From sequence record NC_048779.1: DNA of 64,000 nucleotides. The stretch is one strand, 5' to 3'. Positions 1 to 64,000 of this stretch are shown one piece after another. The position numbers were made by a program, and so were the translations under genes. The notes beneath the pieces are model-generated. The model made no database searches. It was not told the DNA's origin and saw only the letters and a list, made by a program, of their open reading frames with translations. Positions within the stretch are counted from its first letter, which is position 1; each line of letters starts with the position of its first letter.

Positions 1-3000
1 TTGAAGTCGTAGTTTTCTGTTCCTGCTGCTGTTGGTTTAACCAGTACGCGGAACGTCCCTTTGCTAACATCTAAGTCTAGGTAGCTCTCCTTACCACCCA
101 CAGTCATTGTCGCCTTAACGTAGTGGTCCAGTTCAGTCACTGGAACTCCGTCTACCGCTAATTTACCGCTTAACGTGTTCCATTCACCTACTACTAATGA
201 TTCCGGAGAATCCGCGTCGAACACTAAGTCGTTTGGCGTGACTGCCGGTTTACTTTCCCATGTCACCGAGAACTCTTGACGACCAGCGTCAGTAGTTAAG
301 ATGTAAGTCTTAGTTCCTGTTCCGCTATGCGCAAAGTCCAGTAAGTGGGATTTAGACTCACCAGTGGTTACACGGTTAAACAATACCTGATCCAATATTT
401 CCGGATCAAAGATACCTACCGTGGACAACGGACGAGGGTTACCGTCACTTGCTACTGCTTGAACACTGACTAACGCACGCTCACCTTCAGGTACTGGGTT
501 AGTAACCGTTAAGTTAGCGAATCCAGTTGGAGGTGTAAGTGGATCGTTAGCCCACCACTGACGACGTTCCTTAACAAGGTCACCGTACTTAGCGTAGATC
601 AAACGGTTAGCGTTACTTCCTTTCTGAGGAACGTTAAACTCAGCAATACCAAACTCGTTGGTAGTTACAGTTGTTAACAGTGTGCCCGATGCCGAATCCA
701 AGTGCAGAGCAATAGGAACACCTGCAATGCCCTTACCTGAACTATCTAAAGCGGCGAATGGTACAAACGCGGTTTGTCCCGGTACTGCATTAGAGTCAGA
801 ATAGCGCATGACCTCAATTGAATCCACTGGGAGTTTCCACTCAACAGTATGTCCAATACGAGCAACGTCTGGTTCCCAACCAAATTCGTAAAGCACTGGA
901 CCTGCTTCAGTTGAAGTGTAATCCAGACTCCAAGAACCACCCGGAGGAGAACGGAAGGCGTTTTGTGGTTCGCCATTAATGAACGGTCGTACTGAAACGC
1001 CATCGATCGGATCGCCGTATTGATCCAAAGTAACCGCAGTCAGTTTCACAGACTCACCAACCATCCCTTCGGTAGGTTGTTCACCAACCCACTCAATAGA
1101 GGTGAATACCGGTGCCGCTTCCTCAACTGTGATTGTGACCGATCCCAAGTACTTACCTTGATAAGTATGGAAGTCAAACAACACATCCCCTTCATCACTA
1201 AAGGTGTAAGCAAACGACCACGTACCGTCCGGTGTAACTGTGAACTCGTAGGTGTTACCCTCACTGCTGTTTACGTAAACCGTGATACTCTTAGCTGGTG
1301 CAATTGGATCACCAGCGCTATCCAAGATGGTGCCTTGGAGAGTATGTGTGGTAGCAACGTTAACCTGAGTAGGAACACTCGCATCCAACTTAACCGCTTT
1401 CAGGTCTTCGTTTTCCGCATCCCAAGAAATACCTCTGATAGAACCCACATTGCCTTCAGTAACAAGGCTGTAGTTGTAAGTACCATCTGGTTTGACTGGG
1501 AGTTCGATATCGAACGTACCATCTGCTTGAACTTGTGCAGAGTAATCCGTTAAGTCAAACGACCCTTGATCGAACACTTTAAGGAATTGTGGACCTGCTA
1601 ACGGTGTGCCGTCTTGATCTACAACTGTACCTCGTAGTGTTGCTGTTGTGCCGGAAGCCGGTTTAGTGTCAACCACGTAACCAGTTCTTGAAGTCTTACG
1701 ACCAAATCCAGCCGCGATCTTAGGATCACTACCTACCCAAGACAACGTCAAGGTATCTTGAATACCGCCCAACTTAGCAGTGATTACTACGTCACCCACT
1801 TCAGTGGCTTCTTTAGGCCAGTAACCAATGTAGGTCTCACTGTAGATGTTTTCAGTACCCAGAGGGTCACCAGAAACATCACCTTCATAGAACTCCACTA
1901 CACGTCCGGTAACGCTTTCTCCGTTCTCATCCACCACTCGGATTGATACATAAGCATCATCACCGACAACGGCCTTAGGTTGAGAGTCTGCGTTAAACAC
2001 CAAGCTTACCGTCTGACACCACTTGATGTCTACCGTGTCGTAAGTGTTTTCTCCGACCTTAAAGGTAAAGCTTTGAGTTTCCACTTGATCATTCGTCGGC
2101 TTCACGCTGAATGTACCGTCAGTATGAATCGTGCCTTGGAACTCAGTAGTCTCATCCAGTACCAGTGTGAACAATTCTTCAACGATTGGTCGGTAAAGTT
2201 GGTTCATGGTGTTGTACACTTTACCCGTTAATGAGAAGTCTTCGTTCAGACCCACTTTAACTGTACTAGGGACATCAAAGTTGCGTAAAGTACCCGCACC
2301 TTCAAAGAACTCAACAGCATGGGTCGCTAGGACTGTCTCACCATCTTTAAAGGTATATGTGATGGTTTCACTTACGTCATGAGTCGCATTAAAGGACCAG
2401 TTACCTTGTGCATCGATTACCGTTGGAAGAACATCGTCGTTTTTGTCATTCACAACATCCAGAGTGTAAATTCCTTCATCTGGTGTGAACGGTGTCCCGA
2501 TGGTATCCGTGGAGCTACCAAAGATCTCAACTGTGTCACCTAATAGACCGCGAGTGCCGCTATCAGGATCAATTTCGATGCTTGCTAAGATACCACTACC
2601 TCCCCAACGCGTCGTTTGACGATCGATGTTACCTAGTGTGGCGAAGATCAACTCATAGGTCTTAAACGGATAAGGACCTAACTCTACACTAAACGTACCG
2701 TCTGGTTGAATGTTGTCAGTCAGTACAGTGTTAGTCATCTCCGTCTTGTTGTAGACCGCGAGTTCACCGTTAGCGTAAGGATTACCGTCTTGATCTAAGA
2801 TCTTACCAGTAATTACTGCTTTGTCGTCTCCTACTACCTTCTCAGGCACCACTAAGGTTTCAAAGCGGTCACCGGTTAACTCAGGTGACTCTACCCAACG
2901 GATTAATAACGACTCTCCGGTCACACCACCGTTGTAACCACTCGACATCGTAAACTCAGGGAAACTTTCGTCATGGTTCCAAGTTACTTCTGCCATGCCA

Positions 3001-6000
3001 TTAAAGTCACTCTTAACGTTGACTTTATACTCGAAAGAGTTTCTTGCACCCGGAGTAAATGTCAGGCACGCGTCAGGCACTACGTCCCCGTTACCATCTT
3101 TAACAATCACCCCTACGGTTGCACTTCTTCCTTTAGCTGGCTTAGGTGTACTGTAAGGTAACAACGTAACGTTAAGTTGATCGTAGTAATTGATTTCTTG
3201 AGTATCAATCACCACACCGTCAACCTTAAAGTTGTAAGGATGTTTACCGGCTGGTTTACCTTCTCCCAACTTAGCAACAAATCGACCTTTCGGTGTGATG
3301 TAAACTGGGTGGTTTTGTGTGTCAGAAATTTGAGCTTCCACATAACCGGTAAGTACCGCGGTATCCCCTGACCCATCGATAGCCGTACCATCAATCCACT
3401 GATCAAGGTTGAATCGGATAAACGCATTACCACTGTTATTGAGTGTGTTGAATCGTGTTGGTTTAACCAACGCGGTATCCTCATCCCAAGTCATTGTGGT
3501 TACCATCGCCGCGTTTTCACCAAAGATCACCAATTCATGATCACCTGAGGTTTGTGTAGGAACACGGTATAGGTTGAAACGTTCGCCGTAGATATCAAGA
3601 TCACTTTCTATTTCAGTTAATACGATCTCTTGAAGTGTTCGCTTGTCAAAGGCACGAATCACAGCGCCAGTTACATGTGACTTCGTTTCCCATGGAGTAA
3701 CATTACCGCCCGGGTCCGTTGCGGCTGGACCAGACGCATAACTCATGTGTGATAGAGGACTGAGTTTAATCACACCGTCTTCACCATCCGCCACATGTCG
3801 AGTCGCTTCAAAACCATGCAGCTCTTCAACCACTGGATTTGTCACACCCCATTCAACAATGGCGTTTGCTGAAATACCTTCGCTCACAACAAAATAAGTC
3901 AGGTCACCAGAATTAGGAGTGTCTGGATTATCGTTTACCATAAACTCAACAATACCGAACTCATCGGTAGTTTTAGTATCCACCAATAGTCCTGTATCAC
4001 TTCCTAAGCGTAGTTCTATTGATTGACCTACCATTGGTTTGTCTACGGAGTTAATGCCGGCAAACGCAAGCGTAGCGCTTCCTGTTTGTTTAACTTTACT
4101 GGTCGAATAAGGAAGTGTACGGAGTTCTTTAAGTACGATAGGTGCTTCGGTCACAAACACCGTGCTAGGGATTACAGCGCTGTTCGTCGCAAACACCAAT
4201 TCGTTTGCACCAAGATCATAAGGACCGATGTTGATGTCAAACGTGCCATCGCTGTTGATGTTGCCGTTGAACATCTTTCCACCTAGAGTGGACTTGTTAA
4301 ACACCACCAACCACATGATAGAAGTGTCGGATTGACTTAAATTACCAACTAACTTACCGGTTACCTGAATAGGTTGACCGACGTAGGTTTGAGGACTGAT
4401 CACTAGGTCAGCGATTTCAATTGCTGAATTCTCAGTATCGGACGCCCAACGAATGGTGCGGTTGTCTTTTAAGTCTGTGCCGTTAATAAACGCAGTCACT
4501 TCATCTTGCGGTGTACTTGGTGTAGTAATAGTATCTGGGTTGTAACTTAAAACAAGTTCAGCCACACCAAACTCATCCGTTACCACCTTACCGTAATCCA
4601 CACCTGCGTCGTAAGTGTTTGTAAAGTTAACCAACATCCCCTCGATGCCATTAGAGTCAGCATCTTTCACCACAACAGCCAAGGTAGCGTTGTGGGTCTT
4701 CGCAACTTTGTCACCAGTGTAATTAGCGAATTCAATCACCGGGGAAGCGATAAACTCTACTTGGTGAACGTAAAGGTTATTGCCGTCGTCTAAGATGGAG
4801 TAAGTCTTAGTCTTAATGGTATCGGACGTTGCTTCAAAAGAGAACGACCCAGATGGCCCCACTTTAACTTTAACTGTCGTCGCATTCTCGTCACGGATGG
4901 AAAGTTCCATTTCTTCCACAGGACGAACAACGTTACCTTCACTGTCAATGATTGAGCCAGATACCGTAACCACAGTGTCAACAACTGCTGATGTCGGTGA
5001 GGTAGGGTCCAATTGGATACCAGCAGGTTCATTGGCAGTAGCACCACCCCAAGTTAATGACAGCTTACGTTGAGCATTCCCGCTGTAGAATACCACATCG
5101 TGGTCTCCGTCCGGCATGGTAGGGAAAGAAACTGAGTAAGTCCCTTTAGCATTCTCAGTGATTTCAGCAAGGTAAGATTCGTAGAAGAAACTGTTCAGAA
5201 CCACCACACCACAATCGGCAAGGTCACCTTTCGTTCCATCTTGGTTTAATGCTTCTAGCTCAATTGATAAACGCCCGCCAGTGTTAACTGGGTTAGTGTA
5301 ATCGAAGTAACCAAACTCACTGATTACGTCACGATCGTTCACCCACGTTATACCACTAGATTCCGTATTCGGACCCATAACACAACGAACTTCGTGATAA
5401 CCACTTAGTTGAACACCATCAATTTCTGGTGGGAGTGAATACTCCACTATCCCGTTATCGTCAGTTAGTTTCGTTTCCAGTTCTTTCCATTCCCCGTTTA
5501 CACGAACAGACAGACTTGCCGGAATACCAACTACAGGAATTAATTTGGCGTCTTCAATCAAGCTTGCACGGTAAGCAACTAACCCTTCATCACCAATGTA
5601 GATGTTCGGGTAAGAAGAATAGTTCAAACGTTCAGTACGTAAACCCGGAGGGAAACCGATCGCCCATTCTGTTGCTTTCTCTAAAGTAACACCAGTGGTA
5701 CCAAGAACAAGGTTGTGCTTACCTTTTTCTAACGGACCAAAGTCAAAAGAGAAAGTACCGTCACCGTTAACCGACGACATATCCACTGGAGTATGTCCTA
5801 GCGTGTGTTTGTCGAACACTCCTAAGCGAGACGGTTTAAACCCATTCCCGCCTTGATCGTAAATACGACCGCTAATGGTCATGGCGTTTACGGTGTCACC
5901 CACACTAGGGAAGGACATGTTACGGAATTCACTAGCCACAGAAGAACCACTGAAAGAGACTTCATGGTCAGCAGACTTGCTTCCAAACTCAACACCCGTT

Positions 6001-7322
6001 CTCACTGAGGTTGCGGTTCCGTTTTTAGAAACCGAAGTCTCCACAATACCGAACTCATCGGTCACGGCTTGTCCGTAACCATCCGGGTCCCAAGTTACAA
6101 TCTGAGCGTAAGGAATACCCTTACCTTCTGCATCGAGTAATGCAAAAGCGACGTCACCAGTACCGTTGGTGTAGAGTGTTGTGACAGAATAAGGAAGAGT
6201 CTTTAATTCAGCAGCAGCGATGAATTCACCTTGGTGTGTAACAACTTCTTCACCGGCGGTGTTTTTGATTATTTCCGTTACGGTTTCACCCACTTCCCCT
6301 TTAATGGAGAAAATGAAAGAACCATCAGGGTACATCGAGACCGTTCTTACTTGACCATCTTTGTCTTCTATCCCAATAGTGGTGAATTCAGTTGGAGTGT
6401 GATTACTACCGTCTGATTCTAAAGCTTGACCGTAGATGTTAGACCAACTTCCGCTTGGGTAAAACTTAGCATTCCCCATTGGGAGTGTTACGTCATGAAT
6501 GTCCGGATTAGGGAAGGTACCAGACTCTACCGTAAACTCAATGAACTGACCTTCGGTATACGCGACTAAGTGGTGTTTACCTTCCGGTAGTGAGTCGAAC
6601 GTATGTAGGAACCCATCTACATTAATTGATTCTTTTTGCGTAGTAACGCTTTCTAAAGTGTCTTTGTTAAAGATATCAATATCGGAAACCCATAATGGTT
6701 CACCGGCTGCATCTAAGATAGTGCCAGAAACACTACCACGTCCGATGGCATTGATTTTCTCAATGTATTTAAAGTCGCCGATTCCGAAGCGACCTTCTTC
6801 TTCACCATCTTCCCACTGCATGTAGTTGCTGTTAATGTTACCACCTGCTTTCGCAAAATAGTTGACATTAACTGGTGAGTTTTCACGAGGAGTTGTGTAT
6901 GTTGCTATACCAAATCCATCAGTTTTAACTGTCGCCACTGGCTCGGAGTTTTCGTCGTCGCGGTGGATGGTCACATCCGCATAGGGAACCCCATTACCTT
7001 GGTCGTCTTTTACCGCAAATGCGATAACACCAGTGTTACCAACTTTAATGCGGAAATTAGAATACGGCAAGGTTACTACTTCAGCTGTTTCAATGAAACG
7101 CACCGCGTGCGCACCTACATCTACTCCATTGTAAATAAAAGTGAAGTCGACCTGAGAGTCGACTTCAGCGTTCACTTCTAAGGACCAATGACCAGAATCA
7201 TTGGTCGTGATAGTCACATCAGGTAGGCCGTCCGATCGGACGGCCTTTAATGTGACGGGTTTACCCGGGTTTACTTCGTTGCCTTCAGCATCGAGTAAGT
7301 TCCCTCTGATAATACCTGCCAT
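1..7322 (-). CDS. Giant Ig-like (Big/invasin-like) repeat protein, >2440 aa, 3' end runs off the window; probable tail-fibre/adhesin-like virion appendage
   Basis: Not in the ORF track because no stop lies in the window. ATG at 7322 with AGGA SD (TAGGAAATAATAA-ATG), starting MAGIIRGNLLDAEGNEV. Segments I translated (1-60, 2520-2630, 5400-7322) are open in one frame and show recurring ~90-100-aa beta-rich modules (G.I.D..G...DG.F, TDEFGIV, H.V.W). Confidence 0.85.
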   Translation of the reverse strand, partial: MAGIIRGNLLDAEGNEVNPGKPVTLKAVRSDGLPDVTITTNDSGHWSLEVNAEVDSQVDFTFIYNGVDVGAHAVRFIETAEVVTLPYSNFRIKVGNTGVIAFAVKDDQGNGVPYADVTIHRDDENSEPVATVKTDGFGIATYTTPRENSPVNVNYFAKAGGNINSNYMQWEDGEEEGRFGIGDFKYIEKINAIGRGSVSGTILDAAGEPLWVSDIDIFNKDTLESVTTQKESINVDGFLHTFDSLPEGKHHLVAYTEGQFIEFTVESGTFPNPDIHDVTLPMGNAKFYPSGSWSNIYGQALESDGSNHTPTEFTTIGIEDKDGQVRTVSMYPDGSFIFSIKGEVGETVTEIIKNTAGEEVVTHQGEFIAAAELKTLPYSVTTLYTNGTGDVAFALLDAEGKGIPYAQIVTWDPDGYGQAVTDEFGIVETSVSKNGTATSVRTGVEFGSKSADHEVSFSGSSVASEFRNMSFPSVGDTVNAMTISGRIYDQGGNGFKPSRLGVFDKHTLGHTPVDMSSVNGDGTFSFDFGPLEKGKHNLVLGTTGVTLEKATEWAIGFPPGLRTERLNYSSYPNIYIGDEGLVAYRASLIEDAKLIPVVGIPASLSVRVNGEWKELETKLTDDNGIVEYSLPPEIDGVQLSGYHEVRCVMGPNTESSGITWVNDRDVISEFGYFDYTNPVNTGGRLSIELEALNQDGTKGDLADCGVVVLNSFFYESYLAEITENAKGTYSVSFPTMPDGDHDVVFYSGNAQRKLSLTWGGATANEPAGIQLDPTSPTSAVVDTVVTVSGSIIDSEGNVVRPVEEMELSIRDENATTVKVKVGPSGSFSFEATSDTIKTKTYSILDDGNNLYVHQVEFIASPVIEFANYTGDKVAKTHNATLAVVVKDADSNGIEGMLVNFTNTYDAGVDYGKVVTDEFGVAELVLSYNPDTITTPSTPQDEVTAFINGTDLKDNRTIRWASDTENSAIEIADLVISPQTYVGQPIQVTGKLVGNLSQSDTSIMWLVVFNKSTLGGKMFNGNINSDGTFDINIGPYDLGANELVFATNSAVIPSTVFVTEAPIVLKELRTLPYSTSKVKQTGSATLAFAGINSVDKPMVGQSIELRLGSDTGLLVDTKTTDEFGIVEFMVNDNPDTPNSGDLTYFVVSEGISANAIVEWGVTNPVVEELHGFEATRHVADGEDGVIKLSPLSHMSYASGPAATDPGGNVTPWETKSHVTGAVIRAFDKRTLQEIVLTEIESDLDIYGERFNLYRVPTQTSGDHELVIFGENAAMVTTMTWDEDTALVKPTRFNTLNNSGNAFIRFNLDQWIDGTAIDGSGDTAVLTGYVEAQISDTQNHPVYITPKGRFVAKLGEGKPAGKHPYNFKVDGVVIDTQEINYYDQLNVTLLPYSTPKPAKGRSATVGVIVKDGNGDVVPDACLTFTPGARNSFEYKVNVKSDFNGMAEVTWNHDESFPEFTMSSGYNGGVTGESLLIRWVESPELTGDRFETLVVPEKVVGDDKAVITGKILDQDGNPYANGELAVYNKTEMTNTVLTDNIQPDGTFSVELGPYPFKTYELIFATLGNIDRQTTRWGGSGILASIEIDPDSGTRGLLGDTVEIFGSSTDTIGTPFTPDEGIYTLDVVNDKNDDVLPTVIDAQGNWSFNATHDVSETITYTFKDGETVLATHAVEFFEGAGTLRNFDVPSTVKVGLNEDFSLTGKVYNTMNQLYRPIVEELFTLVLDETTEFQGTIHTDGTFSVKPTNDQVETQSFTFKVGENTYDTVDIKWCQTVSLVFNADSQPKAVVGDDAYVSIRVVDENGESVTGRVVEFYEGDVSGDPLGTENIYSETYIGYWPKEATEVGDVVITAKLGGIQDTLTLSWVGSDPKIAAGFGRKTSRTGYVVDTKPASGTTATLRGTVVDQDGTPLAGPQFLKVFDQGSFDLTDYSAQVQADGTFDIELPVKPDGTYNYSLVTEGNVGSIRGISWDAENEDLKAVKLDASVPTQVNVATTHTLQGTILDSAGDPIAPAKSITVYVNSSEGNTYEFTVTPDGTWSFAYTFSDEGDVLFDFHTYQGKYLGSVTITVEEAAPVFTSIEWVGEQPTEGMVGESVKLTAVTLDQYGDPIDGVSVRPFINGEPQNAFRSPPGGSWSLDYTSTEAGPVLYEFGWEPDVARIGHTVEWKLPVDSIEVMRYSDSNAVPGQTAFVPFAALDSSGKGIAGVPIALHLDSASGTLLTTVTTNEFGIAEFNVPQKGSNANRLIYAKYGDLVKERRQWWANDPLTPPTGFANLTVTNPVPEGERALVSVQAVASDGNPRPLSTVGIFDPEILDQVLFNRVTTGESKSHLLDFAHSGTGTKTYILTTDAGRQEFSVTWESKPAVTPNDLVFDADSPESLVVGEWNTLSGKLAVDGVPVTELDHYVKATMTVGGKESYLDLDVSKGTFRVLVKPTAAGTENYDF
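3949..3968. repeat. 20-bp direct repeat copy (acaataccgaactcatcggt)
   Basis: Identical copies at 6043-6062 and 7790-7809; encodes TDEFGIV. Confidence 0.85.
6043..6062. repeat. 20-bp direct repeat copy
   Basis: Identical to 3949-3968 and 7790-7809. Confidence 0.85.
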
Positions 7323-7332
7323 TTATTATTTC

Positions 7333-10300
7333 CTATTTAGTGATTAACGCCACACGGTTAGAGCTTTCATCAATCCCAACAGAGTCAAAATTAACAAAGC
7401 TTGAATCCCAGCGCACAACGTGCTCTGAAATTTCAGCACCCGTGTAAACTACTAAATGATGGTCACCTTCGTCCAAAGGACCTAGTTTAACACTAAAGCT
7501 ACCATCCGAGTTCACGGCATTTTCGTGGAAAGTATGAGTGGTCTTATCGTAAATACCTACCCCATTGTAATCAGTGAGCGCACCGGATTTATCCAATACT
7601 TCACCGACTGCTTCCACTTCCGCACCAATCTCCACTTTAGTAGGGATTGATAGGTCACGGAAAGAAGTACCTACTTTAACAGTATCCTCAACCCATGTTA
7701 GGTTATGGATGGCAAGTGGAACAGTTTCCCCTAAGATGCCGGTAACCGTATCACTTGATTTGGCGTCGTTGTAAGGTAACGTGACTTTCACAATACCGAA
7801 CTCATCGGTGGTGAGTGTTCTAGGAACGTTACCCGGACCCGGACTACCAACAGCCACTAACACATTACGGTATTGGATTGGTTGGTTGCCATCTTGTTTA
7901 TAGATCAACCAAACTTCACCAGATTCACCTTGAGGTACTTCGTCGAAAGAGTAAGGAGCAACCGTCACCGATGCGTTCTCCACCCATTCGATTTCGATGG
8001 AGTCGTCAATGACATCACCTAGTTCACGGTAAAGTGAGTAAGTGTAAACCCCTCTACTCTCACTAGTTAGTGTCATACGAATCGTACCGTCCGGCATGAT
8101 GTTGGCATCTGCCTGTGGCCCTTCATCTGTACGCACTGAAAGCTTCTCAGGGATGCGTGGTGTGTACAACGCACCATTGGACTGGTAGATCTTACCTGTA
8201 ACAGGGAGCTCTTCTCCGGCAATAACAGCGGTAGGTAGTTGATCAACATCCCACTCGATATACGCACCGGTGATGTCTGGGACCGCCCACTCGACCGTAT
8301 GAAGTTCGTTGTTCACTTCGTTGTAAAGTACGATGTCTTTAGTAACGAAAGTGTCATTGATCATGTACGCTGTAAACTCACCCGTAACCGAGTCTTGCTC
8401 ACGGATAGACACAGGGATGTGTTCGAACGTACTACGATCGTAACCACCCAGTATGATGCCCGTGCTAACGTTATCTGGAATTAACGGGTCACCGTTTTCA
8501 TCCAACATCACACCAGTGAATAACAACTCTCTTCCGTAGGTAATTGCAGGGACAGACATTTGCGTCATGGTTACACTGATGCCAGTCTCGTCGCTCCATT
8601 TAACAACTACTTGAGCTTCTTTCAGACCTAGTGAGGCGAAGAACACACCGTGCTTCTCGTCTTCTAAGTAAGGTGCTTCGTAAGTCGCGATACCATGCTC
8701 ATCTGTAACGATGGTTCCTAGCTGACGCTCAGGCGAATAGATGGTAGACGTTTGGCGAACATTCAGTTCCACACCCGGCTTACCTTTACCGTCTTCATCC
8801 AGCACGTACCAACCAATAACACGGTTCATGCCGTAAGGAACACGGAACAAACGATCGTCGCTTGGTAACGCCGTAACCGTTATGTCGCCAGTGAAGTTGA
8901 TGGTGTAAGAACCTACCGCGCGGTTGTTAGCAGAGAACCCGTAAGTTGTACTGCCTGATTTAATACCTACCGCTTTATAAGTCCAATTACCATTGCCGTC
9001 TGATTGAGCTTTCTCAATAGTACCCGCAAATTCCACTTCAAATTCAAATGGAATACCCGGTAAGTAAGCTTCATCATGTTGGTCGAAAGTTTTGCCACTC
9101 AGGGTTACTGACTCACCAACTTTACCCGTTACCGGTAACCCGTCATCAAATGTAATCTTCGCAAGGCGTGGTGGTTCACCCATCCAACGAATGCTGTGAC
9201 TACCTTGATTACCGTTTTCCAGACGGAAAGTAAAGGTGGTTTCTTCCCAGTCACCGTAAGGTCCAACTTCCGCTTCAAAGCGTCCATCGAAACCAGCGTA
9301 GATGATCGTCTCGTCGGCATCCTTCAACTCCTTCATGTAAACCGGAGTACGGCTATCACTTGTGAAGTTGTTGCCTTCTTCATCCACCAACTGACCCGCA
9401 ATACGGACACTCGTACCCGCCGGTGCTTCAGGGACGTTATCAGGACTCATCACGATGTCGTGTGCGATCTTAGGTGCTTCTGTCCACTCCACGTTGCCAA
9501 AGGCAAAGCTGTTGTCAGTCCACACCACCACTTGGTAAACGTCACCCGGTTCCTTAGGAGAACCTGTCAGCTCGTATTTACCTGCGCCTGCGGTGTTAGC
9601 TTCAGCGTAAGGTTGCCATAACGGACCGTAACCGATATTAACTTTAACACCGTCAACCAAATCACCGTATTGGTCATAAACCAAACCTTTTACAGATAAA
9701 GGTTCATTTCCAACAAACGACATGTCTTCCACGTCTAAGGTAATACGGTCACCGTAAGGTTCAGTTTCTACCCAACGGATTAGGTGCTCATGACGGTTAC
9801 CCATCACAACCAGTTTAAAGGTAGTGCGGTCTTGTCCTTCTTTACGGATGCGAGTAAGTAAGAACTTACCTGTTTCATCAGTCGTCTCACGACGGATAGA
9901 ATCCAGATCATCATCCATGTAAGAGAAGAACTCAGTATCACGCAGAGGTTGACCTTCACTGTTCAGCAATTGACCGTAAGCACGACCCGCTTTGTTGATA
10001 CTCACTTTAGTAGGAGTGTACGGGAAGAACTCACCAACTTGTTGTTCCGGGTTAGACGTGATGCGAATGTCTTTACTTAAGAAGTAATCCGGAAGTTCAC
10101 CAGCGACCTCAAAGTCAAACTCAAACGTTTCCGTTGCCCCACTCACACGTTCAGACCATGTGAAGAAACGGAACGTGCCGTCTAAGCCAATGTCGACCTT
10201 ACGAGGGGTTGTGTCGTGTTGAACACCACCTTTCACCAACATCTTAGTCAGACCGTCGGTCACCAACGCACCTTTCTGATCATAAACGCGACCAGAGAAC

Positions 10301-12096
10301 TCGATCATTTGAAGCTCACCGATGCTGTTAGGAACGGAGGTATCAAACTCGATAGTAGTTGGAACTGGTGTTTCAGTATCCGGGCCTTCAGTGACGTCAA
10401 TAGAGATACCCGTAGTGGCTAGGATTAAACGATCACCTTGGATGGACTCGTGTATCCAACGAACGTAGATCGTACGACCTTGAGGCTCTTGGACATCCAA
10501 CCACATTTTCTCTGCATAACGGCTGATTTCGTACTCATACGTTTTACCAGACGTAGCTAAGATCTCAAAGTGAGTTGGTTCAATCGGACCTTTCTCACGT
10601 TGTGGGTTAAAGCCCGGTTCCACAGCACGATAGACTTGATCTAAGAAATCTTCTAAGTCATCATACTCACCACCGAAGGTGATTTCTTGACGACCATCCG
10701 CTTGGTTAATCGCTTTGAACGTTGGGTCAGAGTAAGAGGAACGATCGTAAGAATAACGAACATCGAACTTACTGCCGTCTTCAGTACCCGGTGCCTTCAG
10801 TACGAACGTGGTCGATTGACGCATGATCATAGGTTTAAAGGTCGGAACCACATCACTGAGTCGACAGTTCAACTCCAGTGTTTGCTCTACACCGTAAGTG
10901 GTAGGACGGAAAGCCGGTGACATTTCGTTAATACGAACGTGATCGGTGGCGTCAATCATGAACTTACGATCTAAGTCGGTCAGGAAGTGTTTCAGAATAT
11001 ACTGACCGTTCACCCAAGTAGGGTAAGAGTAAAGCTTAGGTGAATAAGCTCCATCAAACGGAACCGCTAACAACCAATAAGAACTACGGTATTGGTTAGG
11101 GTTGCCCGGCTGGGCTTCGTAGATGTGCTCATCTGCATCCAAGTTGTAAACTAGGGTTAATGTCCCACGTTGACTCGGAGTGGATGGTTTGTGTTCATTC
11201 AAACCCAGTAATTGAACTTTCTGACCATCAATCGCCAATTCATCTGAACGAGAACCATCACTGTAGTGAACCATTGCACGGAACGCTAGGTTCTGTAACA
11301 TGGTGTTAACTGGAACGTTCAATGTTTTCGGGTCACTGGTATTCAGGAACCAAGGGGCAAGTAGTTCAACATGTTTAATGTAACGTTTACCAACTTGATG
11401 GTCACGCAACATTGACGTATGTTGGACAGTAAGCGTTCGTGCTTTAGGAATTACATTACCTTTAGCGTCATACCAAACTAAGGTGGTACGCGAACCATCA
11501 GGTAGTTCGTCTGGGTTACGGTTCACTGAGAAAGGCTGTGTAATCATAATCTCTTTATTAGAGAGCTCATGATAAGCCGCCAGTGTAACCGGTACTCGGT
11601 CTGAAACTAACTGGTTGTTGTTAGAATAAACTACCGAGATAACTTTACCTTTGTCCCCAACGGTGTTGCCTTCGTAAAGTAACGCGTAAGCCGCACCCGG
11701 TGCCATGACCTGACCATCAATAACCGCACGGTTAGGACGTACAGAGTAGTCGATCGCAACGATGGCCTCACCTTGGAAACCAGAAGGTAAACCAAAGATG
11801 CCATCAACATCATTACCACCATCCCCAGTATTAAAGATAGGTTGGAGTGTTGATTTTAGATCCGATTCCCAGTTGACATGAGTAACCATGTACATTTGCT
11901 GAGCCTCAGGATCGAGCACCATTTCTTTTTCTCGGGGAACCACATAACGATGTGCTTCGCCCGGCTTCACTGTATCAGGATCGTAGATATCCCAAATGTA
12001 GTGAAGACGTCCACGGTCATTTTCATTAGGGAGCTGTGGACCAGCTCCCGGAATGACGGATGACTGAGACGGACTTTTTAAATCTTTCTCAAACAT
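7333..12096 (-). CDS. Virion structural protein (phiKZ gp26-like N-terminal ~570 aa) with a C-terminal ~1000-aa Ig-like repeat extension
   Basis: Track ORF 7333..12150; likely start MFEKDLK at 12096 (GAGG SD, 8-nt overlap with upstream stop). Third gene of the block divergent from the tail sheath, as for phiKZ gp26-28. Repeats begin after a Pro/Thr linker (EGPDTETPVPTT, ~10380). Confidence 0.7.
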   Translation of the reverse strand: MFEKDLKSPSQSSVIPGAGPQLPNENDRGRLHYIWDIYDPDTVKPGEAHRYVVPREKEMVLDPEAQQMYMVTHVNWESDLKSTLQPIFNTGDGGNDVDGIFGLPSGFQGEAIVAIDYSVRPNRAVIDGQVMAPGAAYALLYEGNTVGDKGKVISVVYSNNNQLVSDRVPVTLAAYHELSNKEIMITQPFSVNRNPDELPDGSRTTLVWYDAKGNVIPKARTLTVQHTSMLRDHQVGKRYIKHVELLAPWFLNTSDPKTLNVPVNTMLQNLAFRAMVHYSDGSRSDELAIDGQKVQLLGLNEHKPSTPSQRGTLTLVYNLDADEHIYEAQPGNPNQYRSSYWLLAVPFDGAYSPKLYSYPTWVNGQYILKHFLTDLDRKFMIDATDHVRINEMSPAFRPTTYGVEQTLELNCRLSDVVPTFKPMIMRQSTTFVLKAPGTEDGSKFDVRYSYDRSSYSDPTFKAINQADGRQEITFGGEYDDLEDFLDQVYRAVEPGFNPQREKGPIEPTHFEILATSGKTYEYEISRYAEKMWLDVQEPQGRTIYVRWIHESIQGDRLILATTGISIDVTEGPDTETPVPTTIEFDTSVPNSIGELQMIEFSGRVYDQKGALVTDGLTKMLVKGGVQHDTTPRKVDIGLDGTFRFFTWSERVSGATETFEFDFEVAGELPDYFLSKDIRITSNPEQQVGEFFPYTPTKVSINKAGRAYGQLLNSEGQPLRDTEFFSYMDDDLDSIRRETTDETGKFLLTRIRKEGQDRTTFKLVVMGNRHEHLIRWVETEPYGDRITLDVEDMSFVGNEPLSVKGLVYDQYGDLVDGVKVNIGYGPLWQPYAEANTAGAGKYELTGSPKEPGDVYQVVVWTDNSFAFGNVEWTEAPKIAHDIVMSPDNVPEAPAGTSVRIAGQLVDEEGNNFTSDSRTPVYMKELKDADETIIYAGFDGRFEAEVGPYGDWEETTFTFRLENGNQGSHSIRWMGEPPRLAKITFDDGLPVTGKVGESVTLSGKTFDQHDEAYLPGIPFEFEVEFAGTIEKAQSDGNGNWTYKAVGIKSGSTTYGFSANNRAVGSYTINFTGDITVTALPSDDRLFRVPYGMNRVIGWYVLDEDGKGKPGVELNVRQTSTIYSPERQLGTIVTDEHGIATYEAPYLEDEKHGVFFASLGLKEAQVVVKWSDETGISVTMTQMSVPAITYGRELLFTGVMLDENGDPLIPDNVSTGIILGGYDRSTFEHIPVSIREQDSVTGEFTAYMINDTFVTKDIVLYNEVNNELHTVEWAVPDITGAYIEWDVDQLPTAVIAGEELPVTGKIYQSNGALYTPRIPEKLSVRTDEGPQADANIMPDGTIRMTLTSESRGVYTYSLYRELGDVIDDSIEIEWVENASVTVAPYSFDEVPQGESGEVWLIYKQDGNQPIQYRNVLVAVGSPGPGNVPRTLTTDEFGIVKVTLPYNDAKSSDTVTGILGETVPLAIHNLTWVEDTVKVGTSFRDLSIPTKVEIGAEVEAVGEVLDKSGALTDYNGVGIYDKTTHTFHENAVNSDGSFSVKLGPLDEGDHHLVVYTGAEISEHVVRWDSSFVNFDSVGIDESSNRVALITK
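7790..7809. repeat. 20-bp direct repeat copy
   Basis: Identical to 3949-3968 and 6043-6062; lies in the neighbouring gene. Confidence 0.85.
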
Positions 12097-14671
12097 GTTT
12101 AACCTCGAAGTGTCCATTCGTGTTAACTCGACTCTGTAAGAAAATCTCATTAACTCTTTGGATAAAGATGAGTTCCTTAGGAGACACTGCCACTAAGGTT
12201 TGTTGAACGTAAGGGAATATCGCAAAGTAGCGTCGATCGTATTCACGGGTTACAGGGTCGTGCTCTAATAACCATTGGAAACTTGCTGTCTTCCGTAATA
12301 CATAGTCTTCAGAGTAAGATTCACCCGGAGGTAGGTCGTCCAGTTGAATAATACCTAAAAGTAACTGGTTGACCACCGCATTCATAAATGGACTGAATAC
12401 TCGGTATTTATCCATCAACGATGGAATAACCTGAGGCTCAGGTTTACGAGCAAATAACGTTAAGTAGTCACTCATCCGCTTATCTTGATCCCGTGCTTCT
12501 TCCCATCCTGCCGTCAAGTCGTAAGGGACCCAATTGCGGAGAGGAAGATACCAGTGTTTAACCCCATAAGGTAACCCGTTGTACGGGTTAAGCAGTTCAC
12601 TCGGAGCATGATGTTCCGCCGCAGGGACCTTACTAGGGTCCCAAACCTTACCGCCGATAGTCGTACGAGTAACACGGTCTTCACGCAAGTTATAACGTGT
12701 GTTATGACCAATTACGCCACCCATGACGTACCCAAGTTCAGTTTGCTCCAATGGTTCGGTTTCACCCACTGGGCTCCACTCACTACAATAAAGAACAAAG
12801 TCATTACCATCGGCCTTTAAGTACTGATGGTTGACAATGTAAATGTGAGGGAAACGCACCACGTAGTCAACGTTCTCAATTAAGGAATGACGATTCATGA
12901 TCACCATGATGTTAGCCGGAGCAACATCAGTCAACATACCACCTTGGGCCCATTCTTCAGTCACACTGAAAGATAAGGAATTATCAATGTGATCCAAAGT
13001 AAACTCTTTGTATAACGTTTGGTCATTATACAAAATCATTCCAATGAACATTGAACTCGGTAATAACCAAACCACTTTACCAGTTGTACGATCGAAAGTG
13101 TAATGTTCCCCTTCAACTGCACGGTAACGCTCACCGACTAAGTTGCCTTCCGTTGTTACTTTCTGGTAATAGAAGCGCGGTGTGGTTTCTTTGTCTACCA
13201 CCATTGGGTCTCTACCGATATCCATGTGAACGCGTAACCCCGGTTTCCCCGGGTAGAACTCAACCAAATGAGTATCGCTCGAAGGGAGCACATGACGTAT
13301 CTTTTCAAAGTCACGCATTCTCAGGAACAGTCCATCTTTGTCGTATTCAAACATAGTTAAATGTTCACGACACGCGGGAGGAACATCGAGTTCCATTCCT
13401 GATTCCGGGTCGTAAGTGAATGGTGTTCCGCATAACACTTGGGTGGCGCGGTTGTAACCCACAGCAGTTACTGCCTGTTCGTGTGTTAAGTCCCCGTAGT
13501 TGCGATCTAAGTACAAGTTCGTTTCTGCGTTTTCCAATTCACGAGCCGACCATTCTTTCATGGTGGAGTTGATACCGATTAACGCTCCCATGATACCGTC
13601 ATCGTTCATTCGGTATAAATAACGGACGCCGCTGGACTCGTACTGCATCTCTTGAGCGTAATCGTTTTTACGGTAGATCAGACGAAGGTAACGAGTTTCG
13701 TTTTTCAACATGTCCTCTAAGTTACCCATGTCATCCACTAACGTTGCATCCACCGAATAGTCACAATGAGTGAGTTGTCGGAAGTTAGATGCACGATTTC
13801 GGTGAAGGTAAATGCCACGCCCATTTTTATCAACCAAATAAAAAGAAACATCGGTCACATAGCGGTAGGAGAAATCCCCTTCCACCTTCTTAGGATGAAC
13901 GATCAACTTACGGGTTTCATCGCGTTCCGAGTAGAAGTTATTTAAACTATCCACCTCGTACAGTTCCGTTTTCCAAACGCTCGGGTCGTTGGTTATCTCT
14001 ATAGTTTCAAAACCCAACAACAAACTATCGGCAGGGAACCCATCCCACAAATACCCGTTAAGGTAAACCGAGGTGAGCCCGGGAAGTTTCTTATACTCAC
14101 TGTAAATGATCTTCATCCGATCTTTTTCTTCAGCGGTATTCCCGTTGTTTGAAGTGAAGCGAGGCCAGTCCGTCTGATCAGGGTTAGTCACCGGGTCGTA
14201 CAGTTCTGTTTGAACTGTATAACAGTGTAAGTAACGTGCATTTTCCCAACCGTACTTAAAGGCTTGTAGTTTTTGAATAGCGAGGATGTGCTGACCATCA
14301 TAAGTGGACATCACCCAACATTTGTCTCGAGGATATAAACGACCGTCGTCTCCGTAGATGTCAATGATCATTCCTCGGTCTTTACAGATCTTGGCTACGT
14401 TTATCCATTCGTTCACCGGATCCACTCGTGTAAGTAGATCTTGAAAGTTCCATGTCGAGCCGTCAAAGCCCGCCATGTTAAACATTAAAAAATATTCTCT
14501 TTCTATCGGTGTTTTGATGTAACGTCCCATGAATTGGAAAACGTCTATATACCCTACGTCCGGGGAGACTTGAGTCAGCTGTAATTGGAACTGACGAGCC
14601 ACCCCGGGATTAGAGTACATCTCTTTAATGGCATAACGTGCTAAGGGGCTGCTGTAGTTATTGGCTGTCAT
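12089..14671 (-). CDS. Virion structural (baseplate/tail-associated) protein, phiKZ gp27-like, 860 aa
   Basis: Long ORF; size and synteny with the gp26-gp30 block. Confidence 0.65.
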   Translation of the reverse strand: MTANNYSSPLARYAIKEMYSNPGVARQFQLQLTQVSPDVGYIDVFQFMGRYIKTPIEREYFLMFNMAGFDGSTWNFQDLLTRVDPVNEWINVAKICKDRGMIIDIYGDDGRLYPRDKCWVMSTYDGQHILAIQKLQAFKYGWENARYLHCYTVQTELYDPVTNPDQTDWPRFTSNNGNTAEEKDRMKIIYSEYKKLPGLTSVYLNGYLWDGFPADSLLLGFETIEITNDPSVWKTELYEVDSLNNFYSERDETRKLIVHPKKVEGDFSYRYVTDVSFYLVDKNGRGIYLHRNRASNFRQLTHCDYSVDATLVDDMGNLEDMLKNETRYLRLIYRKNDYAQEMQYESSGVRYLYRMNDDGIMGALIGINSTMKEWSARELENAETNLYLDRNYGDLTHEQAVTAVGYNRATQVLCGTPFTYDPESGMELDVPPACREHLTMFEYDKDGLFLRMRDFEKIRHVLPSSDTHLVEFYPGKPGLRVHMDIGRDPMVVDKETTPRFYYQKVTTEGNLVGERYRAVEGEHYTFDRTTGKVVWLLPSSMFIGMILYNDQTLYKEFTLDHIDNSLSFSVTEEWAQGGMLTDVAPANIMVIMNRHSLIENVDYVVRFPHIYIVNHQYLKADGNDFVLYCSEWSPVGETEPLEQTELGYVMGGVIGHNTRYNLREDRVTRTTIGGKVWDPSKVPAAEHHAPSELLNPYNGLPYGVKHWYLPLRNWVPYDLTAGWEEARDQDKRMSDYLTLFARKPEPQVIPSLMDKYRVFSPFMNAVVNQLLLGIIQLDDLPPGESYSEDYVLRKTASFQWLLEHDPVTREYDRRYFAIFPYVQQTLVAVSPKELIFIQRVNEIFLQSRVNTNGHFEVKHV

Positions 14672-14695
14672 AAAGACCCCTTGACGTGGAAATGG

Positions 14696-15574
14696 TTAAA
14701 GGATGATAGGGTAAGAGTTAGTGATGGTCATCATCAATGAACGGTTACCTTTTTCGTTGAACTTAGGATCCAGTTGCATGCCGAGTGGTGTTTTGCCGTA
14801 AGCGTTTTTATTCGCCACAGTAGCCGCACACATCCCGATTAACAGTGGTGGGTGTTCTAGACCCGCACCAACAATCTGTTTACCTGTTGCCGAATACCAG
14901 ATGCGCTGACCTAAAGCAATAAGGTCTTTAAGTTGTAAGTTCTTCAACTTGTACATGCCCGGGTAGTTAACCAAAGCATCGCGTAATAAAGAAAGAGAGT
15001 TAATGTAACCAACTTGCTCCAGTACTTCTAAGCTGCGTTCTCGAGGAATACCCATCGATTGTTGACACATGTTCTGAGTAACAAAAACCAAATCACCTTC
15101 ATCCGCATTAATCAAACAGTTGTAGTAATGAAACAAAATGATGTAAATGGTTAGAGCTTTGTCTTCTTCTAAGCCCGATTGACGGATAATCTGAGAACCC
15201 CAAGAACGCGCCAGTGCACGAGCAATCACACTTGATGTACTGCGGATCACACTCATATTACCGGTGATCAAATCTTGTTGAACGTATGAGGTAACCAGCA
15301 ACGCCGTACGTTCCGCGTTATTGGTAACCGCACCATTTTTGTTGGTATACGGACGGTCGTCCATGACAGTGATAGGTTTACGATCAATACCTACCATAGA
15401 AAGAGGGAAGTTAAGGAAAGGGATACCTTGACCATTGTTGTGAGTAATAGTGTGCACACCGTCGCCGAGATCTACCAAGTCCTTAATTAAGGCTAAACGC
15501 TTTAGCGTAGTAGGAACGTGGTCGAGGTGCGCTAATGGTTTACCCACGTAAGTGTCGTAAGCATTAGAAAACAT
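14696..15574 (-). CDS. Virion structural protein, phiKZ gp28-like, 292 aa
   Basis: GGAG SD; divergent from tail sheath; size and synteny. Confidence 0.6.
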   Translation of the reverse strand: MFSNAYDTYVGKPLAHLDHVPTTLKRLALIKDLVDLGDGVHTITHNNGQGIPFLNFPLSMVGIDRKPITVMDDRPYTNKNGAVTNNAERTALLVTSYVQQDLITGNMSVIRSTSSVIARALARSWGSQIIRQSGLEEDKALTIYIILFHYYNCLINADEGDLVFVTQNMCQQSMGIPRERSLEVLEQVGYINSLSLLRDALVNYPGMYKLKNLQLKDLIALGQRIWYSATGKQIVGAGLEHPPLLIGMCAATVANKNAYGKTPLGMQLDPKFNEKGNRSLMMTITNSYPIIL

Positions 15575-15719
15575 GATAATCTCCGTATTGAATCCTATGT
15601 AGAAACTTACTTTCTACGTTTCAGTTATAAGACAGCATTTTCCTGTCATACGATTGATGGGAAGTGAGTTTTTTGATCAAAAAACTTGTACTTAACAACA
15701 ATAACCAACGGAGTTATTT

Positions 15720-17855
15720 ATGTCCATTACATCTATTGTTCCGGGACAAGTCCGTAACCAAGGTATCGGTGATGATTCACGACCTGTCGTGGTTCCTCAA
15801 CTCGCTACCTATCCTTGTAACTTCCCAGTTATTAGTTTGGTTACACCTAAGGGCGTTCTCGGACAGAAGTACATTAACATGAGTGATTTTGGTAGTCTTT
15901 ACGGAGACGTCCAAGATACTGATGGACCGTACTACAACCCTATTGCTGCGTTAATCCATTCTTTATCGAGTGGTGGTCAAGCATCATTCGGTGTTCGTCG
16001 TCTAACTGCTAACCAAAAAATTGCTCGTGTAGCAGTTGGTGTGAAAGTGGTTAAAGGTGACATCGACCAGTACAAACGTGATGCATCTAAACAGTTCATC
16101 CTAGATGAGTCTGGTGCGCGTGTTCCTGTAGATAGCGGTGACCTAACCCTTCCGGGCATCAAAATCACTCCGATGCTAATCGACACCACGGACGAAGACT
16201 ATAAAGGTCTTAAGCCGATCACTGGTGAAGGTTCTGGTCCGGATGATTCTTTCACCATCTACCCGCTTTACGAACTACCAGCAGGTATCGGTGACGCTTA
16301 CAACCGCATGGGTCACTTTGCAGGTATTTCTAACTCAGCTGACTTTGGTAACATTTCAGAGTTCGTTAACCAGTTTGGTGTCTTCCCGTTCAACATGAAG
16401 TTGTACGAGAAAACCACACAAGGTGTTCCTGTGCTAGCTAAGACGCTGAACAACACTGAAGAAGTGACGTTCACGTTATTTGACACTCGTGCTAACAATG
16501 TTCGTTACGGTGTTAAAGAAGCGATTGGTGCGTACACTGGTGCAACGGCTAACCGTCCGATGACTCCTCGTTCTGCTCCGTTCTACGAAGCTCACGTTTA
16601 CCACGAGTCTATTGAAGCTCTGTGTAAAGAACTTTACGCAGTAGAAGAAGCGGCTCACCCAGATAACTTGGTTTACTTGGAAGGTGTTAAACCTTACAAA
16701 CAAATGAACCCGTTGACTGCGGTTAACCACGAAGGCATCCCTTACTACGCAATCGAGATCGATGCGCCGACTCGTTTGTTTAACATGGGTGCTCAACTGA
16801 ACGCTAAAGGTGGTATCTCTCCATTCCTAACGGATAAGATGGAAGCTCCAGAAGGCGTGACGTTATCTCGTGAGTACAACTTCGATGAGTCTAAAGGTCC
16901 AATTGAAGAATTGAACCGTAAAGACGCATGGGCGGTAACACAAGCATTGGTACTTGCGGATATCATGAAATACCGTAAGTCTCTAGAAATCCTAGACTGG
17001 ACTCGTAACCGTCAATCTATTATCTTTGATGTTGGTTTCAACTCAGAGATTGTTGACGAACTAATCCAACTGCTTGCAACGCGTAAAGATCACACTGCGA
17101 TCTTTGCTTCAGCTGAATGGCTGAAGAAAGCAACGATCGAAGAGCATTACTCTCGTCAAACGTACATCACTAACCGTCTTCGTCTGATCCCTGAATCAGA
17201 GAAATACGGCACACCTGCATGTCGTGCGATGATTGCAATGTGGGAAATGGCTAAGATTAACGAAGAGTCTGGCGAGCGTTTCTCCCACGTACTGGACCTT
17301 GCCACCGCTATGGCTCGATTCGGCGGAAACGCTCAAGGTCAGTTACTGAAAGCGAATTCTCCAGATCACGCGGATAACCGTCTTCTAACTACCATGTACG
17401 ATCCAACGGTAGATCTAGAAGCTGATCCTAACGGAGCAAGTAACTTCGATAACGGCGCTTGTACACTTCGTCCTTACAACCAAGAACAATTGTACCGTCC
17501 TGCTCTCCCTACAGTTTACCCTTACCAAGATTCAGTTCTTAAGGACTGGACCACGGTATTCACAGCGGTAAACGTTGAGAAGATCATCGCAGATACTTGG
17601 ACACTGGTTTCAGGTGACACGACTATCACCGCAGAAGAATACGCTGCAATCGTGAAAGATCGTGCTGAGACTCAATGTCGTAAAAACTTAGGTACTATGT
17701 TCGAAAGTCTGGTAGTGGAACCAACGTACAACGAAGGTGCTGCTGATTCTCGTTCTGTTCTTTACGTAACTGGTTACGTCGAGTTCCGTAAAGGCAAGTA
17801 CATGATGGACATGTCTCTCGTTGCGCGCAACGAGCAAGACTCAGCTGAGGGGTAA
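15720..17855 (+). CDS. Contractile tail sheath protein (phiKZ gp29-like), 711 aa
   Basis: GGAG SD; strong codon bias typical of an abundant protein; C-terminal sheath-like region (PESEKYGTPACRA ... PALPTVY ... KGKYMM); followed by tube gene. Confidence 0.85.
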   Translation: MSITSIVPGQVRNQGIGDDSRPVVVPQLATYPCNFPVISLVTPKGVLGQKYINMSDFGSLYGDVQDTDGPYYNPIAALIHSLSSGGQASFGVRRLTANQKIARVAVGVKVVKGDIDQYKRDASKQFILDESGARVPVDSGDLTLPGIKITPMLIDTTDEDYKGLKPITGEGSGPDDSFTIYPLYELPAGIGDAYNRMGHFAGISNSADFGNISEFVNQFGVFPFNMKLYEKTTQGVPVLAKTLNNTEEVTFTLFDTRANNVRYGVKEAIGAYTGATANRPMTPRSAPFYEAHVYHESIEALCKELYAVEEAAHPDNLVYLEGVKPYKQMNPLTAVNHEGIPYYAIEIDAPTRLFNMGAQLNAKGGISPFLTDKMEAPEGVTLSREYNFDESKGPIEELNRKDAWAVTQALVLADIMKYRKSLEILDWTRNRQSIIFDVGFNSEIVDELIQLLATRKDHTAIFASAEWLKKATIEEHYSRQTYITNRLRLIPESEKYGTPACRAMIAMWEMAKINEESGERFSHVLDLATAMARFGGNAQGQLLKANSPDHADNRLLTTMYDPTVDLEADPNGASNFDNGACTLRPYNQEQLYRPALPTVYPYQDSVLKDWTTVFTAVNVEKIIADTWTLVSGDTTITAEEYAAIVKDRAETQCRKNLGTMFESLVVEPTYNEGAADSRSVLYVTGYVEFRKGKYMMDMSLVARNEQDSAEG

Positions 17856-17859
17856 ATAG

Positions 17860-18759
17860 ATGTCTACTTCTAACCAACCGCATCGCGGTAATAAAACCCT
17901 ATTGTCTGAATCGTCCGCCTTCTTTACCAACACCGACCGCGACAATCGTCCTACGTTGGATGGTACACAAGGTGGTCAGTACGGCTTTGCGCCTGATTCA
18001 TACGCTTACGTCAGTGAGCACCCGCATATCGATCAACAGGGTTGGTGTTTCGTAATGTCAACCCCGTCGGTATTTAGTCGCCTTCCAGCGGGTAACTACC
18101 TACACGCTCTAACTAAAGCGTGGTTCGAAACTCGCGCTCGTACATGGCAAGGTCCAACCGACCGTACTGAACTAGAGTTCGGTGACGTTCGTTGGTCTGG
18201 TCGTACGTTAAGCGTGCCGACTGGTGGTACTCGTACCCTAGGTCCAATTTCATTCCAAGGTAATGATGTAGCTGGTGAGGTGTTCACCAACCTACACTCT
18301 ATCTGGGTGAAGTGGGCAGGTCACGATACTGATATCGGTGCGCCTCGTGCAGTGGTTCTGGATGATCCGGGTGATCTACTAATCGATGAACGTTCAGCGA
18401 CTCTGTTGATGTTCAACACCACTGAAAACATGCGTGATATTGCACATGCGGCAATCACCATGGCAGTAATGCCTCGCTCTACAGTAGAAGTCGGCATTCG
18501 TCGTAATAAAGACGAAGCTGGTCAAATTCGTGAGATCAACCAAGAATACACTGGTCTGACAGAATTCGATACTTTGGCTGTTCGCGAAGTGGCTCGTACT
18601 TTCTTGAAGAAGCTTCCGTTGTACAACAACATCGGTGCGTCTATCCCTGCTGGCTTTAAAGACCGCACAGCGGTACTAGAGTCCCTCCGTGATGTTGGTA
18701 TCATGGAGCAGATGAAAGATCGTGCTTCTCAAGTGAAGAACAAAAACGCGATGGTTTAA
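17860..18759 (+). CDS. Tail tube protein (phiKZ gp30-like), 299 aa
   Basis: 4 nt downstream of sheath stop; size and synteny match the jumbo-phage sheath-tube pair. Confidence 0.75.
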   Translation: MSTSNQPHRGNKTLLSESSAFFTNTDRDNRPTLDGTQGGQYGFAPDSYAYVSEHPHIDQQGWCFVMSTPSVFSRLPAGNYLHALTKAWFETRARTWQGPTDRTELEFGDVRWSGRTLSVPTGGTRTLGPISFQGNDVAGEVFTNLHSIWVKWAGHDTDIGAPRAVVLDDPGDLLIDERSATLLMFNTTENMRDIAHAAITMAVMPRSTVEVGIRRNKDEAGQIREINQEYTGLTEFDTLAVREVARTFLKKLPLYNNIGASIPAGFKDRTAVLESLRDVGIMEQMKDRASQVKNKNAMV

Positions 18760-18793
18760 TAACCTGAACGAAAAAAAAATAAACTGAAAGGTT

Positions 18794-18822
18794 CCTCCTA
18801 CTACCCATCGGGTAGTAGGAGG
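18794..18822. terminator. Bidirectional intrinsic terminator between convergent tail tube and accessory operon
   Basis: Perfect 13-bp inverted repeat cctcctactaccc/gggtagtaggagg; T-rich on the right, A9TA3 at 18771-18783. Confidence 0.8.
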
Positions 18823-18877
18823 TTTTCTGCATTCTGTTTATTTTAAGCGGGTTCCGGTACTTCATATTAACGCCCGA

Positions 18878-19147
18878 TCAAGAAAGGACACCAACAAGGA
18901 TGTTAGTCAACACTACAGTTCCAACGGTACTCCAGATAGCATCAGTACGTGCATCACTACCGTAAGTATCTTCTTCTGAAGTATTCATAGTAGCAAAAGT
19001 GGTACCCGCCGCAGTGACTGCAAGTTTACGCCCCGGTAGTTCGTCATTAAATGCGGTTACGATTCCGCCAATTGCTAAACCAGTAACGGCTTTGATTGCA
19101 CGAAGTTCATTGATGCTTGGTTTGTTCTTTACAATGTCCATAGTCAT
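18878..19147 (-). CDS. Small hydrophobic hypothetical protein, 89 aa
   Basis: AAGGA SD; hydrophobic Gly/Ala-rich segments; directly behind early promoter motif. Confidence 0.65.
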   Translation of the reverse strand: MTMDIVKNKPSINELRAIKAVTGLAIGGIVTAFNDELPGRKLAVTAAGTTFATMNTSEEDTYGSDARTDAIWSTVGTVVLTNILVGVLS

Positions 19148-19200
19148 TTCCTTATTAAAGGTTAATTAAGTTTAAGAATAACGCATTGTTATTCACTTAA

Positions 19201-19217
19201 GTTATATAGACTTGAAA
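19201..19217 (-). promoter_or_regulatory. Putative early (vRNAP) promoter TTTCAAGTCTATATAAC
   Basis: 17-bp exact match to 30644-30660; resembles the phiKZ early TATATTAC motif; upstream of a hairpin and SD. Confidence 0.65.
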
Positions 19218-19228
19218 GTTGTTGTATG

Positions 19229-19528
19229 TTAAATGGTTATAGTTAAACAGATTTGTTCCCCGGTAGGAAAGGTACCGTATTTAATCTTAACGTATTTTTG
19301 TCCGTTAATTAAACGATGTTTTTCTTCATCCAATTCACATTGAATAAGTTCATCACCCGTAAGGATGAAATAGTCGTAAGCACCTTCACCATCATTGGTT
19401 GGGAAGATGTCTGTGATGCGTCCGCTGGCTTCATTGGTTTCGTAATTAATGTTACACCAAAGCAGAAACGAAATTAAGAAACTAATTAACCCGTAAATTG
19501 GTGTTTTAATTAATGTGGTTGCTTTCAT
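19229..19528 (-). CDS. N-terminally membrane-anchored hypothetical protein, 99 aa (paralog of next ORF)
   Basis: Hydrophobic N-terminus; shared C.L.EE...L.NG..[YF]V...Y.....GE..C pattern. Confidence 0.7.
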   Translation of the reverse strand: MKATTLIKTPIYGLISFLISFLLWCNINYETNEASGRITDIFPTNDGEGAYDYFILTGDELIQCELDEEKHRLINGQKYVKIKYGTFPTGEQICLTITI

Positions 19529-19899
19529 TATCCTTCCTTAACCGGCACTAGGTTCATGCAACGGTACTCACCGTTATCCATCATCTCATAAGTCATGTTA
19601 ACGAAATTAGTTCCGTTTAACAAACTGTATTGTTCTTCTTTTAATATGCACGAAACTATCTTTCTTTCTATTAAGACTTCTATCTCGTAACGCACAAAGG
19701 AACGGCTTTCTGGTTCGATACGTTTAGCCTCACCGACGGTTGGGAAGTTGATAGTGTCGATCTGATGCACTTCCTCACGGATATTGACTATCTCACCTTC
19801 TGATTCATAAGTATTAGGGATTAGACTCATAACTAATTGATAACCAATCGCTAACAATGTTGCGATAACAAGAATCTTCAAGTTTTCCTTTTTAAACAT
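19528..19899 (-). CDS. N-terminally membrane-anchored hypothetical protein, ~123 aa
   Basis: Likely start MFKKENLK at 19899 (AAGGA SD); TM segment ILVIATLLAIGYQLVM; paralog of 19229..19528. Confidence 0.7.
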   Translation of the reverse strand: MFKKENLKILVIATLLAIGYQLVMSLIPNTYESEGEIVNIREEVHQIDTINFPTVGEAKRIEPESRSFVRYEIEVLIERKIVSCILKEEQYSLLNGTNFVNMTYEMMDNGEYRCMNLVPVKEG

Positions 19900-19900
19900 C

Positions 19901-20110
19901 TCAGTTGTTCCTTCTAACGTAATAATAAAAGTGGTGAGCATTATTCAGATTATTCGTCCCAACCGCATTAATTTTTAGAGGTGGTCTTCTAACCTCAGTG
20001 GGTAGGAAATCATAATCAAAACATTGCTCCCAATCACACTGTATTGCAAGCGTAGGTGGTGGTGACGATAAAGTAGCGGCCACCACAACCGCTATTGCTA
20101 GTTTATTCAT
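19901..20110 (-). CDS. Small signal-peptide-bearing hypothetical protein, 69 aa
   Basis: AAGGAG SD; MNKLAIAVVVAA signal-like N-terminus; CDWEQC Cys pair. Confidence 0.6.
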   Translation of the reverse strand: MNKLAIAVVVAATLSSPPPTLAIQCDWEQCFDYDFLPTEVRRPPLKINAVGTNNLNNAHHFYYYVRRNN

Positions 20111-20131
20111 AGGGTCTCCTTACATACGATG

Positions 20132-21277
20132 TTATTCCTCACTATCGTCTGGAGCTTTATTTAACCATGCCTCTCGATCATTAGTGTAATTTACATTACC
20201 TTCGTTATCTTCGATAGCAAAGAGTAAACGCTTAGGGTCGTCCTCCAATTTATCCAGTGAACCTAGAGTCAGGACGTCCCCTACTTTGACTAACTCTCCG
20301 TTCTTCATTTTACTGCACGCGGATTCGATGGCTTTTAGCTGGTCATCGGACAAGTCAAGCTTATATTGATCAGTAGTAAAGTCAATAGACTTAGCCCAAT
20401 GCATTTCCAACTCGACTGTTCCACGTTGAGTTAGGTAGTTCTGGTATGCCGGGTCATCAATCATTTGCACAGTCGGAATACAGCCACGAAGTTGACTTAA
20501 ACCGGGTTCCTCTACTCTAGTTAGTCGTCCCATCATCTGAATATTATTTCGGCTGAACACGCCTTTGCCAAAACAAGATTCAATCACTTCACTATAGGAC
20601 GGGTAACGTGTCTTAATAATGTTTCTCATCCAAGTACAGTAATCGGTAACACGCAACGTCACCCACAAGTCTTCTGGGTAAGCGGTAAAATCCGCTATCC
20701 ACCCCATGGAGTATTTAGTTAGAGGTTCGTTGAAATACTGTTGGTGACGACGACGGTAACGAGTCAACAAACGACGGTGAGTGGTTTTAGTGTAATCACG
20801 GAACCATTTGTGTTTGCGACGAACGTAAGGCTCTGGTGCATCATACCACTCCACCATGTGGTTGTAGAACTCCGGCTTAGATACTCCGAATTCCTCACAC
20901 ATCCATTCGATCAAAACCATGAAACGAGGATGAGGGTTTAGGATGCCAACCTTACCGTACCCTAAAAGGTCAAGCGTTGAACGACACTCTGCTTCATCTA
21001 ATTTCCAAACCTTACAAGGGTCATTAGGATAACCGGTCGGGTAAATGGTGTCGTAGTACACACCTTCGAACTCCAACAAACAGTGGTGTGGGTGAGAAAC
21101 CATATTGACATCAATACGGAACTTCTCCTTTAAGATATGCTGCACTAAAGTAGCAACCATGTAACAGTAACCTGTATTAAGGTCTTGAACCGCACGGTGA
21201 GGTTTGTTGTTACTGATCTTCGCGTAAGCGTCAACAGTTTGGAATAATAGTTCGGTGATTTGTTTTGAATTATACAT
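20132..21277 (-). CDS. Hypothetical protein with N-terminal transglutaminase/papain-like Cys-His-Asp domain, 381 aa
   Basis: NTGYCYMVA...HPHHCLLEFEGVYYDT motif, shared with 21665..22234. Confidence 0.55.
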   Translation of the reverse strand: MYNSKQITELLFQTVDAYAKISNNKPHRAVQDLNTGYCYMVATLVQHILKEKFRIDVNMVSHPHHCLLEFEGVYYDTIYPTGYPNDPCKVWKLDEAECRSTLDLLGYGKVGILNPHPRFMVLIEWMCEEFGVSKPEFYNHMVEWYDAPEPYVRRKHKWFRDYTKTTHRRLLTRYRRRHQQYFNEPLTKYSMGWIADFTAYPEDLWVTLRVTDYCTWMRNIIKTRYPSYSEVIESCFGKGVFSRNNIQMMGRLTRVEEPGLSQLRGCIPTVQMIDDPAYQNYLTQRGTVELEMHWAKSIDFTTDQYKLDLSDDQLKAIESACSKMKNGELVKVGDVLTLGSLDKLEDDPKRLLFAIEDNEGNVNYTNDREAWLNKAPDDSEE

Positions 21278-21662
21278 TTTGTTTCTCCAGTTCTAAAACT
21301 TTAGTTAAATACCCGCTAAGTTTCTTACCGCTTGATTTGATTTCTTCAATAGACATCCAATCTTGGTAAGGGTGTTTGGTTGGTTCCATGTTTCGAGGTT
21401 CTTCGTTTAACACTACTTCGTATAGAGCTTGATCGACCACACCTAAACTTTCGTAGGTTTGCCGCCACTTAGCTAAGCGCTTACCGATCCAGAGTTTACT
21501 TACACCCAGTTCCTCTTTTAATTCCCGAGCCAATCCAACCACGTCACGCTCGTTCTCATCTAGCTTACCACTAGGTATAGTCAGTCCACCAATCTTCTTA
21601 TGCCCTTGGATTAACAACTTACCTTCCGCATTCTTAATTAACGCACCTACTGTGAACAACAT
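21270..21662 (-). CDS. Nudix hydrolase, 130 aa
   Basis: Perfect Nudix box GKLDENERDVVGLARELKEELGV (GX5EX7REUXEEXGU). Confidence 0.92.
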   Translation of the reverse strand: MLFTVGALIKNAEGKLLIQGHKKIGGLTIPSGKLDENERDVVGLARELKEELGVSKLWIGKRLAKWRQTYESLGVVDQALYEVVLNEEPRNMEPTKHPYQDWMSIEEIKSSGKKLSGYLTKVLELEKQNV

Positions 21663-21664
21663 TC

Positions 21665-22234
21665 TTAATTACCTAGGTTCTTATCTTTAACTTCAACAAC
21701 ATGAACATGTTCGGCATCGAAACCGGGTGAGACTCGATACTCCACGTCAATGTCCATGACTTCTAAACGATTTTGTTCTTCCATACTACTGCTGATAACA
21801 ATAGGTTCAGGTTCACCAAATTCATGTCCTATGCACGTCATCGGTACTATCTCGTAATGACCGCATACATGGTGGATAACTGAATGAATATCTTTATCCC
21901 AAGGAGCTAATCGAAAATAATCCAAAGGCACCACTTCATTGCGGTGTTCACTCGATACACCATAAAACGGTAAACTTAATACGTTCCCGCCATCAAAGTT
22001 AAGGGTGTCATAAACTTTACCGTTATGCATCAAAAATGTGTGATGCGGGGAGTTTTGTATTTCCACTGTAAAGTCAAACGCTTGTCTAAGTACATACGCT
22101 GTTAATTGCGCTATCCAGATGCAATCCCCGTTATTGGCTTTTAATAAGGTTTCCTCCCATACCTCGTTTCCGAGGTATGAGTGGTACGCCTTAATCACAT
22201 CCAGTAACACCAGCTTAATGGTGTTTTCTTTCAT
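21665..22234 (-). CDS. Transglutaminase/papain-like Cys-His-Asp protein, 189 aa
   Basis: NNGDCIWIA...SPHHTFLMHNGKVYDT motif. Confidence 0.55.
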   Translation of the reverse strand: MKENTIKLVLLDVIKAYHSYLGNEVWEETLLKANNGDCIWIAQLTAYVLRQAFDFTVEIQNSPHHTFLMHNGKVYDTLNFDGGNVLSLPFYGVSSEHRNEVVPLDYFRLAPWDKDIHSVIHHVCGHYEIVPMTCIGHEFGEPEPIVISSSMEEQNRLEVMDIDVEYRVSPGFDAEHVHVVEVKDKNLGN

Positions 22235-22236
22235 GA

Positions 22237-22953
22237 CTATTTCCTATCAATCTTTTCTTCCTCGACCTCCTCCGGAAGCTGGTGTCCACTTAACTCGTAA
22301 AGAGTTCGCTTATAACGTTTCACTAAGTTCTCACGTTCTTCTTGTGTGATCTTAGGGAGTTCGCTAAAGACCATGTCTTTCCCGGCTAATAAGTATTGGA
22401 AGTTCCCACCTACTGTTTTATCGACCCCAGACATCATGAGTAGTTTAAAGGCCGTGGCAAGTCCTTGACCGGTCACCGCTTTGTCGTCAAAGAACATCTT
22501 GGTCAGAACTCTGAATGGTCCAGCACCACTACCTATCGATGCGTAGTTAGCCAACTTAGAAATTTCCAACGACCGTCCGTCAAACCAAACAGTAAAGAAT
22601 TTCTCACCAACCCGGAACATGACCTTTAGACTAATGTCCGTATCCATGTTAAAGTTAATCAAAGATAAGTCATAGTCACCCGGAACGAATTTCTCCAAAC
22701 CAAATAAAGATAACATGTCTGTAGGGTCTAGTTTAAACATCTCCACCGCATTGGTGTTACCAGCAACACCCATGAAATCCGGAGTGTGTTCTTCTCCTTT
22801 TTCATCAACGTAAGGGGGAGTTAAGTTAGGTGCTGGCATGATCTTAAGATGATCTTTCGTCGCAACTCTAGGACGACGGTCTAATTCCTCAGCACAACTT
22901 ACTGCTTTAGAATCAGCCATCATGTCCCCTAAAAATCCAACAACTAAAGTCAT
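22237..22953 (-). CDS. HslV/proteasome beta-like Ntn peptidase (A1), 238 aa
   Basis: Thr after initiator Met, MADS, LKI, GVAG, SIGSG, D.TVGG: the motif order of Thr-nucleophile proteasome-like peptidases. Confidence 0.7.
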   Translation of the reverse strand: MTLVVGFLGDMMADSKAVSCAEELDRRPRVATKDHLKIMPAPNLTPPYVDEKGEEHTPDFMGVAGNTNAVEMFKLDPTDMLSLFGLEKFVPGDYDLSLINFNMDTDISLKVMFRVGEKFFTVWFDGRSLEISKLANYASIGSGAGPFRVLTKMFFDDKAVTGQGLATAFKLLMMSGVDKTVGGNFQYLLAGKDMVFSELPKITQEERENLVKRYKRTLYELSGHQLPEEVEEEKIDRK

Positions 22954-23594
22954 ACTAATTCTCCTAGTTTCTCGTCAAGGCTAGCGACCCAACTGTCTAA
23001 CATCTCAGGGTTTGGATTCATGGACATCACCACACTTAAATCTCGTTCAGCGGAATAAACCTTAGCTAATTTAGGGGTTTCTTTCCTGTAACTAGCTAAC
23101 ATCCCCCATTGCAAACTTTGAGTGTTGTCTAAGATACCAACGACTTCGCTTGCAATCGGAACACCTTCTTCTTGGTCATTGTCCATGAAATAAGCACCAT
23201 CGTCGCTAACATCGTGAAACTTAATTCGCAATTCCCGGTTGTTAAGTTTTAAGGTGACCAAAGTACCTTTGTCAGTCAATCCTGCCCACTGGTGTTCTCC
23301 CATATTGCTATGGATCATAAGTGGGTGGCGAAGCGGGTATACGCCCTCTTCTAATTTTTCGACTTGATACAACCACATGATGTCGTAAAATTCATTAGAA
23401 GAGAAATCCTTCCCCTCGGCATCATCGTAAGCCGCACCATAAATGACATGTTCCGTCGTGCCTTCCTCACGTTCAATAGGAAAGTCTTTGCTCCAAACTG
23501 GTCGACTGGCGGAAGTCGTCATACACCAAAAAGACCCACGTTCCGTTACCGCCGTTACCATGAAGCCGCTTTTATCTACAGTAATGATAGACAT
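22950..23594 (-). CDS. Partner of Ntn peptidase (B1), probably a degenerate paralog, ~214 aa
   Basis: Paralog of 24305..24943; translationally coupled to A1 (ATGA overlap); shares a [FY].[LV]E....G.Y.[LM] motif with the A genes. Confidence 0.6.
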   Translation of the reverse strand: MSIITVDKSGFMVTAVTERGSFWCMTTSASRPVWSKDFPIEREEGTTEHVIYGAAYDDAEGKDFSSNEFYDIMWLYQVEKLEEGVYPLRHPLMIHSNMGEHQWAGLTDKGTLVTLKLNNRELRIKFHDVSDDGAYFMDNDQEEGVPIASEVVGILDNTQSLQWGMLASYRKETPKLAKVYSAERDLSVVMSMNPNPEMLDSWVASLDEKLGELV

Positions 23595-23597
23595 CAC

Positions 23598-24305
23598 TTA
23601 ATCCTCTTTCTTTTCTTCAACTGGTAATGTAAGATTGGCTTTAGCGTACAAATTCTTACGGTAATCCTTAACCAGTTTCTGTTTAGCTTTATCGGTAAGT
23701 TTAGGTGGTTCAGCTGTTATGTCGGAGGAGCCTTTATCCACCACCCATAAGTCACCACCGATGGTCGGATCGATACCCGATAACAATAAGAAATTTAACG
23801 TAACGAATTTCTTATTAAGGGAAGGTTCGGTCGTGTTGTATAGCACCCTTAACATATAGTTATACATCCCCGTCCCGCTACCGATGATCTCGGTGTCCTT
23901 TAATTCCCCGATGTTAAGTTTATCCCCACTGTACTTTACTCGGAAACATTGTTCGCCTATTCGAAATAAGGCCCAACATTCACGATTAGTGTTAACTTTT
24001 AAATTACAGGTTTTAAGATCGTAACTACCGGGAACAAAGTTAGTCAAGCCGAACGTAGTTAGCAATTCATTTAAGAACAAAGTCAATATTCTGACACCAA
24101 AAGTTGAACCAGCGGTGCCCATGAAATCTGGACTTTTTAAAGTCCCACTACCGTCATCAAACTTAGGGGTGTCACTAGGTGCAGGACAAATCTTCAAATG
24201 AGATTTAGAAGAATCTCGACCTCGGTGTTCAGCCTCCAGCTCAATACCGTGACGACTTAATGAGTCAGCCATGAAAGTCCCTTTATGAAAAACAACAATG
24301 GTCAT
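23598..24305 (-). CDS. HslV/proteasome beta-like Ntn peptidase (A2), 235 aa
   Basis: MTIVV..MADS, LKI, GTAG, IIGSG, D.TIGG; clear paralog of A1. Confidence 0.7.
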   Translation of the reverse strand: MTIVVFHKGTFMADSLSRHGIELEAEHRGRDSSKSHLKICPAPSDTPKFDDGSGTLKSPDFMGTAGSTFGVRILTLFLNELLTTFGLTNFVPGSYDLKTCNLKVNTNRECWALFRIGEQCFRVKYSGDKLNIGELKDTEIIGSGTGMYNYMLRVLYNTTEPSLNKKFVTLNFLLLSGIDPTIGGDLWVVDKGSSDITAEPPKLTDKAKQKLVKDYRKNLYAKANLTLPVEEKKED

Positions 24306-24943
24306 TACAACCCCTCCAATTCTTTTTCAAATTTACCCACCCATTCTTCAATGAGACCCTCACTATAACTAATCGCACGTACTGTAACGGAGTCAGTATC
24401 CCGAAAATAGGTTTTCACCATCTTAGGCACTTCAGCGCGCATGTTAACCAACATCACCCAGATCAAGGTTTCATCGGCAGAGAAAATACCGAAAGTTTCA
24501 GCCACACGAGTTCCTTCATTATCCGGATCAACAAAATAGTTCCCTTCTGTACCATGGTCTTCTATGGTCAAAGTGGACCCAGATAAACTGATTGTAATGA
24601 TTCGTCCTTTTTCGGTGATTCCGTACCAGTGGGTTAATTCCTGTCGGTAGAAATAGCACGAAGGGGGACTCATTTTGTATTCCCCTGCTTGTAACTCTTC
24701 CAAATTAAAAGTTTTAGCGACATCTAGCATATCGCTACTGGAAAGCTCCATAGGGTTATCATAAAGGATGCGGTTACCAAACATGACTCGCTCAGGGTCA
24801 CCTTCTTGTGGACGGTATTTTAACTGGTCTCTCCATACCGGTTTCCCACCTCTATTTTCACAGGTCCAAAAATCCCCTCGGTCAGAAGTAAATTGAACTC
24901 GCATGTAATCGGCATTCGCTTGCAGATAGTAATCTTTCATCAT
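24305..24943 (-). CDS. Partner of Ntn peptidase (B2), 212 aa
   Basis: Paralog of B1 (T.[ED]RG.FW, PVW, G.T[DE]KG, YF[MV]D); TAATG overlap with A2. Confidence 0.6.
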   Translation of the reverse strand: MMKDYYLQANADYMRVQFTSDRGDFWTCENRGGKPVWRDQLKYRPQEGDPERVMFGNRILYDNPMELSSSDMLDVAKTFNLEELQAGEYKMSPPSCYFYRQELTHWYGITEKGRIITISLSGSTLTIEDHGTEGNYFVDPDNEGTRVAETFGIFSADETLIWVMLVNMRAEVPKMVKTYFRDTDSVTVRAISYSEGLIEEWVGKFEKELEGL

Positions 24944-25399
24944 TTAACTCCATGAATAGAAGTGAGCCGGTTCGTCGGCACGGTAAGCCTCAATCCAACT
25001 CATGAAAATTTGAGAAACTTTATTAGCGCTAGGTTTCGTGTAAATGTCACGGCGGACAAAGAAAGTAACCACGTTAAGGGGGTCGTTATTGTTAGCAAGA
25101 GATCGTTTTCTCGCAAACTTCATTTCAACCACATTGGGTTCGTCAAAAGTAATCGTGAGTAGTTGATACAGCTTAAGAAGTTTTTCAAACGCTTCCAAAC
25201 TATAAACCATTTGGATGTAGTAAACTACATTGTTGTTAGACTCATGTCCCTCACAACAAGACATTGTCCCCAAATAACGACATCGGTTTAATGATTGAAT
25301 GATTTCACGACACGAAACGTCACAATGCTCAAGAATTGATTTTTCATTTCTTTGATAATAAATCTTTTCTAATTCAAACATTTTTGGTTCAGTTTGCAT
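24944..25399 (-). CDS. Hypothetical protein with D..[IC]...I..LN....T.SCCEGH motif (TYW3-like N-terminus?), ~151 aa
   Basis: Likely start MQTEPK at 25399 (AAGGAG SD); motif seen directly; fold assignment tentative. Confidence 0.5.
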   Translation of the reverse strand: MQTEPKMFELEKIYYQRNEKSILEHCDVSCREIIQSLNRCRYLGTMSCCEGHESNNNVVYYIQMVYSLEAFEKLLKLYQLLTITFDEPNVVEMKFARKRSLANNNDPLNVVTFFVRRDIYTKPSANKVSQIFMSWIEAYRADEPAHFYSWS

Positions 25400-25438
25400 G
25401 GATGACTCCTTAATGAATTTTTTAAAGTGCAAAAAGGA

Positions 25439-25458
25439 GTGAGTCCCGAAGGACTCAC
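25439..25458 (-). terminator. Intrinsic terminator after thyA
   Basis: gtgagtcc-cgaa-ggactcac; UUCG loop on minus strand, followed by TCCTTTTT. Confidence 0.75.
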
Positions 25459-25472
25459 CTAAATTTAATTAA

Positions 25473-26381
25473 CTACACGGTAAACGGGTAGACGATTTTG
25501 TCGTGGTGTTTGTAGTCGATAAGTTTGAAGTCTTTAGGTGTCACCCAAGTACGGACATCTTCCAGTGTTTTAATGTCTGGGTTAATCCATAACTTAGGTG
25601 CTTCTAAAGGTTCACGCTCCATCTCACCACGGAACAGATCAATCTGATCTTCATACAAATGCACGTTAACCAGTTTATGATAAGACTCTTTAGCATGATG
25701 ACCTGTTATCTGTGCCATCAACGCATTGCTCAAGAAAACTTGAATCATATTACTGGACATCCCAAGTCCTAAATCACACGATCTTTGCGTTGAGTTCAGG
25801 TACATGTTGTCGTTTACCAGTGACCAGTGGTGGGAATACATGCAAGGACGTAAACATCCTAAGCCAAACATCCCGGGATTCCAGAAACTAAGAATCTCAC
25901 CACGGTCATCCAGACCATCGCATAAGTCCGTATAGATCTTGTGCAAAATATCGATCTCACCAGAATGACGTAAGTCTAAAGTACCGTCATCCTTAATGCG
26001 TGCAGAACGATTCACAAACTCCATGATCGGCCAGTGGTTGGCAACAGCACCATACACCACACCCATGTCGTCTTCACCAAGACGGTTAGGGTTATTTAGC
26101 CACGCTTTATTCTCGTTAGCATTGGCGTCCCAAGACTTAGTCATTAAGGCACGGAAGTCCGCAGCATTCATCAACCCCTTCCAGTAACCCAACAATTCAC
26201 CAACACCTAAGTAAAAGGGTGACTGACGAAGAGTGTTAGCGGGCACAGCACCTAGGTCGTTACGGTAGGTTAGGTCTGCGTTAATGACAGTAAGACAGTT
26301 TTTACCAGTACGCTGGTTATGAACCATCTCACCTTCATTAAGAACACGTTGACCTAACTCTTTAAAATTAGTGTAAATCAC
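25473..26381 (-). CDS. thyA: Thymidylate synthase, 302 aa
   Basis: RTG, GELL, G.VYG, LRPC (catalytic Cys), QRSCD.GLG, H.Y motifs; GTG start. Confidence 0.95.
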   Translation of the reverse strand: MIYTNFKELGQRVLNEGEMVHNQRTGKNCLTVINADLTYRNDLGAVPANTLRQSPFYLGVGELLGYWKGLMNAADFRALMTKSWDANANENKAWLNNPNRLGEDDMGVVYGAVANHWPIMEFVNRSARIKDDGTLDLRHSGEIDILHKIYTDLCDGLDDRGEILSFWNPGMFGLGCLRPCMYSHHWSLVNDNMYLNSTQRSCDLGLGMSSNMIQVFLSNALMAQITGHHAKESYHKLVNVHLYEDQIDLFRGEMEREPLEAPKLWINPDIKTLEDVRTWVTPKDFKLIDYKHHDKIVYPFTV

Positions 26382-26382
26382 T

Positions 26383-27171
26383 TTAACCTCTAAATTTAAT
26401 TTTACGATTATTGTTACGTTTACCCCACAACCCCATGTACTGACGGTCTATGGTTTCAACGGGATGAACTTTACCATACTTTAAAAACTGCTCAGTATAA
26501 GTGTTCACTAAAGAGTTCACATTCTTACGCAATAACAAGCGATCAAATTCTTTCCACTCTTCCGCAAAAAGATCCATTCCCAACGTAGGATAGCTAATCC
26601 AGTTATAACCTTCCGTTTTACCAAACTTATCCAATAAGTGGTGATAAACTTCCGAGGTCATTTGTTTCTGGGTTAACTCTTCTTTTATTCTGAACTGAAA
26701 GGCTCTCATCACATACAAAGGGAAATTAGGTTTCCCTCTGTCCGATAATGCGACTAAAGTACTTAACTCAGTAGTAGGTCCACCACGGTAACTGCTTCGG
26801 TGTTCTAAACAACAACGAGATATTTCTTCTATCTCTTTTTCTGTCATATCAGAATCAAATACCGATAACAGTTCTTCAGCAATCGCTGCCGACTCCACGT
26901 GGTGACCCGCACGATCCCAACGACAACCCAAATCGTGCATGAGGCAACCGTAGTAGATGATTTTCATCTCATTGGTGCCGTAGTATCCCTTCTTTATTCC
27001 TAACTCCACACCGAGGCGTATAACGCCTAATATGTGCTCTAAGTTATGAGCCGGGTCATTCTTATTATTACTGATGGTACAAAACTGAACAATTTGGTGG
27101 TTAACTTTGATGCCAGCTTGTTCAGCCAGCCATAAAAATCTGGCTTGGTATTTCTCGATGCGTTCTTTCAT
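26383..27171 (-). CDS. HD-domain phosphohydrolase, ~262 aa
   Basis: H..EH...V, LMHDLG, HH..SA, EH, D metal-binding pattern; likely start MKERIEK at 27171 (AAGGA SD). Confidence 0.85.
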   Translation of the reverse strand: MKERIEKYQARFLWLAEQAGIKVNHQIVQFCTISNNKNDPAHNLEHILGVIRLGVELGIKKGYYGTNEMKIIYYGCLMHDLGCRWDRAGHHVESAAIAEELLSVFDSDMTEKEIEEISRCCLEHRSSYRGGPTTELSTLVALSDRGKPNFPLYVMRAFQFRIKEELTQKQMTSEVYHHLLDKFGKTEGYNWISYPTLGMDLFAEEWKEFDRLLLRKNVNSLVNTYTEQFLKYGKVHPVETIDRQYMGLWGKRNNNRKIKFRG

Positions 27172-27210
27172 AGTTGCTTCCTTAAGAAAACTAAGTCTCA
27201 TAACACTTTG

Positions 27211-27231
27211 ATAATATAGATTTAATAATTT
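27211..27231 (-). promoter_or_regulatory. Putative early promoter variant AAATTATTAAATCTATATTAT
   Basis: Aligns with other CTATAT[AT]A[CT] motifs; upstream of the HD-thyA operon and just downstream of a terminator. Confidence 0.5.
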
Positions 27232-27260
27232 TTAACAAAAAATAAAGTGTGTAAAAGAAC

Positions 27261-27284
27261 AGGGAGGTGGAAACCCACCTCCCT
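27261..27284 (-). terminator. Intrinsic terminator
   Basis: agggaggtgg-aaac-ccacctccct 10-bp stem; T tracts follow on the minus strand. Confidence 0.8.
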
Positions 27285-27305
27285 ACATCAGCCATTGTTT
27301 TATTA

Positions 27306-27785
27306 TTATAATCCACCTAGCACGATAGCACGACATTCCTTTCTAAATGAGAAAAGTTCGTTAGCTGCCATTCGGTTATCATTAGGGAATGAAGTAATTT
27401 CTTTACCCTCCTTATCGGTGAACCATATGGTTTCGTATTGAGCAAAGAAATGAGCAAAGTCTCCGTAGTCCCATTCCGTATTACGAAGCGCCATGTTCTG
27501 CGCCAAATCGTAATAAGAATCGTACCCGAAAAGTTTACCTAAGTCTTTCTCTTCATATATACGACCGTCCAGTATTAATTTAAATCTTCCTTCCCCATTG
27601 ATAGGATCACAAAGGAAGCTAAGTTGCAAGGAGCGGTTTACGTTGTAATCAAATTGGTAGGTGAACGCATCCTTACCCGGATGGTACTCCCACTTTTGAG
27701 TGGAGGTGGTGTCTAACACCGCGTAGTCTGCCCACGTAACCATGCTGATGCACATGAGTAATAAACAAGAGAATTTGCTTTTCAT
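27306..27785 (-). CDS. Secreted/periplasmic hypothetical protein, 159 aa
   Basis: AGGA SD; Sec-type signal MKSKFSCLLLMCISMVTWA|D. Confidence 0.7.
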   Translation of the reverse strand: MKSKFSCLLLMCISMVTWADYAVLDTTSTQKWEYHPGKDAFTYQFDYNVNRSLQLSFLCDPINGEGRFKLILDGRIYEEKDLGKLFGYDSYYDLAQNMALRNTEWDYGDFAHFFAQYETIWFTDKEGKEITSFPNDNRMAANELFSFRKECRAIVLGGL

Positions 27786-27823
27786 TATTGTTTCCTTCTG
27801 AGTATATTGAACATCAGCGCTTA

Positions 27824-28342
27824 TTAAAGAGCCAGACGAAGTGAACTCGCAAACTGTTCTTTTGCAGATTCAGAGATCGAATAGTCTTCATAACAAGTGT
27901 GACTGATGACGGGTTTTTGGTGGGTCAACACCAACAGTAAGTTAAAGAATTGTTCAGTGACCGTATTGCGTTCCGATTCGTCAAGTGAACTAAGGAGTTT
28001 GACTAAATTCATAGAGTCGCGTTCTTGATTAGGAGTACACCAAGTTAAAGAGTTTAAAGAATGATAATCTCGTTCTAATAAACTGTATCCCTCTGTGTTC
28101 TCCATAACGACCAGTACGAACTTAACCTTGTCGTTATGATCATAGATCTCAAAACGAGTTACGTCATCCTTACGAACGGCGTTAACGCGGAAACGCTTCT
28201 GAGATTTATTGTCGAGCAGTTTCGTAATGCACCATCCTGCTGAAACTACTAAGATCATAAAAATATAAATTAGTTGGTATTGATCTGCTGAAAATAAAGA
28301 CCCGACGGTCAGTAATGCGATAAACGTTAATACAAAGATCAT
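27824..28342 (-). CDS. Membrane protein with two N-terminal TM helices, ~172 aa
   Basis: Likely start MIFVL at 28342 (GGGAG SD; ATGA overlap with upstream stop). Confidence 0.7.
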   Translation of the reverse strand: MIFVLTFIALLTVGSLFSADQYQLIYIFMILVVSAGWCITKLLDNKSQKRFRVNAVRKDDVTRFEIYDHNDKVKFVLVVMENTEGYSLLERDYHSLNSLTWCTPNQERDSMNLVKLLSSLDESERNTVTEQFFNLLLVLTHQKPVISHTCYEDYSISESAKEQFASSLRLAL

Positions 28343-28821
28343 GGTATTCTCCCTAAAGCCTTGATACACCTAGCTGCACGATACCCCACTTTAAAGTTAC
28401 CTTTATCAGTGATTCGCATCGTGTCTTGCTGACGATAGATTAGAGCGATTAGATCATGGACTATCAATAACCTTTCTTTCAGTTGACGGTCTCCTCTGCT
28501 TAGATAGAGACACGTTTGAATCTGGTTCATGATACCCGTGTAGAAATGTTTACCAGTGTCGTAACTCAAATAAGTAGTGGATGAGTCACTGCTGGTGTTC
28601 AAATCTTCATCTAAGACGTTTTCTAATCCGTTAGAAATTAACACTAAAGAGAAAGACTTGTTGGAGTCAGAGCACTCGAAATTGAGCACCAATCTTCCGG
28701 CTTCCTCTGTCCTCAAGGTAACGTAATAAAAGTCACCAACACCATGGTATTTAGTATTGAGGGCGTGTATTCCCGCCCCCACTAAAACCACGACCAATAA
28801 TCCCATCCACATTAAAGTCAT
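28339..28821 (-). CDS. N-terminally membrane-anchored hypothetical protein, ~160 aa
   Basis: Likely start MTLMW at 28821 (ATGA overlap); one TM helix. Confidence 0.7.
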   Translation of the reverse strand: MTLMWMGLLVVVLVGAGIHALNTKYHGVGDFYYVTLRTEEAGRLVLNFECSDSNKSFSLVLISNGLENVLDEDLNTSSDSSTTYLSYDTGKHFYTGIMNQIQTCLYLSRGDRQLKERLLIVHDLIALIYRQQDTMRITDKGNFKVGYRAARCIKALGRIP

Positions 28822-29477
28822 GCTGGTTGTTGCAACCACTTGTATGAAACTTTAGGCTGAACAGAATCCGATTGGATTTTGTAACTCAACGCATTCACTT
28901 TAGAGAACTCTTTGCTCGCTGATACAATCGAGTTAAACATCTCTGGTGAATAAACTTGTGAAGCTAATTGCATCTCTTCGTATTCGAAGCCAAACAACAA
29001 ATCACGTAGCAAACCCATGTCGAACTTGACACGGTCTTCAGACATGGTCAGTTGTTGCTGTAAACACATGTCGATGATTTGTTCACCCAACAAGTTAATG
29101 TCCAAGTAATGAGAGTCAGTATTCACACCTCGGAATGTGTAGACACGTTTTCCGAAGTATTGTTGCATGTGAGGTTTAGCGTAAGTTGGACGCTGACGAC
29201 CTTCACGGAAAGCAAAGATTTCCAACTCCTCTCCGTCAATGCTTTTAACAAACTCTTCCACTTGTTCTCTTTTAGTTGGATAGAAGTGTGCTTCAAACCC
29301 AAGCTCTGACCTTACGACATTACTCGCTTTCACGATAATGATGCCGCGGGTATTGGTTACTTCAAAGGTGAAACTTTTATTAGGGTCACGACGCAACCCG
29401 TTAAAGTAAGTGTAAAGCGCCACAACGCTTAAAGTAAAGATGATAGCTAACGCTGCTTGTAAAGTTGTGAATTCCAT
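28818..29477 (-). CDS. N-terminally membrane-anchored hypothetical protein, 219 aa
   Basis: TM AALAIIFTLSVVALYTYF. Confidence 0.75.
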   Translation of the reverse strand: MEFTTLQAALAIIFTLSVVALYTYFNGLRRDPNKSFTFEVTNTRGIIIVKASNVVRSELGFEAHFYPTKREQVEEFVKSIDGEELEIFAFREGRQRPTYAKPHMQQYFGKRVYTFRGVNTDSHYLDINLLGEQIIDMCLQQQLTMSEDRVKFDMGLLRDLLFGFEYEEMQLASQVYSPEMFNSIVSASKEFSKVNALSYKIQSDSVQPKVSYKWLQQPA

Positions 29478-29479
29478 GA

Positions 29480-29962
29480 TTATTTCTCTTCTTGCAGTTG
29501 ATTAAGGTACGCTACGTACTCGTTACGTGCTTTACGTAATTCGTTACGTGTTGTACGGCTATGGTCTTCTCTCAATGTGCCTTTCAGCATCACTTCAATA
29601 AGATCTAAGTCGTTGTGTAAAGTGATTGGGTTCTTAGGGTCAAGGTCATTGAAAGCCAGAGCTTCTAAGATACCCATGTGGTATTCATGTGCAGATTGAT
29701 CTTCGCCGCTTAACTCTAACATATAAGCACCAGTTTCTTGCTCGTAACTTAGTTTTGTTAGACGACGATTAGAACGTGCGATGTGTAGGTACAACTCACG
29801 ACCTTTAGTGTTATAGATAGAGATAGCTAAACGATCTTCCGTCACAGCTGAACGTGCAGTTAGTTTGATCGGACCATCTGTGTACTTTTGTTTAAATGAA
29901 TGGTACGCAAGACCAATAGCAATGAAAGCAAGTACAATAAGAGTGATAAATAGAGTAGTCAT
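29480..29962 (-). CDS. N-terminally membrane-anchored hypothetical protein, 160 aa
   Basis: GGAGG SD; TM LFITLIVLAFIAIGLAY. Confidence 0.75.
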   Translation of the reverse strand: MTTLFITLIVLAFIAIGLAYHSFKQKYTDGPIKLTARSAVTEDRLAISIYNTKGRELYLHIARSNRRLTKLSYEQETGAYMLELSGEDQSAHEYHMGILEALAFNDLDPKNPITLHNDLDLIEVMLKGTLREDHSRTTRNELRKARNEYVAYLNQLQEEK

Positions 29963-30072
29963 ACATCCTCCGGGATGATAAATTTAAAGAGTTTATGTAA
30001 GAAACGCCACCAATAACTGATGGCTTTCGCTAAATAGTAGAAAACTATGAGGAAGGCTATCAGTTTGATCAT
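29959..30072 (-). CDS. Small membrane peptide, 37 aa (below track cut-off): MIKLIAFLIVFYYLAKAISYWWRFLHKLFKFIIPEDV
   Basis: Translated by hand; GGAG SD; stop overlaps next ATG (ATGA). Confidence 0.65.
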   Translation of the reverse strand: MIKLIAFLIVFYYLAKAISYWWRFLHKLFKFIIPEDV

Positions 30073-30103
30073 GATGGTACTCCGTCCGATCAATTGATAA
30101 AAA

Positions 30104-30123
30104 AGGAGAGACTAAGCTCTCCT
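30104..30123 (-). terminator. Intrinsic terminator
   Basis: aggagag-actaag-ctctcct followed by a T tract on the minus strand. Confidence 0.6.
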
Positions 30124-30141
30124 ATCGAATTACTTTAGTGC

Positions 30142-30585
30142 TTACCAAACAGCTTCCTTGGTATACAAGTGACGTAGCTGTAATGTCATGAAGTTTGAGA
30201 GTACGTACTTACGTAACTTACGCATGCTTGAAGCATGACGGAACATGAAGTCTTCGCCCTCAAGATTATCGGTCATGATTTTGTAAAGGAACTCACCAGC
30301 CGGACCACTCTCTCGAATGTCTTTAGTGGTGAGCGATCTACGGAGATATTCAGTGTCCGCTACTGAACGACTGACTACCAATGTATCTCCATCATAGCGA
30401 TGTTCTTCGTCATGCTGACTCAACTTTAAGATAATGCGGTGATCACCTTGTTTGGTCTTGAAAGTGAATGACACACGATTACCTAAAATACTTGAACCGT
30501 ACTCGTATGGATCGATGCTGTTATGGTAAGAGTAAACCACCCATGCTACGAAAAGTAGCGTGATAACCGCAATAGTAATGTACAT
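30142..30585 (-). CDS. N-terminally membrane-anchored hypothetical protein, ~147 aa
   Basis: Likely start MYITIAV at 30585 (AAGGA SD); TM helix; directly behind early promoter. Confidence 0.7.
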   Translation of the reverse strand: MYITIAVITLLFVAWVVYSYHNSIDPYEYGSSILGNRVSFTFKTKQGDHRIILKLSQHDEEHRYDGDTLVVSRSVADTEYLRRSLTTKDIRESGPAGEFLYKIMTDNLEGEDFMFRHASSMRKLRKYVLSNFMTLQLRHLYTKEAVW

Positions 30586-30643
30586 AAATGTTTCCTTATT
30601 AAAGGTTGATTGATTAATGAATAACTCATTGTTATTCACCTTG

Positions 30644-30660
30644 GTTATATAGACTTGAAA
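30644..30660 (-). promoter_or_regulatory. Putative early (vRNAP) promoter TTTCAAGTCTATATAAC
   Basis: Exact copy of 19201-19217 within an ~86-bp duplicated leader. Confidence 0.65.
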
Positions 30661-30696
30661 AAGACTGTATGTTAAAAAAATAAAGATTGCAAATAG

Positions 30697-30726
30697 GACC
30701 CCTACTCCCGTTAAGGAGTAGAGGTC
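30697..30726 (-). terminator. Intrinsic terminator (CCTACTCC family)
   Basis: 12-bp stem with one G.U pair that forms only on the minus strand; A7TA3 at 30674-30684. Confidence 0.75.
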
Positions 30727-30732
30727 AGATGC

Positions 30733-31179
30733 TTAGCTAAACAACTTACGTGCTAAAGATTCATTTGACTCTCGTTGAGCCGCCAACCAATCACTGGCTT
30801 CTTCAGTGTGTTGGAAATCTGTGATAGTGGTACTAACGCCATACAGTTTATCGTCACCCACTTCCATTTGAAGATTGTGTTGAGTGTTAAATGTTAGACC
30901 CGGTAGAGATAGAGTACCTTCTGTATTTACGTGCTCTTCGTTCTTACCGTGAAGGTCACGAGTGATTTCCGCGTTGGTTGCTTCCACAGCACCGCTTAGT
31001 TGGTTAAAGTAGTTTACGTGGTTTTGAATAGTTTCGCCTGTTACGCCTTCAGGCATTTCCAGTTTGTCTGCATCAAACACTACTACGTTAGTGGCTTTAT
31101 CGTAGTTATGATTCTTCTTTAGGTTTTCGATAAGCGATTTTTGAAGGTCAGAGTAGTTTGGTTGAGTTTCTTTAGACAT
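30733..31179 (-). CDS. Hypothetical protein, 148 aa, monocistronic early-type gene
   Basis: GAGG SD; flanked by its own promoter motif and terminator. Confidence 0.75.
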   Translation of the reverse strand: MSKETQPNYSDLQKSLIENLKKNHNYDKATNVVVFDADKLEMPEGVTGETIQNHVNYFNQLSGAVEATNAEITRDLHGKNEEHVNTEGTLSLPGLTFNTQHNLQMEVGDDKLYGVSTTITDFQHTEEASDWLAAQRESNESLARKLFS

Positions 31180-31214
31180 GTGTAGCCTCGATTACGATTA
31201 ATGATAAATAAAAG

Positions 31215-31238
31215 GGGAACTAATGAATGTTAGTTCCC
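31215..31238 (-). terminator. Terminator-like hairpin between promoter and gene start
   Basis: gggaactaa-tgaatg-ttagttccc followed by CTTTTATTT on the minus strand. Confidence 0.55.
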
Positions 31239-31264
31239 AAGACGCTTTGGTCTCGTACACCTAA

Positions 31265-31287
31265 GTTATATAGGTGTGAAAATATTT
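31265..31287 (-). promoter_or_regulatory. Putative early promoter AAATATTTTCACACCTATATAAC
   Basis: Same consensus as 19201, 30644 and 53719. Confidence 0.65.
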
Positions 31288-31291
31288 AGGT

Positions 31292-31957
31292 TTACTGTAG
31301 GGTTTCTGGAAGATTGATGCGAACTGAACTGATGTCAGTGACCAGTTCAAATAAATCCATGTACTGCTTAGCACCGATTACATTTGTGACTTCCGCCCAG
31401 AATAAATCACGGTGATCGTTCATTTGAGTCACTAGATCTTCATCTAAGTTGTCCAGTAACATCACACCTGCGTAATCCATATCCGCTAACCCGAACTTAC
31501 GTACGCCGTACTCAAAAGTTAAACGTGCGATGGCCTCAGGTGTTTCTTCTTTCTGAATGATTGATTCAACCAGTAGCTGATCGTAACCGATTACTGTAGA
31601 AAGGATAGTGGCAAAGGCGCGGTCAAAGGTAAGGTTTGTTACTGCGGCCATGCGAGAAATTGTTGAGGTAAAGCGGTCATCTTTCTCAACGATGATGTCG
31701 TCACTATAACCATTAAGAGTTTTACCTTTTGCGTCCAAACACAGTTTTAATACCGCCGCAGAAAAAGACTTTAGAGATTCAGTCTTAAGGTTGCTGAAAG
31801 CCACTTTCTCAATAAGGTGAGAGCCACTTGCACGATCACGGAAACCGTCCCATACGGTACGGGCGCTGTTCTCGATTCCTTTAATGATCATTACTTCACC
31901 GCGAACAGAAGCCATGGCAGAGACGATTGCTAATTTTTGTGGGTATGATGCGTACAT
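31292..31957 (-). CDS. Hypothetical protein, ~221 aa
   Basis: Likely start MYASYPQK at 31957 (AAGGA SD). Confidence 0.65.
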   Translation of the reverse strand: MYASYPQKLAIVSAMASVRGEVMIIKGIENSARTVWDGFRDRASGSHLIEKVAFSNLKTESLKSFSAAVLKLCLDAKGKTLNGYSDDIIVEKDDRFTSTISRMAAVTNLTFDRAFATILSTVIGYDQLLVESIIQKEETPEAIARLTFEYGVRKFGLADMDYAGVMLLDNLDEDLVTQMNDHRDLFWAEVTNVIGAKQYMDLFELVTDISSVRINLPETLQ

Positions 31958-32035
31958 CTTTTTATTCCTTTTTAATTCAGGGTGATTACCAATATATTTA
32001 CCACCCAAGTAAAAATTTATTAAAAGCAAAGAAGA

Positions 32036-32053
32036 GGACGGGAAACCCCGCCC
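32036..32053 (-). terminator. Intrinsic terminator after head protease
   Basis: ggacggg-aaac-cccgccc (G.U pair on minus), followed by T-rich sequence. Confidence 0.6.
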
Positions 32054-32065
32054 ACTTAAATTTCC

Positions 32066-32959
32066 CTAGAACAAGTTCATAGGGTTTACAGTAGTCACTG
32101 TTTTACGTTCACCGTTAACGAAGTGTCGGTTCTTCTTCAACGTACTCAGCATTTCGTTGAGTTGGTTGAAAGACTCCATGCCTTCTCGTGTAACGATGTC
32201 GTTCTTGTTACCTAGACACGTCTCCATGATCTCAATGGATTCTTTCGCACTAAGGGTGATCTCAGAACTCTCTCCACAAGATAGGTCTTGGATGAGGGAC
32301 TCCATACCACCCACGGCACTCATGTCAGTGCGGTACTTAGTGGCTTCCGCAAAACCCGGTTCTGGAACCCAGTCGAGACCAGTCCAATATTCAACTTCAC
32401 GAACCACCGCTCCAAATTGTTGTGGTGCAGTAACCGTGCGAATAGAAACCGCTGTACCCATACGAGGGGTATCAAGGTTTTCTTTGAACATATGTCCGAA
32501 AGGGCCATGAGGTTTTGTTTCGATATCAAAGGTAACCGGACCTTGCATGGTAGCGCGATTAAACTTATCGAAGTTTGGAATGATGTTACCGATGGAAGCA
32601 CAAATGCGATCCATATCAATGGTCTTGAGTCGGTTGATCCATGTCATTAAGTCAGTGATGCGAGTGCGTACAACTTGACCGTCAACCTTTTCATAAAACC
32701 ACTGTACCGGGTGATTCATTTCCATGTAGGCTTCACCACGCTCAATACGACGTCGTAGGTCGCTACCAGACCCAACCGTAGGACCTTCTTCCAAACACTC
32801 CAGCAAGTACTGGTTCATTCGGTAAACGATCCCCATTCGGTTAGGCATGTTAAACCCACCGCCCGCGATAGTGTAGTACCCGTCTTTGTCCGGAACTAAG
32901 ATACCTTTGTTGTCAGCATTAGCCAACTCGATGTTGCCGTAAGTTAGTTTGTTACTCAT
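32066..32959 (-). CDS. Prohead (head maturation) serine protease, phiKZ gp175-like, 297 aa
   Basis: E.NHP and VSIR motifs (catalytic His/Ser positions of this family as I recall them); synteny downstream of gp176/gp177-like genes and vRNAP genes. Confidence 0.75.
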   Translation of the reverse strand: MSNKLTYGNIELANADNKGILVPDKDGYYTIAGGGFNMPNRMGIVYRMNQYLLECLEEGPTVGSGSDLRRRIERGEAYMEMNHPVQWFYEKVDGQVVRTRITDLMTWINRLKTIDMDRICASIGNIIPNFDKFNRATMQGPVTFDIETKPHGPFGHMFKENLDTPRMGTAVSIRTVTAPQQFGAVVREVEYWTGLDWVPEPGFAEATKYRTDMSAVGGMESLIQDLSCGESSEITLSAKESIEIMETCLGNKNDIVTREGMESFNQLNEMLSTLKKNRHFVNGERKTVTTVNPMNLF

Positions 32960-33686
32960 CAGCGAAACCGCCCTTAATAATTAATTCTTCTGATGTCACA
33001 CGGGTGTCTTTATCCAACACCGCCATGATCAAGTTGTCTTGATCGTAACCACCTATCAAACGGTTGAACGTACCATCGATCAACAAACTACCGTTGTTCA
33101 ATCCCACCATGAGTGGAGGACGTCCTTCTAAAATGGCTTTAGAGTAACGGTAAGGTTTTGTAGGATCGTCAGGGTCACGTTCGTTAAGTGAAGTCATTAC
33201 TCGGAATACCGCAGGGGAACTCCCCACACTACGACCAGTAATTAAACCTGCTTGGTCAAACATAGAACGAACTTTCTTACCTTCGACGTACCACGGTAAT
33301 TTACTTAACCATGAAAACTCTCGGTAAAAGAAATAGTTCAAGTTAGGGTCTTGGATACTGCTCAGAGATCGGAAGACTAAATCACCTTCTTCAAACTCCA
33401 TGGTGAGGTATCGTTCACCATTGACCGACTCCTCCCCCATGTTACTTGGAGATAGGTTAAATTTACTCTGAACAAACATACTGAAGAACTGATCAGTTTT
33501 AGGATCCACAAACCCAACGACACCGATAGTTGTAACAACGTCAGTGACCGTTGCTAAGCTGGTCTCAACAAAACGTTGTGGGATGTACCCGACCAAAGAT
33601 CGGGTGGCAACCACGGAACCATCTTCAAGGTTTTTAAATACTTTACGGTTTAATAGTTGGTTACGGGTTAGTTTACTGGGTTCCAT
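32952..33686 (-). CDS. Conserved jumbo-phage protein, phiKZ gp176-like, 244 aa
   Basis: Size and synteny. Confidence 0.6.
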   Translation of the reverse strand: MEPSKLTRNQLLNRKVFKNLEDGSVVATRSLVGYIPQRFVETSLATVTDVVTTIGVVGFVDPKTDQFFSMFVQSKFNLSPSNMGEESVNGERYLTMEFEEGDLVFRSLSSIQDPNLNYFFYREFSWLSKLPWYVEGKKVRSMFDQAGLITGRSVGSSPAVFRVMTSLNERDPDDPTKPYRYSKAILEGRPPLMVGLNNGSLLIDGTFNRLIGGYDQDNLIMAVLDKDTRVTSEELIIKGGFADE

Positions 33687-33702
33687 CTATCCCGTCCTAT
33701 GA

Positions 33703-35193
33703 TTAAAGGTATTTACCGAAACAAAGTTGGGTGATACAACCAGTTACTGCTTCCGCTAGCTTACCGCGTTGTTGTTCCAACGTCATGTCGCTAGTCACTA
33801 CAGACTTCTCTAGGACGTCTGCGGCAAGTTCTAGACCTAATGTACGCGCAACAGCAATCGCGATGAATGGCGTGCTTAAGAATTCTTCCAGCGGGACGTT
33901 AGCTTGGATAACACGCTGACGGTAAGATGCATACCACTGGTTAGCCGAGGTTTCAATAGCAGAATACAGACGACGGTAGGCAAGGTCAGTGCCCATGTTT
34001 TCAATTTTGTCGCTGAATTCCGTGTGAGTCTTTTGGAACTCATTCACTGCTTCTTCGACAATATGTTTTACACGACTTTCTGATTCTTGAACGATCGCAT
34101 TTTGTACGGATTGAACGTACGCTCGGTAGACTTCAATGTACTCTTTAAGGTTGCCCATCAAAGACGGGATGTTTTTATCTTTACGATCAAAACAAGTTTT
34201 AGCGTAACCAATCAATGCTTCCGACAAAGAAACGTTGGATGCTTCTAATTCCGCAATGGCAGTGTCAGTTAGACCAACCGTGATATCACCGGATACGGTA
34301 TTGAACTCGTAAGCACGGTCCGCCATGTTCACTTTCAAGATAGGGAGTTTTAACCCCGCTAAAGTACGATAGTGGTTACGGATGTGCTGTAGAGTGTACG
34401 TTGCGATGTTCAGGATTTTGTTGATGTACGTACGGTACTCAGGAAGAGTCATACGTTCAACACCCGGTAGCACGTCGTCTTCAACAAACAAACGTGAAGC
34501 GATTACGTACAGGTGCATTAAACGACTAACATCCATGTACTTAGGAGTTAGGTTCAGTGTACCTTCTTTAACTTCAAACCAATGGTCCCAGTGACCATGA
34601 ACGAACAAGCTGTTGTAGATGTCCATCGCTAAACCAATGTCTAGCAAGTCATGCATCTCATCACTGTTGGTTTCCAGTAACTTACTGATACCTGTTTCAT
34701 CTAGTACCGGGAAGCAACCTGCGTGTTTTGCTAATTCACTCGTAGTGAAGCCCTGATAGTTAAACACCGGGTCAGGAGTCTTAGTAGGGAACATCACAGA
34801 ATCAAAGAACATGTGGTCAAGTTCAATGTAACGAACGTAGAGGTTGTTATGAACCGCAGTGATCGCACTCGTCGGAGTGTAGATGCCGTCCATGTTAGTT
34901 CGAATTTTAGAATCTAAAGGACGAAGGTATTGACGGATTTGGGTGAAGGCGTTGTTCACACCATCGGCAATCATCGTGATAGCTTGATCTTGAACCAAGT
35001 TATGTTCACTGTCCGCAGTAACGCCAGCCGGAACTTCTTTAACTAAGTTTTCTGGAGTCAGTGGTGTACTGCCCGTGCTCATCGCTACCAAGGTCTGGAT
35101 GAAGTCAGCAGTACGGTTAACCAACGGAGTTTCTTTTTCTTGTCGAGCCAAAGCAATAGGAGACGCGACCATAATAGAGTTAGTACTGATCAT
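33703..35193 (-). CDS. Virion head (internal) protein, phiKZ gp177-like, 496 aa
   Basis: GAGG SD; size and synteny. Confidence 0.6.
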   Translation of the reverse strand: MISTNSIMVASPIALARQEKETPLVNRTADFIQTLVAMSTGSTPLTPENLVKEVPAGVTADSEHNLVQDQAITMIADGVNNAFTQIRQYLRPLDSKIRTNMDGIYTPTSAITAVHNNLYVRYIELDHMFFDSVMFPTKTPDPVFNYQGFTTSELAKHAGCFPVLDETGISKLLETNSDEMHDLLDIGLAMDIYNSLFVHGHWDHWFEVKEGTLNLTPKYMDVSRLMHLYVIASRLFVEDDVLPGVERMTLPEYRTYINKILNIATYTLQHIRNHYRTLAGLKLPILKVNMADRAYEFNTVSGDITVGLTDTAIAELEASNVSLSEALIGYAKTCFDRKDKNIPSLMGNLKEYIEVYRAYVQSVQNAIVQESESRVKHIVEEAVNEFQKTHTEFSDKIENMGTDLAYRRLYSAIETSANQWYASYRQRVIQANVPLEEFLSTPFIAIAVARTLGLELAADVLEKSVVTSDMTLEQQRGKLAEAVTGCITQLCFGKYL

Positions 35194-35195
35194 GA

Positions 35196-35357
35196 TTACG
35201 CTTCCTCTTTGATAGACTTAGAAACAATTTCGACGACCTTTTCGTCTTCAACTGGCGGGAGGACTTCTAAACCGATTTTGGTTAAAGCACCCTTCACGAC
35301 TTCTTGGATGTTTGCGATCGTCAATACATCCGAAACGTACTGTTCAGGTTTTTTCAT
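35196..35357 (-). CDS. Small ORF, 53 aa (below track cut-off): MKKPEQYVSDVLTIANIQEVVKGALTKIGLEVLPPVEDEKVVEIVSKSIKEEA
   Basis: Translated by hand; TAATG overlap with endolysin stop; fills the gap exactly. Confidence 0.65.
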   Translation of the reverse strand: MKKPEQYVSDVLTIANIQEVVKGALTKIGLEVLPPVEDEKVVEIVSKSIKEEA

Positions 35358-36211
35358 TAAATGATGCTCCGATTTTTAGGCTTCATGCCTTCGTAATACA
35401 TACGGTAGATCGTCTCAGCGATCTCACCCACTAAAATATTGCCGTCTTTGTTTTTATCCAATCCACGGTTTTGACGATAGCCGATTGAACCTTCAACAAA
35501 CAATACTTCATCCAATGCTTTCCCAACGTAGGCTGGATAGAGAACACTCAAGTAAAAGTCTTCTAAGTTACGCATTGGTTTGCGTCGTGCGCGCATATCA
35601 AAATAAGGGAGGACACACTTCTCTAGTTGTTCGATTTGACCCATACTACGGATCTCATCTAAAGTGTACCCCAAGTCTTTTGCAGCAGGAGCCATGAATT
35701 GAATTAAACCAAAGGCGTTACTACCGCCTTGATTCTGGATTGCCGGATCAAATGTACGACCTGATTCAAACGCCATGACGGACATAACGTAATCACCAAC
35801 ACATGCGTCGTACCCACGTGCTTCGACCCATTCCTTCACGATTTGAGTGAAAGCTGTTGGAACACGTTCGGACCAAGCCAAGTCTAAATCTGGTTGATCG
35901 TTAAAACGACGATTAGCTAATACTAGGTTATCTAGAGCACGTTGACTACCTTTGCCCCAAATACCATCGACCTGACCAACATAAAAGCCAGTAAGACGAG
36001 CATTGTGTTGAAAAAGCTTAACCACGTCGATCGCTTTAGACCAAGCAGGGATATCTTTTAATTCTTCTTTTTTAATGACAGTATTAAAAAGACTAAGGGT
36101 AGCCATACGACTACCCTTACCCCAAATACCGTCAATCTTACTGTTGTACGTACCGGCGATTAAACAACCTAACTGGATACGTTTTACAGCGCCAATTAAC
36201 GCGAATGACAT
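35357..36211 (-). CDS. Modular endolysin: two peptidoglycan-binding repeats plus lysozyme-like (SLT-type) domain, 284 aa
   Basis: DGIWGKGS twice; VMAFESG (catalytic Glu), AFGLIQF, Y..N.GLD motifs. Confidence 0.85.
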   Translation of the reverse strand: MSFALIGAVKRIQLGCLIAGTYNSKIDGIWGKGSRMATLSLFNTVIKKEELKDIPAWSKAIDVVKLFQHNARLTGFYVGQVDGIWGKGSQRALDNLVLANRRFNDQPDLDLAWSERVPTAFTQIVKEWVEARGYDACVGDYVMSVMAFESGRTFDPAIQNQGGSNAFGLIQFMAPAAKDLGYTLDEIRSMGQIEQLEKCVLPYFDMRARRKPMRNLEDFYLSVLYPAYVGKALDEVLFVEGSIGYRQNRGLDKNKDGNILVGEIAETIYRMYYEGMKPKNRSII

Positions 36212-36214
36212 TTT

Positions 36215-39200
36215 TTAATTACCTCGATAGATATCGATCATTTGTTGTTGTCCATGAATAACCAGTTCGTTAGTCACGAGTTTATCACGAAGGCTCAGTA
36301 CCATTCGGTTAAACAGAGATTTGAAAGAGAACAAGATTTGGATTTTTCTTCCATCCTGAGTAAAGTACTCTTTAGGGAAGATGTTACCCACGGTACCTTT
36401 CATCTGGTTACCGATAACGAACTTATCTACTGTAGAGGTTTCGATGAACTCTTCAACAAATACTTCGATTGATACTTGGTTAGGTTCAAGTGAAGTTCGC
36501 ATACCACGACTACCAGCAACGTTTCCGTTAACCACACCGTCACCAGTGATAGCGGCGTTACGTTTACGAAGGCGATCATGTTTCATGACAAACTTCTTAA
36601 CGGGTTCTGACATCTCATTAATGTCACCGTTATAACGAACGTCAATCTTAACCACTTTACCATGATGATTACTTTTCACTTTGCGAGCACCTAGTCGATC
36701 TAGCTCTCCAAAGTCGTCATCTGGGTTTTCCACACCTACCAAGGACGCATCCTCGATGTGACATAAAATCGTGTCGTAGTCTACTTCAGAACCAATATCA
36801 ACGTGCATGTCCAACCCTTGGTCGAAGTTCAAGTAGAACTTATTCCCTAGGACGTATGACGTTTTGGTTTCTTCAGCAAACTCTTTCGAGATCTCAATAG
36901 AGTCCTCAAAAGTGAACTGGTTTTCGATCATGGCAATGCGAGTCATTACCCCACACTTCCAAACTACTTGACGTGGGTTCAGTGTGTCCCGTTGGAAATA
37001 CACTTCATCCCAACCAAGGATTTCACCCGCTTTGAAAGTATCACCCGGAGTTAAGTCAGTAACGCGATTGTGACGATGGACTTCACCAGCTGCGTCCCCC
37101 AGTTTAATACCAAGTGGGTAAGCGTCGATAGTCCCATCTTCGTACTCAACCTTAATACCTTCATTCGTTAACTCTAATACCTTACCATTTTGTTTAGCAG
37201 GTTTAGAATAAAGTTCTGAAGTTCGGTGTGCGATAACCATGTCGTAAGGACCGCGCATGATGTTCGGGGTATAGTTAACCGCAGAAGTACCCTGAGAGTG
37301 CTGAACTCCTGAGAACAGGGTTCGTTTAGGGTCGTCTTTGTTTGCCCCCGGCATGAGGTTCATAGTAACCGAACCCAAACCAGAGTTACCGACATCACGA
37401 CTTAAGTCGACATTACCACGGAAGTCCACAACCTTAGGGTTAGATGTGGTGTATCCTACGTAGCCAACTTTACTGGAGTCTTTACCCGCTTCAGAAATAA
37501 TCCCTTTGTAAGTCGGCAGTTGTCCACGAGTTCGACGAACCATTGAGACATCGTTACGACCGTTGTTACCACCAAAGGTGACCGTTTCTTGTTCCTTGAT
37601 TTCATGAATCGGGTTAACTTCTTGCACCATGTCAACTGAAGTATCGCTCAAACACGCTTCCATCATGATGGCTTCAGGGTTAAGATCAAACTTAGCCCGA
37701 CGGTCCATTGCCTTCCCTCGGTACTGACGAGCGGAGGACGTCATCTGGTGATAGATGGCACCGGCAAAAGACTCATAACCTATGAAACGCTGTTCCTTGA
37801 TTTCTACTTCGTGTTGATGTTGCTCAGTGCGGAGCATCTCTGTCGCTTCAATCAACAAATAGTCAAAGCTGGTAGCGTGACCTAAACGTTTCAACTCATC
37901 ATGAGTGATAGGATCGATGAACATATCCAGTAAGTTGGTCATCTCTTGGAAATGAGCGGGCTTAACTCGAGGGTTATCAATTGCGGTCACCCAGATACCC
38001 GGATCGTTCATATCCACACGGTTGAAAGAATGCAAGTTATTCAGCTTAGCCATTCCACCAAAGATCAAAGAAGCCATTGGGTCGCGTCGACTGAAGACTA
38101 AGGTTTCGTCTGCACAACGTAGGGCAAATTCATCCGACTCCAATTTGATACGCACACCACCCGGGATAACGCGAGGTTCGATCTCAAGAACTTTAAGTAA
38201 TTCATCGAAACCAAAGTAGTAACTCAACACTACACCCATAGGGAAACGGTAGCCGTTGATGTTAATGTTGGCCGTATCCAAAGGCGCTTTTCGGACATCA
38301 ATTCCTAAGAAGCTTTCGATACTACCTAGGTCTTCTTTCCCCGCCGTCAACATACCGTGTTGATCGATCTTAATTGGAGTCTTCCCTTTAAAGCCGATTA
38401 CCGCTGATTCAGCCGTCATTTGTTCTGCTAGGGATTCGTCACGTTTGATGATAGCATTAACATCAAACATAAGCTCGACACCATTTACGTTAATGCCCTT
38501 GAATCGACGTGACAACGCGGTGAACGGACGAGGGAGTGCGTATTGGTTCGTGTAAGAATTACCAGCCAGTAATTCAAAGTCGTTTCTTAGAGCTCGCTTA
38601 CGGACTTGTTTAGATAACCACAAGCCATAATCATCCGCCGCCATTTTAGAACGACTAACGATTAACTTACGACCATAGTACGAGTTCAACCCAACACGGT
38701 AATCATCCATCTTACGAATAGGAAGGTCCATACGTTGTAAAGCTTTCGTACGTTTCTTACCATCGACTGTAAACGTTCCCTCTTTATCCACTCTAGCAAT
38801 GCGGAAAGAACGTGTAACCGGGGTACCACCGACTGGATGGAATTGAACACGATAAACATCGTAAGTCCCATCAACGTTGTGAACGGTTTCTTGCTCAAAG
38901 TTAGTTACACAAATCCCTGCTTGTTGTACCGCTAGGATAGCGCGAACGATATCTTTTTGCATGAAGTGTTCAACGTAACCCTTCTTGAGATGAGTCACCG
39001 TTGAATTAAGGTAAGATTCGTCTTGCACCCCAATCATTTCCGGGGCAACTTTACTAGGGAGGTCTCGTAACGCTTTCTCGTCGATCTTCATGAACTCTTC
39101 TAGTGTTTGTCCATTAGGCATCGCCAAGTCTTTATAACGTTCCGCTTGCTTAAGGAAGAAATCCTGCTGAGACTTAGTTAGCTGACCTTCTCGAACTTTA

Positions 39201-40564
39201 CGTTCAATAGCCCGCTTAATGCCAGCTTCAGGAGATTCGTCCACCATACGACTTCGCTTGGTGGACGTAACCGTTTCTTCAGTAACAAACTCCGTGTCGT
39301 CTAATTCATCAGTCCAATTTTCGACAACTTCTTGATCTGATTCTGGATCTGATCCTGAACCACTTCCGCTTGGTTCTTCTCCGGACTGTCCATCAGGTCC
39401 ATCAACGTGTGTTTTACGTCCATTGAGAAAATCATCGAACAGATCAGTATCAGTAGCAGGATCCACGTCGGGAGTCTCCTCACCCGATTCTTCTTCTTCG
39501 GATCCATCTGTCCCGTCCGGTCCATCCCCGTCTTTTGTTGTACTAGCCTTTTCAGACGTTGTGTTATCGTCATCAGTTTCTACCTCTGCATTTGCTTGCG
39601 CAATCATACGCATGAACATTGCCAAGGTGCGTTTCACGGCATTTTGGCGCTGAGAGGTATTGTAATCGATTTGTTCTTCCCCGTCAACCTTTACGACCTT
39701 ATTAAGTTCGTCTAACCAAGTTCGCAATAAGCCCGGCTTCAGGATTACCGTTTTACCATGTTTCGTGAAAACGATGTTTAGTCGTTCCATAACGGATGGA
39801 TCCAGACGGTCAAACAAAGAGTACTCGTATTTACCACTCAGCCATGCAAACCAGTCTAATAACCAGAAAGCACCCGTACGTTTTAAATCTCGAATAGCTT
39901 GGTCGTTAGGACCAATGAAAGTCACCTCCCCTTTCTCGTTTAACTCAAAGCACTTCTCGTAATGACGGAAGTATTCTAGGAACTTAGTAAAGATAGGGAT
40001 TTGGTTAGGAAGCTCCATGCGGAAGAATAATTGACGATCATTCCCTTGTGCATGGGTGTTGATGACATCAAGTAAACTAGCCAGCTGGTTGTAGCTCTTA
40101 TTGAAGGCTAGGAAGCGATCAGGGACGTAATCCCATTTTAATTGACCCAATGCGTTGTTCACCACAATGAGTTCCTTAGAACGCCCCATAGGGGTTTTGA
40201 TGTTGCGTGCGTATTTGTAACGGAAGTGACCGTTACGGTAACGTTGAATTTGTTTACGCTCGTCTAATGGTGCCGGACGAGCTTTACCAGATTCAATAAC
40301 GTAATGACTATCAAACCCGATATTAACGATGTCTGGGTACGTGTTGACAAGTGGTTCTTGGTTACTCGGTCCCAAGTCGTTAGCGTGTTTTGGATAGTAA
40401 AACAACATTGAGCCACGCGGAAGCTCGATGTCACTTAAGGAATGGTAACGAGGATTAGTGAGGTCGTTTTTACGACGTAACACAAACTCCTTAAAAAACA
40501 ATGGATATAGTGCTTCTAATCCATCCACCATCATCTCTGAATCAAGAGGTTCTTGGTTTTGCAT
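36215..40564 (-). CDS. Virion RNA polymerase beta-like subunit (phiKZ gp178-like), 1449 aa
   Basis: Beta-subunit motifs (R..T..G..G, G.ISEA..DS.KVG, RTLFSG.Q, T.ED.I.IS, DKF..G.Q.KG.V); internal acidic linker. Confidence 0.85.
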   Translation of the reverse strand: MQNQEPLDSEMMVDGLEALYPLFFKEFVLRRKNDLTNPRYHSLSDIELPRGSMLFYYPKHANDLGPSNQEPLVNTYPDIVNIGFDSHYVIESGKARPAPLDERKQIQRYRNGHFRYKYARNIKTPMGRSKELIVVNNALGQLKWDYVPDRFLAFNKSYNQLASLLDVINTHAQGNDRQLFFRMELPNQIPIFTKFLEYFRHYEKCFELNEKGEVTFIGPNDQAIRDLKRTGAFWLLDWFAWLSGKYEYSLFDRLDPSVMERLNIVFTKHGKTVILKPGLLRTWLDELNKVVKVDGEEQIDYNTSQRQNAVKRTLAMFMRMIAQANAEVETDDDNTTSEKASTTKDGDGPDGTDGSEEEESGEETPDVDPATDTDLFDDFLNGRKTHVDGPDGQSGEEPSGSGSGSDPESDQEVVENWTDELDDTEFVTEETVTSTKRSRMVDESPEAGIKRAIERKVREGQLTKSQQDFFLKQAERYKDLAMPNGQTLEEFMKIDEKALRDLPSKVAPEMIGVQDESYLNSTVTHLKKGYVEHFMQKDIVRAILAVQQAGICVTNFEQETVHNVDGTYDVYRVQFHPVGGTPVTRSFRIARVDKEGTFTVDGKKRTKALQRMDLPIRKMDDYRVGLNSYYGRKLIVSRSKMAADDYGLWLSKQVRKRALRNDFELLAGNSYTNQYALPRPFTALSRRFKGINVNGVELMFDVNAIIKRDESLAEQMTAESAVIGFKGKTPIKIDQHGMLTAGKEDLGSIESFLGIDVRKAPLDTANININGYRFPMGVVLSYYFGFDELLKVLEIEPRVIPGGVRIKLESDEFALRCADETLVFSRRDPMASLIFGGMAKLNNLHSFNRVDMNDPGIWVTAIDNPRVKPAHFQEMTNLLDMFIDPITHDELKRLGHATSFDYLLIEATEMLRTEQHQHEVEIKEQRFIGYESFAGAIYHQMTSSARQYRGKAMDRRAKFDLNPEAIMMEACLSDTSVDMVQEVNPIHEIKEQETVTFGGNNGRNDVSMVRRTRGQLPTYKGIISEAGKDSSKVGYVGYTTSNPKVVDFRGNVDLSRDVGNSGLGSVTMNLMPGANKDDPKRTLFSGVQHSQGTSAVNYTPNIMRGPYDMVIAHRTSELYSKPAKQNGKVLELTNEGIKVEYEDGTIDAYPLGIKLGDAAGEVHRHNRVTDLTPGDTFKAGEILGWDEVYFQRDTLNPRQVVWKCGVMTRIAMIENQFTFEDSIEISKEFAEETKTSYVLGNKFYLNFDQGLDMHVDIGSEVDYDTILCHIEDASLVGVENPDDDFGELDRLGARKVKSNHHGKVVKIDVRYNGDINEMSEPVKKFVMKHDRLRKRNAAITGDGVVNGNVAGSRGMRTSLEPNQVSIEVFVEEFIETSTVDKFVIGNQMKGTVGNIFPKEYFTQDGRKIQILFSFKSLFNRMVLSLRDKLVTNELVIHGQQQMIDIYRGN

Positions 40565-40566
40565 GT

Positions 40567-42174
40567 TTACTCCAACCCGCCTGTGAGAGCGCGTAATAAA
40601 AATTCATGAGGTTCCACAATAGGTTCATACAAGAAAGACCCCGTGCCGGTGATATAGTAACTTCGCTGACCCATACGTTCCAAAGCTTGTTTGATTGCAT
40701 CATCCGCTTCGATACCGTTCGAGTTCAATTGGTCGCCATCATAGTCACCGCCCAAGAGTTCCAATCGAGAGCCATCAACCGACATCGCATCGAAGTAACT
40801 CGGTCGACCGGTCAACAATGGGAAATTATTTAGACGTTCGCCTTCTTCCCAGAACTCATCTAATAGCACACGTGGTTTAGATTGAATCGTCGTTCTTAAG
40901 TTGATCTTAGATGGGTAAATGGAACCCACACCAGTGATAGGGTAACGGGTGACTTGAGTCATTCGTGTTTCTATTAAGTTACCACAACTGATGTAGAATA
41001 ACTCCATGTAAGTCAATGGACGAAGGTGTGCAGGATCGCGATCACCAATCTCCGACTTATCGCCAACGATACGAACTTGTTTACCGTCATCGTAGATCAG
41101 ACCCATATAAAGACCTTCGATCATGATCGGTTTGTTACGGAGGTGGCTGTCTTTAAATCCATTAAAGAGTTTCGTTAAACCTTCCGGTGTCATCCATCGG
41201 TCGATAACCTTAGGGTCGACTTCTTTGTATTGGTATTCAAACGTCTTAGGATCAACCAACTTAGCTAAGTTAGAACCGATAGTGAAAACGTTCTGAACCC
41301 AACCGTTTAACATACCGTAACGACACGTGTACTGGAACTCAAGCATAGCTTGGTACAAACCAATATCAGTGGTGTTCACGTCTATTGAGTTAGGTGCATC
41401 AGCATCCTCTACAGAGACTTGACGTGCAGAGATAACGTTACGAGTACCACCAACCACACCACGGGTAGCAACTCGCTTCTGGAAGAAACCAGTTTTACCT
41501 TTGGTCAAATTTTGGATGTAAGTGTCGATGTCATTAAAGTTGGATTGAGCACCCCACCGTAAGTTATCGTAGACAGGGGAGTTTTCCTCACCCGGTTCGA
41601 CCACAACTGCTTTAGTACGGAATAACAGCTTACGGTAGTATTCATTAATCTCAGGTTCAATGATGCGGTCGTTCTCACCAAATTGGACGTCTCGTAAACC
41701 AGCTGGAATAACAATGACTTTACTACACAGAGCTTGGGATTGGTAAGTGTGGAATAGTTCCACTTTTTTCTTACGACGAAAAGACTCTGTTAACTTTGGC
41801 TCCAATTCGTTAAAATGAGTCATAAAGAAACTGTACCCAGTTTCCCCGTCTAACAAGTTGGATTTTATGAAGTCTTTAGTCTCAGCATCCCAGACGGCGT
41901 ATTCCGTCCCTCGGATTATGCCCAAGTATAAAGATTTGAGCGTAACCAAAGACTTGAAATACGTAGGGTTAAAAATAGGGAGTTTAACGTCGATGTAAGA
42001 TAACTTACGATCACGTTCTTCACTACCTACTCGTCCGAAGGTTTCTACTGAATAAAGTCCGTCTGGGTGCAGACCGGTAGAAGAACCCTCGTTTACATCC
42101 GCTGAAGACACAGGTCTCATCAGCGACCAAGCGACTTTGCTTGGGTTTAATAAAGAAACGTTAGTCGGTTTCAT
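40567..42174 (-). CDS. Virion RNA polymerase beta'-like catalytic subunit (phiKZ gp180-like), 535 aa
   Basis: GLHPDGLYS.E.FG N-terminus, TRYP, and Mg-binding GGDYDGDQ motif. Confidence 0.9.
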   Translation of the reverse strand: MKPTNVSLLNPSKVAWSLMRPVSSADVNEGSSTGLHPDGLYSVETFGRVGSEERDRKLSYIDVKLPIFNPTYFKSLVTLKSLYLGIIRGTEYAVWDAETKDFIKSNLLDGETGYSFFMTHFNELEPKLTESFRRKKKVELFHTYQSQALCSKVIVIPAGLRDVQFGENDRIIEPEINEYYRKLLFRTKAVVVEPGEENSPVYDNLRWGAQSNFNDIDTYIQNLTKGKTGFFQKRVATRGVVGGTRNVISARQVSVEDADAPNSIDVNTTDIGLYQAMLEFQYTCRYGMLNGWVQNVFTIGSNLAKLVDPKTFEYQYKEVDPKVIDRWMTPEGLTKLFNGFKDSHLRNKPIMIEGLYMGLIYDDGKQVRIVGDKSEIGDRDPAHLRPLTYMELFYISCGNLIETRMTQVTRYPITGVGSIYPSKINLRTTIQSKPRVLLDEFWEEGERLNNFPLLTGRPSYFDAMSVDGSRLELLGGDYDGDQLNSNGIEADDAIKQALERMGQRSYYITGTGSFLYEPIVEPHEFLLRALTGGLE

Positions 42175-42196
42175 AATACACCATGAGGTTTCAAAA

Positions 42197-45100
42197 ATGG
42201 CAAGTGAATCAGATTATGATTGGGGAGATGATTTCCTAGATGGAGACATGGACTTTGATTTTGACTTTGATGGAAATAAAAATCAAGGTTTCCTGAAATC
42301 GGTCTCCAAGGGATTTCTTTCTGCCCTAAAATCTAATACCGTCGGTGATACCGACGCAAAAGTTAAAACATTAAGACGCATCCTTCCTAGTTCTTTCGGC
42401 ACCACCTTTGACTTCTACCGAGAGCTAGATCGTAAGAAACGAGAAGCGTTCAAAGAATTCAAAGAGAACAGCTCAGAACTCATGGGAGATCTGGCTTTTC
42501 TTTCTGGTTCTTTAAGCACCTCCTTGCGTGACCGTCTACCCAATAAAATCGTGGATGGGTTAGAAGAATTCAGCAAGAAAGATTTCAGCGATTGGGAGAA
42601 ACCGTCGGATGGTATCGAAGATCGTTTCCAAATGGAAGCGGTTGAAGAAAGCGAACAACAACGCATGTTGGATGCTTTGGAACAACAAAGTATTGTCCAC
42701 GTAGAATCTACTGACGCCATCACCCGAGTGATGAGTACCGTAGGGTCTAGACAGTTGTCGGCGGGCTTACAAGGTAACGAACAGTTATTCGAAGTCAACG
42801 CTAACTTACAACGCCTATACCAATATCAGATGAAAGTTCATGGTCAACGAGAAGCCATGAAACTTAACCTGATGACTCGTCAGTATTTAACTTCGGCTAA
42901 ATACTACAAATTCATGGAAGCTTCCCAACACCGTTTAATCCGTGAAATGAAAGACATTGTTAAAAACACCGCGATGTCTGATTTTGAAAAGACGAGTGTA
43001 CTGCAAGCGAGTAAAGGTCGAATTAGAGATAACATCTTGAGATCTACGTTTTCTCGCACTGGTGGTTTTGGTGAGGCCATTGGTAGTCTTGTTAGTAAGG
43101 ATGGGATTAACGACGGACTAGGTGTTCTTACTCAACTTGTTGGTGACGCGAGATTCGCCACAGAGATGAGTCAAGACTCGGGAATAAGCACCGGTGAACT
43201 CGTTGGCTCTATGCTTGGACAGTTCGTCGTAGAGCGTGGACCAGAGTTCTTTGATACCAAGATGGGACGTGATCTCCTTAATCGAGTCCGTAGTAAATAC
43301 CCAGACCAAGCGAAGCTTTTCGACAAGACTCAAAAAGAGTTACGTCAGTTTGGTGATTTGTTGTCTTACTCGACTAAGGCGATGGGATCAGTCATGGGTC
43401 GTCATTATCAGGAAACTGGTATGATGGATCAACTCCCTGAAACGTACGAAGAGTACTTGGAGTCGTTACCTGCTGACGCCAAACCAATGCCTAAATTATT
43501 ATGGCAAACGGTAAGAAAAGCAACAGGAGCCGCAGGGACTGCCTTTAACCTTGTCGGTGAGAACTACATGGAGTCTCAGGGGAGTGTTTACCAAATCAAA
43601 GAGAAGTCTTTGAAATCCCTGAAAGATAACTCCGTATGGTCTGTCCATGACTCTCGTAGTTTAACTGAAGAAATCCCAACGTTGTTAAGTGAGATTCACC
43701 ATACGCTTGAAAAGATTCGTACAGGCAATGATGATGTCCCTAAGTTACGTTACGATTACCGTACTTCACGAGCAACTACGACTGATCACTTGAATGACCA
43801 AGTTCAGCGTATCATCACACCGGAGTGGGAGCTAAACTCTTATTCTGATGCAGCGAAGTCGATTGTTCGTGATATCGATACTAAAGGGGAGTTGAGTGAA
43901 TCAGCGTCTAACGCCCTAGCTCATCGCCTAGCTAGAGAAGCGGACAAAGGTAACGTCTTTAACGTCTACGACTACATCGGAGCTCAAACTGATGAATATA
44001 TGGATCGTGAGCAAGCCGATGAAATTGAGGCATTGATTCGTCGACGCTTTAGTATCACAGACGATCTAGTCGAACGTACTCAGGAAAGTAGCTTAGATGG
44101 ACTCATGGCCCGTCTAACCGTTCCTACCGCTGAAGGACAAGAGTTATTACATCGTCTTTCTCTGCGCACAGACTCTCTTAAAAACTACACGCCTAACATT
44201 GCTGAGAAAATTGACTTAGTCCGTAGTCTTGGTTTAGATGAAGGGTTAAAGGCTTCTGGTCTTGTTAGTGTGGATCCTGAGACAAACAAAGAGTACATCA
44301 ACCAAGAACTCATTTGGCAACAACTACAAAACAAACTAGCAGGTAAGTCACCTAATGCTTCTTTAAATAAAAGTAGTAATGAACCTTATCCTACTAGAGA
44401 TGATCTTAGCACTATATTTAGACAAAATAATAATAGTGTCTTAGACTCATTTAACTTATCCAATCCTTCCCCCCTTCCCTTACAGGAAGAAGTTCACGGT
44501 ACACTCACCAATATCATGAACGCCGTAGTAAAAATTAAAGAGAATACCTCAGGGTTAACCTCTTTACCTAACTTCGGTGATAACGGGAAAGGACTTGCAA
44601 TTGATCCGCTATTGGAATTGGTGAAAGCCGGTAACATGTCTTTGGCGGAAATCAGTCAATCGCAATTAGAACAAATCTCTATCTTAAAACGCCTCAAATC
44701 GGTTTCTACAGTCGGGGTTGATCCAGATACACCTTCTGGTGAAGTGACGGAAGAACAGCGTTCAGAAGAACGTGAGAAACGTTCTCTAATAGACCGTCTT
44801 CGAGCTATCGTCCCGGCTGACGCCTTCAACCAAGGTATTGAAGCGTTAATTGCAAACAAACCTATGGTGTTGGGTGGTTTGATTGGTGGTTTGGGAATGA
44901 CCGCTTTCTCTAACCCTAAGGCGGCAGCTTTACTGGCAGGTGGTGCAACCGTCGCTACGTTGTACGGTAAGCTTAACTCGTTGGCACCGAAGGGACAAGA
45001 GCTTAAAGAAGACGAAGACCTTTACGATGAAAACGGTGAAGAGATCCTCTACGCCTCTAAAAAGAATGCCGGGGACTACTATGATCAAGCATCCAAGAAA

Positions 45101-48100
45101 GTCATTCGTTCTTGGAAAGACATCAAGGGAACCGTAATCGATATCTCCCAAGGTACTTCGGAGGTCGCTGCTAGCGCTAAACGTTTGGCGGGGAAAGTGT
45201 TCGGTCCAGACGGTCGGGAGATCTTACTGGATGGCATACACCGACTCCAGTCGTTTGTGGGTAAGACCTTCCGTGCCATCGATCCAATGGGTAAGGTCCG
45301 TGATGCGATTGATAAAGTCAAAACCAGTGTTGACCAGATGGATGTTTACCTGAAAGGGGATTCCGAACCAGTGTTAACATCCCGTGGGTTTAAGAACGGT
45401 TGGTATTTTGACGAAGAAGGTAATGAGATATTAGGTTGGCGTGATATCCTTGGACCTGTCTTTGACCAAGATGGTAACATGTTGGTTTCCACTCAGGACC
45501 TCAATAACGGACTACTAACCATTGGTGGGGTTTCAATTAACAAACTAACCAACATCGGTAACCGTATCGGTAGTGGAATAGGTAAAGGTGCGGAGTGGTT
45601 AAGAAACAACGGTAGAGAGAAACTCGGCTCTGCTATCTTAGGACAAGATGTTTCTATCAACCGGAATGTACCTGACCGTTATGAACCTATCACCACCCGT
45701 CTTGATTCAATCTATTCACTCATTGCTGGACATTGGGGATTAGACACCAAGATGCCGGGTGTGGAGAAAGTCAGTCCTAAAGTTCGCAACTACATGAACA
45801 ACGTAGGGGCGGGAGAACACGAAGATGAAAAACCTACTGAAGGAATTCGTCTGAACTCATTGGCTGACAAAATCCGTAGAAAGAAAGAAGCGAAGCATGC
45901 TCAATTCCAAGACTCGGTGATTGACATCGCGGAATCCTTGAACCCGGACGATAAGGAAGGAAAAGAGAAAAAAGAAGGTGGGTTACTGGGGCGTCTGTTA
46001 GGGTTTGCCGGCGGAGGCATATTTGCATTAATGAAGCAATTCTTCAGCCTAGGTATCGGTGGGTTTAAGAACCTAATGAAACTTAACGGTACGTTAACCA
46101 AAGGTTTGTTCAGCTTAGGGAAAATCCTATCAGGTGCGTTACTGGGTCGTCGAGCTAAAGATAGCGTGGGCGATCTAGTCGACGGCATGGATGGTGACGG
46201 CAAAGATCGTCGCAAGGGTAAAGGTAAGCGCGGACGTTTCGGTCGTTTCTCTAAACTAGGTCGCATGAGTAATATGGCTAAGTTTGGTGTAGGTGGTGCG
46301 TTGATGTTCGGTGGCGATATGGCTATCGATGCAGCACGCGATGGGTTCGATGTTGAAGAAGGTTCAACTGCGGATAAACTGTTGGATGCAGGTTCAATGG
46401 GATTAAATGCAGCGGGTTGGTTAGCGACAGGCTCAGCGGTTGCAGGGATGGCAGGGACGTCACTAGGTGGGATTGCGGCAGCTTCTGCGCCGTTCTTGTT
46501 AAACCCTATTACCTTGGGTGTAGCGGGCGCTGGTTTAGCAGGTTACGCCGCTTACAAATACTTCACCTCAAGTGACCTAACTATCCAACAGAAGCTCCGT
46601 ATGGCACAATACGGTATCGATGATCAAGATGAAGATTTAATCAACACGATTATTCAGCTTGAACGACACCTACAAGACTACATCCAAGTTTCTGGCACCA
46701 ATACAGGGTTCTCTAGAGAAACCCCGTTAGAACGCTTTATAGGTCCTTTAATCCAAGCACGTTCAAGTCGTGAAGGGGTTAGGGATACGTTACATTGGTT
46801 TAGTGCTCGTTTCAAACCAGTGTACCTGACTTACCACGCTCAATTCCGAAAACTTAATATCGTTAAGTTTGAAGACTATGATCAGCTTAAAAATAACACG
46901 GTTGCTTTGATCGCTAAGAAAGCACACGAAGAAGCCGCGATGTTTAACCCGTCTCCTTACCGTATTCAAGTTTGGATTAGTGATGATACATACGCCATGA
47001 GTGAGGAACAAACCAAAGCTCAGGTCGCACGTTATTTAAACGAACTCAAAGAAGAATACGATACAGTCAACCTTAACTCAGATAAACTGTCTGAGGACTT
47101 AACGATCGACACGGTGAACTCCAAGATCAAGAAAGTCGAAAAGGCTGGGATGCTGGAAAGTGTTTGGATGCGGATGACTGGAGATCATAACGATCAAGAG
47201 AAACAGAAGAAACTCGATACGTGGTTTAAGAAACCAGAAGTGATTAAGGGGATCGATATCTCCGACATGCTTCCGGGGGACAAGCCAGTGGCATTAATTA
47301 CTGCTTTCCGACTTGCTGCTTATGGTAATGAGGAAAACATGCCGTGGCGTGTTGAGGCAGTTCTTAAGTTAGAACGCTGGATTGAGAAATATACTTCTTA
47401 TTCTAATGGTCGTTCTGAGTTCACTGGGAGCGTAGAAGAATTCTGGGCAACGTTCAGTACGTCTTTCCGTGTGACGTCGAAGCGTGGTCGGGAGCTCGCT
47501 ATTCGTTGGTTCCAGTATCGTTTCCTTCCAGTCTGGTTAGCATGGCATCAGGTGTGTCGTAACCAGCGTGGTGGTGACCCATCTAAAGTCTGGATGACGT
47601 TATCAGCAACAGCTCAATTCCGTTTTGCTCAACAAGTCACTGAACTTAAGGTGATGATTGACAAAAGAGTGAAAACTTTGTTCAGCGTGGATGAAGCGCC
47701 GTTCGAAGGCGAGCGTTCAGAAGGAATGACAACCCGTGTTAAACGCCTAGTTCAGGCTCTTGAAGTTAAAGCGAACCAAGCCAGACTGAAAGACCCTGAT
47801 ATGGAGCAACGTCGTACGGTGAGAGCGCCAGAAGGGACAGACCAGTCAGTGTATCGACTTCCTGATAATCTGAACATCAACAAACCGAGAAACCCTCAAG
47901 ACATTTCTAAGCAGTTTGGTGTGGAACAACCTACTCCGCGTGATCAAATCACCAGTGATTTGAGTAAAGTGAAGGTTGACACTAACCGTAAATTAGAAAC
48001 CGACGTCACCCTCAAACCGGGGGATGATAAAGGCATCTCGTTAAATAAAGATCAGATCACCAAGGTGTTGATCCAAGAGATGGTTAAGAAGGGTTACGAC

Positions 48101-49177
48101 GACCCTCGGGAAATCGCTCAGATGTTGGCGTTGACCGATTATGAAACAGGTGGTTACAAATCTACTGCTGAGAACATGCGTTACACTAACGCATCTCGAG
48201 CGCGTTCTATCTTCCGTAAATTGAAGAAGTTCAATATCCCACAAATACAGGACATCATTCGTCAAGGACCGGTGGCTTTCGCCAATGCCGTATACAACGG
48301 TTGGTTAGGAAACACTGACTCACCTAACGACGGTTGGTTGTACCGTGGACGTGGGTTGGTTCAATTAACGGGTAAAGATAATTACGAACGCGCAGCAGAA
48401 GACCTAGGGATTGATATTGTCAATAACCCTAGGTTGGTTTCTGAAGACCCAGAGGTCATGGCTAAGACTGCTATCTGGTTCCTAGAGAACTCACCACAAA
48501 TGCAGTCGATCAAACAACACGGAGACTTCACGTTCTCTGCACGTGGTTTGAATGGCGGTAAAGCTCTACCGGGAATGGACCGACGTGAACGTCTCTATCA
48601 AGAATACCTAAAAGGCATTCTTAACGGCGACCTCACAAAAGACCTACAACCAGTAGAGGATGAAAGTGGTGAGGATACACCTAACCTCCCAAGTGACGGT
48701 AAAGTTGATCGTGTTCCTGAACACTTACGACGTAAGATTGAGAAGGCCAGAGACAGAAAAGTCGGAGGCTTCGCATCAGCAGTACCTAAGGGTTCGTTGA
48801 TGAAAGAAGAACGTGCGTTAACGTCCCCTAAACCAGAACAACCTTACTCGTTAGATGATCAAACGTCTAAGGCAACGGCTGCGGTTAAAGCAACACGTAC
48901 CATGGACCCACCTCCATCGCTCGCTAGACCGGAACCAACTCCAACCGCACCTAAACCAGTTGGAGGAAGTAAAGAGGTCATTCAACAGCAAATCGACGAG
49001 AAACTGAAGGAGATCAGAGTAACCGCTGATGAACTGAAAGTGGACGTTTCGATGCGCCCAGAAACCGAAGCTATCTTAGCCGGTCAAATTAAGTTGCTGG
49101 AAGGCATACTAAATGCGATCAACGAAGGCAACAACAAAATAGACCGCAGAAGACAAGACTCGGTCATGATGTCCTAA
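42197..49177 (+). CDS. Tape-measure-like tail protein with C-terminal GH19 (chitinase/lysozyme-like) domain (phiKZ gp181 position), ~2326 aa
   Basis: Likely start MASESDYDW at 42197 (GAGG SD); Gly/Ala hydrophobic stretches; YETGG...YRGRGLVQLTGKDNY...WF...LNGG GH19 signature near 48100-48600. Confidence 0.85.
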   Translation: MASESDYDWGDDFLDGDMDFDFDFDGNKNQGFLKSVSKGFLSALKSNTVGDTDAKVKTLRRILPSSFGTTFDFYRELDRKKREAFKEFKENSSELMGDLAFLSGSLSTSLRDRLPNKIVDGLEEFSKKDFSDWEKPSDGIEDRFQMEAVEESEQQRMLDALEQQSIVHVESTDAITRVMSTVGSRQLSAGLQGNEQLFEVNANLQRLYQYQMKVHGQREAMKLNLMTRQYLTSAKYYKFMEASQHRLIREMKDIVKNTAMSDFEKTSVLQASKGRIRDNILRSTFSRTGGFGEAIGSLVSKDGINDGLGVLTQLVGDARFATEMSQDSGISTGELVGSMLGQFVVERGPEFFDTKMGRDLLNRVRSKYPDQAKLFDKTQKELRQFGDLLSYSTKAMGSVMGRHYQETGMMDQLPETYEEYLESLPADAKPMPKLLWQTVRKATGAAGTAFNLVGENYMESQGSVYQIKEKSLKSLKDNSVWSVHDSRSLTEEIPTLLSEIHHTLEKIRTGNDDVPKLRYDYRTSRATTTDHLNDQVQRIITPEWELNSYSDAAKSIVRDIDTKGELSESASNALAHRLAREADKGNVFNVYDYIGAQTDEYMDREQADEIEALIRRRFSITDDLVERTQESSLDGLMARLTVPTAEGQELLHRLSLRTDSLKNYTPNIAEKIDLVRSLGLDEGLKASGLVSVDPETNKEYINQELIWQQLQNKLAGKSPNASLNKSSNEPYPTRDDLSTIFRQNNNSVLDSFNLSNPSPLPLQEEVHGTLTNIMNAVVKIKENTSGLTSLPNFGDNGKGLAIDPLLELVKAGNMSLAEISQSQLEQISILKRLKSVSTVGVDPDTPSGEVTEEQRSEEREKRSLIDRLRAIVPADAFNQGIEALIANKPMVLGGLIGGLGMTAFSNPKAAALLAGGATVATLYGKLNSLAPKGQELKEDEDLYDENGEEILYASKKNAGDYYDQASKKVIRSWKDIKGTVIDISQGTSEVAASAKRLAGKVFGPDGREILLDGIHRLQSFVGKTFRAIDPMGKVRDAIDKVKTSVDQMDVYLKGDSEPVLTSRGFKNGWYFDEEGNEILGWRDILGPVFDQDGNMLVSTQDLNNGLLTIGGVSINKLTNIGNRIGSGIGKGAEWLRNNGREKLGSAILGQDVSINRNVPDRYEPITTRLDSIYSLIAGHWGLDTKMPGVEKVSPKVRNYMNNVGAGEHEDEKPTEGIRLNSLADKIRRKKEAKHAQFQDSVIDIAESLNPDDKEGKEKKEGGLLGRLLGFAGGGIFALMKQFFSLGIGGFKNLMKLNGTLTKGLFSLGKILSGALLGRRAKDSVGDLVDGMDGDGKDRRKGKGKRGRFGRFSKLGRMSNMAKFGVGGALMFGGDMAIDAARDGFDVEEGSTADKLLDAGSMGLNAAGWLATGSAVAGMAGTSLGGIAAASAPFLLNPITLGVAGAGLAGYAAYKYFTSSDLTIQQKLRMAQYGIDDQDEDLINTIIQLERHLQDYIQVSGTNTGFSRETPLERFIGPLIQARSSREGVRDTLHWFSARFKPVYLTYHAQFRKLNIVKFEDYDQLKNNTVALIAKKAHEEAAMFNPSPYRIQVWISDDTYAMSEEQTKAQVARYLNELKEEYDTVNLNSDKLSEDLTIDTVNSKIKKVEKAGMLESVWMRMTGDHNDQEKQKKLDTWFKKPEVIKGIDISDMLPGDKPVALITAFRLAAYGNEENMPWRVEAVLKLERWIEKYTSYSNGRSEFTGSVEEFWATFSTSFRVTSKRGRELAIRWFQYRFLPVWLAWHQVCRNQRGGDPSKVWMTLSATAQFRFAQQVTELKVMIDKRVKTLFSVDEAPFEGERSEGMTTRVKRLVQALEVKANQARLKDPDMEQRRTVRAPEGTDQSVYRLPDNLNINKPRNPQDISKQFGVEQPTPRDQITSDLSKVKVDTNRKLETDVTLKPGDDKGISLNKDQITKVLIQEMVKKGYDDPREIAQMLALTDYETGGYKSTAENMRYTNASRARSIFRKLKKFNIPQIQDIIRQGPVAFANAVYNGWLGNTDSPNDGWLYRGRGLVQLTGKDNYERAAEDLGIDIVNNPRLVSEDPEVMAKTAIWFLENSPQMQSIKQHGDFTFSARGLNGGKALPGMDRRERLYQEYLKGILNGDLTKDLQPVEDESGEDTPNLPSDGKVDRVPEHLRRKIEKARDRKVGGFASAVPKGSLMKEERALTSPKPEQPYSLDDQTSKATAAVKATRTMDPPPSLARPEPTPTAPKPVGGSKEVIQQQIDEKLKEIRVTADELKVDVSMRPETEAILAGQIKLLEGILNAINEGNNKIDRRRQDSVMMS

Positions 49178-49181
49178 ACCT

Positions 49182-49211
49182 TGGAGGGATTCGTCCCTCC
49201 ATCTTTTTTTT
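49182..49211 (+). terminator. Intrinsic terminator after tape-measure gene
   Basis: tggaggga-TTCG-tccctcca followed by T8. Confidence 0.85.
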
Positions 49212-49228
49212 ACTAAGGAGACTCAAAC

Positions 49229-51403
49229 ATGAGTGTAACTGTCACGGACCGCGACCTCATCAAAAAGTCGTTCCGTTTGATGGCGGCGGGTGTGGAGAAC
49301 GTCACCGTCAGAGATCACCTTAACAAAGATCTCTATTACAACTTCTTTTCTAGTTCACCGGGGGATAACCGTTACGTTAACCCATTACCTCAGTTTTCTC
49401 CAGCGGCAGACCCACGATTCACTCAATTCATGTCGTCCAAAGAAGGAGGGATGGGAACCCAATACAAACGAGTATTCGATGACAACGCATCGCTTGTTAC
49501 GATCACTCCCGGTGTACCTGAGTTCACTGGGTTGTTGACTTTCATCACAAACATGTTTGATCCCGTAGCCGCGGTAATGGCAAACAAAGGTCGTACTCCG
49601 GGATTCATGTTTTATGTTGGTCAAGCGGTCGGGACTATTGCGTTTGCCCCTATTCAGTTGATCTCTATCGGGACACAGTTTCTTTATTGGTTAACGAACA
49701 CCCCGAAAAACCAGTTCTATTACGTCAAGCCCGCAGTCGGACTTTACATGCAGTCGGCAAACAACTTGTTGAACGACATCATGGTTTCATTGGGAGCCAT
49801 CAAACCATTACTTCCAATGACTTACGACGATACCGCACCGGTAAACGGAATTGACCCTTCTTACAAAACCGCTTACCAAGAAGAAGTCGCAAGATTGTCT
49901 AAGACTTTCGGTGATGTGGTTAATGAAGACGGAACGATCGACTTAGCACGGATGATGACCCGGGGTGTGCGTAAGTTCCGTCATTTTGTTAAAGAGACAA
50001 AGAAACTCGATGACGCCGACATCAATTCACCAGATGAGAAACTGGATGCAATTGAAGACAAGATGAGAAACTTTCGACCGGGAGATGGCAACGCTTACGA
50101 CGTCCCTTTGAAAGACTTCTTGGATAAGGAATTGAATACCGTCGGTCGTATACGTGGGGATGGTACTGATGAACCGCATACCGCGGAACGTCACTCTGCT
50201 TACTTAGACAAAGATGCGTACGAAAGTGCCCGACCTCCAGAACCCCCAATTACGTCCCGTGGAGATGGGACTTTACCGGGACTTTACGGTAATCAAAACG
50301 TAACAGGTGATGTACCACCTAGTGTTAACAATTCATCAGGCGCACAATCCCCTTCTCACCCGGGTGATTCGGAGCGACCACCTTACACTGGAACAACTCC
50401 TAACATTTACCAAGTTAACCAAGAACAAGTGACCTACGAGGACAACACTCAAGATCGCAGTTGGATGGGAGACATAGTGGACTTGTTGGAGACTTCTTTG
50501 TACGGTGGCTTTGATGCGATCACTTTCCGCCATGAGCACAACGGCGCAGTGAGTGATTCGTTTAGTAACACTACGACGCAATCGCCGATGGCTGGTAAGT
50601 TCAACTCAGCGGTAAAATCAGTGAATGACTTCCGCTTCGATATGGCGGACTTACAAACAGGTATTTCACCGGTAGATGGTATCCTGAACATGGCACGTGA
50701 TGCAGTGGCAGGTATTTCTTCTTCTGCGGCTATTGTAAATATTCCGTTGGCGTTAACCAACAACACTCATATTAATATCCCAGAGCACTGGAGTGAGTCA
50801 TCAGCTAACCTACATCGTGAAACTTACAAGTTCGAGTTTAAGGCGACGTATGCAACACTGTACTCCCAAGTAACCACTATGTGGGCTCCGTTCTGCATGT
50901 TGTTACCATTGATCTTCCCTAACTCAGCGGGTGGTTCGGCTCAGACATCTCCTTTCTTATGTAAGGTGTTTTCTAAGGGCCGACAAGTTATTCGCACAGG
51001 GATGGTTGAATCAGCAACAATTCGTTTCGGTGATGGTGTGGGTGGTTGGACTAGAGACCGTAAGTGTTTGAACATCACCGTTGAGCTTACCTTCGTAGAT
51101 ATGGAGAAATACATTTCCCTCCCTATCACACGAGCTTCAGGGTTGTTGGCTTCGTTGACTAACCCTGCGGCAGCGGTATCCCGTATGTTAACCGATGTGG
51201 GTCCTTACAACGCATATCTGGCTCGTATTACAGGAACAGACTATCTCGATACTGTTCTGAGATGGAGCCAACTATCACGACGCTTAACCACTCAACAAGT
51301 CGCGTGGAAACAAAGTGTATCCCCGGGTAATATAGCGGGCATGGTAGCAGATTCGATCGTCGGTGATATCTCTAAGGTATTCGTAAGACCAATATCTCGA
51401 TAA
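49229..51403 (+). CDS. Virion structural (tail/baseplate) protein, phiKZ gp182-like, 724 aa
   Basis: AAGGAG SD; follows tape-measure gene; central Pro/Ser-rich linker. Confidence 0.7.
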   Translation: MSVTVTDRDLIKKSFRLMAAGVENVTVRDHLNKDLYYNFFSSSPGDNRYVNPLPQFSPAADPRFTQFMSSKEGGMGTQYKRVFDDNASLVTITPGVPEFTGLLTFITNMFDPVAAVMANKGRTPGFMFYVGQAVGTIAFAPIQLISIGTQFLYWLTNTPKNQFYYVKPAVGLYMQSANNLLNDIMVSLGAIKPLLPMTYDDTAPVNGIDPSYKTAYQEEVARLSKTFGDVVNEDGTIDLARMMTRGVRKFRHFVKETKKLDDADINSPDEKLDAIEDKMRNFRPGDGNAYDVPLKDFLDKELNTVGRIRGDGTDEPHTAERHSAYLDKDAYESARPPEPPITSRGDGTLPGLYGNQNVTGDVPPSVNNSSGAQSPSHPGDSERPPYTGTTPNIYQVNQEQVTYEDNTQDRSWMGDIVDLLETSLYGGFDAITFRHEHNGAVSDSFSNTTTQSPMAGKFNSAVKSVNDFRFDMADLQTGISPVDGILNMARDAVAGISSSAAIVNIPLALTNNTHINIPEHWSESSANLHRETYKFEFKATYATLYSQVTTMWAPFCMLLPLIFPNSAGGSAQTSPFLCKVFSKGRQVIRTGMVESATIRFGDGVGGWTRDRKCLNITVELTFVDMEKYISLPITRASGLLASLTNPAAAVSRMLTDVGPYNAYLARITGTDYLDTVLRWSQLSRRLTTQQVAWKQSVSPGNIAGMVADSIVGDISKVFVRPISR

Positions 51404-51420
51404 AAAAATAAAGTGTTGAT

Positions 51421-51450
51421 ACTCTCCTACTCCAAACGGAGTAGGAGAGT
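51421..51450. terminator. Bidirectional terminator (CTCCTACTCC family)
   Basis: Perfect 13-bp stem actctcctactcc-aaac-ggagtaggagagt between convergent genes. Confidence 0.85.
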
Positions 51451-51455
51451 ATTTA

Positions 51456-52592
51456 TTATAAATGTATTCTTGGGGTATCCGGGAAATGTTCAAAGAAAAC
51501 TTCAGAGGCAGGGAATTCCGTGAAAGTGCTCTTTAAAGAAACCAATACAGCTAGATCGTCTTGTAAGGATAATAACTTAACCGCATCTTTACTACAGCCG
51601 GTTCCGATCAACACGTTATATGCTTCACCGTGGACTGTATCGGTCTTATACCAGCTTACCCCATAAAGGTTCGTTAATACTTCCACAAGTTCATCAGAAA
51701 CACTTTGGTGTTCATGATAATAGACTTTACTATCCAAGTAATAGTTAGCTAGGAAATCTTGAGGTAACGTAGGGTAGTTGCGTTTTATCATCGGGTAAGT
51801 GTCTTCACCCAAAATACTCAACATTTCTTTCAGAGAGTTAAAGTCACCATTACGAATTACGTAACTGATGGCCTTGATCATCATTACCCGAGCTTTGCTT
51901 TCTGGTTTGATTTTTTCGAAGATTGGTCGGTATGATTCCACCATACCTGCTTGCGCTGCCGAATAAAGTTGCGTTTCATCAAACGAATCCTCCAACGCGG
52001 AATCTTTCACTTCTTCGTAAAGGTCGTAACCTCGCATGGCTAGCGAATAGATTAACCCTTCGGTTGTTCCATCCCGCCATCCATCTTTAAAACTTAACTC
52101 GTTCCCGTTTTTATCTAGGAGTGCACCACCATCGGGATCCGTTAACTGGGTGAATCGTTTAAACAACTCATCTCCAGCTTCTCCCTTAAATGCTTCTGTG
52201 TCCCCCAAGGAATAACCGAGTACATCGGACAACTCCGACATCACATGGTCTTTGTTGAGTTTTAATTGTCCTTCTTCTACTAACGCTAAATCACGTAGGT
52301 CATCTAAAGAAAGGTTTTCTGTTTTTTGCTGATACCCGTCACTTATCTGACCTAAAGTGTCGGACTTAAAACTATTAAGGGTTTTGTCTAAAGCACTGTT
52401 CTCAGGCTTTACTGTCTCCACCCCTTTGTTGTTATCCTTGGAGCTCGCGTCGATTGGGTTGGTCGCCTTCTTTCGAATTGAACTCACGTCGCCCGATATC
52501 TCACTCGATTTCTTGCTCACTGGATCGGTTGAGGACAATCCCTCAAACGGATCGAAGGAATCAAGTATATTCTCAAATTCACTCATAGTCAC
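51456..52592 (-). CDS. Hypothetical (probably virion) protein, 378 aa
   Basis: Long ORF; acidic low-complexity N-terminus. Confidence 0.6.
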   Translation of the reverse strand: MTMSEFENILDSFDPFEGLSSTDPVSKKSSEISGDVSSIRKKATNPIDASSKDNNKGVETVKPENSALDKTLNSFKSDTLGQISDGYQQKTENLSLDDLRDLALVEEGQLKLNKDHVMSELSDVLGYSLGDTEAFKGEAGDELFKRFTQLTDPDGGALLDKNGNELSFKDGWRDGTTEGLIYSLAMRGYDLYEEVKDSALEDSFDETQLYSAAQAGMVESYRPIFEKIKPESKARVMMIKAISYVIRNGDFNSLKEMLSILGEDTYPMIKRNYPTLPQDFLANYYLDSKVYYHEHQSVSDELVEVLTNLYGVSWYKTDTVHGEAYNVLIGTGCSKDAVKLLSLQDDLAVLVSLKSTFTEFPASEVFFEHFPDTPRIHL

Positions 52593-52621
52593 ACACCGTT
52601 AAAAAAATTAAGCATAAAATT

Positions 52622-52651
52622 CGCGGACGACCCCGTTAGGAGTCGTCCGCG
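52622..52651 (-). terminator. Intrinsic terminator
   Basis: cgcggacgac...gtcgtccgcg stem; T-rich tract at 52601-52621 on the minus strand. Confidence 0.75.
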
Positions 52652-52681
52652 TTCTTTCATTACGTAATGATTGAATCCATG

Positions 52682-53095
52682 TTATTTCGTGTTACGGGCG
52701 TTGTGCACACGTCCCGTCTCAGAAACTTTCACGGTTTTGCCATCTTCAGTCTCTACTTCTAGAGTTAAAGTGTATTTCTTAATTTGGAGTATACTCAACC
52801 CTGTGAGTAATTTAGGGAAAGTCATAGTGTCGTTCTTAAAATAAGCCGCTCGGATGTTTCCCATGAGTGTGTTGCGTTCCGATTTCATTTTAACCGGATC
52901 CTTCGTCGTTACCTCCCACTTCATGTATTCTTGTAGCAACAATACTAACTGGGAGACGTTTAGGTCCATCTTTCTGAGTAGAGCTCGGAACAAACGCGAT
53001 GGTGGATCTTTAAGGTCTCTGTCCTCCGTGTAGTTTTTGGTGATTGCGCTTAGGTCGAGTTTTTTATCGTTTGGATTTTTGGTTGGTTTGCTCAA
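52682..53095 (-). CDS. Basic hypothetical protein, 137 aa
   Basis: ORF overlapping upstream gene end; Lys-rich. Confidence 0.6.
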   Translation of the reverse strand: MSKPTKNPNDKKLDLSAITKNYTEDRDLKDPPSRLFRALLRKMDLNVSQLVLLLQEYMKWEVTTKDPVKMKSERNTLMGNIRAAYFKNDTMTFPKLLTGLSILQIKKYTLTLEVETEDGKTVKVSETGRVHNARNTK

Positions 53096-53678
53096 GGTCG
53101 ATACCTCTAGGTTGGGTGCTCAGTATCAAATCGATTAGTTCAACGTAGTCGCTGAGAACCTTCATGAATGCATTACTGAACACAAAGTTCTCTTGGCCCT
53201 TTGAAACCGGTTCGTCCCATAATCCGGGATGACCTTCTTGGTATCGTTCATAATGTAATCGCATTCCAATTTGACACCACACAGACATCGCTTGCATTAT
53301 GGTTTCAATGGATTCTTTATTAGAATACCAGTTCGAGACTGGCTTTTCTGTTTTACCTAACCCCATTACTTCTCGGTGGGCGATGATGCGTTCATAAGAA
53401 CCATCAAATGCTTCTGAGAGTAACAAAGAGAGTTTCTGAGAGGTCTTAGAATTAAAAGTGAATCTCAGGTCTCTTAACTTAGAAAAGTCCTCTACAAAGC
53501 TGTAGGGGAGCTCCTCTTGGAAATTGTATAGAACGAACAACAACTCATTAACGGTTGCCTGACTACTGGGCTTCAATAATTCCCGGATGCGTTCTAATTC
53601 TTCCCGCGCAGTTATTAGATTATACGGTGGTTTCTTTTTACGGAATAATCCTAGGAACCAACTTAACACCGACTGCAT
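53064..53678 (-). CDS. Hypothetical protein, 204 aa
   Basis: AAGGAGG SD; behind promoter at 53719. Confidence 0.7.
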   Translation of the reverse strand: MQSVLSWFLGLFRKKKPPYNLITAREELERIRELLKPSSQATVNELLFVLYNFQEELPYSFVEDFSKLRDLRFTFNSKTSQKLSLLLSEAFDGSYERIIAHREVMGLGKTEKPVSNWYSNKESIETIMQAMSVWCQIGMRLHYERYQEGHPGLWDEPVSKGQENFVFSNAFMKVLSDYVELIDLILSTQPRGIDLEQTNQKSKR

Positions 53679-53718
53679 TGTGTCCTCCTTTTGTTAATGT
53701 GGTAGTCCTACTACCCAA

Positions 53719-53741
53719 GTAATATAGGTTCGAAAATATTT
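53719..53741 (-). promoter_or_regulatory. Putative early promoter AAATATTTTCGAACCTATATTAC
   Basis: Contains TATATTAC, the published phiKZ early-promoter core; followed by a short hairpin (53701-53715) and strong SD. Confidence 0.7.
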
Positions 53742-54245
53742 ATGTCCAGCGAAGAGTATAAACCTTATCACGGGGACGCCTCTGAGGAAACAGTAAGAGG
53801 TATCCTCCAAGCCTTGTTCAAAGCGAATCAAAAAGACGAAGAAGACCCGTCCCAGAAAGCTCTGATTCAAGCCATTCAAAAACACCGTGGACTTATCCTT
53901 GATAACGCCACTGCCGCTTATTTAAAACGACCTAACGATCCAAAGTTATTGGATGCTCTGAACTCCCTTATTGGCGCACTTGAGAAATCAGTACGAGATG
54001 ACCGTAAAGAATCTGAACGTGCTAAAGATAAAGAAGAAAACCGTGCTAGCTTTAACCAGTTGATTGAAGCTATGAATACCATGAACCAAACAAACATCAC
54101 GATCCCAACTTGGGGAGAAGGTTCATTCATTATTAACATGGATGAAGGTCTCGATGAACTCTTAGATGACCAACCTAAGATCCGTGATGACGAGCTAGAA
54201 CAAGGTATTGCTTACTTAGATTTCGATGGTGAAAAAGTAGGTTAA
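53742..54245 (+). CDS. Hypothetical protein, 167 aa
   Basis: Acidic helical ORF ending at a terminator; no obvious SD. Confidence 0.65.
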   Translation: MSSEEYKPYHGDASEETVRGILQALFKANQKDEEDPSQKALIQAIQKHRGLILDNATAAYLKRPNDPKLLDALNSLIGALEKSVRDDRKESERAKDKEENRASFNQLIEAMNTMNQTNITIPTWGEGSFIINMDEGLDELLDDQPKIRDDELEQGIAYLDFDGEKVG

Positions 54246-54262
54246 AAAATTAAAATCAAAAG

Positions 54263-54294
54263 TATACTCCTACTCCCTGTGGAGTAGGAGTATA
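54263..54294. terminator. Bidirectional terminator (CTCCTACTCC family)
   Basis: 14-bp stem tatactcctactcc-ctgt-ggagtaggagtata between convergent genes. Confidence 0.85.
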
Positions 54295-54304
54295 TAATGG
54301 GTAT

Positions 54305-55039
54305 TCACTCATTTGATAAAGTCGCTTCCAAGCGTCTGGACTCTTCCGCACTCAACCCATCGTAAAACTTCAAAGGGAGGGGAACAACCGTCCATAACAC
54401 CGACCACAACAACCCGACTCGTTGTATTTGAGCCGTGGGACTAATGCCGAGTTCATCTGGTTCCTTCAGGAACACAGCTGGTATAAATAGCTTTGTATCA
54501 GGACTTGGACGTTGATCAAATGTTTTTGTGAATTCGGTATAAGCTTCACCCAACAAATGATAAATAAAGACGTGTGTAAAATTAGAGACGTAGGAACCAG
54601 TCACACTAGTAGTAGGACGATTGTCAAAATTCACAGTGCAGCGGTAACCAAGACTGCCTTCTAAGATTTTCTTTAAATCACTCAGCACTTCGTCCGGTAG
54701 ATCATAAGGTGCGGTTAATACCGTGATCTCAATACTCTCTATTCGAATAGGTTTACCAGTGAGTGCTTCCGCATCCACCACAACACTAAACAGACGCTTA
54801 AGTAATGGTGTTGGTCGAGATTTTACGATGGTAGCAATATCCCGGTTTTTAAAAGCATCTCGATAGCGATCCATAGTGATACCAAAAGGTTCGCGGTCGA
54901 ACTTATCCAGTACCCGCTTAAAATACAGATCACCGTAAACATTATCAAAGGTTTCTTTAACCGGCTCCAGTAAAACATCCAACGTACCTTGTCGAGTATC
55001 CAACACGCTATCTAAATCAGTTAAGATCTTAAATGCCAT
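54305..55039 (-). CDS. Conserved jumbo-phage protein with HAD-like motif I (DLDSVLD), phiKZ gp147-like, 244 aa
   Basis: N-terminal hhhDxD pattern; synteny next to gp149-like gene. Confidence 0.55.
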   Translation of the reverse strand: MAFKILTDLDSVLDTRQGTLDVLLEPVKETFDNVYGDLYFKRVLDKFDREPFGITMDRYRDAFKNRDIATIVKSRPTPLLKRLFSVVVDAEALTGKPIRIESIEITVLTAPYDLPDEVLSDLKKILEGSLGYRCTVNFDNRPTTSVTGSYVSNFTHVFIYHLLGEAYTEFTKTFDQRPSPDTKLFIPAVFLKEPDELGISPTAQIQRVGLLWSVLWTVVPLPLKFYDGLSAEESRRLEATLSNE

Positions 55040-55040
55040 G

Positions 55041-55553
55041 TTATTCCCCTTTCGCTGGAACTTGCCCTGAAGCCAACAACTCTTCTAACATCGGTTGGAA
55101 AGGTCCCAAGAGCGGATTGTGTTTACCCGGTTCATAAGTTTTAATGCGTGCTGAAACTTCTACCGCAAACACACGGTGTAAGAAACAAAAAACGTAGAGT
55201 GGGGTTTTTTCTTTGATGGTCATATCACCAAGTTTACCAAAATCACCCTGTAGCATCTCACACAACGTTTGGACTTCTTTTTCAAGCTTCCCAAAGTCTA
55301 CACGAGAAAGAACACGCATGGTGATCTCCATTAACTCAGTCGCGTTTAGTGAAGAGTGTTTACCTTCCAGCATTTGTGAGGTGATCTCTTCATAACCTTC
55401 TTCAAAAGAGAGTAAGGGTTTTATTTGGACTGCGCTGGTCAAAGCAAAGATGGTGTGGTGATCGTCATTATCACTTTCCAAGCTCCACTTCATGATTGCG
55501 AGTTCTAAACTCCAAACTTCCAACCAATTCTTAATTTCTGTAAACGGACTCAT
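55041..55553 (-). CDS. Hypothetical protein, 170 aa
   Basis: Tightly packed ORF in operon. Confidence 0.65.
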   Translation of the reverse strand: MSPFTEIKNWLEVWSLELAIMKWSLESDNDDHHTIFALTSAVQIKPLLSFEEGYEEITSQMLEGKHSSLNATELMEITMRVLSRVDFGKLEKEVQTLCEMLQGDFGKLGDMTIKEKTPLYVFCFLHRVFAVEVSARIKTYEPGKHNPLLGPFQPMLEELLASGQVPAKGE

Positions 55554-55554
55554 T

Positions 55555-56235
55555 TTAGCGTTCCCCTAGGTTGTTTTCTAGGTGTCGACCCATCATCAAT
55601 AGACCGGCGGTTTGTAAAGAGCGTACACCTGTACCACGTCGCAATGAACCTTCTACGGTTGCATGCCCGGTCTCTTGGATACCCTTACGGTACTCGTCCA
55701 GTGCGCCCAAGTCACCACCTTTCACGTCGTATTGTTCTTTAGCGATCAGATCCAAGCCAAGAGTTTTCAATACACGAACTTCAGGAATAGAAATACCAGT
55801 ACCACGAGAATCACCAAACACCTGACCAGTTAGGTCATCGATCTTAGTGTCGTCCTTCGCAGCACCAAACTTCTTCACCCACATCTGACGTTGTTTACGA
55901 GTTTCGGCAGTTCCAACCACGAACGTTTCTGGTGTCTCATATCGTAGACCGGTGTCTTGATCGTAGAACACCAAATGTTGTTCTGGTTCTAAACCACGAG
56001 CTCGGCTGAGTTCAACGATTTTGTCAAACACCGGATATTCGTCAGGGTTATGGTTATCCACCCAGATAGAGAGTTTACCACCCGCTTCCAGCTTCACTAT
56101 AAACTCTTCAAACTGGTCGTCAGTGAGCTTATCGAACAACGAACGATAAACCGTATAGTTGTAACCACCCTTAGTGATTTCTTTCATTAACGTAAGCCAG
56201 TATTTTTCAGCCTGCTTACGATTACGTTCTGCCAT
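55555..56235 (-). CDS. Virion RNA polymerase beta C-terminal subunit (phiKZ gp149-like), ~226 aa
   Basis: Likely start MAERNRKQ at 56235 (GAGG SD); LFD.L.D..FEE, R.Q.Q...KK, D.LTGQ..G.S....IS.PE, KGGD motifs. Confidence 0.8.
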   Translation of the reverse strand: MAERNRKQAEKYWLTLMKEITKGGYNYTVYRSLFDKLTDDQFEEFIVKLEAGGKLSIWVDNHNPDEYPVFDKIVELSRARGLEPEQHLVFYDQDTGLRYETPETFVVGTAETRKQRQMWVKKFGAAKDDTKIDDLTGQVFGDSRGTGISIPEVRVLKTLGLDLIAKEQYDVKGGDLGALDEYRKGIQETGHATVEGSLRRGTGVRSLQTAGLLMMGRHLENNLGER

Positions 56236-56236
56236 G

Positions 56237-56602
56237 TTATTTCCTCTCGTACTTATAGCGACGAATGGTAATACAACGTTCACTTAATGCAGAAGCCAAT
56301 GCTTCGATGTGAGCGTCGTGATCCATGATTGAAATGATGATTAATTCGTTAGTGCGATCGGCTAGGTTTTCGATGGTTTGAACAAAAGACGTTTTATTAC
56401 GATCTTCAATCTCTAAGACGTTGATCTCAGAATCGATGTTCCCCAAACCGTATTTACCGCTAACTGTGTTTAACTCACAATCAGTCCCTGTTCGACCAGC
56501 TACTACTTGTTTTAGCCGACTGACGTAATCCTCAGGGTTAGAACATAATTTGTCAAACCCAGAATCACAGATGATAAGGATGTTTTGTGTGTTCACTGAC
56601 AT
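56237..56602 (-). CDS. Hypothetical protein, 121 aa (Rossmann-like beta/alpha pattern)
   Basis: GGAG SD; in operon with gp149-like gene. Confidence 0.6.
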   Translation of the reverse strand: MSVNTQNILIICDSGFDKLCSNPEDYVSRLKQVVAGRTGTDCELNTVSGKYGLGNIDSEINVLEIEDRNKTSFVQTIENLADRTNELIIISIMDHDAHIEALASALSERCITIRRYKYERK

Positions 56603-56630
56603 TGTTGTTATTCTCCAAATTCTTAAAAAA

Positions 56631-56650
56631 GAGGGTGGCTAACCACCCCC
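56631..56650 (-). terminator. Intrinsic terminator after uvsX
   Basis: gagggtgg-ctaa-ccaccccc followed by T6 on the minus strand. Confidence 0.7.
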
Positions 56651-56662
56651 ATAATATTTAAA

Positions 56663-58099
56663 TTACTTTTTCTTAGGTGGGCGACCGGTTGCCGTTGATT
56701 CACCTGTTGCTAGGCGGAAGATTTGCATCGCTGTGATAGTTGGTTTGTCGATGTCTGGGTTAGTGTGCCAGAAATCCACCGAGTCCAATAATTCATCCCA
56801 ATCGAAACCTTTCTCTTTAATTGATTTGTAGATTTCTTCTGGTGTCATGCGGTACTGGTCTGGAAGACGCAACCATTGACGTTGCATGACCATGATGTGA
56901 TACATCATAGTGATAGCACGGTAGAACTTATGGTTCTTGGCGATAACACTACGCACCGTAGTACGACCTACTTTAACGCCCGGTAAGAATGTACACTCAT
57001 GAGATACCTTAGAACCATCCAGACCAAAGTAACCGTTAGTCTTTAACGCATGGTACATAGACAGACCTTCTTGAATACCGTCTGACTGAGAACCGATGAA
57101 CGTACCGCTGATACCAGAAGACCCACCTTTGTTACGGAACATAGTGTAAGCGTAAGATAACAAGTCTGGGTTTTCACGAGCATCTGCATCGATGATTACG
57201 TCACGACCTAACGGGTTAGGGTACATCCATTGTTGGTCTGACTTGAGGGCTGAACCACGAATGATTTCATAACCTTGCGCAGGTAACTGTAAGATGGCTT
57301 TAGGACACTTAGCAATCTTCTTGCCTTGACGGATAAAGGTTGATTGTTTTTCTTGAGGTTTGCCGTCCATGTTGATGACGTCTGTAGTTTGACCGACCCA
57401 CCAAAGCTTAAGACCGGCGACTCCACCCAAGTGGTGTGCATCTTCGAACACAATGCGTTTTAAGTTACCAAATTCCATATCACGAGTGCGCTTCTTACCG
57501 CCCTCGTCCACATCACCTTCTTGGAACTTAACCGACGCTTCATTAAAACGAAGCTCACCTAATGAGTCAGTAATGACCATGATAGGAATGTAGATGGAAA
57601 TTAGTTTACCTGACTTATCATAGAACGGAGTTTCAATGTAACGGGACTTGTCACCTTTAGACTCTTGGAATTCTTTGTAAGCTTCTTTGATAAGATTGTG
57701 TAACTGAGTGCCGTCGTACCCATCATTAGAACTTAGGTAGATGAAACGTTTATTTAGGATTTCACGGCTAAAGTAACCCGGTTCACCAAAGCGTGCATCC
57801 ACGGCTTCTGATAAACGACCGATGTCTAGGGTAGCTTCGGTATCACCGTAAATGATAATACCTTGTGGGATGCGTTCTAGGAAGCTTAAACAGCTTAAGA
57901 TCAACATACCTGTTTTCTGGGTATTCGAACCACCCGCAATGGCGTTGTTTGGTGTCACACCACCGTTACAATAAGCAAGGTCATCTTTACCAATAAAGAA
58001 ACGACCGTTGTTAATGTCGTAGATAGGAGAAAAGTTCAAGCCAATTTGAATCGATTCTGAGGATTCGATTTTTTTGACGAAATTAAAAGCGGCGGACAT
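56663..58099 (-). CDS. uvsX: UvsX/RecA-family recombinase (phiKZ gp152-like), 478 aa
   Basis: Walker A GGSNTQKT, YGDTE, Walker B IMVITDS; GAGG SD. Confidence 0.85.
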   Translation of the reverse strand: MSAAFNFVKKIESSESIQIGLNFSPIYDINNGRFFIGKDDLAYCNGGVTPNNAIAGGSNTQKTGMLILSCLSFLERIPQGIIIYGDTEATLDIGRLSEAVDARFGEPGYFSREILNKRFIYLSSNDGYDGTQLHNLIKEAYKEFQESKGDKSRYIETPFYDKSGKLISIYIPIMVITDSLGELRFNEASVKFQEGDVDEGGKKRTRDMEFGNLKRIVFEDAHHLGGVAGLKLWWVGQTTDVINMDGKPQEKQSTFIRQGKKIAKCPKAILQLPAQGYEIIRGSALKSDQQWMYPNPLGRDVIIDADARENPDLLSYAYTMFRNKGGSSGISGTFIGSQSDGIQEGLSMYHALKTNGYFGLDGSKVSHECTFLPGVKVGRTTVRSVIAKNHKFYRAITMMYHIMVMQRQWLRLPDQYRMTPEEIYKSIKEKGFDWDELLDSVDFWHTNPDIDKPTITAMQIFRLATGESTATGRPPKKK

Positions 58100-58155
58100 A
58101 TGTACCTCTGTTTTTGAATTTTATGTTAGTTAACCTATATAAAGGCATTACAGTC

Positions 58156-58965
58156 ATGGAAAATTATTACTTGGAACGTCTACGCTCAAATGGTGCGGTG
58201 GACGGAAATGAAGCATTCGGACTCCCTAAGTTTTTAACACCTATTGAAGGATTCCGATTACGTATTAACAGTCTGTCTTTGGAATTGGATCGAAAGATCT
58301 CAGGCATGTCTGGTTCCATCCACACCGTGGACTATAAACGTGCACAAGCCAAAGCTAATAAATTGAGCTACCTATCTAAAGTGGATAAGCAAATGGGCGT
58401 GCCGGTTCACTTTAATGAACGTACAATGACGTGGGATGAGTACGTTAAAAATTGTCTGGCTGGCGTTTCCTTAATGGACGGGTTTAAAACCGACTCAGTG
58501 AAATTCTACGGTTGGTTAAAAGAAATCGCAGCCAAAGGTAAGGTTGGAACAACTTATCGTCATACGATCTCTGGTACTTCACAACATATTAATGAAGTCG
58601 ATAAGTTTATTAAGTCTTTGGGTGACCCTAAGAGAACTCAACAAGTATCACTGGAAACTTTATATCCGTCGTTCGGTAGCATGTTTGCACTTATTAATGA
58701 CTTTAACCTTCGTGTGAAAATGATTAAAGCTCGTGATGCAGAGATCATCGCTCGTCAGTTGCAGTTAAACGCCGAAATTGCCGAAGTCGTATTAAGTCGA
58801 ATTTTGTCTAGTGATATCGTTTTAAGTGAACGTGAAATCAACCAATTCAAAGAAACCTTTGATGAGTTTGAACGTTACATGAACATCACTGGCGCAACCA
58901 TCGGTTTATTGAACGAACTATCAGCGGTCTTTAAAGGTCATTGTGACGCAGTTCAGAGCTGGTAA
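58156..58965 (+). CDS. Probable virion protein (phiKZ gp153 position), ~269 aa
   Basis: Track ORF from 58114; likely start MENYY at 58156; synteny between uvsX and RNase H-like gene. Confidence 0.55.
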   Translation: MENYYLERLRSNGAVDGNEAFGLPKFLTPIEGFRLRINSLSLELDRKISGMSGSIHTVDYKRAQAKANKLSYLSKVDKQMGVPVHFNERTMTWDEYVKNCLAGVSLMDGFKTDSVKFYGWLKEIAAKGKVGTTYRHTISGTSQHINEVDKFIKSLGDPKRTQQVSLETLYPSFGSMFALINDFNLRVKMIKARDAEIIARQLQLNAEIAEVVLSRILSSDIVLSEREINQFKETFDEFERYMNITGATIGLLNELSAVFKGHCDAVQSW

Positions 58966-58977
58966 ACAAAAAATAAG

Positions 58978-58999
58978 GAGGTAGGGAATTCCCTACCTC
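58978..58999. terminator. Bidirectional terminator
   Basis: gaggtaggg-aatt-ccctacctc with A tract on the left and T tract on the right. Confidence 0.8.
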
Positions 59000-59003
59000 A
59001 CTT

Positions 59004-60536
59004 TTATTTATTTTCACCCAATTCTTTTTTGTTTAATACTCGTACATTCGCAGAAGCAGACGTGAAGACATACACCCAATCAGAGGTTTCAATGATAGTA
59101 CGGTAGATCAAACAACGATCATTACTGTAGTCTAGGTTCAACCACACTTTTACTTCTGGGTCTGTGATGGAGTTAAAACAGTTGCGTTCAGGAACATCGT
59201 AGCCTACACTCAACATAATTGGAACTGGACACACCGCTTTAGGGTGTTTAGCTGTATGACGAATGACCGCTTCGTTGGATTTAAAATCAGGGTGTAACTT
59301 AACCTTGATCTCTTTCTTTTTGTTTTCTTCTTTTACGAAGAAACGATCAGTGATGTCAAAATACTCTTGGTATTCACCAAAGCAGTTGTTTTCATCACGA
59401 TTACGCCAACAACGGAAAGTTAAATCAATACGGTCCATCGACTCAACGATCATGAAAGACAAACCCGGTGGGTCGATGAGTTCGATCAACGTAGGGTCTT
59501 CTTTAGTACCTACCACAAAAGGCACGACTAAATCTTTACCTTTACGAACGCCCGGATAAGTGTCAATCAAACGAGCCACGCCTTTACTGGTTACATACTG
59601 CATGTTCCCAGTACACATTAACTCCCTAGGGTTCTCTGTACGTTGCTCTGTGAAGTTGTAGAGTTTATCGAAGTAAGGAATAGGTTCTTTAACAAACAAC
59701 GCGCTGTAGGTCACGTCAGGCGTTAATTTCCCATAGTAATGTTTACCTTTCTCGACCTTACCGAATTGGTAACGACGATGACCTTCGATTTCATCCCAGT
59801 AATCAGTACCTTTACCAGTACGGAAATACCAACGGTTACCGCTAATGATTTTCGGTAAGCCCGTTTCTGGGTTCTCGTACTCTTTAATCGGCGTACTGAT
59901 AACGTAACACTCTTGGTTGTCACCCCACAAAGTCATTACATCAGACAAACCGAGTTCTTCACCTAAACGTTTAGCACCAAGACCACCTTTAACAAACGCC
60001 ACACGCACATCCGTTGATTTGCTAGTCGGCATGTATGGGTTAAAGAAGTCTTGTAGAGCACGAACACGCTTAAAGAGTTCATCACTTAACTGACCTTTAC
60101 GACTTTCGGTCATTTCCATTAAGCGATAAAAGAACGGAGAATCTGGAATAAACAAAATACGAGTCCATTCCACATCGTATTCTTTTTCTTCTTTCTTCTC
60201 AACCACGATTTCTTTTGTTACCGAAGACACGTAGTTTTGAAGCTGCTCTAATAACGTCACCCAAGCTTCGGCTTCTTCCGCACAACTCGAAGAATAACCA
60301 GAAATGATGTCTTGTTGGTTCACAACAATACCTGAGGTAGTGGTAGAGCTCGTCCAATAACCCATCGTAGCTGGTACGTTTTTCTTTAATTGTTTCTTCC
60401 CTTCAACTTCCGGGTTGTATGTGTACCCGTGTAACGCCGCATGGAATAATTTCGTTTCCGGCTTGCGACGTGTTTTCTTGAAGGTGGTGGTTCCAACTCC
60501 AATGTAAACCACCATGTTCTTTTTCAATGTTGTCAT
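59004..60536 (-). CDS. RNase H-like protein (phiKZ gp155-like), catalytic residues degenerate, 510 aa
   Basis: HGY.Y, AE, DS, WYF, YG motifs and synteny; the first carboxylate motif reads YIGVG instead of YTDG. Confidence 0.7.
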   Translation of the reverse strand: MTTLKKNMVVYIGVGTTTFKKTRRKPETKLFHAALHGYTYNPEVEGKKQLKKNVPATMGYWTSSTTTSGIVVNQQDIISGYSSSCAEEAEAWVTLLEQLQNYVSSVTKEIVVEKKEEKEYDVEWTRILFIPDSPFFYRLMEMTESRKGQLSDELFKRVRALQDFFNPYMPTSKSTDVRVAFVKGGLGAKRLGEELGLSDVMTLWGDNQECYVISTPIKEYENPETGLPKIISGNRWYFRTGKGTDYWDEIEGHRRYQFGKVEKGKHYYGKLTPDVTYSALFVKEPIPYFDKLYNFTEQRTENPRELMCTGNMQYVTSKGVARLIDTYPGVRKGKDLVVPFVVGTKEDPTLIELIDPPGLSFMIVESMDRIDLTFRCWRNRDENNCFGEYQEYFDITDRFFVKEENKKKEIKVKLHPDFKSNEAVIRHTAKHPKAVCPVPIMLSVGYDVPERNCFNSITDPEVKVWLNLDYSNDRCLIYRTIIETSDWVYVFTSASANVRVLNKKELGENK

Positions 60537-60593
60537 CTCGATACCACTAGTTTATATTGATAACCTATATATCTGCACCCGGGTGGAAATATA

Positions 60594-60621
60594 CCGGACT
60601 GCTCCCTAAGGAACAGCCCGG
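60594..60621 (-). terminator. Probable terminator hairpin
   Basis: 12-bp stem with two G.U pairs that form only on the minus strand; loop ctaa. Confidence 0.5.
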
Positions 60622-60628
60622 CATGTTA

Positions 60629-61069
60629 TTAAGGTTTCTCATTCTGAATAGAACACTGTTTAGACTCTATTAAACGTTTAAGCTGAATATTTTCTCGAGT
60701 TAACCTTTCATTATCTCTAGCCAATACTGCACGTTCTTTTAAAATCGCGATGTGTTCGTCCTGAATGGTCTCGAGGCGGGCGGTTAAACCTCGGTTAATG
60801 GTCACGAATGACTTTAACGGGTTGTCTTCCACCGCAAAGATTTGTTGGATAACCGCACTGGTTTCCTTCCATTCTTGCTTCTTTAACAACGTGTGGGTGT
60901 ATTGAATGCCTAGGCCAAACAACAACCACGTCACGATGGTAGAGTAGAAGATCGCCCACCGTAATACCACTCTTATCTTTTCTTCGTATGTCTCTCCTTG
61001 AACCTTTGGGACCACGGATTCTATGAAACGGTCCGCCAGTTCTTGTAGAACTATAAACATCGCTAACAC
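60629..61069 (-). CDS. Membrane-anchored coiled-coil protein, 146 aa
   Basis: TM WAIFYSTIVTWLLFGLGI; C-terminal heptad-rich segment. Confidence 0.6.
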   Translation of the reverse strand: MLAMFIVLQELADRFIESVVPKVQGETYEEKIRVVLRWAIFYSTIVTWLLFGLGIQYTHTLLKKQEWKETSAVIQQIFAVEDNPLKSFVTINRGLTARLETIQDEHIAILKERAVLARDNERLTRENIQLKRLIESKQCSIQNEKP

Positions 61070-61100
61070 ACCTTATTGTTTTTATTAGTGGGAAACTATT

Positions 61101-62429
61101 ATGCCTGTTAATTTCTTATCGTTCGGAAGTATTCCGGAACTCCATGATCGACACCCTTTGATGACGTCTCCTATCGGTGAACTTACCGGACAAGAGATGA
61201 CGTTTAGCAAAGACCCTAACTCCTACGTGGAGTCGAATGGTGTCTGTACTTTAATCAACTTCTATTCTAAAAATCTTGAAGGCGAAGAGGTCTATTTAGA
61301 CCAAGCGCTGATCGATCGTCAGAATGAAATCACCGTATGGTTATTAGACCAAGGTAAGAAAGGTAACTTGAACCAAAACGCTCAAGAATGCCTGCAACAG
61401 CTCCGAGCCACTTTCACAAAAGATATTGAAATTGTTAGCGTCGGTGAAATGGTAACGAACAGTGCGATTTACCTACCGTCTTATGTGGAAATGACATTCC
61501 CAACCACGGATCCGGTAACAGCACGTATTTGGTATGCAACGGGACACTTCGAATCCGGCTACCCTTACCGCGAGGTCCTAGTAGCGTTACCTCTACCTCC
61601 TGAACAAATGGATTACTTGCTCGTACACAGTCATCTAGACATAGAAGAACGTTTACGTCAAGAAACCGCTGAAAAAGTTCAGGAACGCGTTAACGAATTG
61701 ACAGTTGGTCAGAAGTACCCGTATACTGCGCGTAGACCAATAAAGTTTGAATTCATCGACACCACGAATGGTGTTTCTGTACCCATTTACTTTACCGTCA
61801 TCATTTATGGCAATGCCACTGACGCTGATGAGCAGATTTACGAAGCTATTAAAGAAGCCATCCTAGCAAGCTCGGATAGCAACGAAACAACTTGGGAACC
61901 CCACCTACCTGATTTGTTCAATCCACTAGAGTTTACTTGCATTCCATATTGGAACACGGTCGGTGTCACGAACGAGACTAAGAGAGCGTCGACGTACTCC
62001 CCTATCGGTGATTACGAAACCTTACTCGCCTTACCCACCAAGTATTGTCCTTCTGTTAATAACGAGGACCTCATAAAATCCTTACAAACTGTACCGTTCA
62101 TGTATAATAACACTTTGGTTTCTTTTGTCGCTAAACCAAATAACTACGGCGGTAAAGTGAAAATCAAACAAGTAGTCCCAGATTACCAGATCCTGAGTAC
62201 TATTGACGTGGACAACGGTCGTGTGGAACCTACAACGTTTGACTTCATTAAGCAAATGGAAACGCTATTATCGGCAGCCGAACAAGTGCGTCCGGATGGC
62301 ATTCCGCCTGCGGGCATTAAACGTTTGGAGCGTCATGGTTTCTTGTACGTAACCAAACGTATCGGTAAGGTTAACTACTTATGTCCGACCATGTGGCAGA
62401 TGGTAAAAGACGGGGTGATTGATGAGTAA
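61101..62429 (+). CDS. Virion structural protein (phiKZ gp157 region), 442 aa
   Basis: Long ORF; synteny downstream of RNase H-like gene. Confidence 0.6.
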   Translation: MPVNFLSFGSIPELHDRHPLMTSPIGELTGQEMTFSKDPNSYVESNGVCTLINFYSKNLEGEEVYLDQALIDRQNEITVWLLDQGKKGNLNQNAQECLQQLRATFTKDIEIVSVGEMVTNSAIYLPSYVEMTFPTTDPVTARIWYATGHFESGYPYREVLVALPLPPEQMDYLLVHSHLDIEERLRQETAEKVQERVNELTVGQKYPYTARRPIKFEFIDTTNGVSVPIYFTVIIYGNATDADEQIYEAIKEAILASSDSNETTWEPHLPDLFNPLEFTCIPYWNTVGVTNETKRASTYSPIGDYETLLALPTKYCPSVNNEDLIKSLQTVPFMYNNTLVSFVAKPNNYGGKVKIKQVVPDYQILSTIDVDNGRVEPTTFDFIKQMETLLSAAEQVRPDGIPPAGIKRLERHGFLYVTKRIGKVNYLCPTMWQMVKDGVIDE

Positions 62430-63057
62430 TGTGATTCCTCAAATTGGAGTCAGTGGTTCTTTTGTGGCGTTATCTCCGTTTGACCAAATATGCGACCCTA
62501 AGTACATGTATACGGTCGAAGCGATCCGAACGGTTGATGAACTTAACATCGCTAAGGTCAACACCTACTTATTAGTGGGTGAACCGGTCGGGATGTCTTC
62601 CAACGACACCAAGTCTTTGATGGAACAATTGGATAATGAAGACGGAGCGGTAATCACCTTAGTCGCCGCCGGTGCTCCTACGATCCACGTGCCTTCTACT
62701 TACTTTAAATCTTTCCCGTTGTTAGATGGAGTATTGTACGAACGTTTATGTTACATTGTCGATTTGGGTGCGGTTCCGCCATCTTTAAAAGACGAACTGA
62801 AAACTTTCCAAACTTATCTTAAAGATCAAACTTCGGCGATTACTGGTATTAGTGAACCTGAAGTTCACCTAGGAACGGTCCCGACTAAGTCCTACGTTTC
62901 TAGAGAGCAAAACGAAGTGTTTGAAAATACACGACGAGCAGCGATTACCAAAGACCCTTCTGACGCGGTCCGTGTTAAGCAGTTAGAAGAACAACAAGTC
63001 TTGGATCGTGCTTATATTGCTGTGTTAGAAGAACAACTTCGAAATCTTCAGAACTGA
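62422..63057 (+). CDS. Probable virion protein, ~211 aa
   Basis: Overlaps upstream stop; ends at terminator. Confidence 0.6.
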   Translation: MSNVIPQIGVSGSFVALSPFDQICDPKYMYTVEAIRTVDELNIAKVNTYLLVGEPVGMSSNDTKSLMEQLDNEDGAVITLVAAGAPTIHVPSTYFKSFPLLDGVLYERLCYIVDLGAVPPSLKDELKTFQTYLKDQTSAITGISEPEVHLGTVPTKSYVSREQNEVFENTRRAAITKDPSDAVRVKQLEEQQVLDRAYIAVLEEQLRNLQN

Positions 63058-63079
63058 AGAAAAAAAAACAGGTATAATA

Positions 63080-63110
63080 GTACTCTCCTCCCGATAAGGG
63101 AGGAGAGTAC
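63080..63110. terminator. Bidirectional terminator (CTCCT family)
   Basis: 13-bp stem gtactctcctccc-gataa-gggaggagagtac between convergent genes. Confidence 0.8.
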
Positions 63111-63117
63111 TTACCTA

Positions 63118-63447
63118 TTAATCACCGCTTGCCGGGTGGTAACTATAGTTGTTCTTATCTAGGACCTCAAGTAATTCAGGATAGTCCGGAACAAAAACAA
63201 TGATGCGTTCTCGTTGTTGTTCAACCAACTTGTTTAGGTGAGAAAGGAACACCTCGGGTCTAAGTTGTTCCATCACTACTACCGGGACACGATGGTCTCT
63301 GGTGTCCCCAATGTAAAGACTGGCTTCAGAATGAGTGTCGTATTCCATTTGACAATAAACGTAGTCTTGACGATTAAACGCTCGCACGTCTTTATAATCG
63401 TCAGGGTTTAGGTTATCGTAAATCCAAATGTTCAAGTTAGTAGACAT
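63118..63447 (-). CDS. Hypothetical protein, 109 aa
   Basis: Overlaps upstream ORF; ends at terminator. Confidence 0.65.
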   Translation of the reverse strand: MSTNLNIWIYDNLNPDDYKDVRAFNRQDYVYCQMEYDTHSEASLYIGDTRDHRVPVVVMEQLRPEVFLSHLNKLVEQQRERIIVFVPDYPELLEVLDKNNYSYHPASGD

Positions 63448-63976
63448 GATGTACCATACCTTTCTCGGTCATTAGTTTAGAGAGTCCGTTCCCACACTGA
63501 AGGTAAACGTTAGCTTTCTTCACTCGAGTCGAGATAAGTTTAAGCACTTCCATCAACTCTTCAATAGTGTTGATAGGTTCGATACTAACTAATACCGCGT
63601 CCACCGTGTCGTTTTCTTTCTCCGACTGCTGATACGTTAAACGCCCATTATCCATAAACACGCTCCCGATTCTGATGTGCTCTTGGAACTCTAACTCATC
63701 AACATCGTCCACTCGATAGAGACTTAACTTCTTAATATCTTTAAACACCGGACAAGGGATCAAGTTAACGTAGTAATTGTGTTCACGTAGGTGAGCAACA
63801 ACCTCCGGAGAGAAATTCCCGTAAACTTCAGCTCGGCGGAAGTCACGATCGATTTCCGTCAATTGAGTCAATGCTTCTTTAGGGTCTTTACAGACAGAGT
63901 TACTTAAATGAAAGAACGGTGTACCTACACCCGCCACTATAGTGATGGTAAGGAGGGTCTCTCCTTCATGACGCAT
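63437..63976 (-). CDS. Hypothetical protein, 179 aa
   Basis: GAGG SD. Confidence 0.65.
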   Translation of the reverse strand: MRHEGETLLTITIVAGVGTPFFHLSNSVCKDPKEALTQLTEIDRDFRRAEVYGNFSPEVVAHLREHNYYVNLIPCPVFKDIKKLSLYRVDDVDELEFQEHIRIGSVFMDNGRLTYQQSEKENDTVDAVLVSIEPINTIEELMEVLKLISTRVKKANVYLQCGNGLSKLMTEKGMVHHVY

Positions 63977-64000
63977 GATCTTACCTCGGCGGTAACCATC

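What the first reader, a model, noticed from the sequence alone, without database searches (positions are those of the whole stretch)
7290..7420. An Ig domain is split exactly across the boundary of two giant virion genes (possible donor-strand complementation)
Seen: the upstream protein ends ...VRW-DSSFVNFD-SVGIDESSNRVALITK*, and 10 nt later the next gene starts M-AGIIRGNLLDAEG. Joined without the Met, this aligns gap-free with an intact internal module of the downstream protein (about 2515-2610: RW-GGSGILA-SIEIDPDSGTRGLLGD-TVEIFGSSTD). It also matches modules in the upstream protein (LPVTGKVGE-SVTLSGKTFDQ; VPEAPAGT-SVRIAGQLVDEEG). The spacer TAG-GAAATAATAA-ATG carries a good SD and shifts frame, so simple read-through cannot fuse the proteins. 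Inference: one ancestral gene was split inside a domain, and the C-terminal A/A' strands of the baseplate-anchored protein complete the N-terminal truncated Ig fold of the >2440-aa protein. That would give a pilus-like strand-complementation joint attaching a long, possibly swappable fibre.
Basis: partly seen in the sequence, partly recalled or inferred. Interest (0 to 1): 0.75.

Follow-up and report, generated by a model that had tools for sequence, protein, structure and literature searches.

The report
Ig repeat split between fibre genes
In a jumbo Vibrio phage, the boundary between a baseplate arm protein and a 3,529-residue fibre protein falls inside one immunoglobulin-like repeat; the arrangement is real and conserved, and the two proteins may lock together by sharing beta-strands, but that has not been shown.

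Summary
The window is Vibrio phage USC-1, a phiKZ-like jumbo phage of the genus Aphroditevirus. gp161 has an N-terminal domain homologous to the phiKZ baseplate protein gp26, followed by an Ig-like array. It ends 25 residues after its last G strand. A stop and 10 nt later, gp160 (3,529 aa) starts at the B strand of an Ig-like module.

Against a profile of 25 internal modules, the tail fills positions 1-25 and the head starts at 26. The tail's own similarity is weak (p about 0.001-0.03). Six Aphroditevirus-type loci keep the 10-nt spacer. Three Tidunavirus loci keep the head start but have a 125-129 nt spacer and a longer tail.

Among 1.84 billion representative proteins, the head domain occurs only at protein N-termini; no fused form was found. 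Both sides of the junction are islands of conservation. AlphaFold2 places A and A' as confident strands of an intact module and leaves the gp161 tail unstructured.

The complementation joint is plausible but untested; no two-chain model could be run. An ancestral single gene and a swappable fibre are not supported. The second fibre, gp159, has the same head and no adjacent donor.

Slip: my script printed a profile consensus line.

The parts
7333..12096 (-). Upstream gene (USC-1 gp161, 1,587 aa, annotated 'virion structural protein'), stop codon included
   Evidence: ORF and translation; RefSeq annotation of the identical record NC_048779.1
10396..12042 (-). gp26-like baseplate domain of gp161 (about residues 19-567)
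   Evidence: PDB 9xqd chain a, PHIKZ026, E 5.2e-46. PHROG 3430, E 1e-141. Homologues found in 290 phage records.
7411..10395 (-). Ig-like repeat array of gp161 (about residues 568-1562); 7 modules of the profiled type plus Big_1-like modules
   Evidence: Module alignment; Pfam Big_1 and CarboxypepD_reg hits, below the curated cut-off for this protein
7336..7410 (-). C-terminal tail of gp161: 25 residues after the last G-strand Trp, equivalent to linker + A strand + A' strand of a module
   Evidence: Aligns one-to-one with profile positions 1-25. Val, Ser, Asn, Leu and Ile are invariant in 9 loci from two genera. The last 16 residues are 94% invariant in three divergent species, against 67% in the array. 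AlphaFold2 predicts no strand and pLDDT about 70.
7323..7335 (-). TAG stop plus 10-nt spacer; AGGA Shine-Dalgarno core overlaps the stop; the reading frame changes
   Evidence: Sequence. A 10-nt spacer is kept in 6 Aphroditevirus-type loci. No promoter-like or terminator-like site lies at the junction.
7083..7322 (-). Head: N-terminal Ig-like domain of gp160 that starts at the B strand and has no A/A'
   Evidence: Profile positions 26-99; hhalign probability 99%. Pfam Big_1 matches only profile positions 24-93 of 93, and weakly. 83.5% invariant against 45% for the rest of gp160. The head profile scores 114 bits here and at most 25 bits on internal modules.
1..7322 (-). Downstream giant gene (USC-1 gp160). 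The window holds the first 2,440 of 3,529 codons; the gene runs off the window start.
   Evidence: Translation; full gene in L001:13679-24268
2295..2630 (-).
   Evidence: AlphaFold2 mean pLDDT 91.4. A strand at residues 15-20, A' at 27-29, B at 34-42. Foldseek hits: SbsC S-layer Ig domains and filamin domains, TM about 0.6.

Best explanation
gp161 is a gp26-type protein of the outer baseplate that carries a roughly 1,000-residue arm of Ig-like modules. Its last 16-25 residues are a conserved, unusually hydrophobic docking peptide that is free in the isolated protein. gp160, and probably gp159, begin with a specialised Ig-like head domain that genetically lacks the two N-terminal edge strands (A and A') found in every internal module.

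The most likely mechanism is that the gp161 tail lies down as the missing A/A' strands against the B and G strands of the head. That would complete the beta-sandwich in trans and tether the giant fibre to the baseplate arm. The 10-nt spacer, with its Shine-Dalgarno core overlapping the stop, would translationally couple the two genes in Aphroditevirus.

Shown: the gene boundary, its register, its conservation, the separate polypeptides, the baseplate homology, and the predicted role of A/A' in an intact module.
Inferred: the tail-head contact, its geometry and its stoichiometry.
For: - Register: the tail fills profile positions 1-25 and the head starts at 26.
- All 25 internal modules have A and A' before B.
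- AlphaFold2 makes A and A' strands of the following domain at pLDDT 86-98.
- The gp161 tail does not pack on its own last module.
- The tail motif is kept at protein level across two genera whose neighbouring residues are only about 29% identical, and with different codons.
- The head start is kept in the same register in 11 of 17 heads.
- Both sides of the junction are conservation islands.
- The tail's A' segment is more hydrophobic than that of 23 of 24 internal modules.
- In phiKZ, the C-termini of gp26 act as plugs inserted into several partners, with 5 copies per star lobe (PMC13250141). One donor type could therefore serve more than one fibre.
- Tidunavirus VP4B and pTD1 show a second in-register split at another strand boundary: positions 34 | 37-39.
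Against: - No tail-head complex was modelled or observed.
- The tail's similarity to A/A' is weak, and it lacks the conserved Pro and Gly.
- gp159 and the Tidunavirus fibres carry the same truncated head with no adjacent donor. Only one tail motif exists in the whole USC-1 genome.
- In Tidunavirus the motif is internal to a longer tail. That tail ends with its own A-A'-B, which would duplicate the head's B strand.
- C-terminal modules of several fibres end right after G, and heads start at B. A six-strand core may therefore be stable alone.
- CarboxypepD_reg-type profiles start at the B strand.
Confidence: 0.5

Rival explanations
1. The tail and the head are conserved for independent reasons. 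The gp161 tail plugs into some other baseplate component, as phiKZ gp26 C-termini do. The head is a self-sufficient six-strand adaptor domain that docks elsewhere. The in-register abutment is then either a historical trace of how the genes arose or a coincidence.
For: - phiKZ gp26 C-termini insert into the gp157 ring, into a gp130/gp139 interface and onto another gp26.
- Heads of gp159 and of 3-4 Tidunavirus fibres have no neighbouring donor.
- Fibre C-termini end right after the G strand.
- CarboxypepD_reg profiles begin at the B strand.
- The tail's similarity to A/A' is weak.
Against: - The chance that a tail ends within one position of where the head starts is about 3% if the two are independent. 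This is my estimate from the 99-position profile.
- A and A' are confident strands of the intact module.
- The tail is predicted free.
- Tail and head are co-conserved across two genera.
Confidence: 0.33
2. The last residues of gp161 fold back and cap gp161's own final Ig module, so no partner is involved.
For: None directly. C-terminal capping strands do occur in Ig arrays (my own knowledge).
Against: In the AlphaFold2 model of the last module plus tail, the module already has its own A and A'. Residues 106-128 have no strand and pLDDT about 70.
Confidence: 0.05
3. Recoding (stop read-through, frameshift or ribosome hop) makes a single fused giant protein, so the domain is not really split.
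For: The spacer is short and the two genes are co-oriented.
Against: - The downstream frame carries two stop codons directly before the ATG, and reading through the TAG runs into another stop after 15 codons.
- The phage has no tRNA genes.
- In Tidunavirus the same two genes are 125-129 nt apart, with a terminator-like hairpin and a conserved AT-rich box between them.
Confidence: 0.02
4. The boundary is a sequencing or assembly error, or a recent disruption of a single gene.
For: One public assembly holds a 34-residue frameshifted fragment of the head (P0013), so errors do occur in this region of some data sets.
Against: The same boundary is present in 8 distinct isolates and one metagenome scaffold, from several countries and two genera. 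The flanking codons are under strong purifying selection.
Confidence: 0.01

Closest known systems
Donor-strand complementation and exchange in chaperone-usher pili (type 1 and P pili; my own knowledge)
   Same: An Ig-like fold that is genetically incomplete would be completed by a strand from another polypeptide, giving a strong non-covalent joint in a fibre.
   Different: In pilins the last (G) strand is missing and the donor is an N-terminal extension. Here the first strands (A/A') are missing and the donor would be a C-terminal tail. There is no chaperone or usher, no sequence relationship, and no experimental evidence.
Type V pili of Bacteroidota (FimA/Mfa1 strand exchange; my own knowledge)
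   Same: The polarity is the same: a groove left by an absent N-terminal strand is filled by the C-terminal strands of the neighbouring subunit.
   Different: In type V pili the N-terminal strand is made and then removed by a protease; here it is never encoded. Those are homopolymers of lipoprotein precursors; this is a heterotypic joint between two phage proteins. No Pfam hit to those families appeared.
Filamin Ig repeats, in which the A strand of one repeat pairs with the neighbouring repeat (my own knowledge for the mechanism)
   Same: The module profile and the model hit filamin domains: PDB filamin-C at E 2e-4, TRIM3, Lin-41 and gelation-factor filamin domains at TM about 0.6, and Pfam Filamin for 2 heads. 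In filamin the A strand is a detachable element used for contacts between domains.
   Different: Filamin does this within one chain and for regulation. The similarity here is at the level of fold only (11-17% identity).
phiKZ gp26, cross-linker of the outer baseplate 'star lobe' (PDB 9xqd; PMC13250141)
   Same: The N-terminal ~565 residues of gp161 are homologous, and the gene lies next to a gp27 homologue and the sheath and tube genes. gp26 uses its C-terminus as a plug into partner proteins.
   Different: phiKZ gp26 is 552 residues with no Ig array. Its partners are gp157, gp130/gp139 and gp26, not a fibre head. phiKZ fibres (gp131-135) dock through helical N-termini.
Ig-like domains on phage structural proteins, some added by programmed frameshift (Fraser and colleagues, 2006; my own knowledge)
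   Same: Ig-like (Big-type) modules decorate tail and fibre proteins.
   Different: Those are whole accessory domains. Here a module is divided between two genes, and frameshift fusion is excluded.

Membership tests
Bacterial Ig-like / filamin-type beta-sandwich repeat | Sequence match to Ig-like domain profiles | tested here: met
   gp160 as a whole scores 71.6 bits against Pfam Big_1 (cut-off 34.9). Single modules and heads hit Big_1, Invasin_D3, Filamin, Big_6 and CarboxypepD_reg only below their cut-offs.
Bacterial Ig-like / filamin-type beta-sandwich repeat | Seven- to eight-strand beta-sandwich fold | tested here: met
   The AlphaFold2 model has pLDDT 91.4 and eight strands, A, A', B, C, C', E, F and G. 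Foldseek hits SbsC Ig domains and filamin domains at E 4e-4 and TM 0.6.
phiKZ gp26 baseplate protein family | Homology over the ~550-residue gp26 body | tested here: met
   PDB 9xqd PHIKZ026, E 5.2e-46, residues 46-561 against 30-544. PHROG 3430, E 1e-141.
phiKZ gp26 baseplate protein family | Gene neighbourhood: gp27 homologue and divergent sheath and tube genes | tested here: met
   The adjacent 860-aa gene matches PHIKZ027 (E 7e-41). Sheath and tube genes lie next to it.
phiKZ gp26 baseplate protein family | Location in the outer baseplate periphery, with the C-terminus inserted into a partner | not testable with these tools
   Known only for phiKZ from cryo-EM. No structure exists for any Gorgonvirinae virion.
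Chaperone-usher donor-strand complementation | The missing strand is the C-terminal G strand and the donor is an N-terminal extension | tested here: not met
   The head lacks the N-terminal A/A' and keeps G; the candidate donor is a C-terminal tail.
Chaperone-usher donor-strand complementation | Physical completion of the fold by a strand from another chain | not testable with these tools
Type V pilus strand exchange | An absent N-terminal strand is replaced by the C-terminal strand(s) of a neighbouring chain | tested here: inconclusive
   The polarity fits at sequence level. The contact itself is untested.
Type V pilus strand exchange | The N-terminal strand is removed by proteolysis; subunits belong to the FimA/Mfa families | tested here: not met
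   The strand is never encoded, because stop codons lie directly upstream of the ATG. No FimA or Mfa family hits appeared.
Ig-like domain added by programmed frameshift | Overlapping open frames that let a shifted ribosome continue into the Ig domain | tested here: not met
   There is a stop in the upstream frame and two stops in the downstream frame before the ATG. The Tidunavirus spacer is 125-129 nt.

The most novel reading that the evidence does not exclude
The giant fibres of Gorgonvirinae jumbo phages are hung on the baseplate, and in Tidunavirus perhaps chained to each other, by split Ig domains. The C-terminal A/A' strands (or A-A'-B strands) of one protein would complete the N-terminally truncated Ig head of the next. 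This would be a heterotypic, reversed-polarity counterpart of pilus donor-strand complementation, encoded at gene boundaries that cut through a repeat at different registers. One gp26-type tail would serve several paralogous fibre heads.
Probability: 0.4. Interest if true: 0.72.

Novelty: new variant of a known kind. Interest (0 to 1): 0.55.

Why it matters
If the tail really completes the head fold, this would be the first strand-complementation joint described in a phage fibre, as far as I know; two full-text literature searches found none. It would explain how a phiKZ-like baseplate carries 2,500-3,900-residue Ig-array fibres that phiKZ itself lacks. It would also give a sequence signature for finding fibre-to-baseplate joints in uncultured jumbo phages: a gene boundary inside an Ig repeat, a hydrophobic C-terminal tail, and a head that starts at the B strand. 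If it does not, the finding is still a well-conserved example of a repeat protein family whose genes begin and end at fixed places inside a repeat.

Tried and rejected
- Assembly error or broken gene: rejected. Nine loci keep the boundary.
- Read-through, frameshift or hop fusion: rejected on the frames, the stops and the Tidunavirus spacer. The phage has no tRNA genes.
- Fused relatives: phmmer of the head against 1.84 billion representatives gave 16 hits. All true heads sit at residue 1; the internal hits are generic Ig modules of unrelated bacterial proteins.
- Second donor for gp159: a six-frame scan of the whole USC-1 genome found only the gp161 tail motif and only two heads.
- Tail capping its own domain: not supported by the model.
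- Swappable fibre: gp160 orthologues are collinear.
- Rfam on the junction region: no hit.
- Literature on donor strands in phage fibres, and on these phages' fibres: nothing found. The pVa-21 paper has no virion proteomics.
Both jobs went to the intact module and the gp161 end, so the head alone was not modelled.
- A tail-head complex could not be modelled.
- The semi-global alignment of 34-residue tails that include the preceding G strand mis-places the Aphroditevirus tails, because the profile is not circular. The ungapped placement from the Trp is the result I used.
- Slip: my script printed the profile's consensus letters for the repeat module as an alignment ruler.
Full report
IDENTITY OF THE WINDOW. 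The region is 100% identical to Vibrio phage USC-1 (NC_048779.1; Caudoviricetes, Gorgonvirinae, Aphroditevirus; 238 kb; host Vibrio alginolyticus). The genome encodes a nuclear shell protein and PhuZ, so it is a phiKZ-like nucleus-forming jumbo phage. The two genes lie on the minus strand. The upstream gene, gp161, occupies window 7333-12096 and encodes 1,587 aa. The downstream gene, gp160, starts at 7322 and runs off the window start; the full gene encodes 3,529 aa (L001:13679-24268).

THE OBSERVATION. gp161 ends ...VRWDSSFVNFDSVGIDESSNRVALITK followed by TAG. After a 10-nt spacer, gp160 starts MAGIIRGNLLDAEG. An AGGA overlaps the stop, 8 nt before the ATG. The downstream frame has two stop codons directly before the ATG, and reading through the TAG meets another stop 15 codons later. 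The phage has no tRNA genes. No promoter-like or terminator-like site lies at the junction. These are therefore two polypeptides, probably co-transcribed and translationally coupled.

THE REPEAT AND THE REGISTER. Iterated HMM searches found 25 strong copies of a ~99-residue module in gp161 (7 copies) and gp160 (18 copies). In their alignment, every copy has the following parts after the G-strand Trp of the preceding module: a short linker, an A strand, a turn, an A' segment, and then the B strand.
- I built a profile from these 25 copies, leaving out both the head and the tail. The head matches positions 29-99 from residue 5 (E 2e-15), so Ala2 sits at position 26.
- The 25 tail residues counted from the last Trp align one-to-one with positions 1-25. 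The two pieces, analysed separately, abut exactly if the initiator Met is not counted.
- hhalign of 11 natural heads against the modules gives the same register (probability 99%).
- Pfam Big_1 matches the head, weakly, over profile positions 24-93 of 93 only.
- The tail's own similarity to A/A' is modest. It scores 6.4 bits at the right offset, against -1.4 for the next best. Against shuffles, z = 3.3 (p about 0.001). The A/A' part alone gives z = 2.0 (p = 0.025). It lacks the module's best-conserved Pro and Gly.

CONSERVATION.
- Five Aphroditevirus species (USC-1, Aphrodite1, PDCC-1, 2 TSL-2019, phiKT1019) and one metagenome scaffold (L012) all have the stop, a 10-nt spacer and the same head start.
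- The sister genus Tidunavirus (VP4B, pTD1, phiKT1028) also has two genes. Its spacer is 125-129 nt and holds a terminator-like hairpin and a conserved AT-rich box.
- In all nine loci, Val, Ser, Asn, Leu and Ile of the tail motif are invariant, although the neighbouring module is only about 29% identical between genera and the codons differ. The constraint is therefore on the protein.
- In three divergent Aphroditevirus species, the last 16 residues of gp161 are 94% invariant against 67% for its Ig array. Residues 1-85 of gp160 are 83.5% invariant against 45% for the rest.
- The tail's A' segment is more hydrophobic than the same segment in 23 of 24 internal modules.

WHAT THE HEAD IS. A phmmer search of the head against 1.84 billion representative proteins returned 16 hits. 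Every true head, recognisable by its Arg-Ser/Asp-Asp-Gly core, lies at residue 1 of its protein. The internal hits are generic Ig modules of unrelated bacterial proteins. No fused form was found.
- The head is a distinct subfamily: 114 bits on heads against at most 25 bits on internal modules.
- It occurs at the N-terminus of every giant fibre gene of the cluster: gp160 and gp159 in USC-1, four genes in VP4B and five in phiKT1028.
- gp160 ends right after a G strand. It is separated from gp159 by 147-165 nt containing a strong terminator hairpin.
- The whole USC-1 genome holds only one tail motif. If the tail is a donor, it must serve more than one kind of head.
- That is conceivable. The N-terminal ~565 residues of gp161 are homologous to phiKZ gp26 (PDB 9xqd, E 5e-46). 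The neighbouring gene is a gp27 homologue. In the phiKZ virion, gp26 is present in five copies per star lobe of the outer baseplate and uses its C-terminus as a plug into several different partners (PMC13250141).

STRUCTURE PREDICTIONS.
- An intact gp160 module (residues 1565-1676, with an alignment of window-encoded paralogues) was modelled at mean pLDDT 91.4. The A strand (residues 15-20) and A' strand (27-29) are strands of the same sandwich at pLDDT 86-98.
- The nearest solved folds are SbsC S-layer Ig domains and filamin domains, at TM about 0.6. The nearest predicted viral structures are proteins of the same phage group.
- The last module of gp161 plus its tail gave a confident module with its own A and A'. 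The tail (residues 106-128) has no strand and pLDDT about 70. The tail therefore does not cap its own domain.
- The head alone and the tail-head pair were not modelled.

COMPLICATIONS.
- In Tidunavirus the motif is followed by 35-45 poorly conserved residues that look like A-A'-B of a further module, ending at profile position 34. This would overlap the B strand of the next gene's head.
- Several fibres end right after G and heads start at B, so a six-strand core may be stable by itself. CarboxypepD_reg-type profiles begin at B.
- In the other direction, the first fibre of VP4B and pTD1 also ends at profile position 34, and the next gene's head starts at 37-39 with its B strand absent or shortened. 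In phiKT1028 the upstream protein has no such tail and the next head keeps its own B strand.
- In L012, a 3,712-aa gene and a 1,444-aa gene are separated by 16 nt inside the linker/A/A' part of a generic module. Gene boundaries inside a repeat thus recur in this group.
- The gp160 orthologues are collinear over their full length in five species (54-96% identity), so a swappable fibre is not supported.

VERDICT. The upstream protein is baseplate-anchored. Trans completion of the head by the gp161 tail is the best single explanation (about 0.5). It rests on register, co-conservation and single-chain models only. The main rival (about 0.33) is that the tail and the head each bind something else. 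Artefact, recoding and self-capping are excluded or unlikely.

Noticed in passing
window 7213-7256 (-) and 7142-7167 (-): Two hairpins lie inside the first 200 nt of the gp160 coding sequence. The first is an interrupted 18-bp stem around a perfect 20-nt palindrome (7226-7245). The second is an 11-bp stem followed by a T-rich run, which looks like a terminator. Synonymous sites are frozen in codons 19-40 and 49-64 across five species. Folding z-scores are -4.6 and -6.8. Hairpin 1 is kept in the metagenome relative L012, with changes only in the loop or to wobble pairs. It is absent from the gp159 head and from the Tidunavirus heads. There is no Rfam match. They could be an attenuator that sets the gp161:gp160 ratio.
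   Followed up: partly
L006:19059-19160 with L006:19282-19460; L007:19080-19181 with L007:19301-19480: In Tidunavirus VP4B and pTD1, the first giant fibre ends with A-A'-B of a module (profile position 34). After 119-121 nt, the next gene's head starts at profile position 37-39. This is a second in-register split at a different strand boundary. The phiKT1028 orthologue has no such tail, and its next head keeps its own B strand.
   Followed up: partly
L012:20060-20260: In the metagenome relative, a 3,712-aa gene and a 1,444-aa gene are 16 nt apart. The boundary again falls in the linker/A/A' part of a generic module, not a head-type module.
   Followed up: partly
L001:24416-27001 and L009:23033-30685 (USC-1 gp159); the gp160 orthologues in L002 and L005: The RefSeq and GenBank names 'TonB family protein / TonB-dependent receptor' and 'putative invasin' look like side-effects of CarboxypepD_reg and Big_1 repeat hits. 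These are Ig-array fibre proteins that carry the shared head domain.
   Followed up: partly
Fibre clusters in L001 plus L009 (USC-1), L006 plus L010 (VP4B), and L008 plus L011 (phiKT1028): The cluster is cut into different numbers of genes in different phages: 3 in USC-1 (7,666 aa in all), 5 in VP4B (7,566 aa) and 6 in phiKT1028 (8,574 aa). Similar totals with different partitioning would fit repeated fission or fusion of repeat genes, but this was not tested.
   Followed up: no
window 12089-12096 (-): The gp27-like gene (860 aa) and gp161 overlap by 8 nt, another tightly coupled boundary in the same operon.
   Followed up: no
protein P0013 (public assembly, 34 aa): A 34-residue product matches the USC-1 head over its first ~22 residues and then diverges. 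It looks like a single frameshift error in another data set.
   Followed up: no

Follow-up and report, generated by a model that had tools for sequence, protein, structure and literature searches.

A duplicated gene pair for a predicted proteasome-like threonine peptidase and its non-catalytic paralog in Vibrio phage USC-1

Results

Two adjacent B-A gene pairs

We found that Vibrio phage USC-1, a phiKZ-like jumbo phage (238 kb), carries two adjacent copies of a two-gene unit, in which one gene (A) encodes a predicted proteasome-family protein with a complete catalytic set and the other (B) its diverged paralog lacking catalytic residues. We lean toward the view that each B-A pair specifies a co-translated hetero-oligomeric proteasome-like peptidase, present in two isoforms; the peptidase activity, the co-assembly of A with B, the ring architecture, the substrates and the timing of action are aspects of it that we infer. 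The window, that is, the whole stretch of DNA that was analysed, comprises 64,000 nucleotides of sequence record NC_048779.1 from this phage and includes the following features:

24305-24943, minus strand: B2, predicted non-catalytic proteasome-fold paralog, 212 aa; first gene, upstream pair; PHROG 33796
23598-24305, minus strand: A2, predicted proteasome-like Thr1 peptidase paralog, 235 aa; catalytic set intact; PHROG 25187
22950-23594, minus strand: B1, predicted non-catalytic proteasome-fold paralog, 214 aa counted from ATG
22237-22953, minus strand: A1, predicted proteasome-like Thr1 peptidase, 238 aa
21665-22234, minus strand: orf189, conserved downstream neighbour, N-terminal domain of Cys/His/Asp pattern
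21270-21662: NUDIX gene, between orf189 and orf381
20132-21277, minus strand: orf381, second Cys/His/Asp-domain protein, two genes downstream

An earlier note on this DNA had described four genes in the order B2-A2-B1-A1, and four tightly packed minus-strand ORFs do occupy exactly the region 22237-24943. The B2 stop and the A2 start have 1 nt in common, the A2 stop directly abuts the GTG-ATG of B1 (the GTG at 23597 being an alternative in-frame start), and the B1 stop overlaps the A1 start in an ATGA. The starts of the A genes are thus fixed by their overlap with the upstream stop, and a Shine-Dalgarno sequence (GGAG/GAGG-like) is located 5-9 nt 5' of every start in the cassette (B2, A2, B1 and A1). 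Scans for sigma-70 promoters and terminators, which are not relevant to phiKZ-type transcription, returned sites no more commonly than in shuffled sequence. In the window, the cassette has HD-ThyA genes on one side and the NUDIX gene on the other; in related phages, a DHFR gene is also found upstream of it. A further candidate component of the system, orf162 on the upstream side of B2, was rejected, as it is absent from the relatives L009 and L017 and has been lost in Aphrodite1.

Predicted fold and catalytic set of the A proteins

A1 and A2 share 37% identity over their full length (E = 3e-52). Since no sequence method ties A to the proteasome family, its assignment rests on predicted structure and motif collinearity. 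Pfam, PF00227 included, gave no match at E<=1 for A1, A2, B1, B2 or any of the 18 members of the A family, and both PDB sequence searches (phmmer) and profile searches with A and B returned noise with no proteasome-family match.

The AF2 model of A1 (pLDDT 83.8, pTM 0.80) has the alpha-beta-beta-alpha sandwich of proteasome beta subunits and HslV, a fold reached for B only indirectly. Foldseek detected 234 PDB matches to this model at E<=1e-3, the best being 20S proteasome beta subunits (E = 2e-7). The first 50 consist entirely of proteasome subunits and Anbu, with Anbu at rank 25. Foldseek also picked out proteasome-like proteins of other jumbo phages (Noxifer, ME3, Moabite, Agricanvirus). 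BFVD matches include phage proteins annotated as 'proteasome subunit beta' or 'ATP-dependent protease subunit'. With 20S beta subunits, the model reaches moderate TM-scores (0.5-0.58); the highest, normalised by target length, are those against small phage homologs of ~145-153 aa in BFVD (0.69-0.71), several of which bear the annotation proteasome subunit. Helix H2 is missing from the A1 model, one kinked helix (residues 67-82) being followed by a strand and a loop at the place of H2, and the model carries two insertions. Some proteasome homologs with such variations may not form rings (Fuchs, Alva and Lupas 2021, PMC8665760).

The earlier note had referred to A as 'HslV-type'. The proteasome-family Ntn fold implied by this term is well borne out by the model, whereas the specific kinship to HslV is not. 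Local hhalign of the A family against HslV, whose alignment is of low diversity (sequences at least 86% identical), gave a probability of 11.7%, and the B family gave nothing against HslV. H2 is missing, no HslU-like gene was found (a single-sequence phmmer search of all USC-1 ORFs with E. coli HslU and HslV returned nothing at E<=10), and in structure A1 is matched best by 20S beta subunits, by Anbu and by small phage homologs.

The motif series reported previously for A is present in full: the M-T start, ADS, K37, GxAG (62-65), GSG (141-143) and D178..GG183. Among the 18 family members, with identity down to 23%, T2, K37, G65, G92, G141, S142 and G183 are invariant and D14 and G182 nearly so; A2 retains T2, D14, K37, G65, G141 and S142. 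All 18 sequences begin with M1-T2, giving A, but not B, a predicted N-terminal nucleophile. In a global hhalign alignment, the A motifs are collinear with T1, D17, K33, GFAGG and GSGG of HslV (D18 and K34 in full-length numbering), at a non-significant probability of 34%. The Asp17/Lys33/Gly47-region/Ser129 feature of proteasome-like Ntn hydrolases is found in A through this alignment, which is not statistically significant; in the A1 model, the catalytic positions follow strands S2, S3, S4 and S8. Model and motifs together support the identification of A as a predicted proteasome-family Ntn fold with the complete Thr/Asp/Lys/Gly/Ser set.

The B proteins as inactive paralogs

B1 and B2 are 30% identical (E = 9e-31). 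BLASTP gave no significant match between A and B; hhalign of the deepened A and B families aligned 177 columns with a probability of 94.9% (E = 4.5e-8), passing straight through the mid-protein motif proposed to be common to both, which can be taken as real. The A-family HMM, run against all USC-1 ORFs, matched B2 at E = 4.6e-4, and the BFVD model of the B2 ortholog from phage 2 TSL-2019 matched the A1 model at E = 2.6e-5. The AF2 model of B1 is of moderate quality (pLDDT 64), with the N-terminal third of B poorly modelled; its secondary-structure elements follow the same order as in A, and its best PDB matches, which are not significant (E = 0.047), are to Anbu. As judged from profile alignment, HMM match and structural models, B1 and B2 are diverged paralogs of A minus the catalytic residues, in agreement with the original proposal.

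Catalytic motifs are indeed missing from B: residue 2 is unconserved (S/A/M/Q/P/F), and there are no equivalents of Asp, Lys or GSG. Ser2 of B1 was considered as a possible nucleophile and discarded, because B1 orthologs themselves do not conserve it and the protein lacks the Asp, Lys and GSG positions. The locus co-encodes predicted active and inactive paralogs of one fold, a feature of the 20S alpha/beta architecture. However, the label 'alpha/beta-type' given to the proposed machines in the earlier note is not supported. B has no alpha-type N-terminal H0 gating extension; according to model and alignment, its chain begins at strand S1, at residue 2, with no N-terminal extension, like that of a beta/HslV subunit. 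Because this extension is absent, 'inactive beta-like subunit' is the more fitting description of B.

Co-inheritance and selection

The idea of an A-B pairing was to be abandoned if the two genes occurred independently across genomes. It survived: of 50,697 phage records, 15 contain A, and these very 15 contain B, the two genes being equal in copy number, adjacent in coordinates and ordered B then A; in every metagenomic relative examined, a B gene lies directly upstream of A. In part, this adjacency among related phages is inherited synteny rather than independent evidence of interaction. Sequenced phages or contigs with the B-A-B-A arrangement number at least seven (USC-1, 2 TSL-2019, PDCC-1, L009, L014, L015/16 and L017). 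Tidunavirus-type phages have one B-A pair, and Aphrodite1, whose laboratory host, like that of USC-1, is Vibrio alginolyticus, has lost B2 together with most of A2, so the second pair is dispensable.

A search of 1.84 billion representative proteins with the A profile yielded 13 members only, and word-based homolog searches merely four to five relatives per query. Pattern scans for further relatives yielded nothing in IMG/VR beyond the four Aphroditevirus genomes already known, and no relatives in JGI metagenomes and GTDB genomes; the alignment of 15 B sequences has no stretch conserved enough to serve as a scan pattern.

All four genes have dN/dS values within 0.05-0.16 (A1, 0.05-0.07; A2, 0.08-0.16; B1, about 0.08; B2, about 0.11), and the rates match between A and B within a pair. 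B1 and B2 are thus under purifying selection despite the loss of catalytic residues. In both the A and B trees, the copies of the upstream pair are separated from those of the downstream pair, each in a supported clade, within Aphroditevirus plus L009. When used for dating the duplication, the trees resolve this shallow split alone, and long branches attract.

Downstream neighbours

The two proteins encoded downstream, orf189 and orf381, have a Cys/His/Asp domain in common (E = 8e-8). The same domain is found in gp119 of Erwinia phage Special G (E = 1e-5 to orf189 and 3e-13 to orf381), and it recurs 3' of B-A in L009, L010, L012, L015/16 and L017. It is possible that orf189 is a functional partner of A and B.

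HslU-like genes are present in other jumbo phages. In Erwinia phage Special G, the gp119 gene comes after an HslU-like ATPase gene.

Discussion

If each B-A pair is a two-subunit peptidase, as we believe, methionine aminopeptidase would remove the initial Met of A and expose Thr1 without a propeptide, in the fashion of HslV; the Met-Thr start suggests as much. Asp14, Lys37, Gly62-x-Ala-Gly65 and Gly141-Ser142 would then occupy the positions of proteasome Asp17, Lys33, the oxyanion Gly47 region and Ser129, respectively. B might have originated by duplication of an A-like gene, after helix H2 had been replaced in the family by the common FGLxxFxPGxY segment, and would subsequently have lost all of its catalytic residues. 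It may have been kept as a non-catalytic partner involved in scaffolding, gating or specificity, by analogy with the inactive beta/alpha subunits of the 20S proteasome. The stop/start overlaps would result in coupled and approximately equimolar synthesis, B being made before A. An old duplication of the entire unit (B2-A2, B1-A1) might have led either to two isoforms of differing specificity or to one mixed four-subunit particle. The phage apparently has no unfoldase of its own; consequently, the particle might act on peptides or unfolded proteins, or else borrow a host AAA+ partner. Since A and B are always inherited together, the pair resembles a small virus-encoded two-subunit protease.

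One may also speculate, much more tentatively, that the virus has independently evolved the division of labour seen in proteasomes. In that case, an obligate hetero-oligomer of active-Thr1 and dedicated pseudo-enzyme subunits, in two isoforms, would work with the conserved downstream Cys/His/Asp-domain proteins as a phage-specific system of protein processing, with no need for an ATPase encoded by the phage. While a nucleus-forming jumbo phage infects its host, such a system would remodel proteins of the host or of the phage.

The alternative that survives best is that A alone forms a homo-oligomeric HslV/BPH-like peptidase and that B, rather than being a structural subunit, is its regulator, be it an inhibitor or assembly chaperone keeping A silent until its action is required, a substrate adaptor or a decoy against host complexes. 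Homo-oligomeric assembly of prokaryotic homologs, HslV, BPH and Anbu among them (PMC8665760), favours A acting alone. A regulatory role of B would also fit its evolution, as fast as or faster than that of A, the poor modelling of its N-terminal third and the gene order, B before A being suitable for a chaperone or inhibitor made first. We nevertheless regard this alternative as rather improbable, because B keeps the full-length fold and the length of A, including FGLxxFxPGxY, as for an equivalent lattice position, and because the strict 1:1 copy number and co-duplication suit stoichiometric partners better than they do a catalytic regulator.

We think it unlikely that A is a proteasome-fold enzyme other than a protease, that is, a connectase-like ligase/transpeptidase or a small-molecule amidohydrolase tied to the neighbouring genes of nucleotide metabolism. 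The best structural matches of A are all proteolytic subunits or Anbu, with no other Ntn enzymes among them, and the conserved GSG and Gly65 fit a peptidase-type active site. The case for such an enzyme draws on connectase, which shows ligation to be within reach of the same fold and Thr/Asp/Lys set (PMC8665760), on the insertions and the missing H2, which may preclude a closed degradation chamber, and on the neighbours themselves (HD, ThyA and NUDIX; DHFR in relatives), although these may merely be part of a shared block of co-transcribed genes. Finally, the resemblance might go no further than the fold: as the absence of a sequence-level family match might suggest, A and B could be structural or scaffold proteins of the infection cycle with no enzymatic function, their motifs serving folding. 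This is very improbable given that the N-terminal Thr, Lys and Gly-Ser are invariant down to 23% identity in A and wholly lost in B, the signature of a catalytic site confined to one lineage.

To our knowledge, phage proteasome homologs (PPH, AAH) have been catalogued only computationally, as single genes, and none has a known function. A virus-encoded two-subunit proteasome-like protease appears not to have been described for phages. What is new here is a predicted catalytic subunit beyond recognition by Pfam/HMMER, locked to a catalytically dead paralog, with the pair itself duplicated. In small and tractable form, the phage pair seems to repeat the step behind the alpha/beta and the active/inactive beta subunits of 20S proteasomes. 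If our reading is right, the pair would provide a minimal model of the origin of hetero-oligomeric proteasome-like particles and pseudo-enzyme subunits, and the phiKZ-like, nucleus-forming phages employed in aquaculture phage therapy would gain a proteolytic (or ligase) activity that is new. It would also give names to the PHROG families 25187 and 33796, which carry no functional annotation.

Comparison with known systems

Proteasome-like proteins borne by phages, PPH, RPC and AAH, have been described before (PMC8665760), and A and B resemble them in this respect. As in PPH and RPC, helix H2 is missing from the A model (a comparison of model with published description), and the C-terminal extension of RPC can be counted as a further likeness to A (PMC8665760). 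PPH, however, is a protein of ~140 aa described as a single gene, and for phage proteasome homologs no conserved inactive partner or duplicated pair was described (Fuchs et al. 2021, PMC8665760).

With HslV (MEROPS T1B), A has in common the bacterial-type context, the Met-Thr start, which in A would expose the nucleophile with no autoprocessing, and the motifs D, K, G-x-A-G and I-G-S-G in collinear order. Unlike HslV, A is ~60 residues longer, with two insertions, a C-terminal helix and a charged tail, and it has a dedicated inactive paralog, whereas HslV has none; the profile match between them is not significant. Unlike HslVU, the phage has no detected HslU-like gene.

Anbu is a structural match of A (rank 25) and the best, though weak, match of B. 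Anbu operons include a transglutaminase-like Cys protein, which is reminiscent of the Cys/His/Asp-pattern genes downstream of A1. However, Anbu is a bacterial homo-oligomer of one active subunit, and its operon partners ATP-grasp and alpha-E are absent from the phage locus.

Paired operons are known for the 20S proteasome, e.g. prcB1A1/prcB2A2 of Rhodococcus. The phage pair differs from them in having the inactive gene first and the active one second. In contrast to 20S subunits, B lacks an alpha-type N-terminal helix and A a propeptide, Pfam PF00227 recognises neither, and a new conserved segment stands in for helix H2; moreover, the phage pair is virus-encoded and known here from genes and predicted structures. 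Nonetheless, the predicted catalytic set of A is that of the 20S proteasome (Thr1/Asp17/Lys33/Gly47/Ser129), and, just as in the paired operons, the gene for a putative catalytic paralog adjoins that for a non-catalytic one of the same Ntn fold, with the pair present twice.

Gene layout, distribution and co-inheritance

The region is 100% identical in Vibrio phage USC-1 (MK905543) and phage 5 TSL-2019. USC-1 is a phiKZ-like jumbo phage of 238 kb that infects Vibrio alginolyticus (genus Aphroditevirus, subfamily Gorgonvirinae), and GenBank labels all four of its cassette genes 'hypothetical protein'. A1 and A2 denote the predicted proteasome-like Thr1 peptidase genes, B1 and B2 their non-catalytic paralogs. 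Four genes had been claimed at 22237-24943 in the earlier note, and four minus-strand ORFs fill this span exactly:

24305-24943, minus strand, B2 ORF
23598-24305, minus strand, A2 ORF
22950-23594, minus strand, B1 ORF from ATG (alternative GTG at 23597)
22237-22953, minus strand, A1 ORF

B2 and A2 have one base in common, the A2 stop directly abuts the B1 start, B1 and A1 overlap by ATGA, and a GGAG/GAGG-type ribosome-binding site precedes each of the four starts. Such junctions and sites make the translational coupling proposed in that note plausible. The paralogy of B1 and B2, also proposed there, is borne out by 30% identity (E 9e-31); A1 and A2 are 37% identical over their full length (E 3e-52). 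A belongs to phrog_25187 and B to phrog_33796, neither with a function label, and a Pfam search with the four proteins gave no match.

Word-indexed searches of 5.8 billion proteins yielded no more than 4-5 relatives for A1 or for B1; when 1.84 billion cluster representatives were searched exhaustively by HMMER with the A-alignment profile, only 13 proteins reached E<=1e-3. By tblastn, A is present in 15 of 50,697 phage records, representing 9 phages (USC-1, 5 TSL-2019, 2 TSL-2019, PDCC-1, Aphrodite1, phiKT1019, phiKT1028, pTD1 and VP4B), all of them Vibrio or Photobacterium jumbo phages of 236-242 kb. No relative turned up when JGI metagenomes and one genome per GTDB species were scanned with patterns, and the whole USC-1 genome holds no further paralog of A or B.

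A and B are strictly co-inherited. B occurs in the same 15 records, at 23 places each and at adjacent coordinates, and in every metagenomic or GenBank relative whose contig was read, A is directly preceded by a gene of ~205-215 aa that aligns as B and either abuts the A start or overlaps it. The adjacent co-occurrence that was to be checked in related jumbo phages thus has no exception in the data available.

Gene order at further loci bearing A
L009: B-A-B-A
L010 (phiKT1028): thyA-B-A
L011: thyA-x-B-A
L012: B-A-thyA
L013: B-A
L014: B-A-B-A
L015/16: B-A-B-A
L017: thyA-B-A-B-A

The two genes are also co-duplicated. In trees of A and B alike, upstream and downstream copies form separate well-supported clades, this support being limited to the shallow split within Aphroditevirus plus L009, so that the duplication is older than this group; it may have a single old origin. 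Vibrio phage Aphrodite1 (L004:4704-5348 and 5352-5498) is a natural single-pair variant: B1 (unannotated in GenBank) and A1 are intact, of A2 only the C-terminal 48 codons survive, and both B2 and orf162 upstream of it are gone. The second pair is therefore dispensable and is lost as a unit.

Putative catalytic subunit A

In an alignment of 18 A sequences with identity down to 23%, M1, T2, K37, G65, G92, G141, S142 and G183 are invariant, and D14 and G182 nearly so. For A1, AlphaFold2 run without templates on this alignment gave a confident model (pLDDT 83.8, pTM 0.80), which agrees with the independent BFVD model (TM 0.95). The suggested Foldseek comparison bore fruit for A1: there were 234 PDB matches at E<=1e-3, the best 50 all being 20S proteasome subunits (mostly beta) or Anbu, and the best match had E 2e-7 and a TM-score of 0.58 normalised by target. 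Among BFVD viral models, 30 matched at E<=1e-3. Annotated ones include a 'proteasome subunit beta' (Caulobacter phage CcrBL9) and an 'ATP-dependent protease subunit' (Serratia phage Moabite, which has two matches), and uncharacterised ones come from the jumbo phages Noxifer, Special G, RisingSun, Acinetobacter ME3 and Aeromonas 4L372XY; a protein of 201phi2-1 narrowly misses the cut-off (E 1.6e-3). Normalised by target, the TM-scores peak at 0.69-0.71, for phage proteins of ~145-153 aa. Many other jumbo phages thus encode uncharacterised proteins sharing the A fold.

At the level of sequence, no link of A to the proteasome family could be shown: PDB sequences searched by profile gave no match, and hhalign against HslV, whose alignment is low in diversity, gave a probability of 11.7% in local and 34% in global mode. 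Despite this low probability, the motif order in the global alignment is strictly collinear.

Correspondence of A and HslV in the global hhalign alignment (A numbered from M1; HslV in full-length numbering)
A T2: HslV T2
A D14: HslV D18
A K37: HslV K34
A GVAGNT 62-67: HslV GFAGGT
A IGSGAG 140-145: HslV IGSGGP
A VGGN 181-184: HslV IAGD

These residues follow strands S1, S2, S3, S4 and S8 and helix H4 of the A1 model, and their positions correspond to proteasome Thr1, Asp17, Lys33, Gly47, Ser129 and the Asp166/Ser169 region, the family features being those set out in PMC8665760. On the strength of model and alignment, A is very probably a Thr1 enzyme of the proteasome family, strongly diverged and with its full catalytic set. 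Methionine aminopeptidase removes Met before Thr, so the Met-Thr start of A would need no propeptide. The disordered C-terminal tails (alignment columns ~245-277) are acidic in Aphroditevirus and strongly Lys-rich (KKKSKKKPKKK-type) in distant members, which suggests a role in docking or in nucleic-acid or shell binding.

Probable non-catalytic paralog B

A and B show no significant BLASTP similarity, and nine-sequence profiles gave a probability of only 23%. Once metagenomic relatives had been added to both profiles, hhalign reached 94.9% (E 4.5e-8, 177 columns) over A 39-222 and B 30-209, and the alignment passes through the mid-protein motif noticed earlier as common to all four proteins. 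The A-family HMM also matches B2 among all USC-1 ORFs (E 4.6e-4). In the Foldseek comparison, the B2 ortholog of 2 TSL-2019 (211 aa), as modelled in BFVD, matches the A1 model (E 2.6e-5). The B1 model, of moderate quality (pLDDT 64.2), has strands and helices ordered as in A; its best PDB matches, though not significant (E 0.047), are almost all Anbu chains.

Residue 2 of B is variable, and the positions equivalent to A Asp14, Lys37 and Gly-Ser141/142 are not conserved. We therefore regard B, in agreement with the first reading, as in all likelihood an inactive paralog of A. The 'alpha/beta-type' label is not borne out, since B starts directly at strand S1, without an alpha-type N-terminal extension.

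All four genes are under purifying selection: dN/dS is 0.08-0.11 for B1 and B2 and a comparable 0.05-0.16 for A1 and A2, with dS nearly saturated. Within a pair, A and B diverge at nearly equal rates, both much faster than neighbouring thyA. B is not a decaying gene.

Genomic surroundings

Upstream of the cassette lie an HD phosphohydrolase gene, the thymidylate synthase gene thyA, a hairpin and the poorly conserved orf162 (151-162 aa), with a DHFR gene further upstream in relatives; downstream are orf189, a NUDIX hydrolase gene and orf381. The hairpin (25438-25459, minus strand) is strong, with a GC-rich 9-bp stem followed by a T-run, fills the 40-nt thyA-orf162 gap, and may act in termination, attenuation or RNA processing. 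The orf162 product (24944-25432, minus strand; annotated from ATG at 25399, 151 aa) has a Cys-rich motif and matches only PHROGs without a function label; L009 and L017 lack the gene, which was thus ruled out as a member of the conserved cassette. Beside the cassette, thymidylate synthase is split in two in phiKT1028 (L010:5253-7294) by a GIY-YIG/I-TevI-like homing endonuclease gene and in L012 (2023-3434) by a small remnant of one.

The downstream orf189 (21665-22234, minus strand) and orf381 (20132-21277, minus strand) have in common an N-terminal domain of ~75 aa (E 8e-8) with the pattern G-x-C ... H-H ... Y-D-T. It recurs in gp119 of Erwinia phage Special G (L028:4226-4765; E 3e-13 to orf381), immediately downstream of the HslU-like AAA+ ATPase gene gp118, and its HMM finds matches downstream of the B-A cassette in five loci (L009, phiKT1028, L012, L015/16 and L017). 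Pfam offers a sub-threshold hint of Phage_YunG-like (E 0.02). Hence a Cys/His/Asp-pattern protein adjoins proteolysis-type modules in two distant jumbo-phage lineages, and it is a possible candidate for a Cys-peptidase or transglutaminase-like partner of such modules.

In the phage collection, 164 other records carry HslU-like genes, and phages of Erwinia, Salmonella and Pseudomonas account for many of them. Single-sequence phmmer searches with E. coli HslU and HslV (E<=10) matched no ORF anywhere in the USC-1 genome, and as far as such a search reaches the phage encodes no ATPase cap.

Possible working of the A/B pairs

Most likely, A and B would be co-translated and assemble into a hetero-oligomeric proteasome-like particle, in which A would supply the Thr1 active sites and B would be a dedicated non-catalytic subunit; the two pairs would yield two isoforms or one mixed particle. 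That the two form an obligate hetero-oligomer is a reading we favour by a little. What we infer concerns peptidase activity, physical A-B interaction, ring architecture, timing and substrates. Alternatively, A may be homo-oligomeric, with B as its regulator or chaperone. Another possibility is that A works as a ligase of the connectase type or as an amidohydrolase on small molecules. Finally, the resemblance may be one of fold only, without catalysis, a reading to be set against the catalytic residues retained in A.

Comparison with known systems

If A and B do form a hetero-oligomer, the closest system in working would be a 20S-type arrangement in minimal form, where an active and an inactive paralog sharing one fold are likewise encoded together. 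The doubled B-A pair also recalls Rhodococcus with its two prcB/prcA operons. However, phage B is not alpha-type and phage A has no propeptide. With HslV, A shares the Met-Thr start and the motif order, but it does not pass as HslV by similarity of sequence, by an HslU partner or by possession of helix H2, and the earlier description of A as 'HslV-type' could not be upheld. Relative to both HslV and beta subunits, A has an insertion of ~13 residues between K37 and strand S4, in its model the conserved segment FGLxxFxPGxY plus a loop (residues 84-108) in place of H2, and a C-terminal helix followed by the charged disordered tail. PPH and RPC, two kinds of phage homolog, are also reported to have lost H2 (Fuchs et al. 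2021, PMC8665760). They are probably the nearest known system; the paper describes them as single genes and mentions no conserved inactive partner or duplicated pair. We therefore rate A/B as a new branch of the proteasome-like superfamily, one that is very divergent and has a pseudo-enzyme as its partner.
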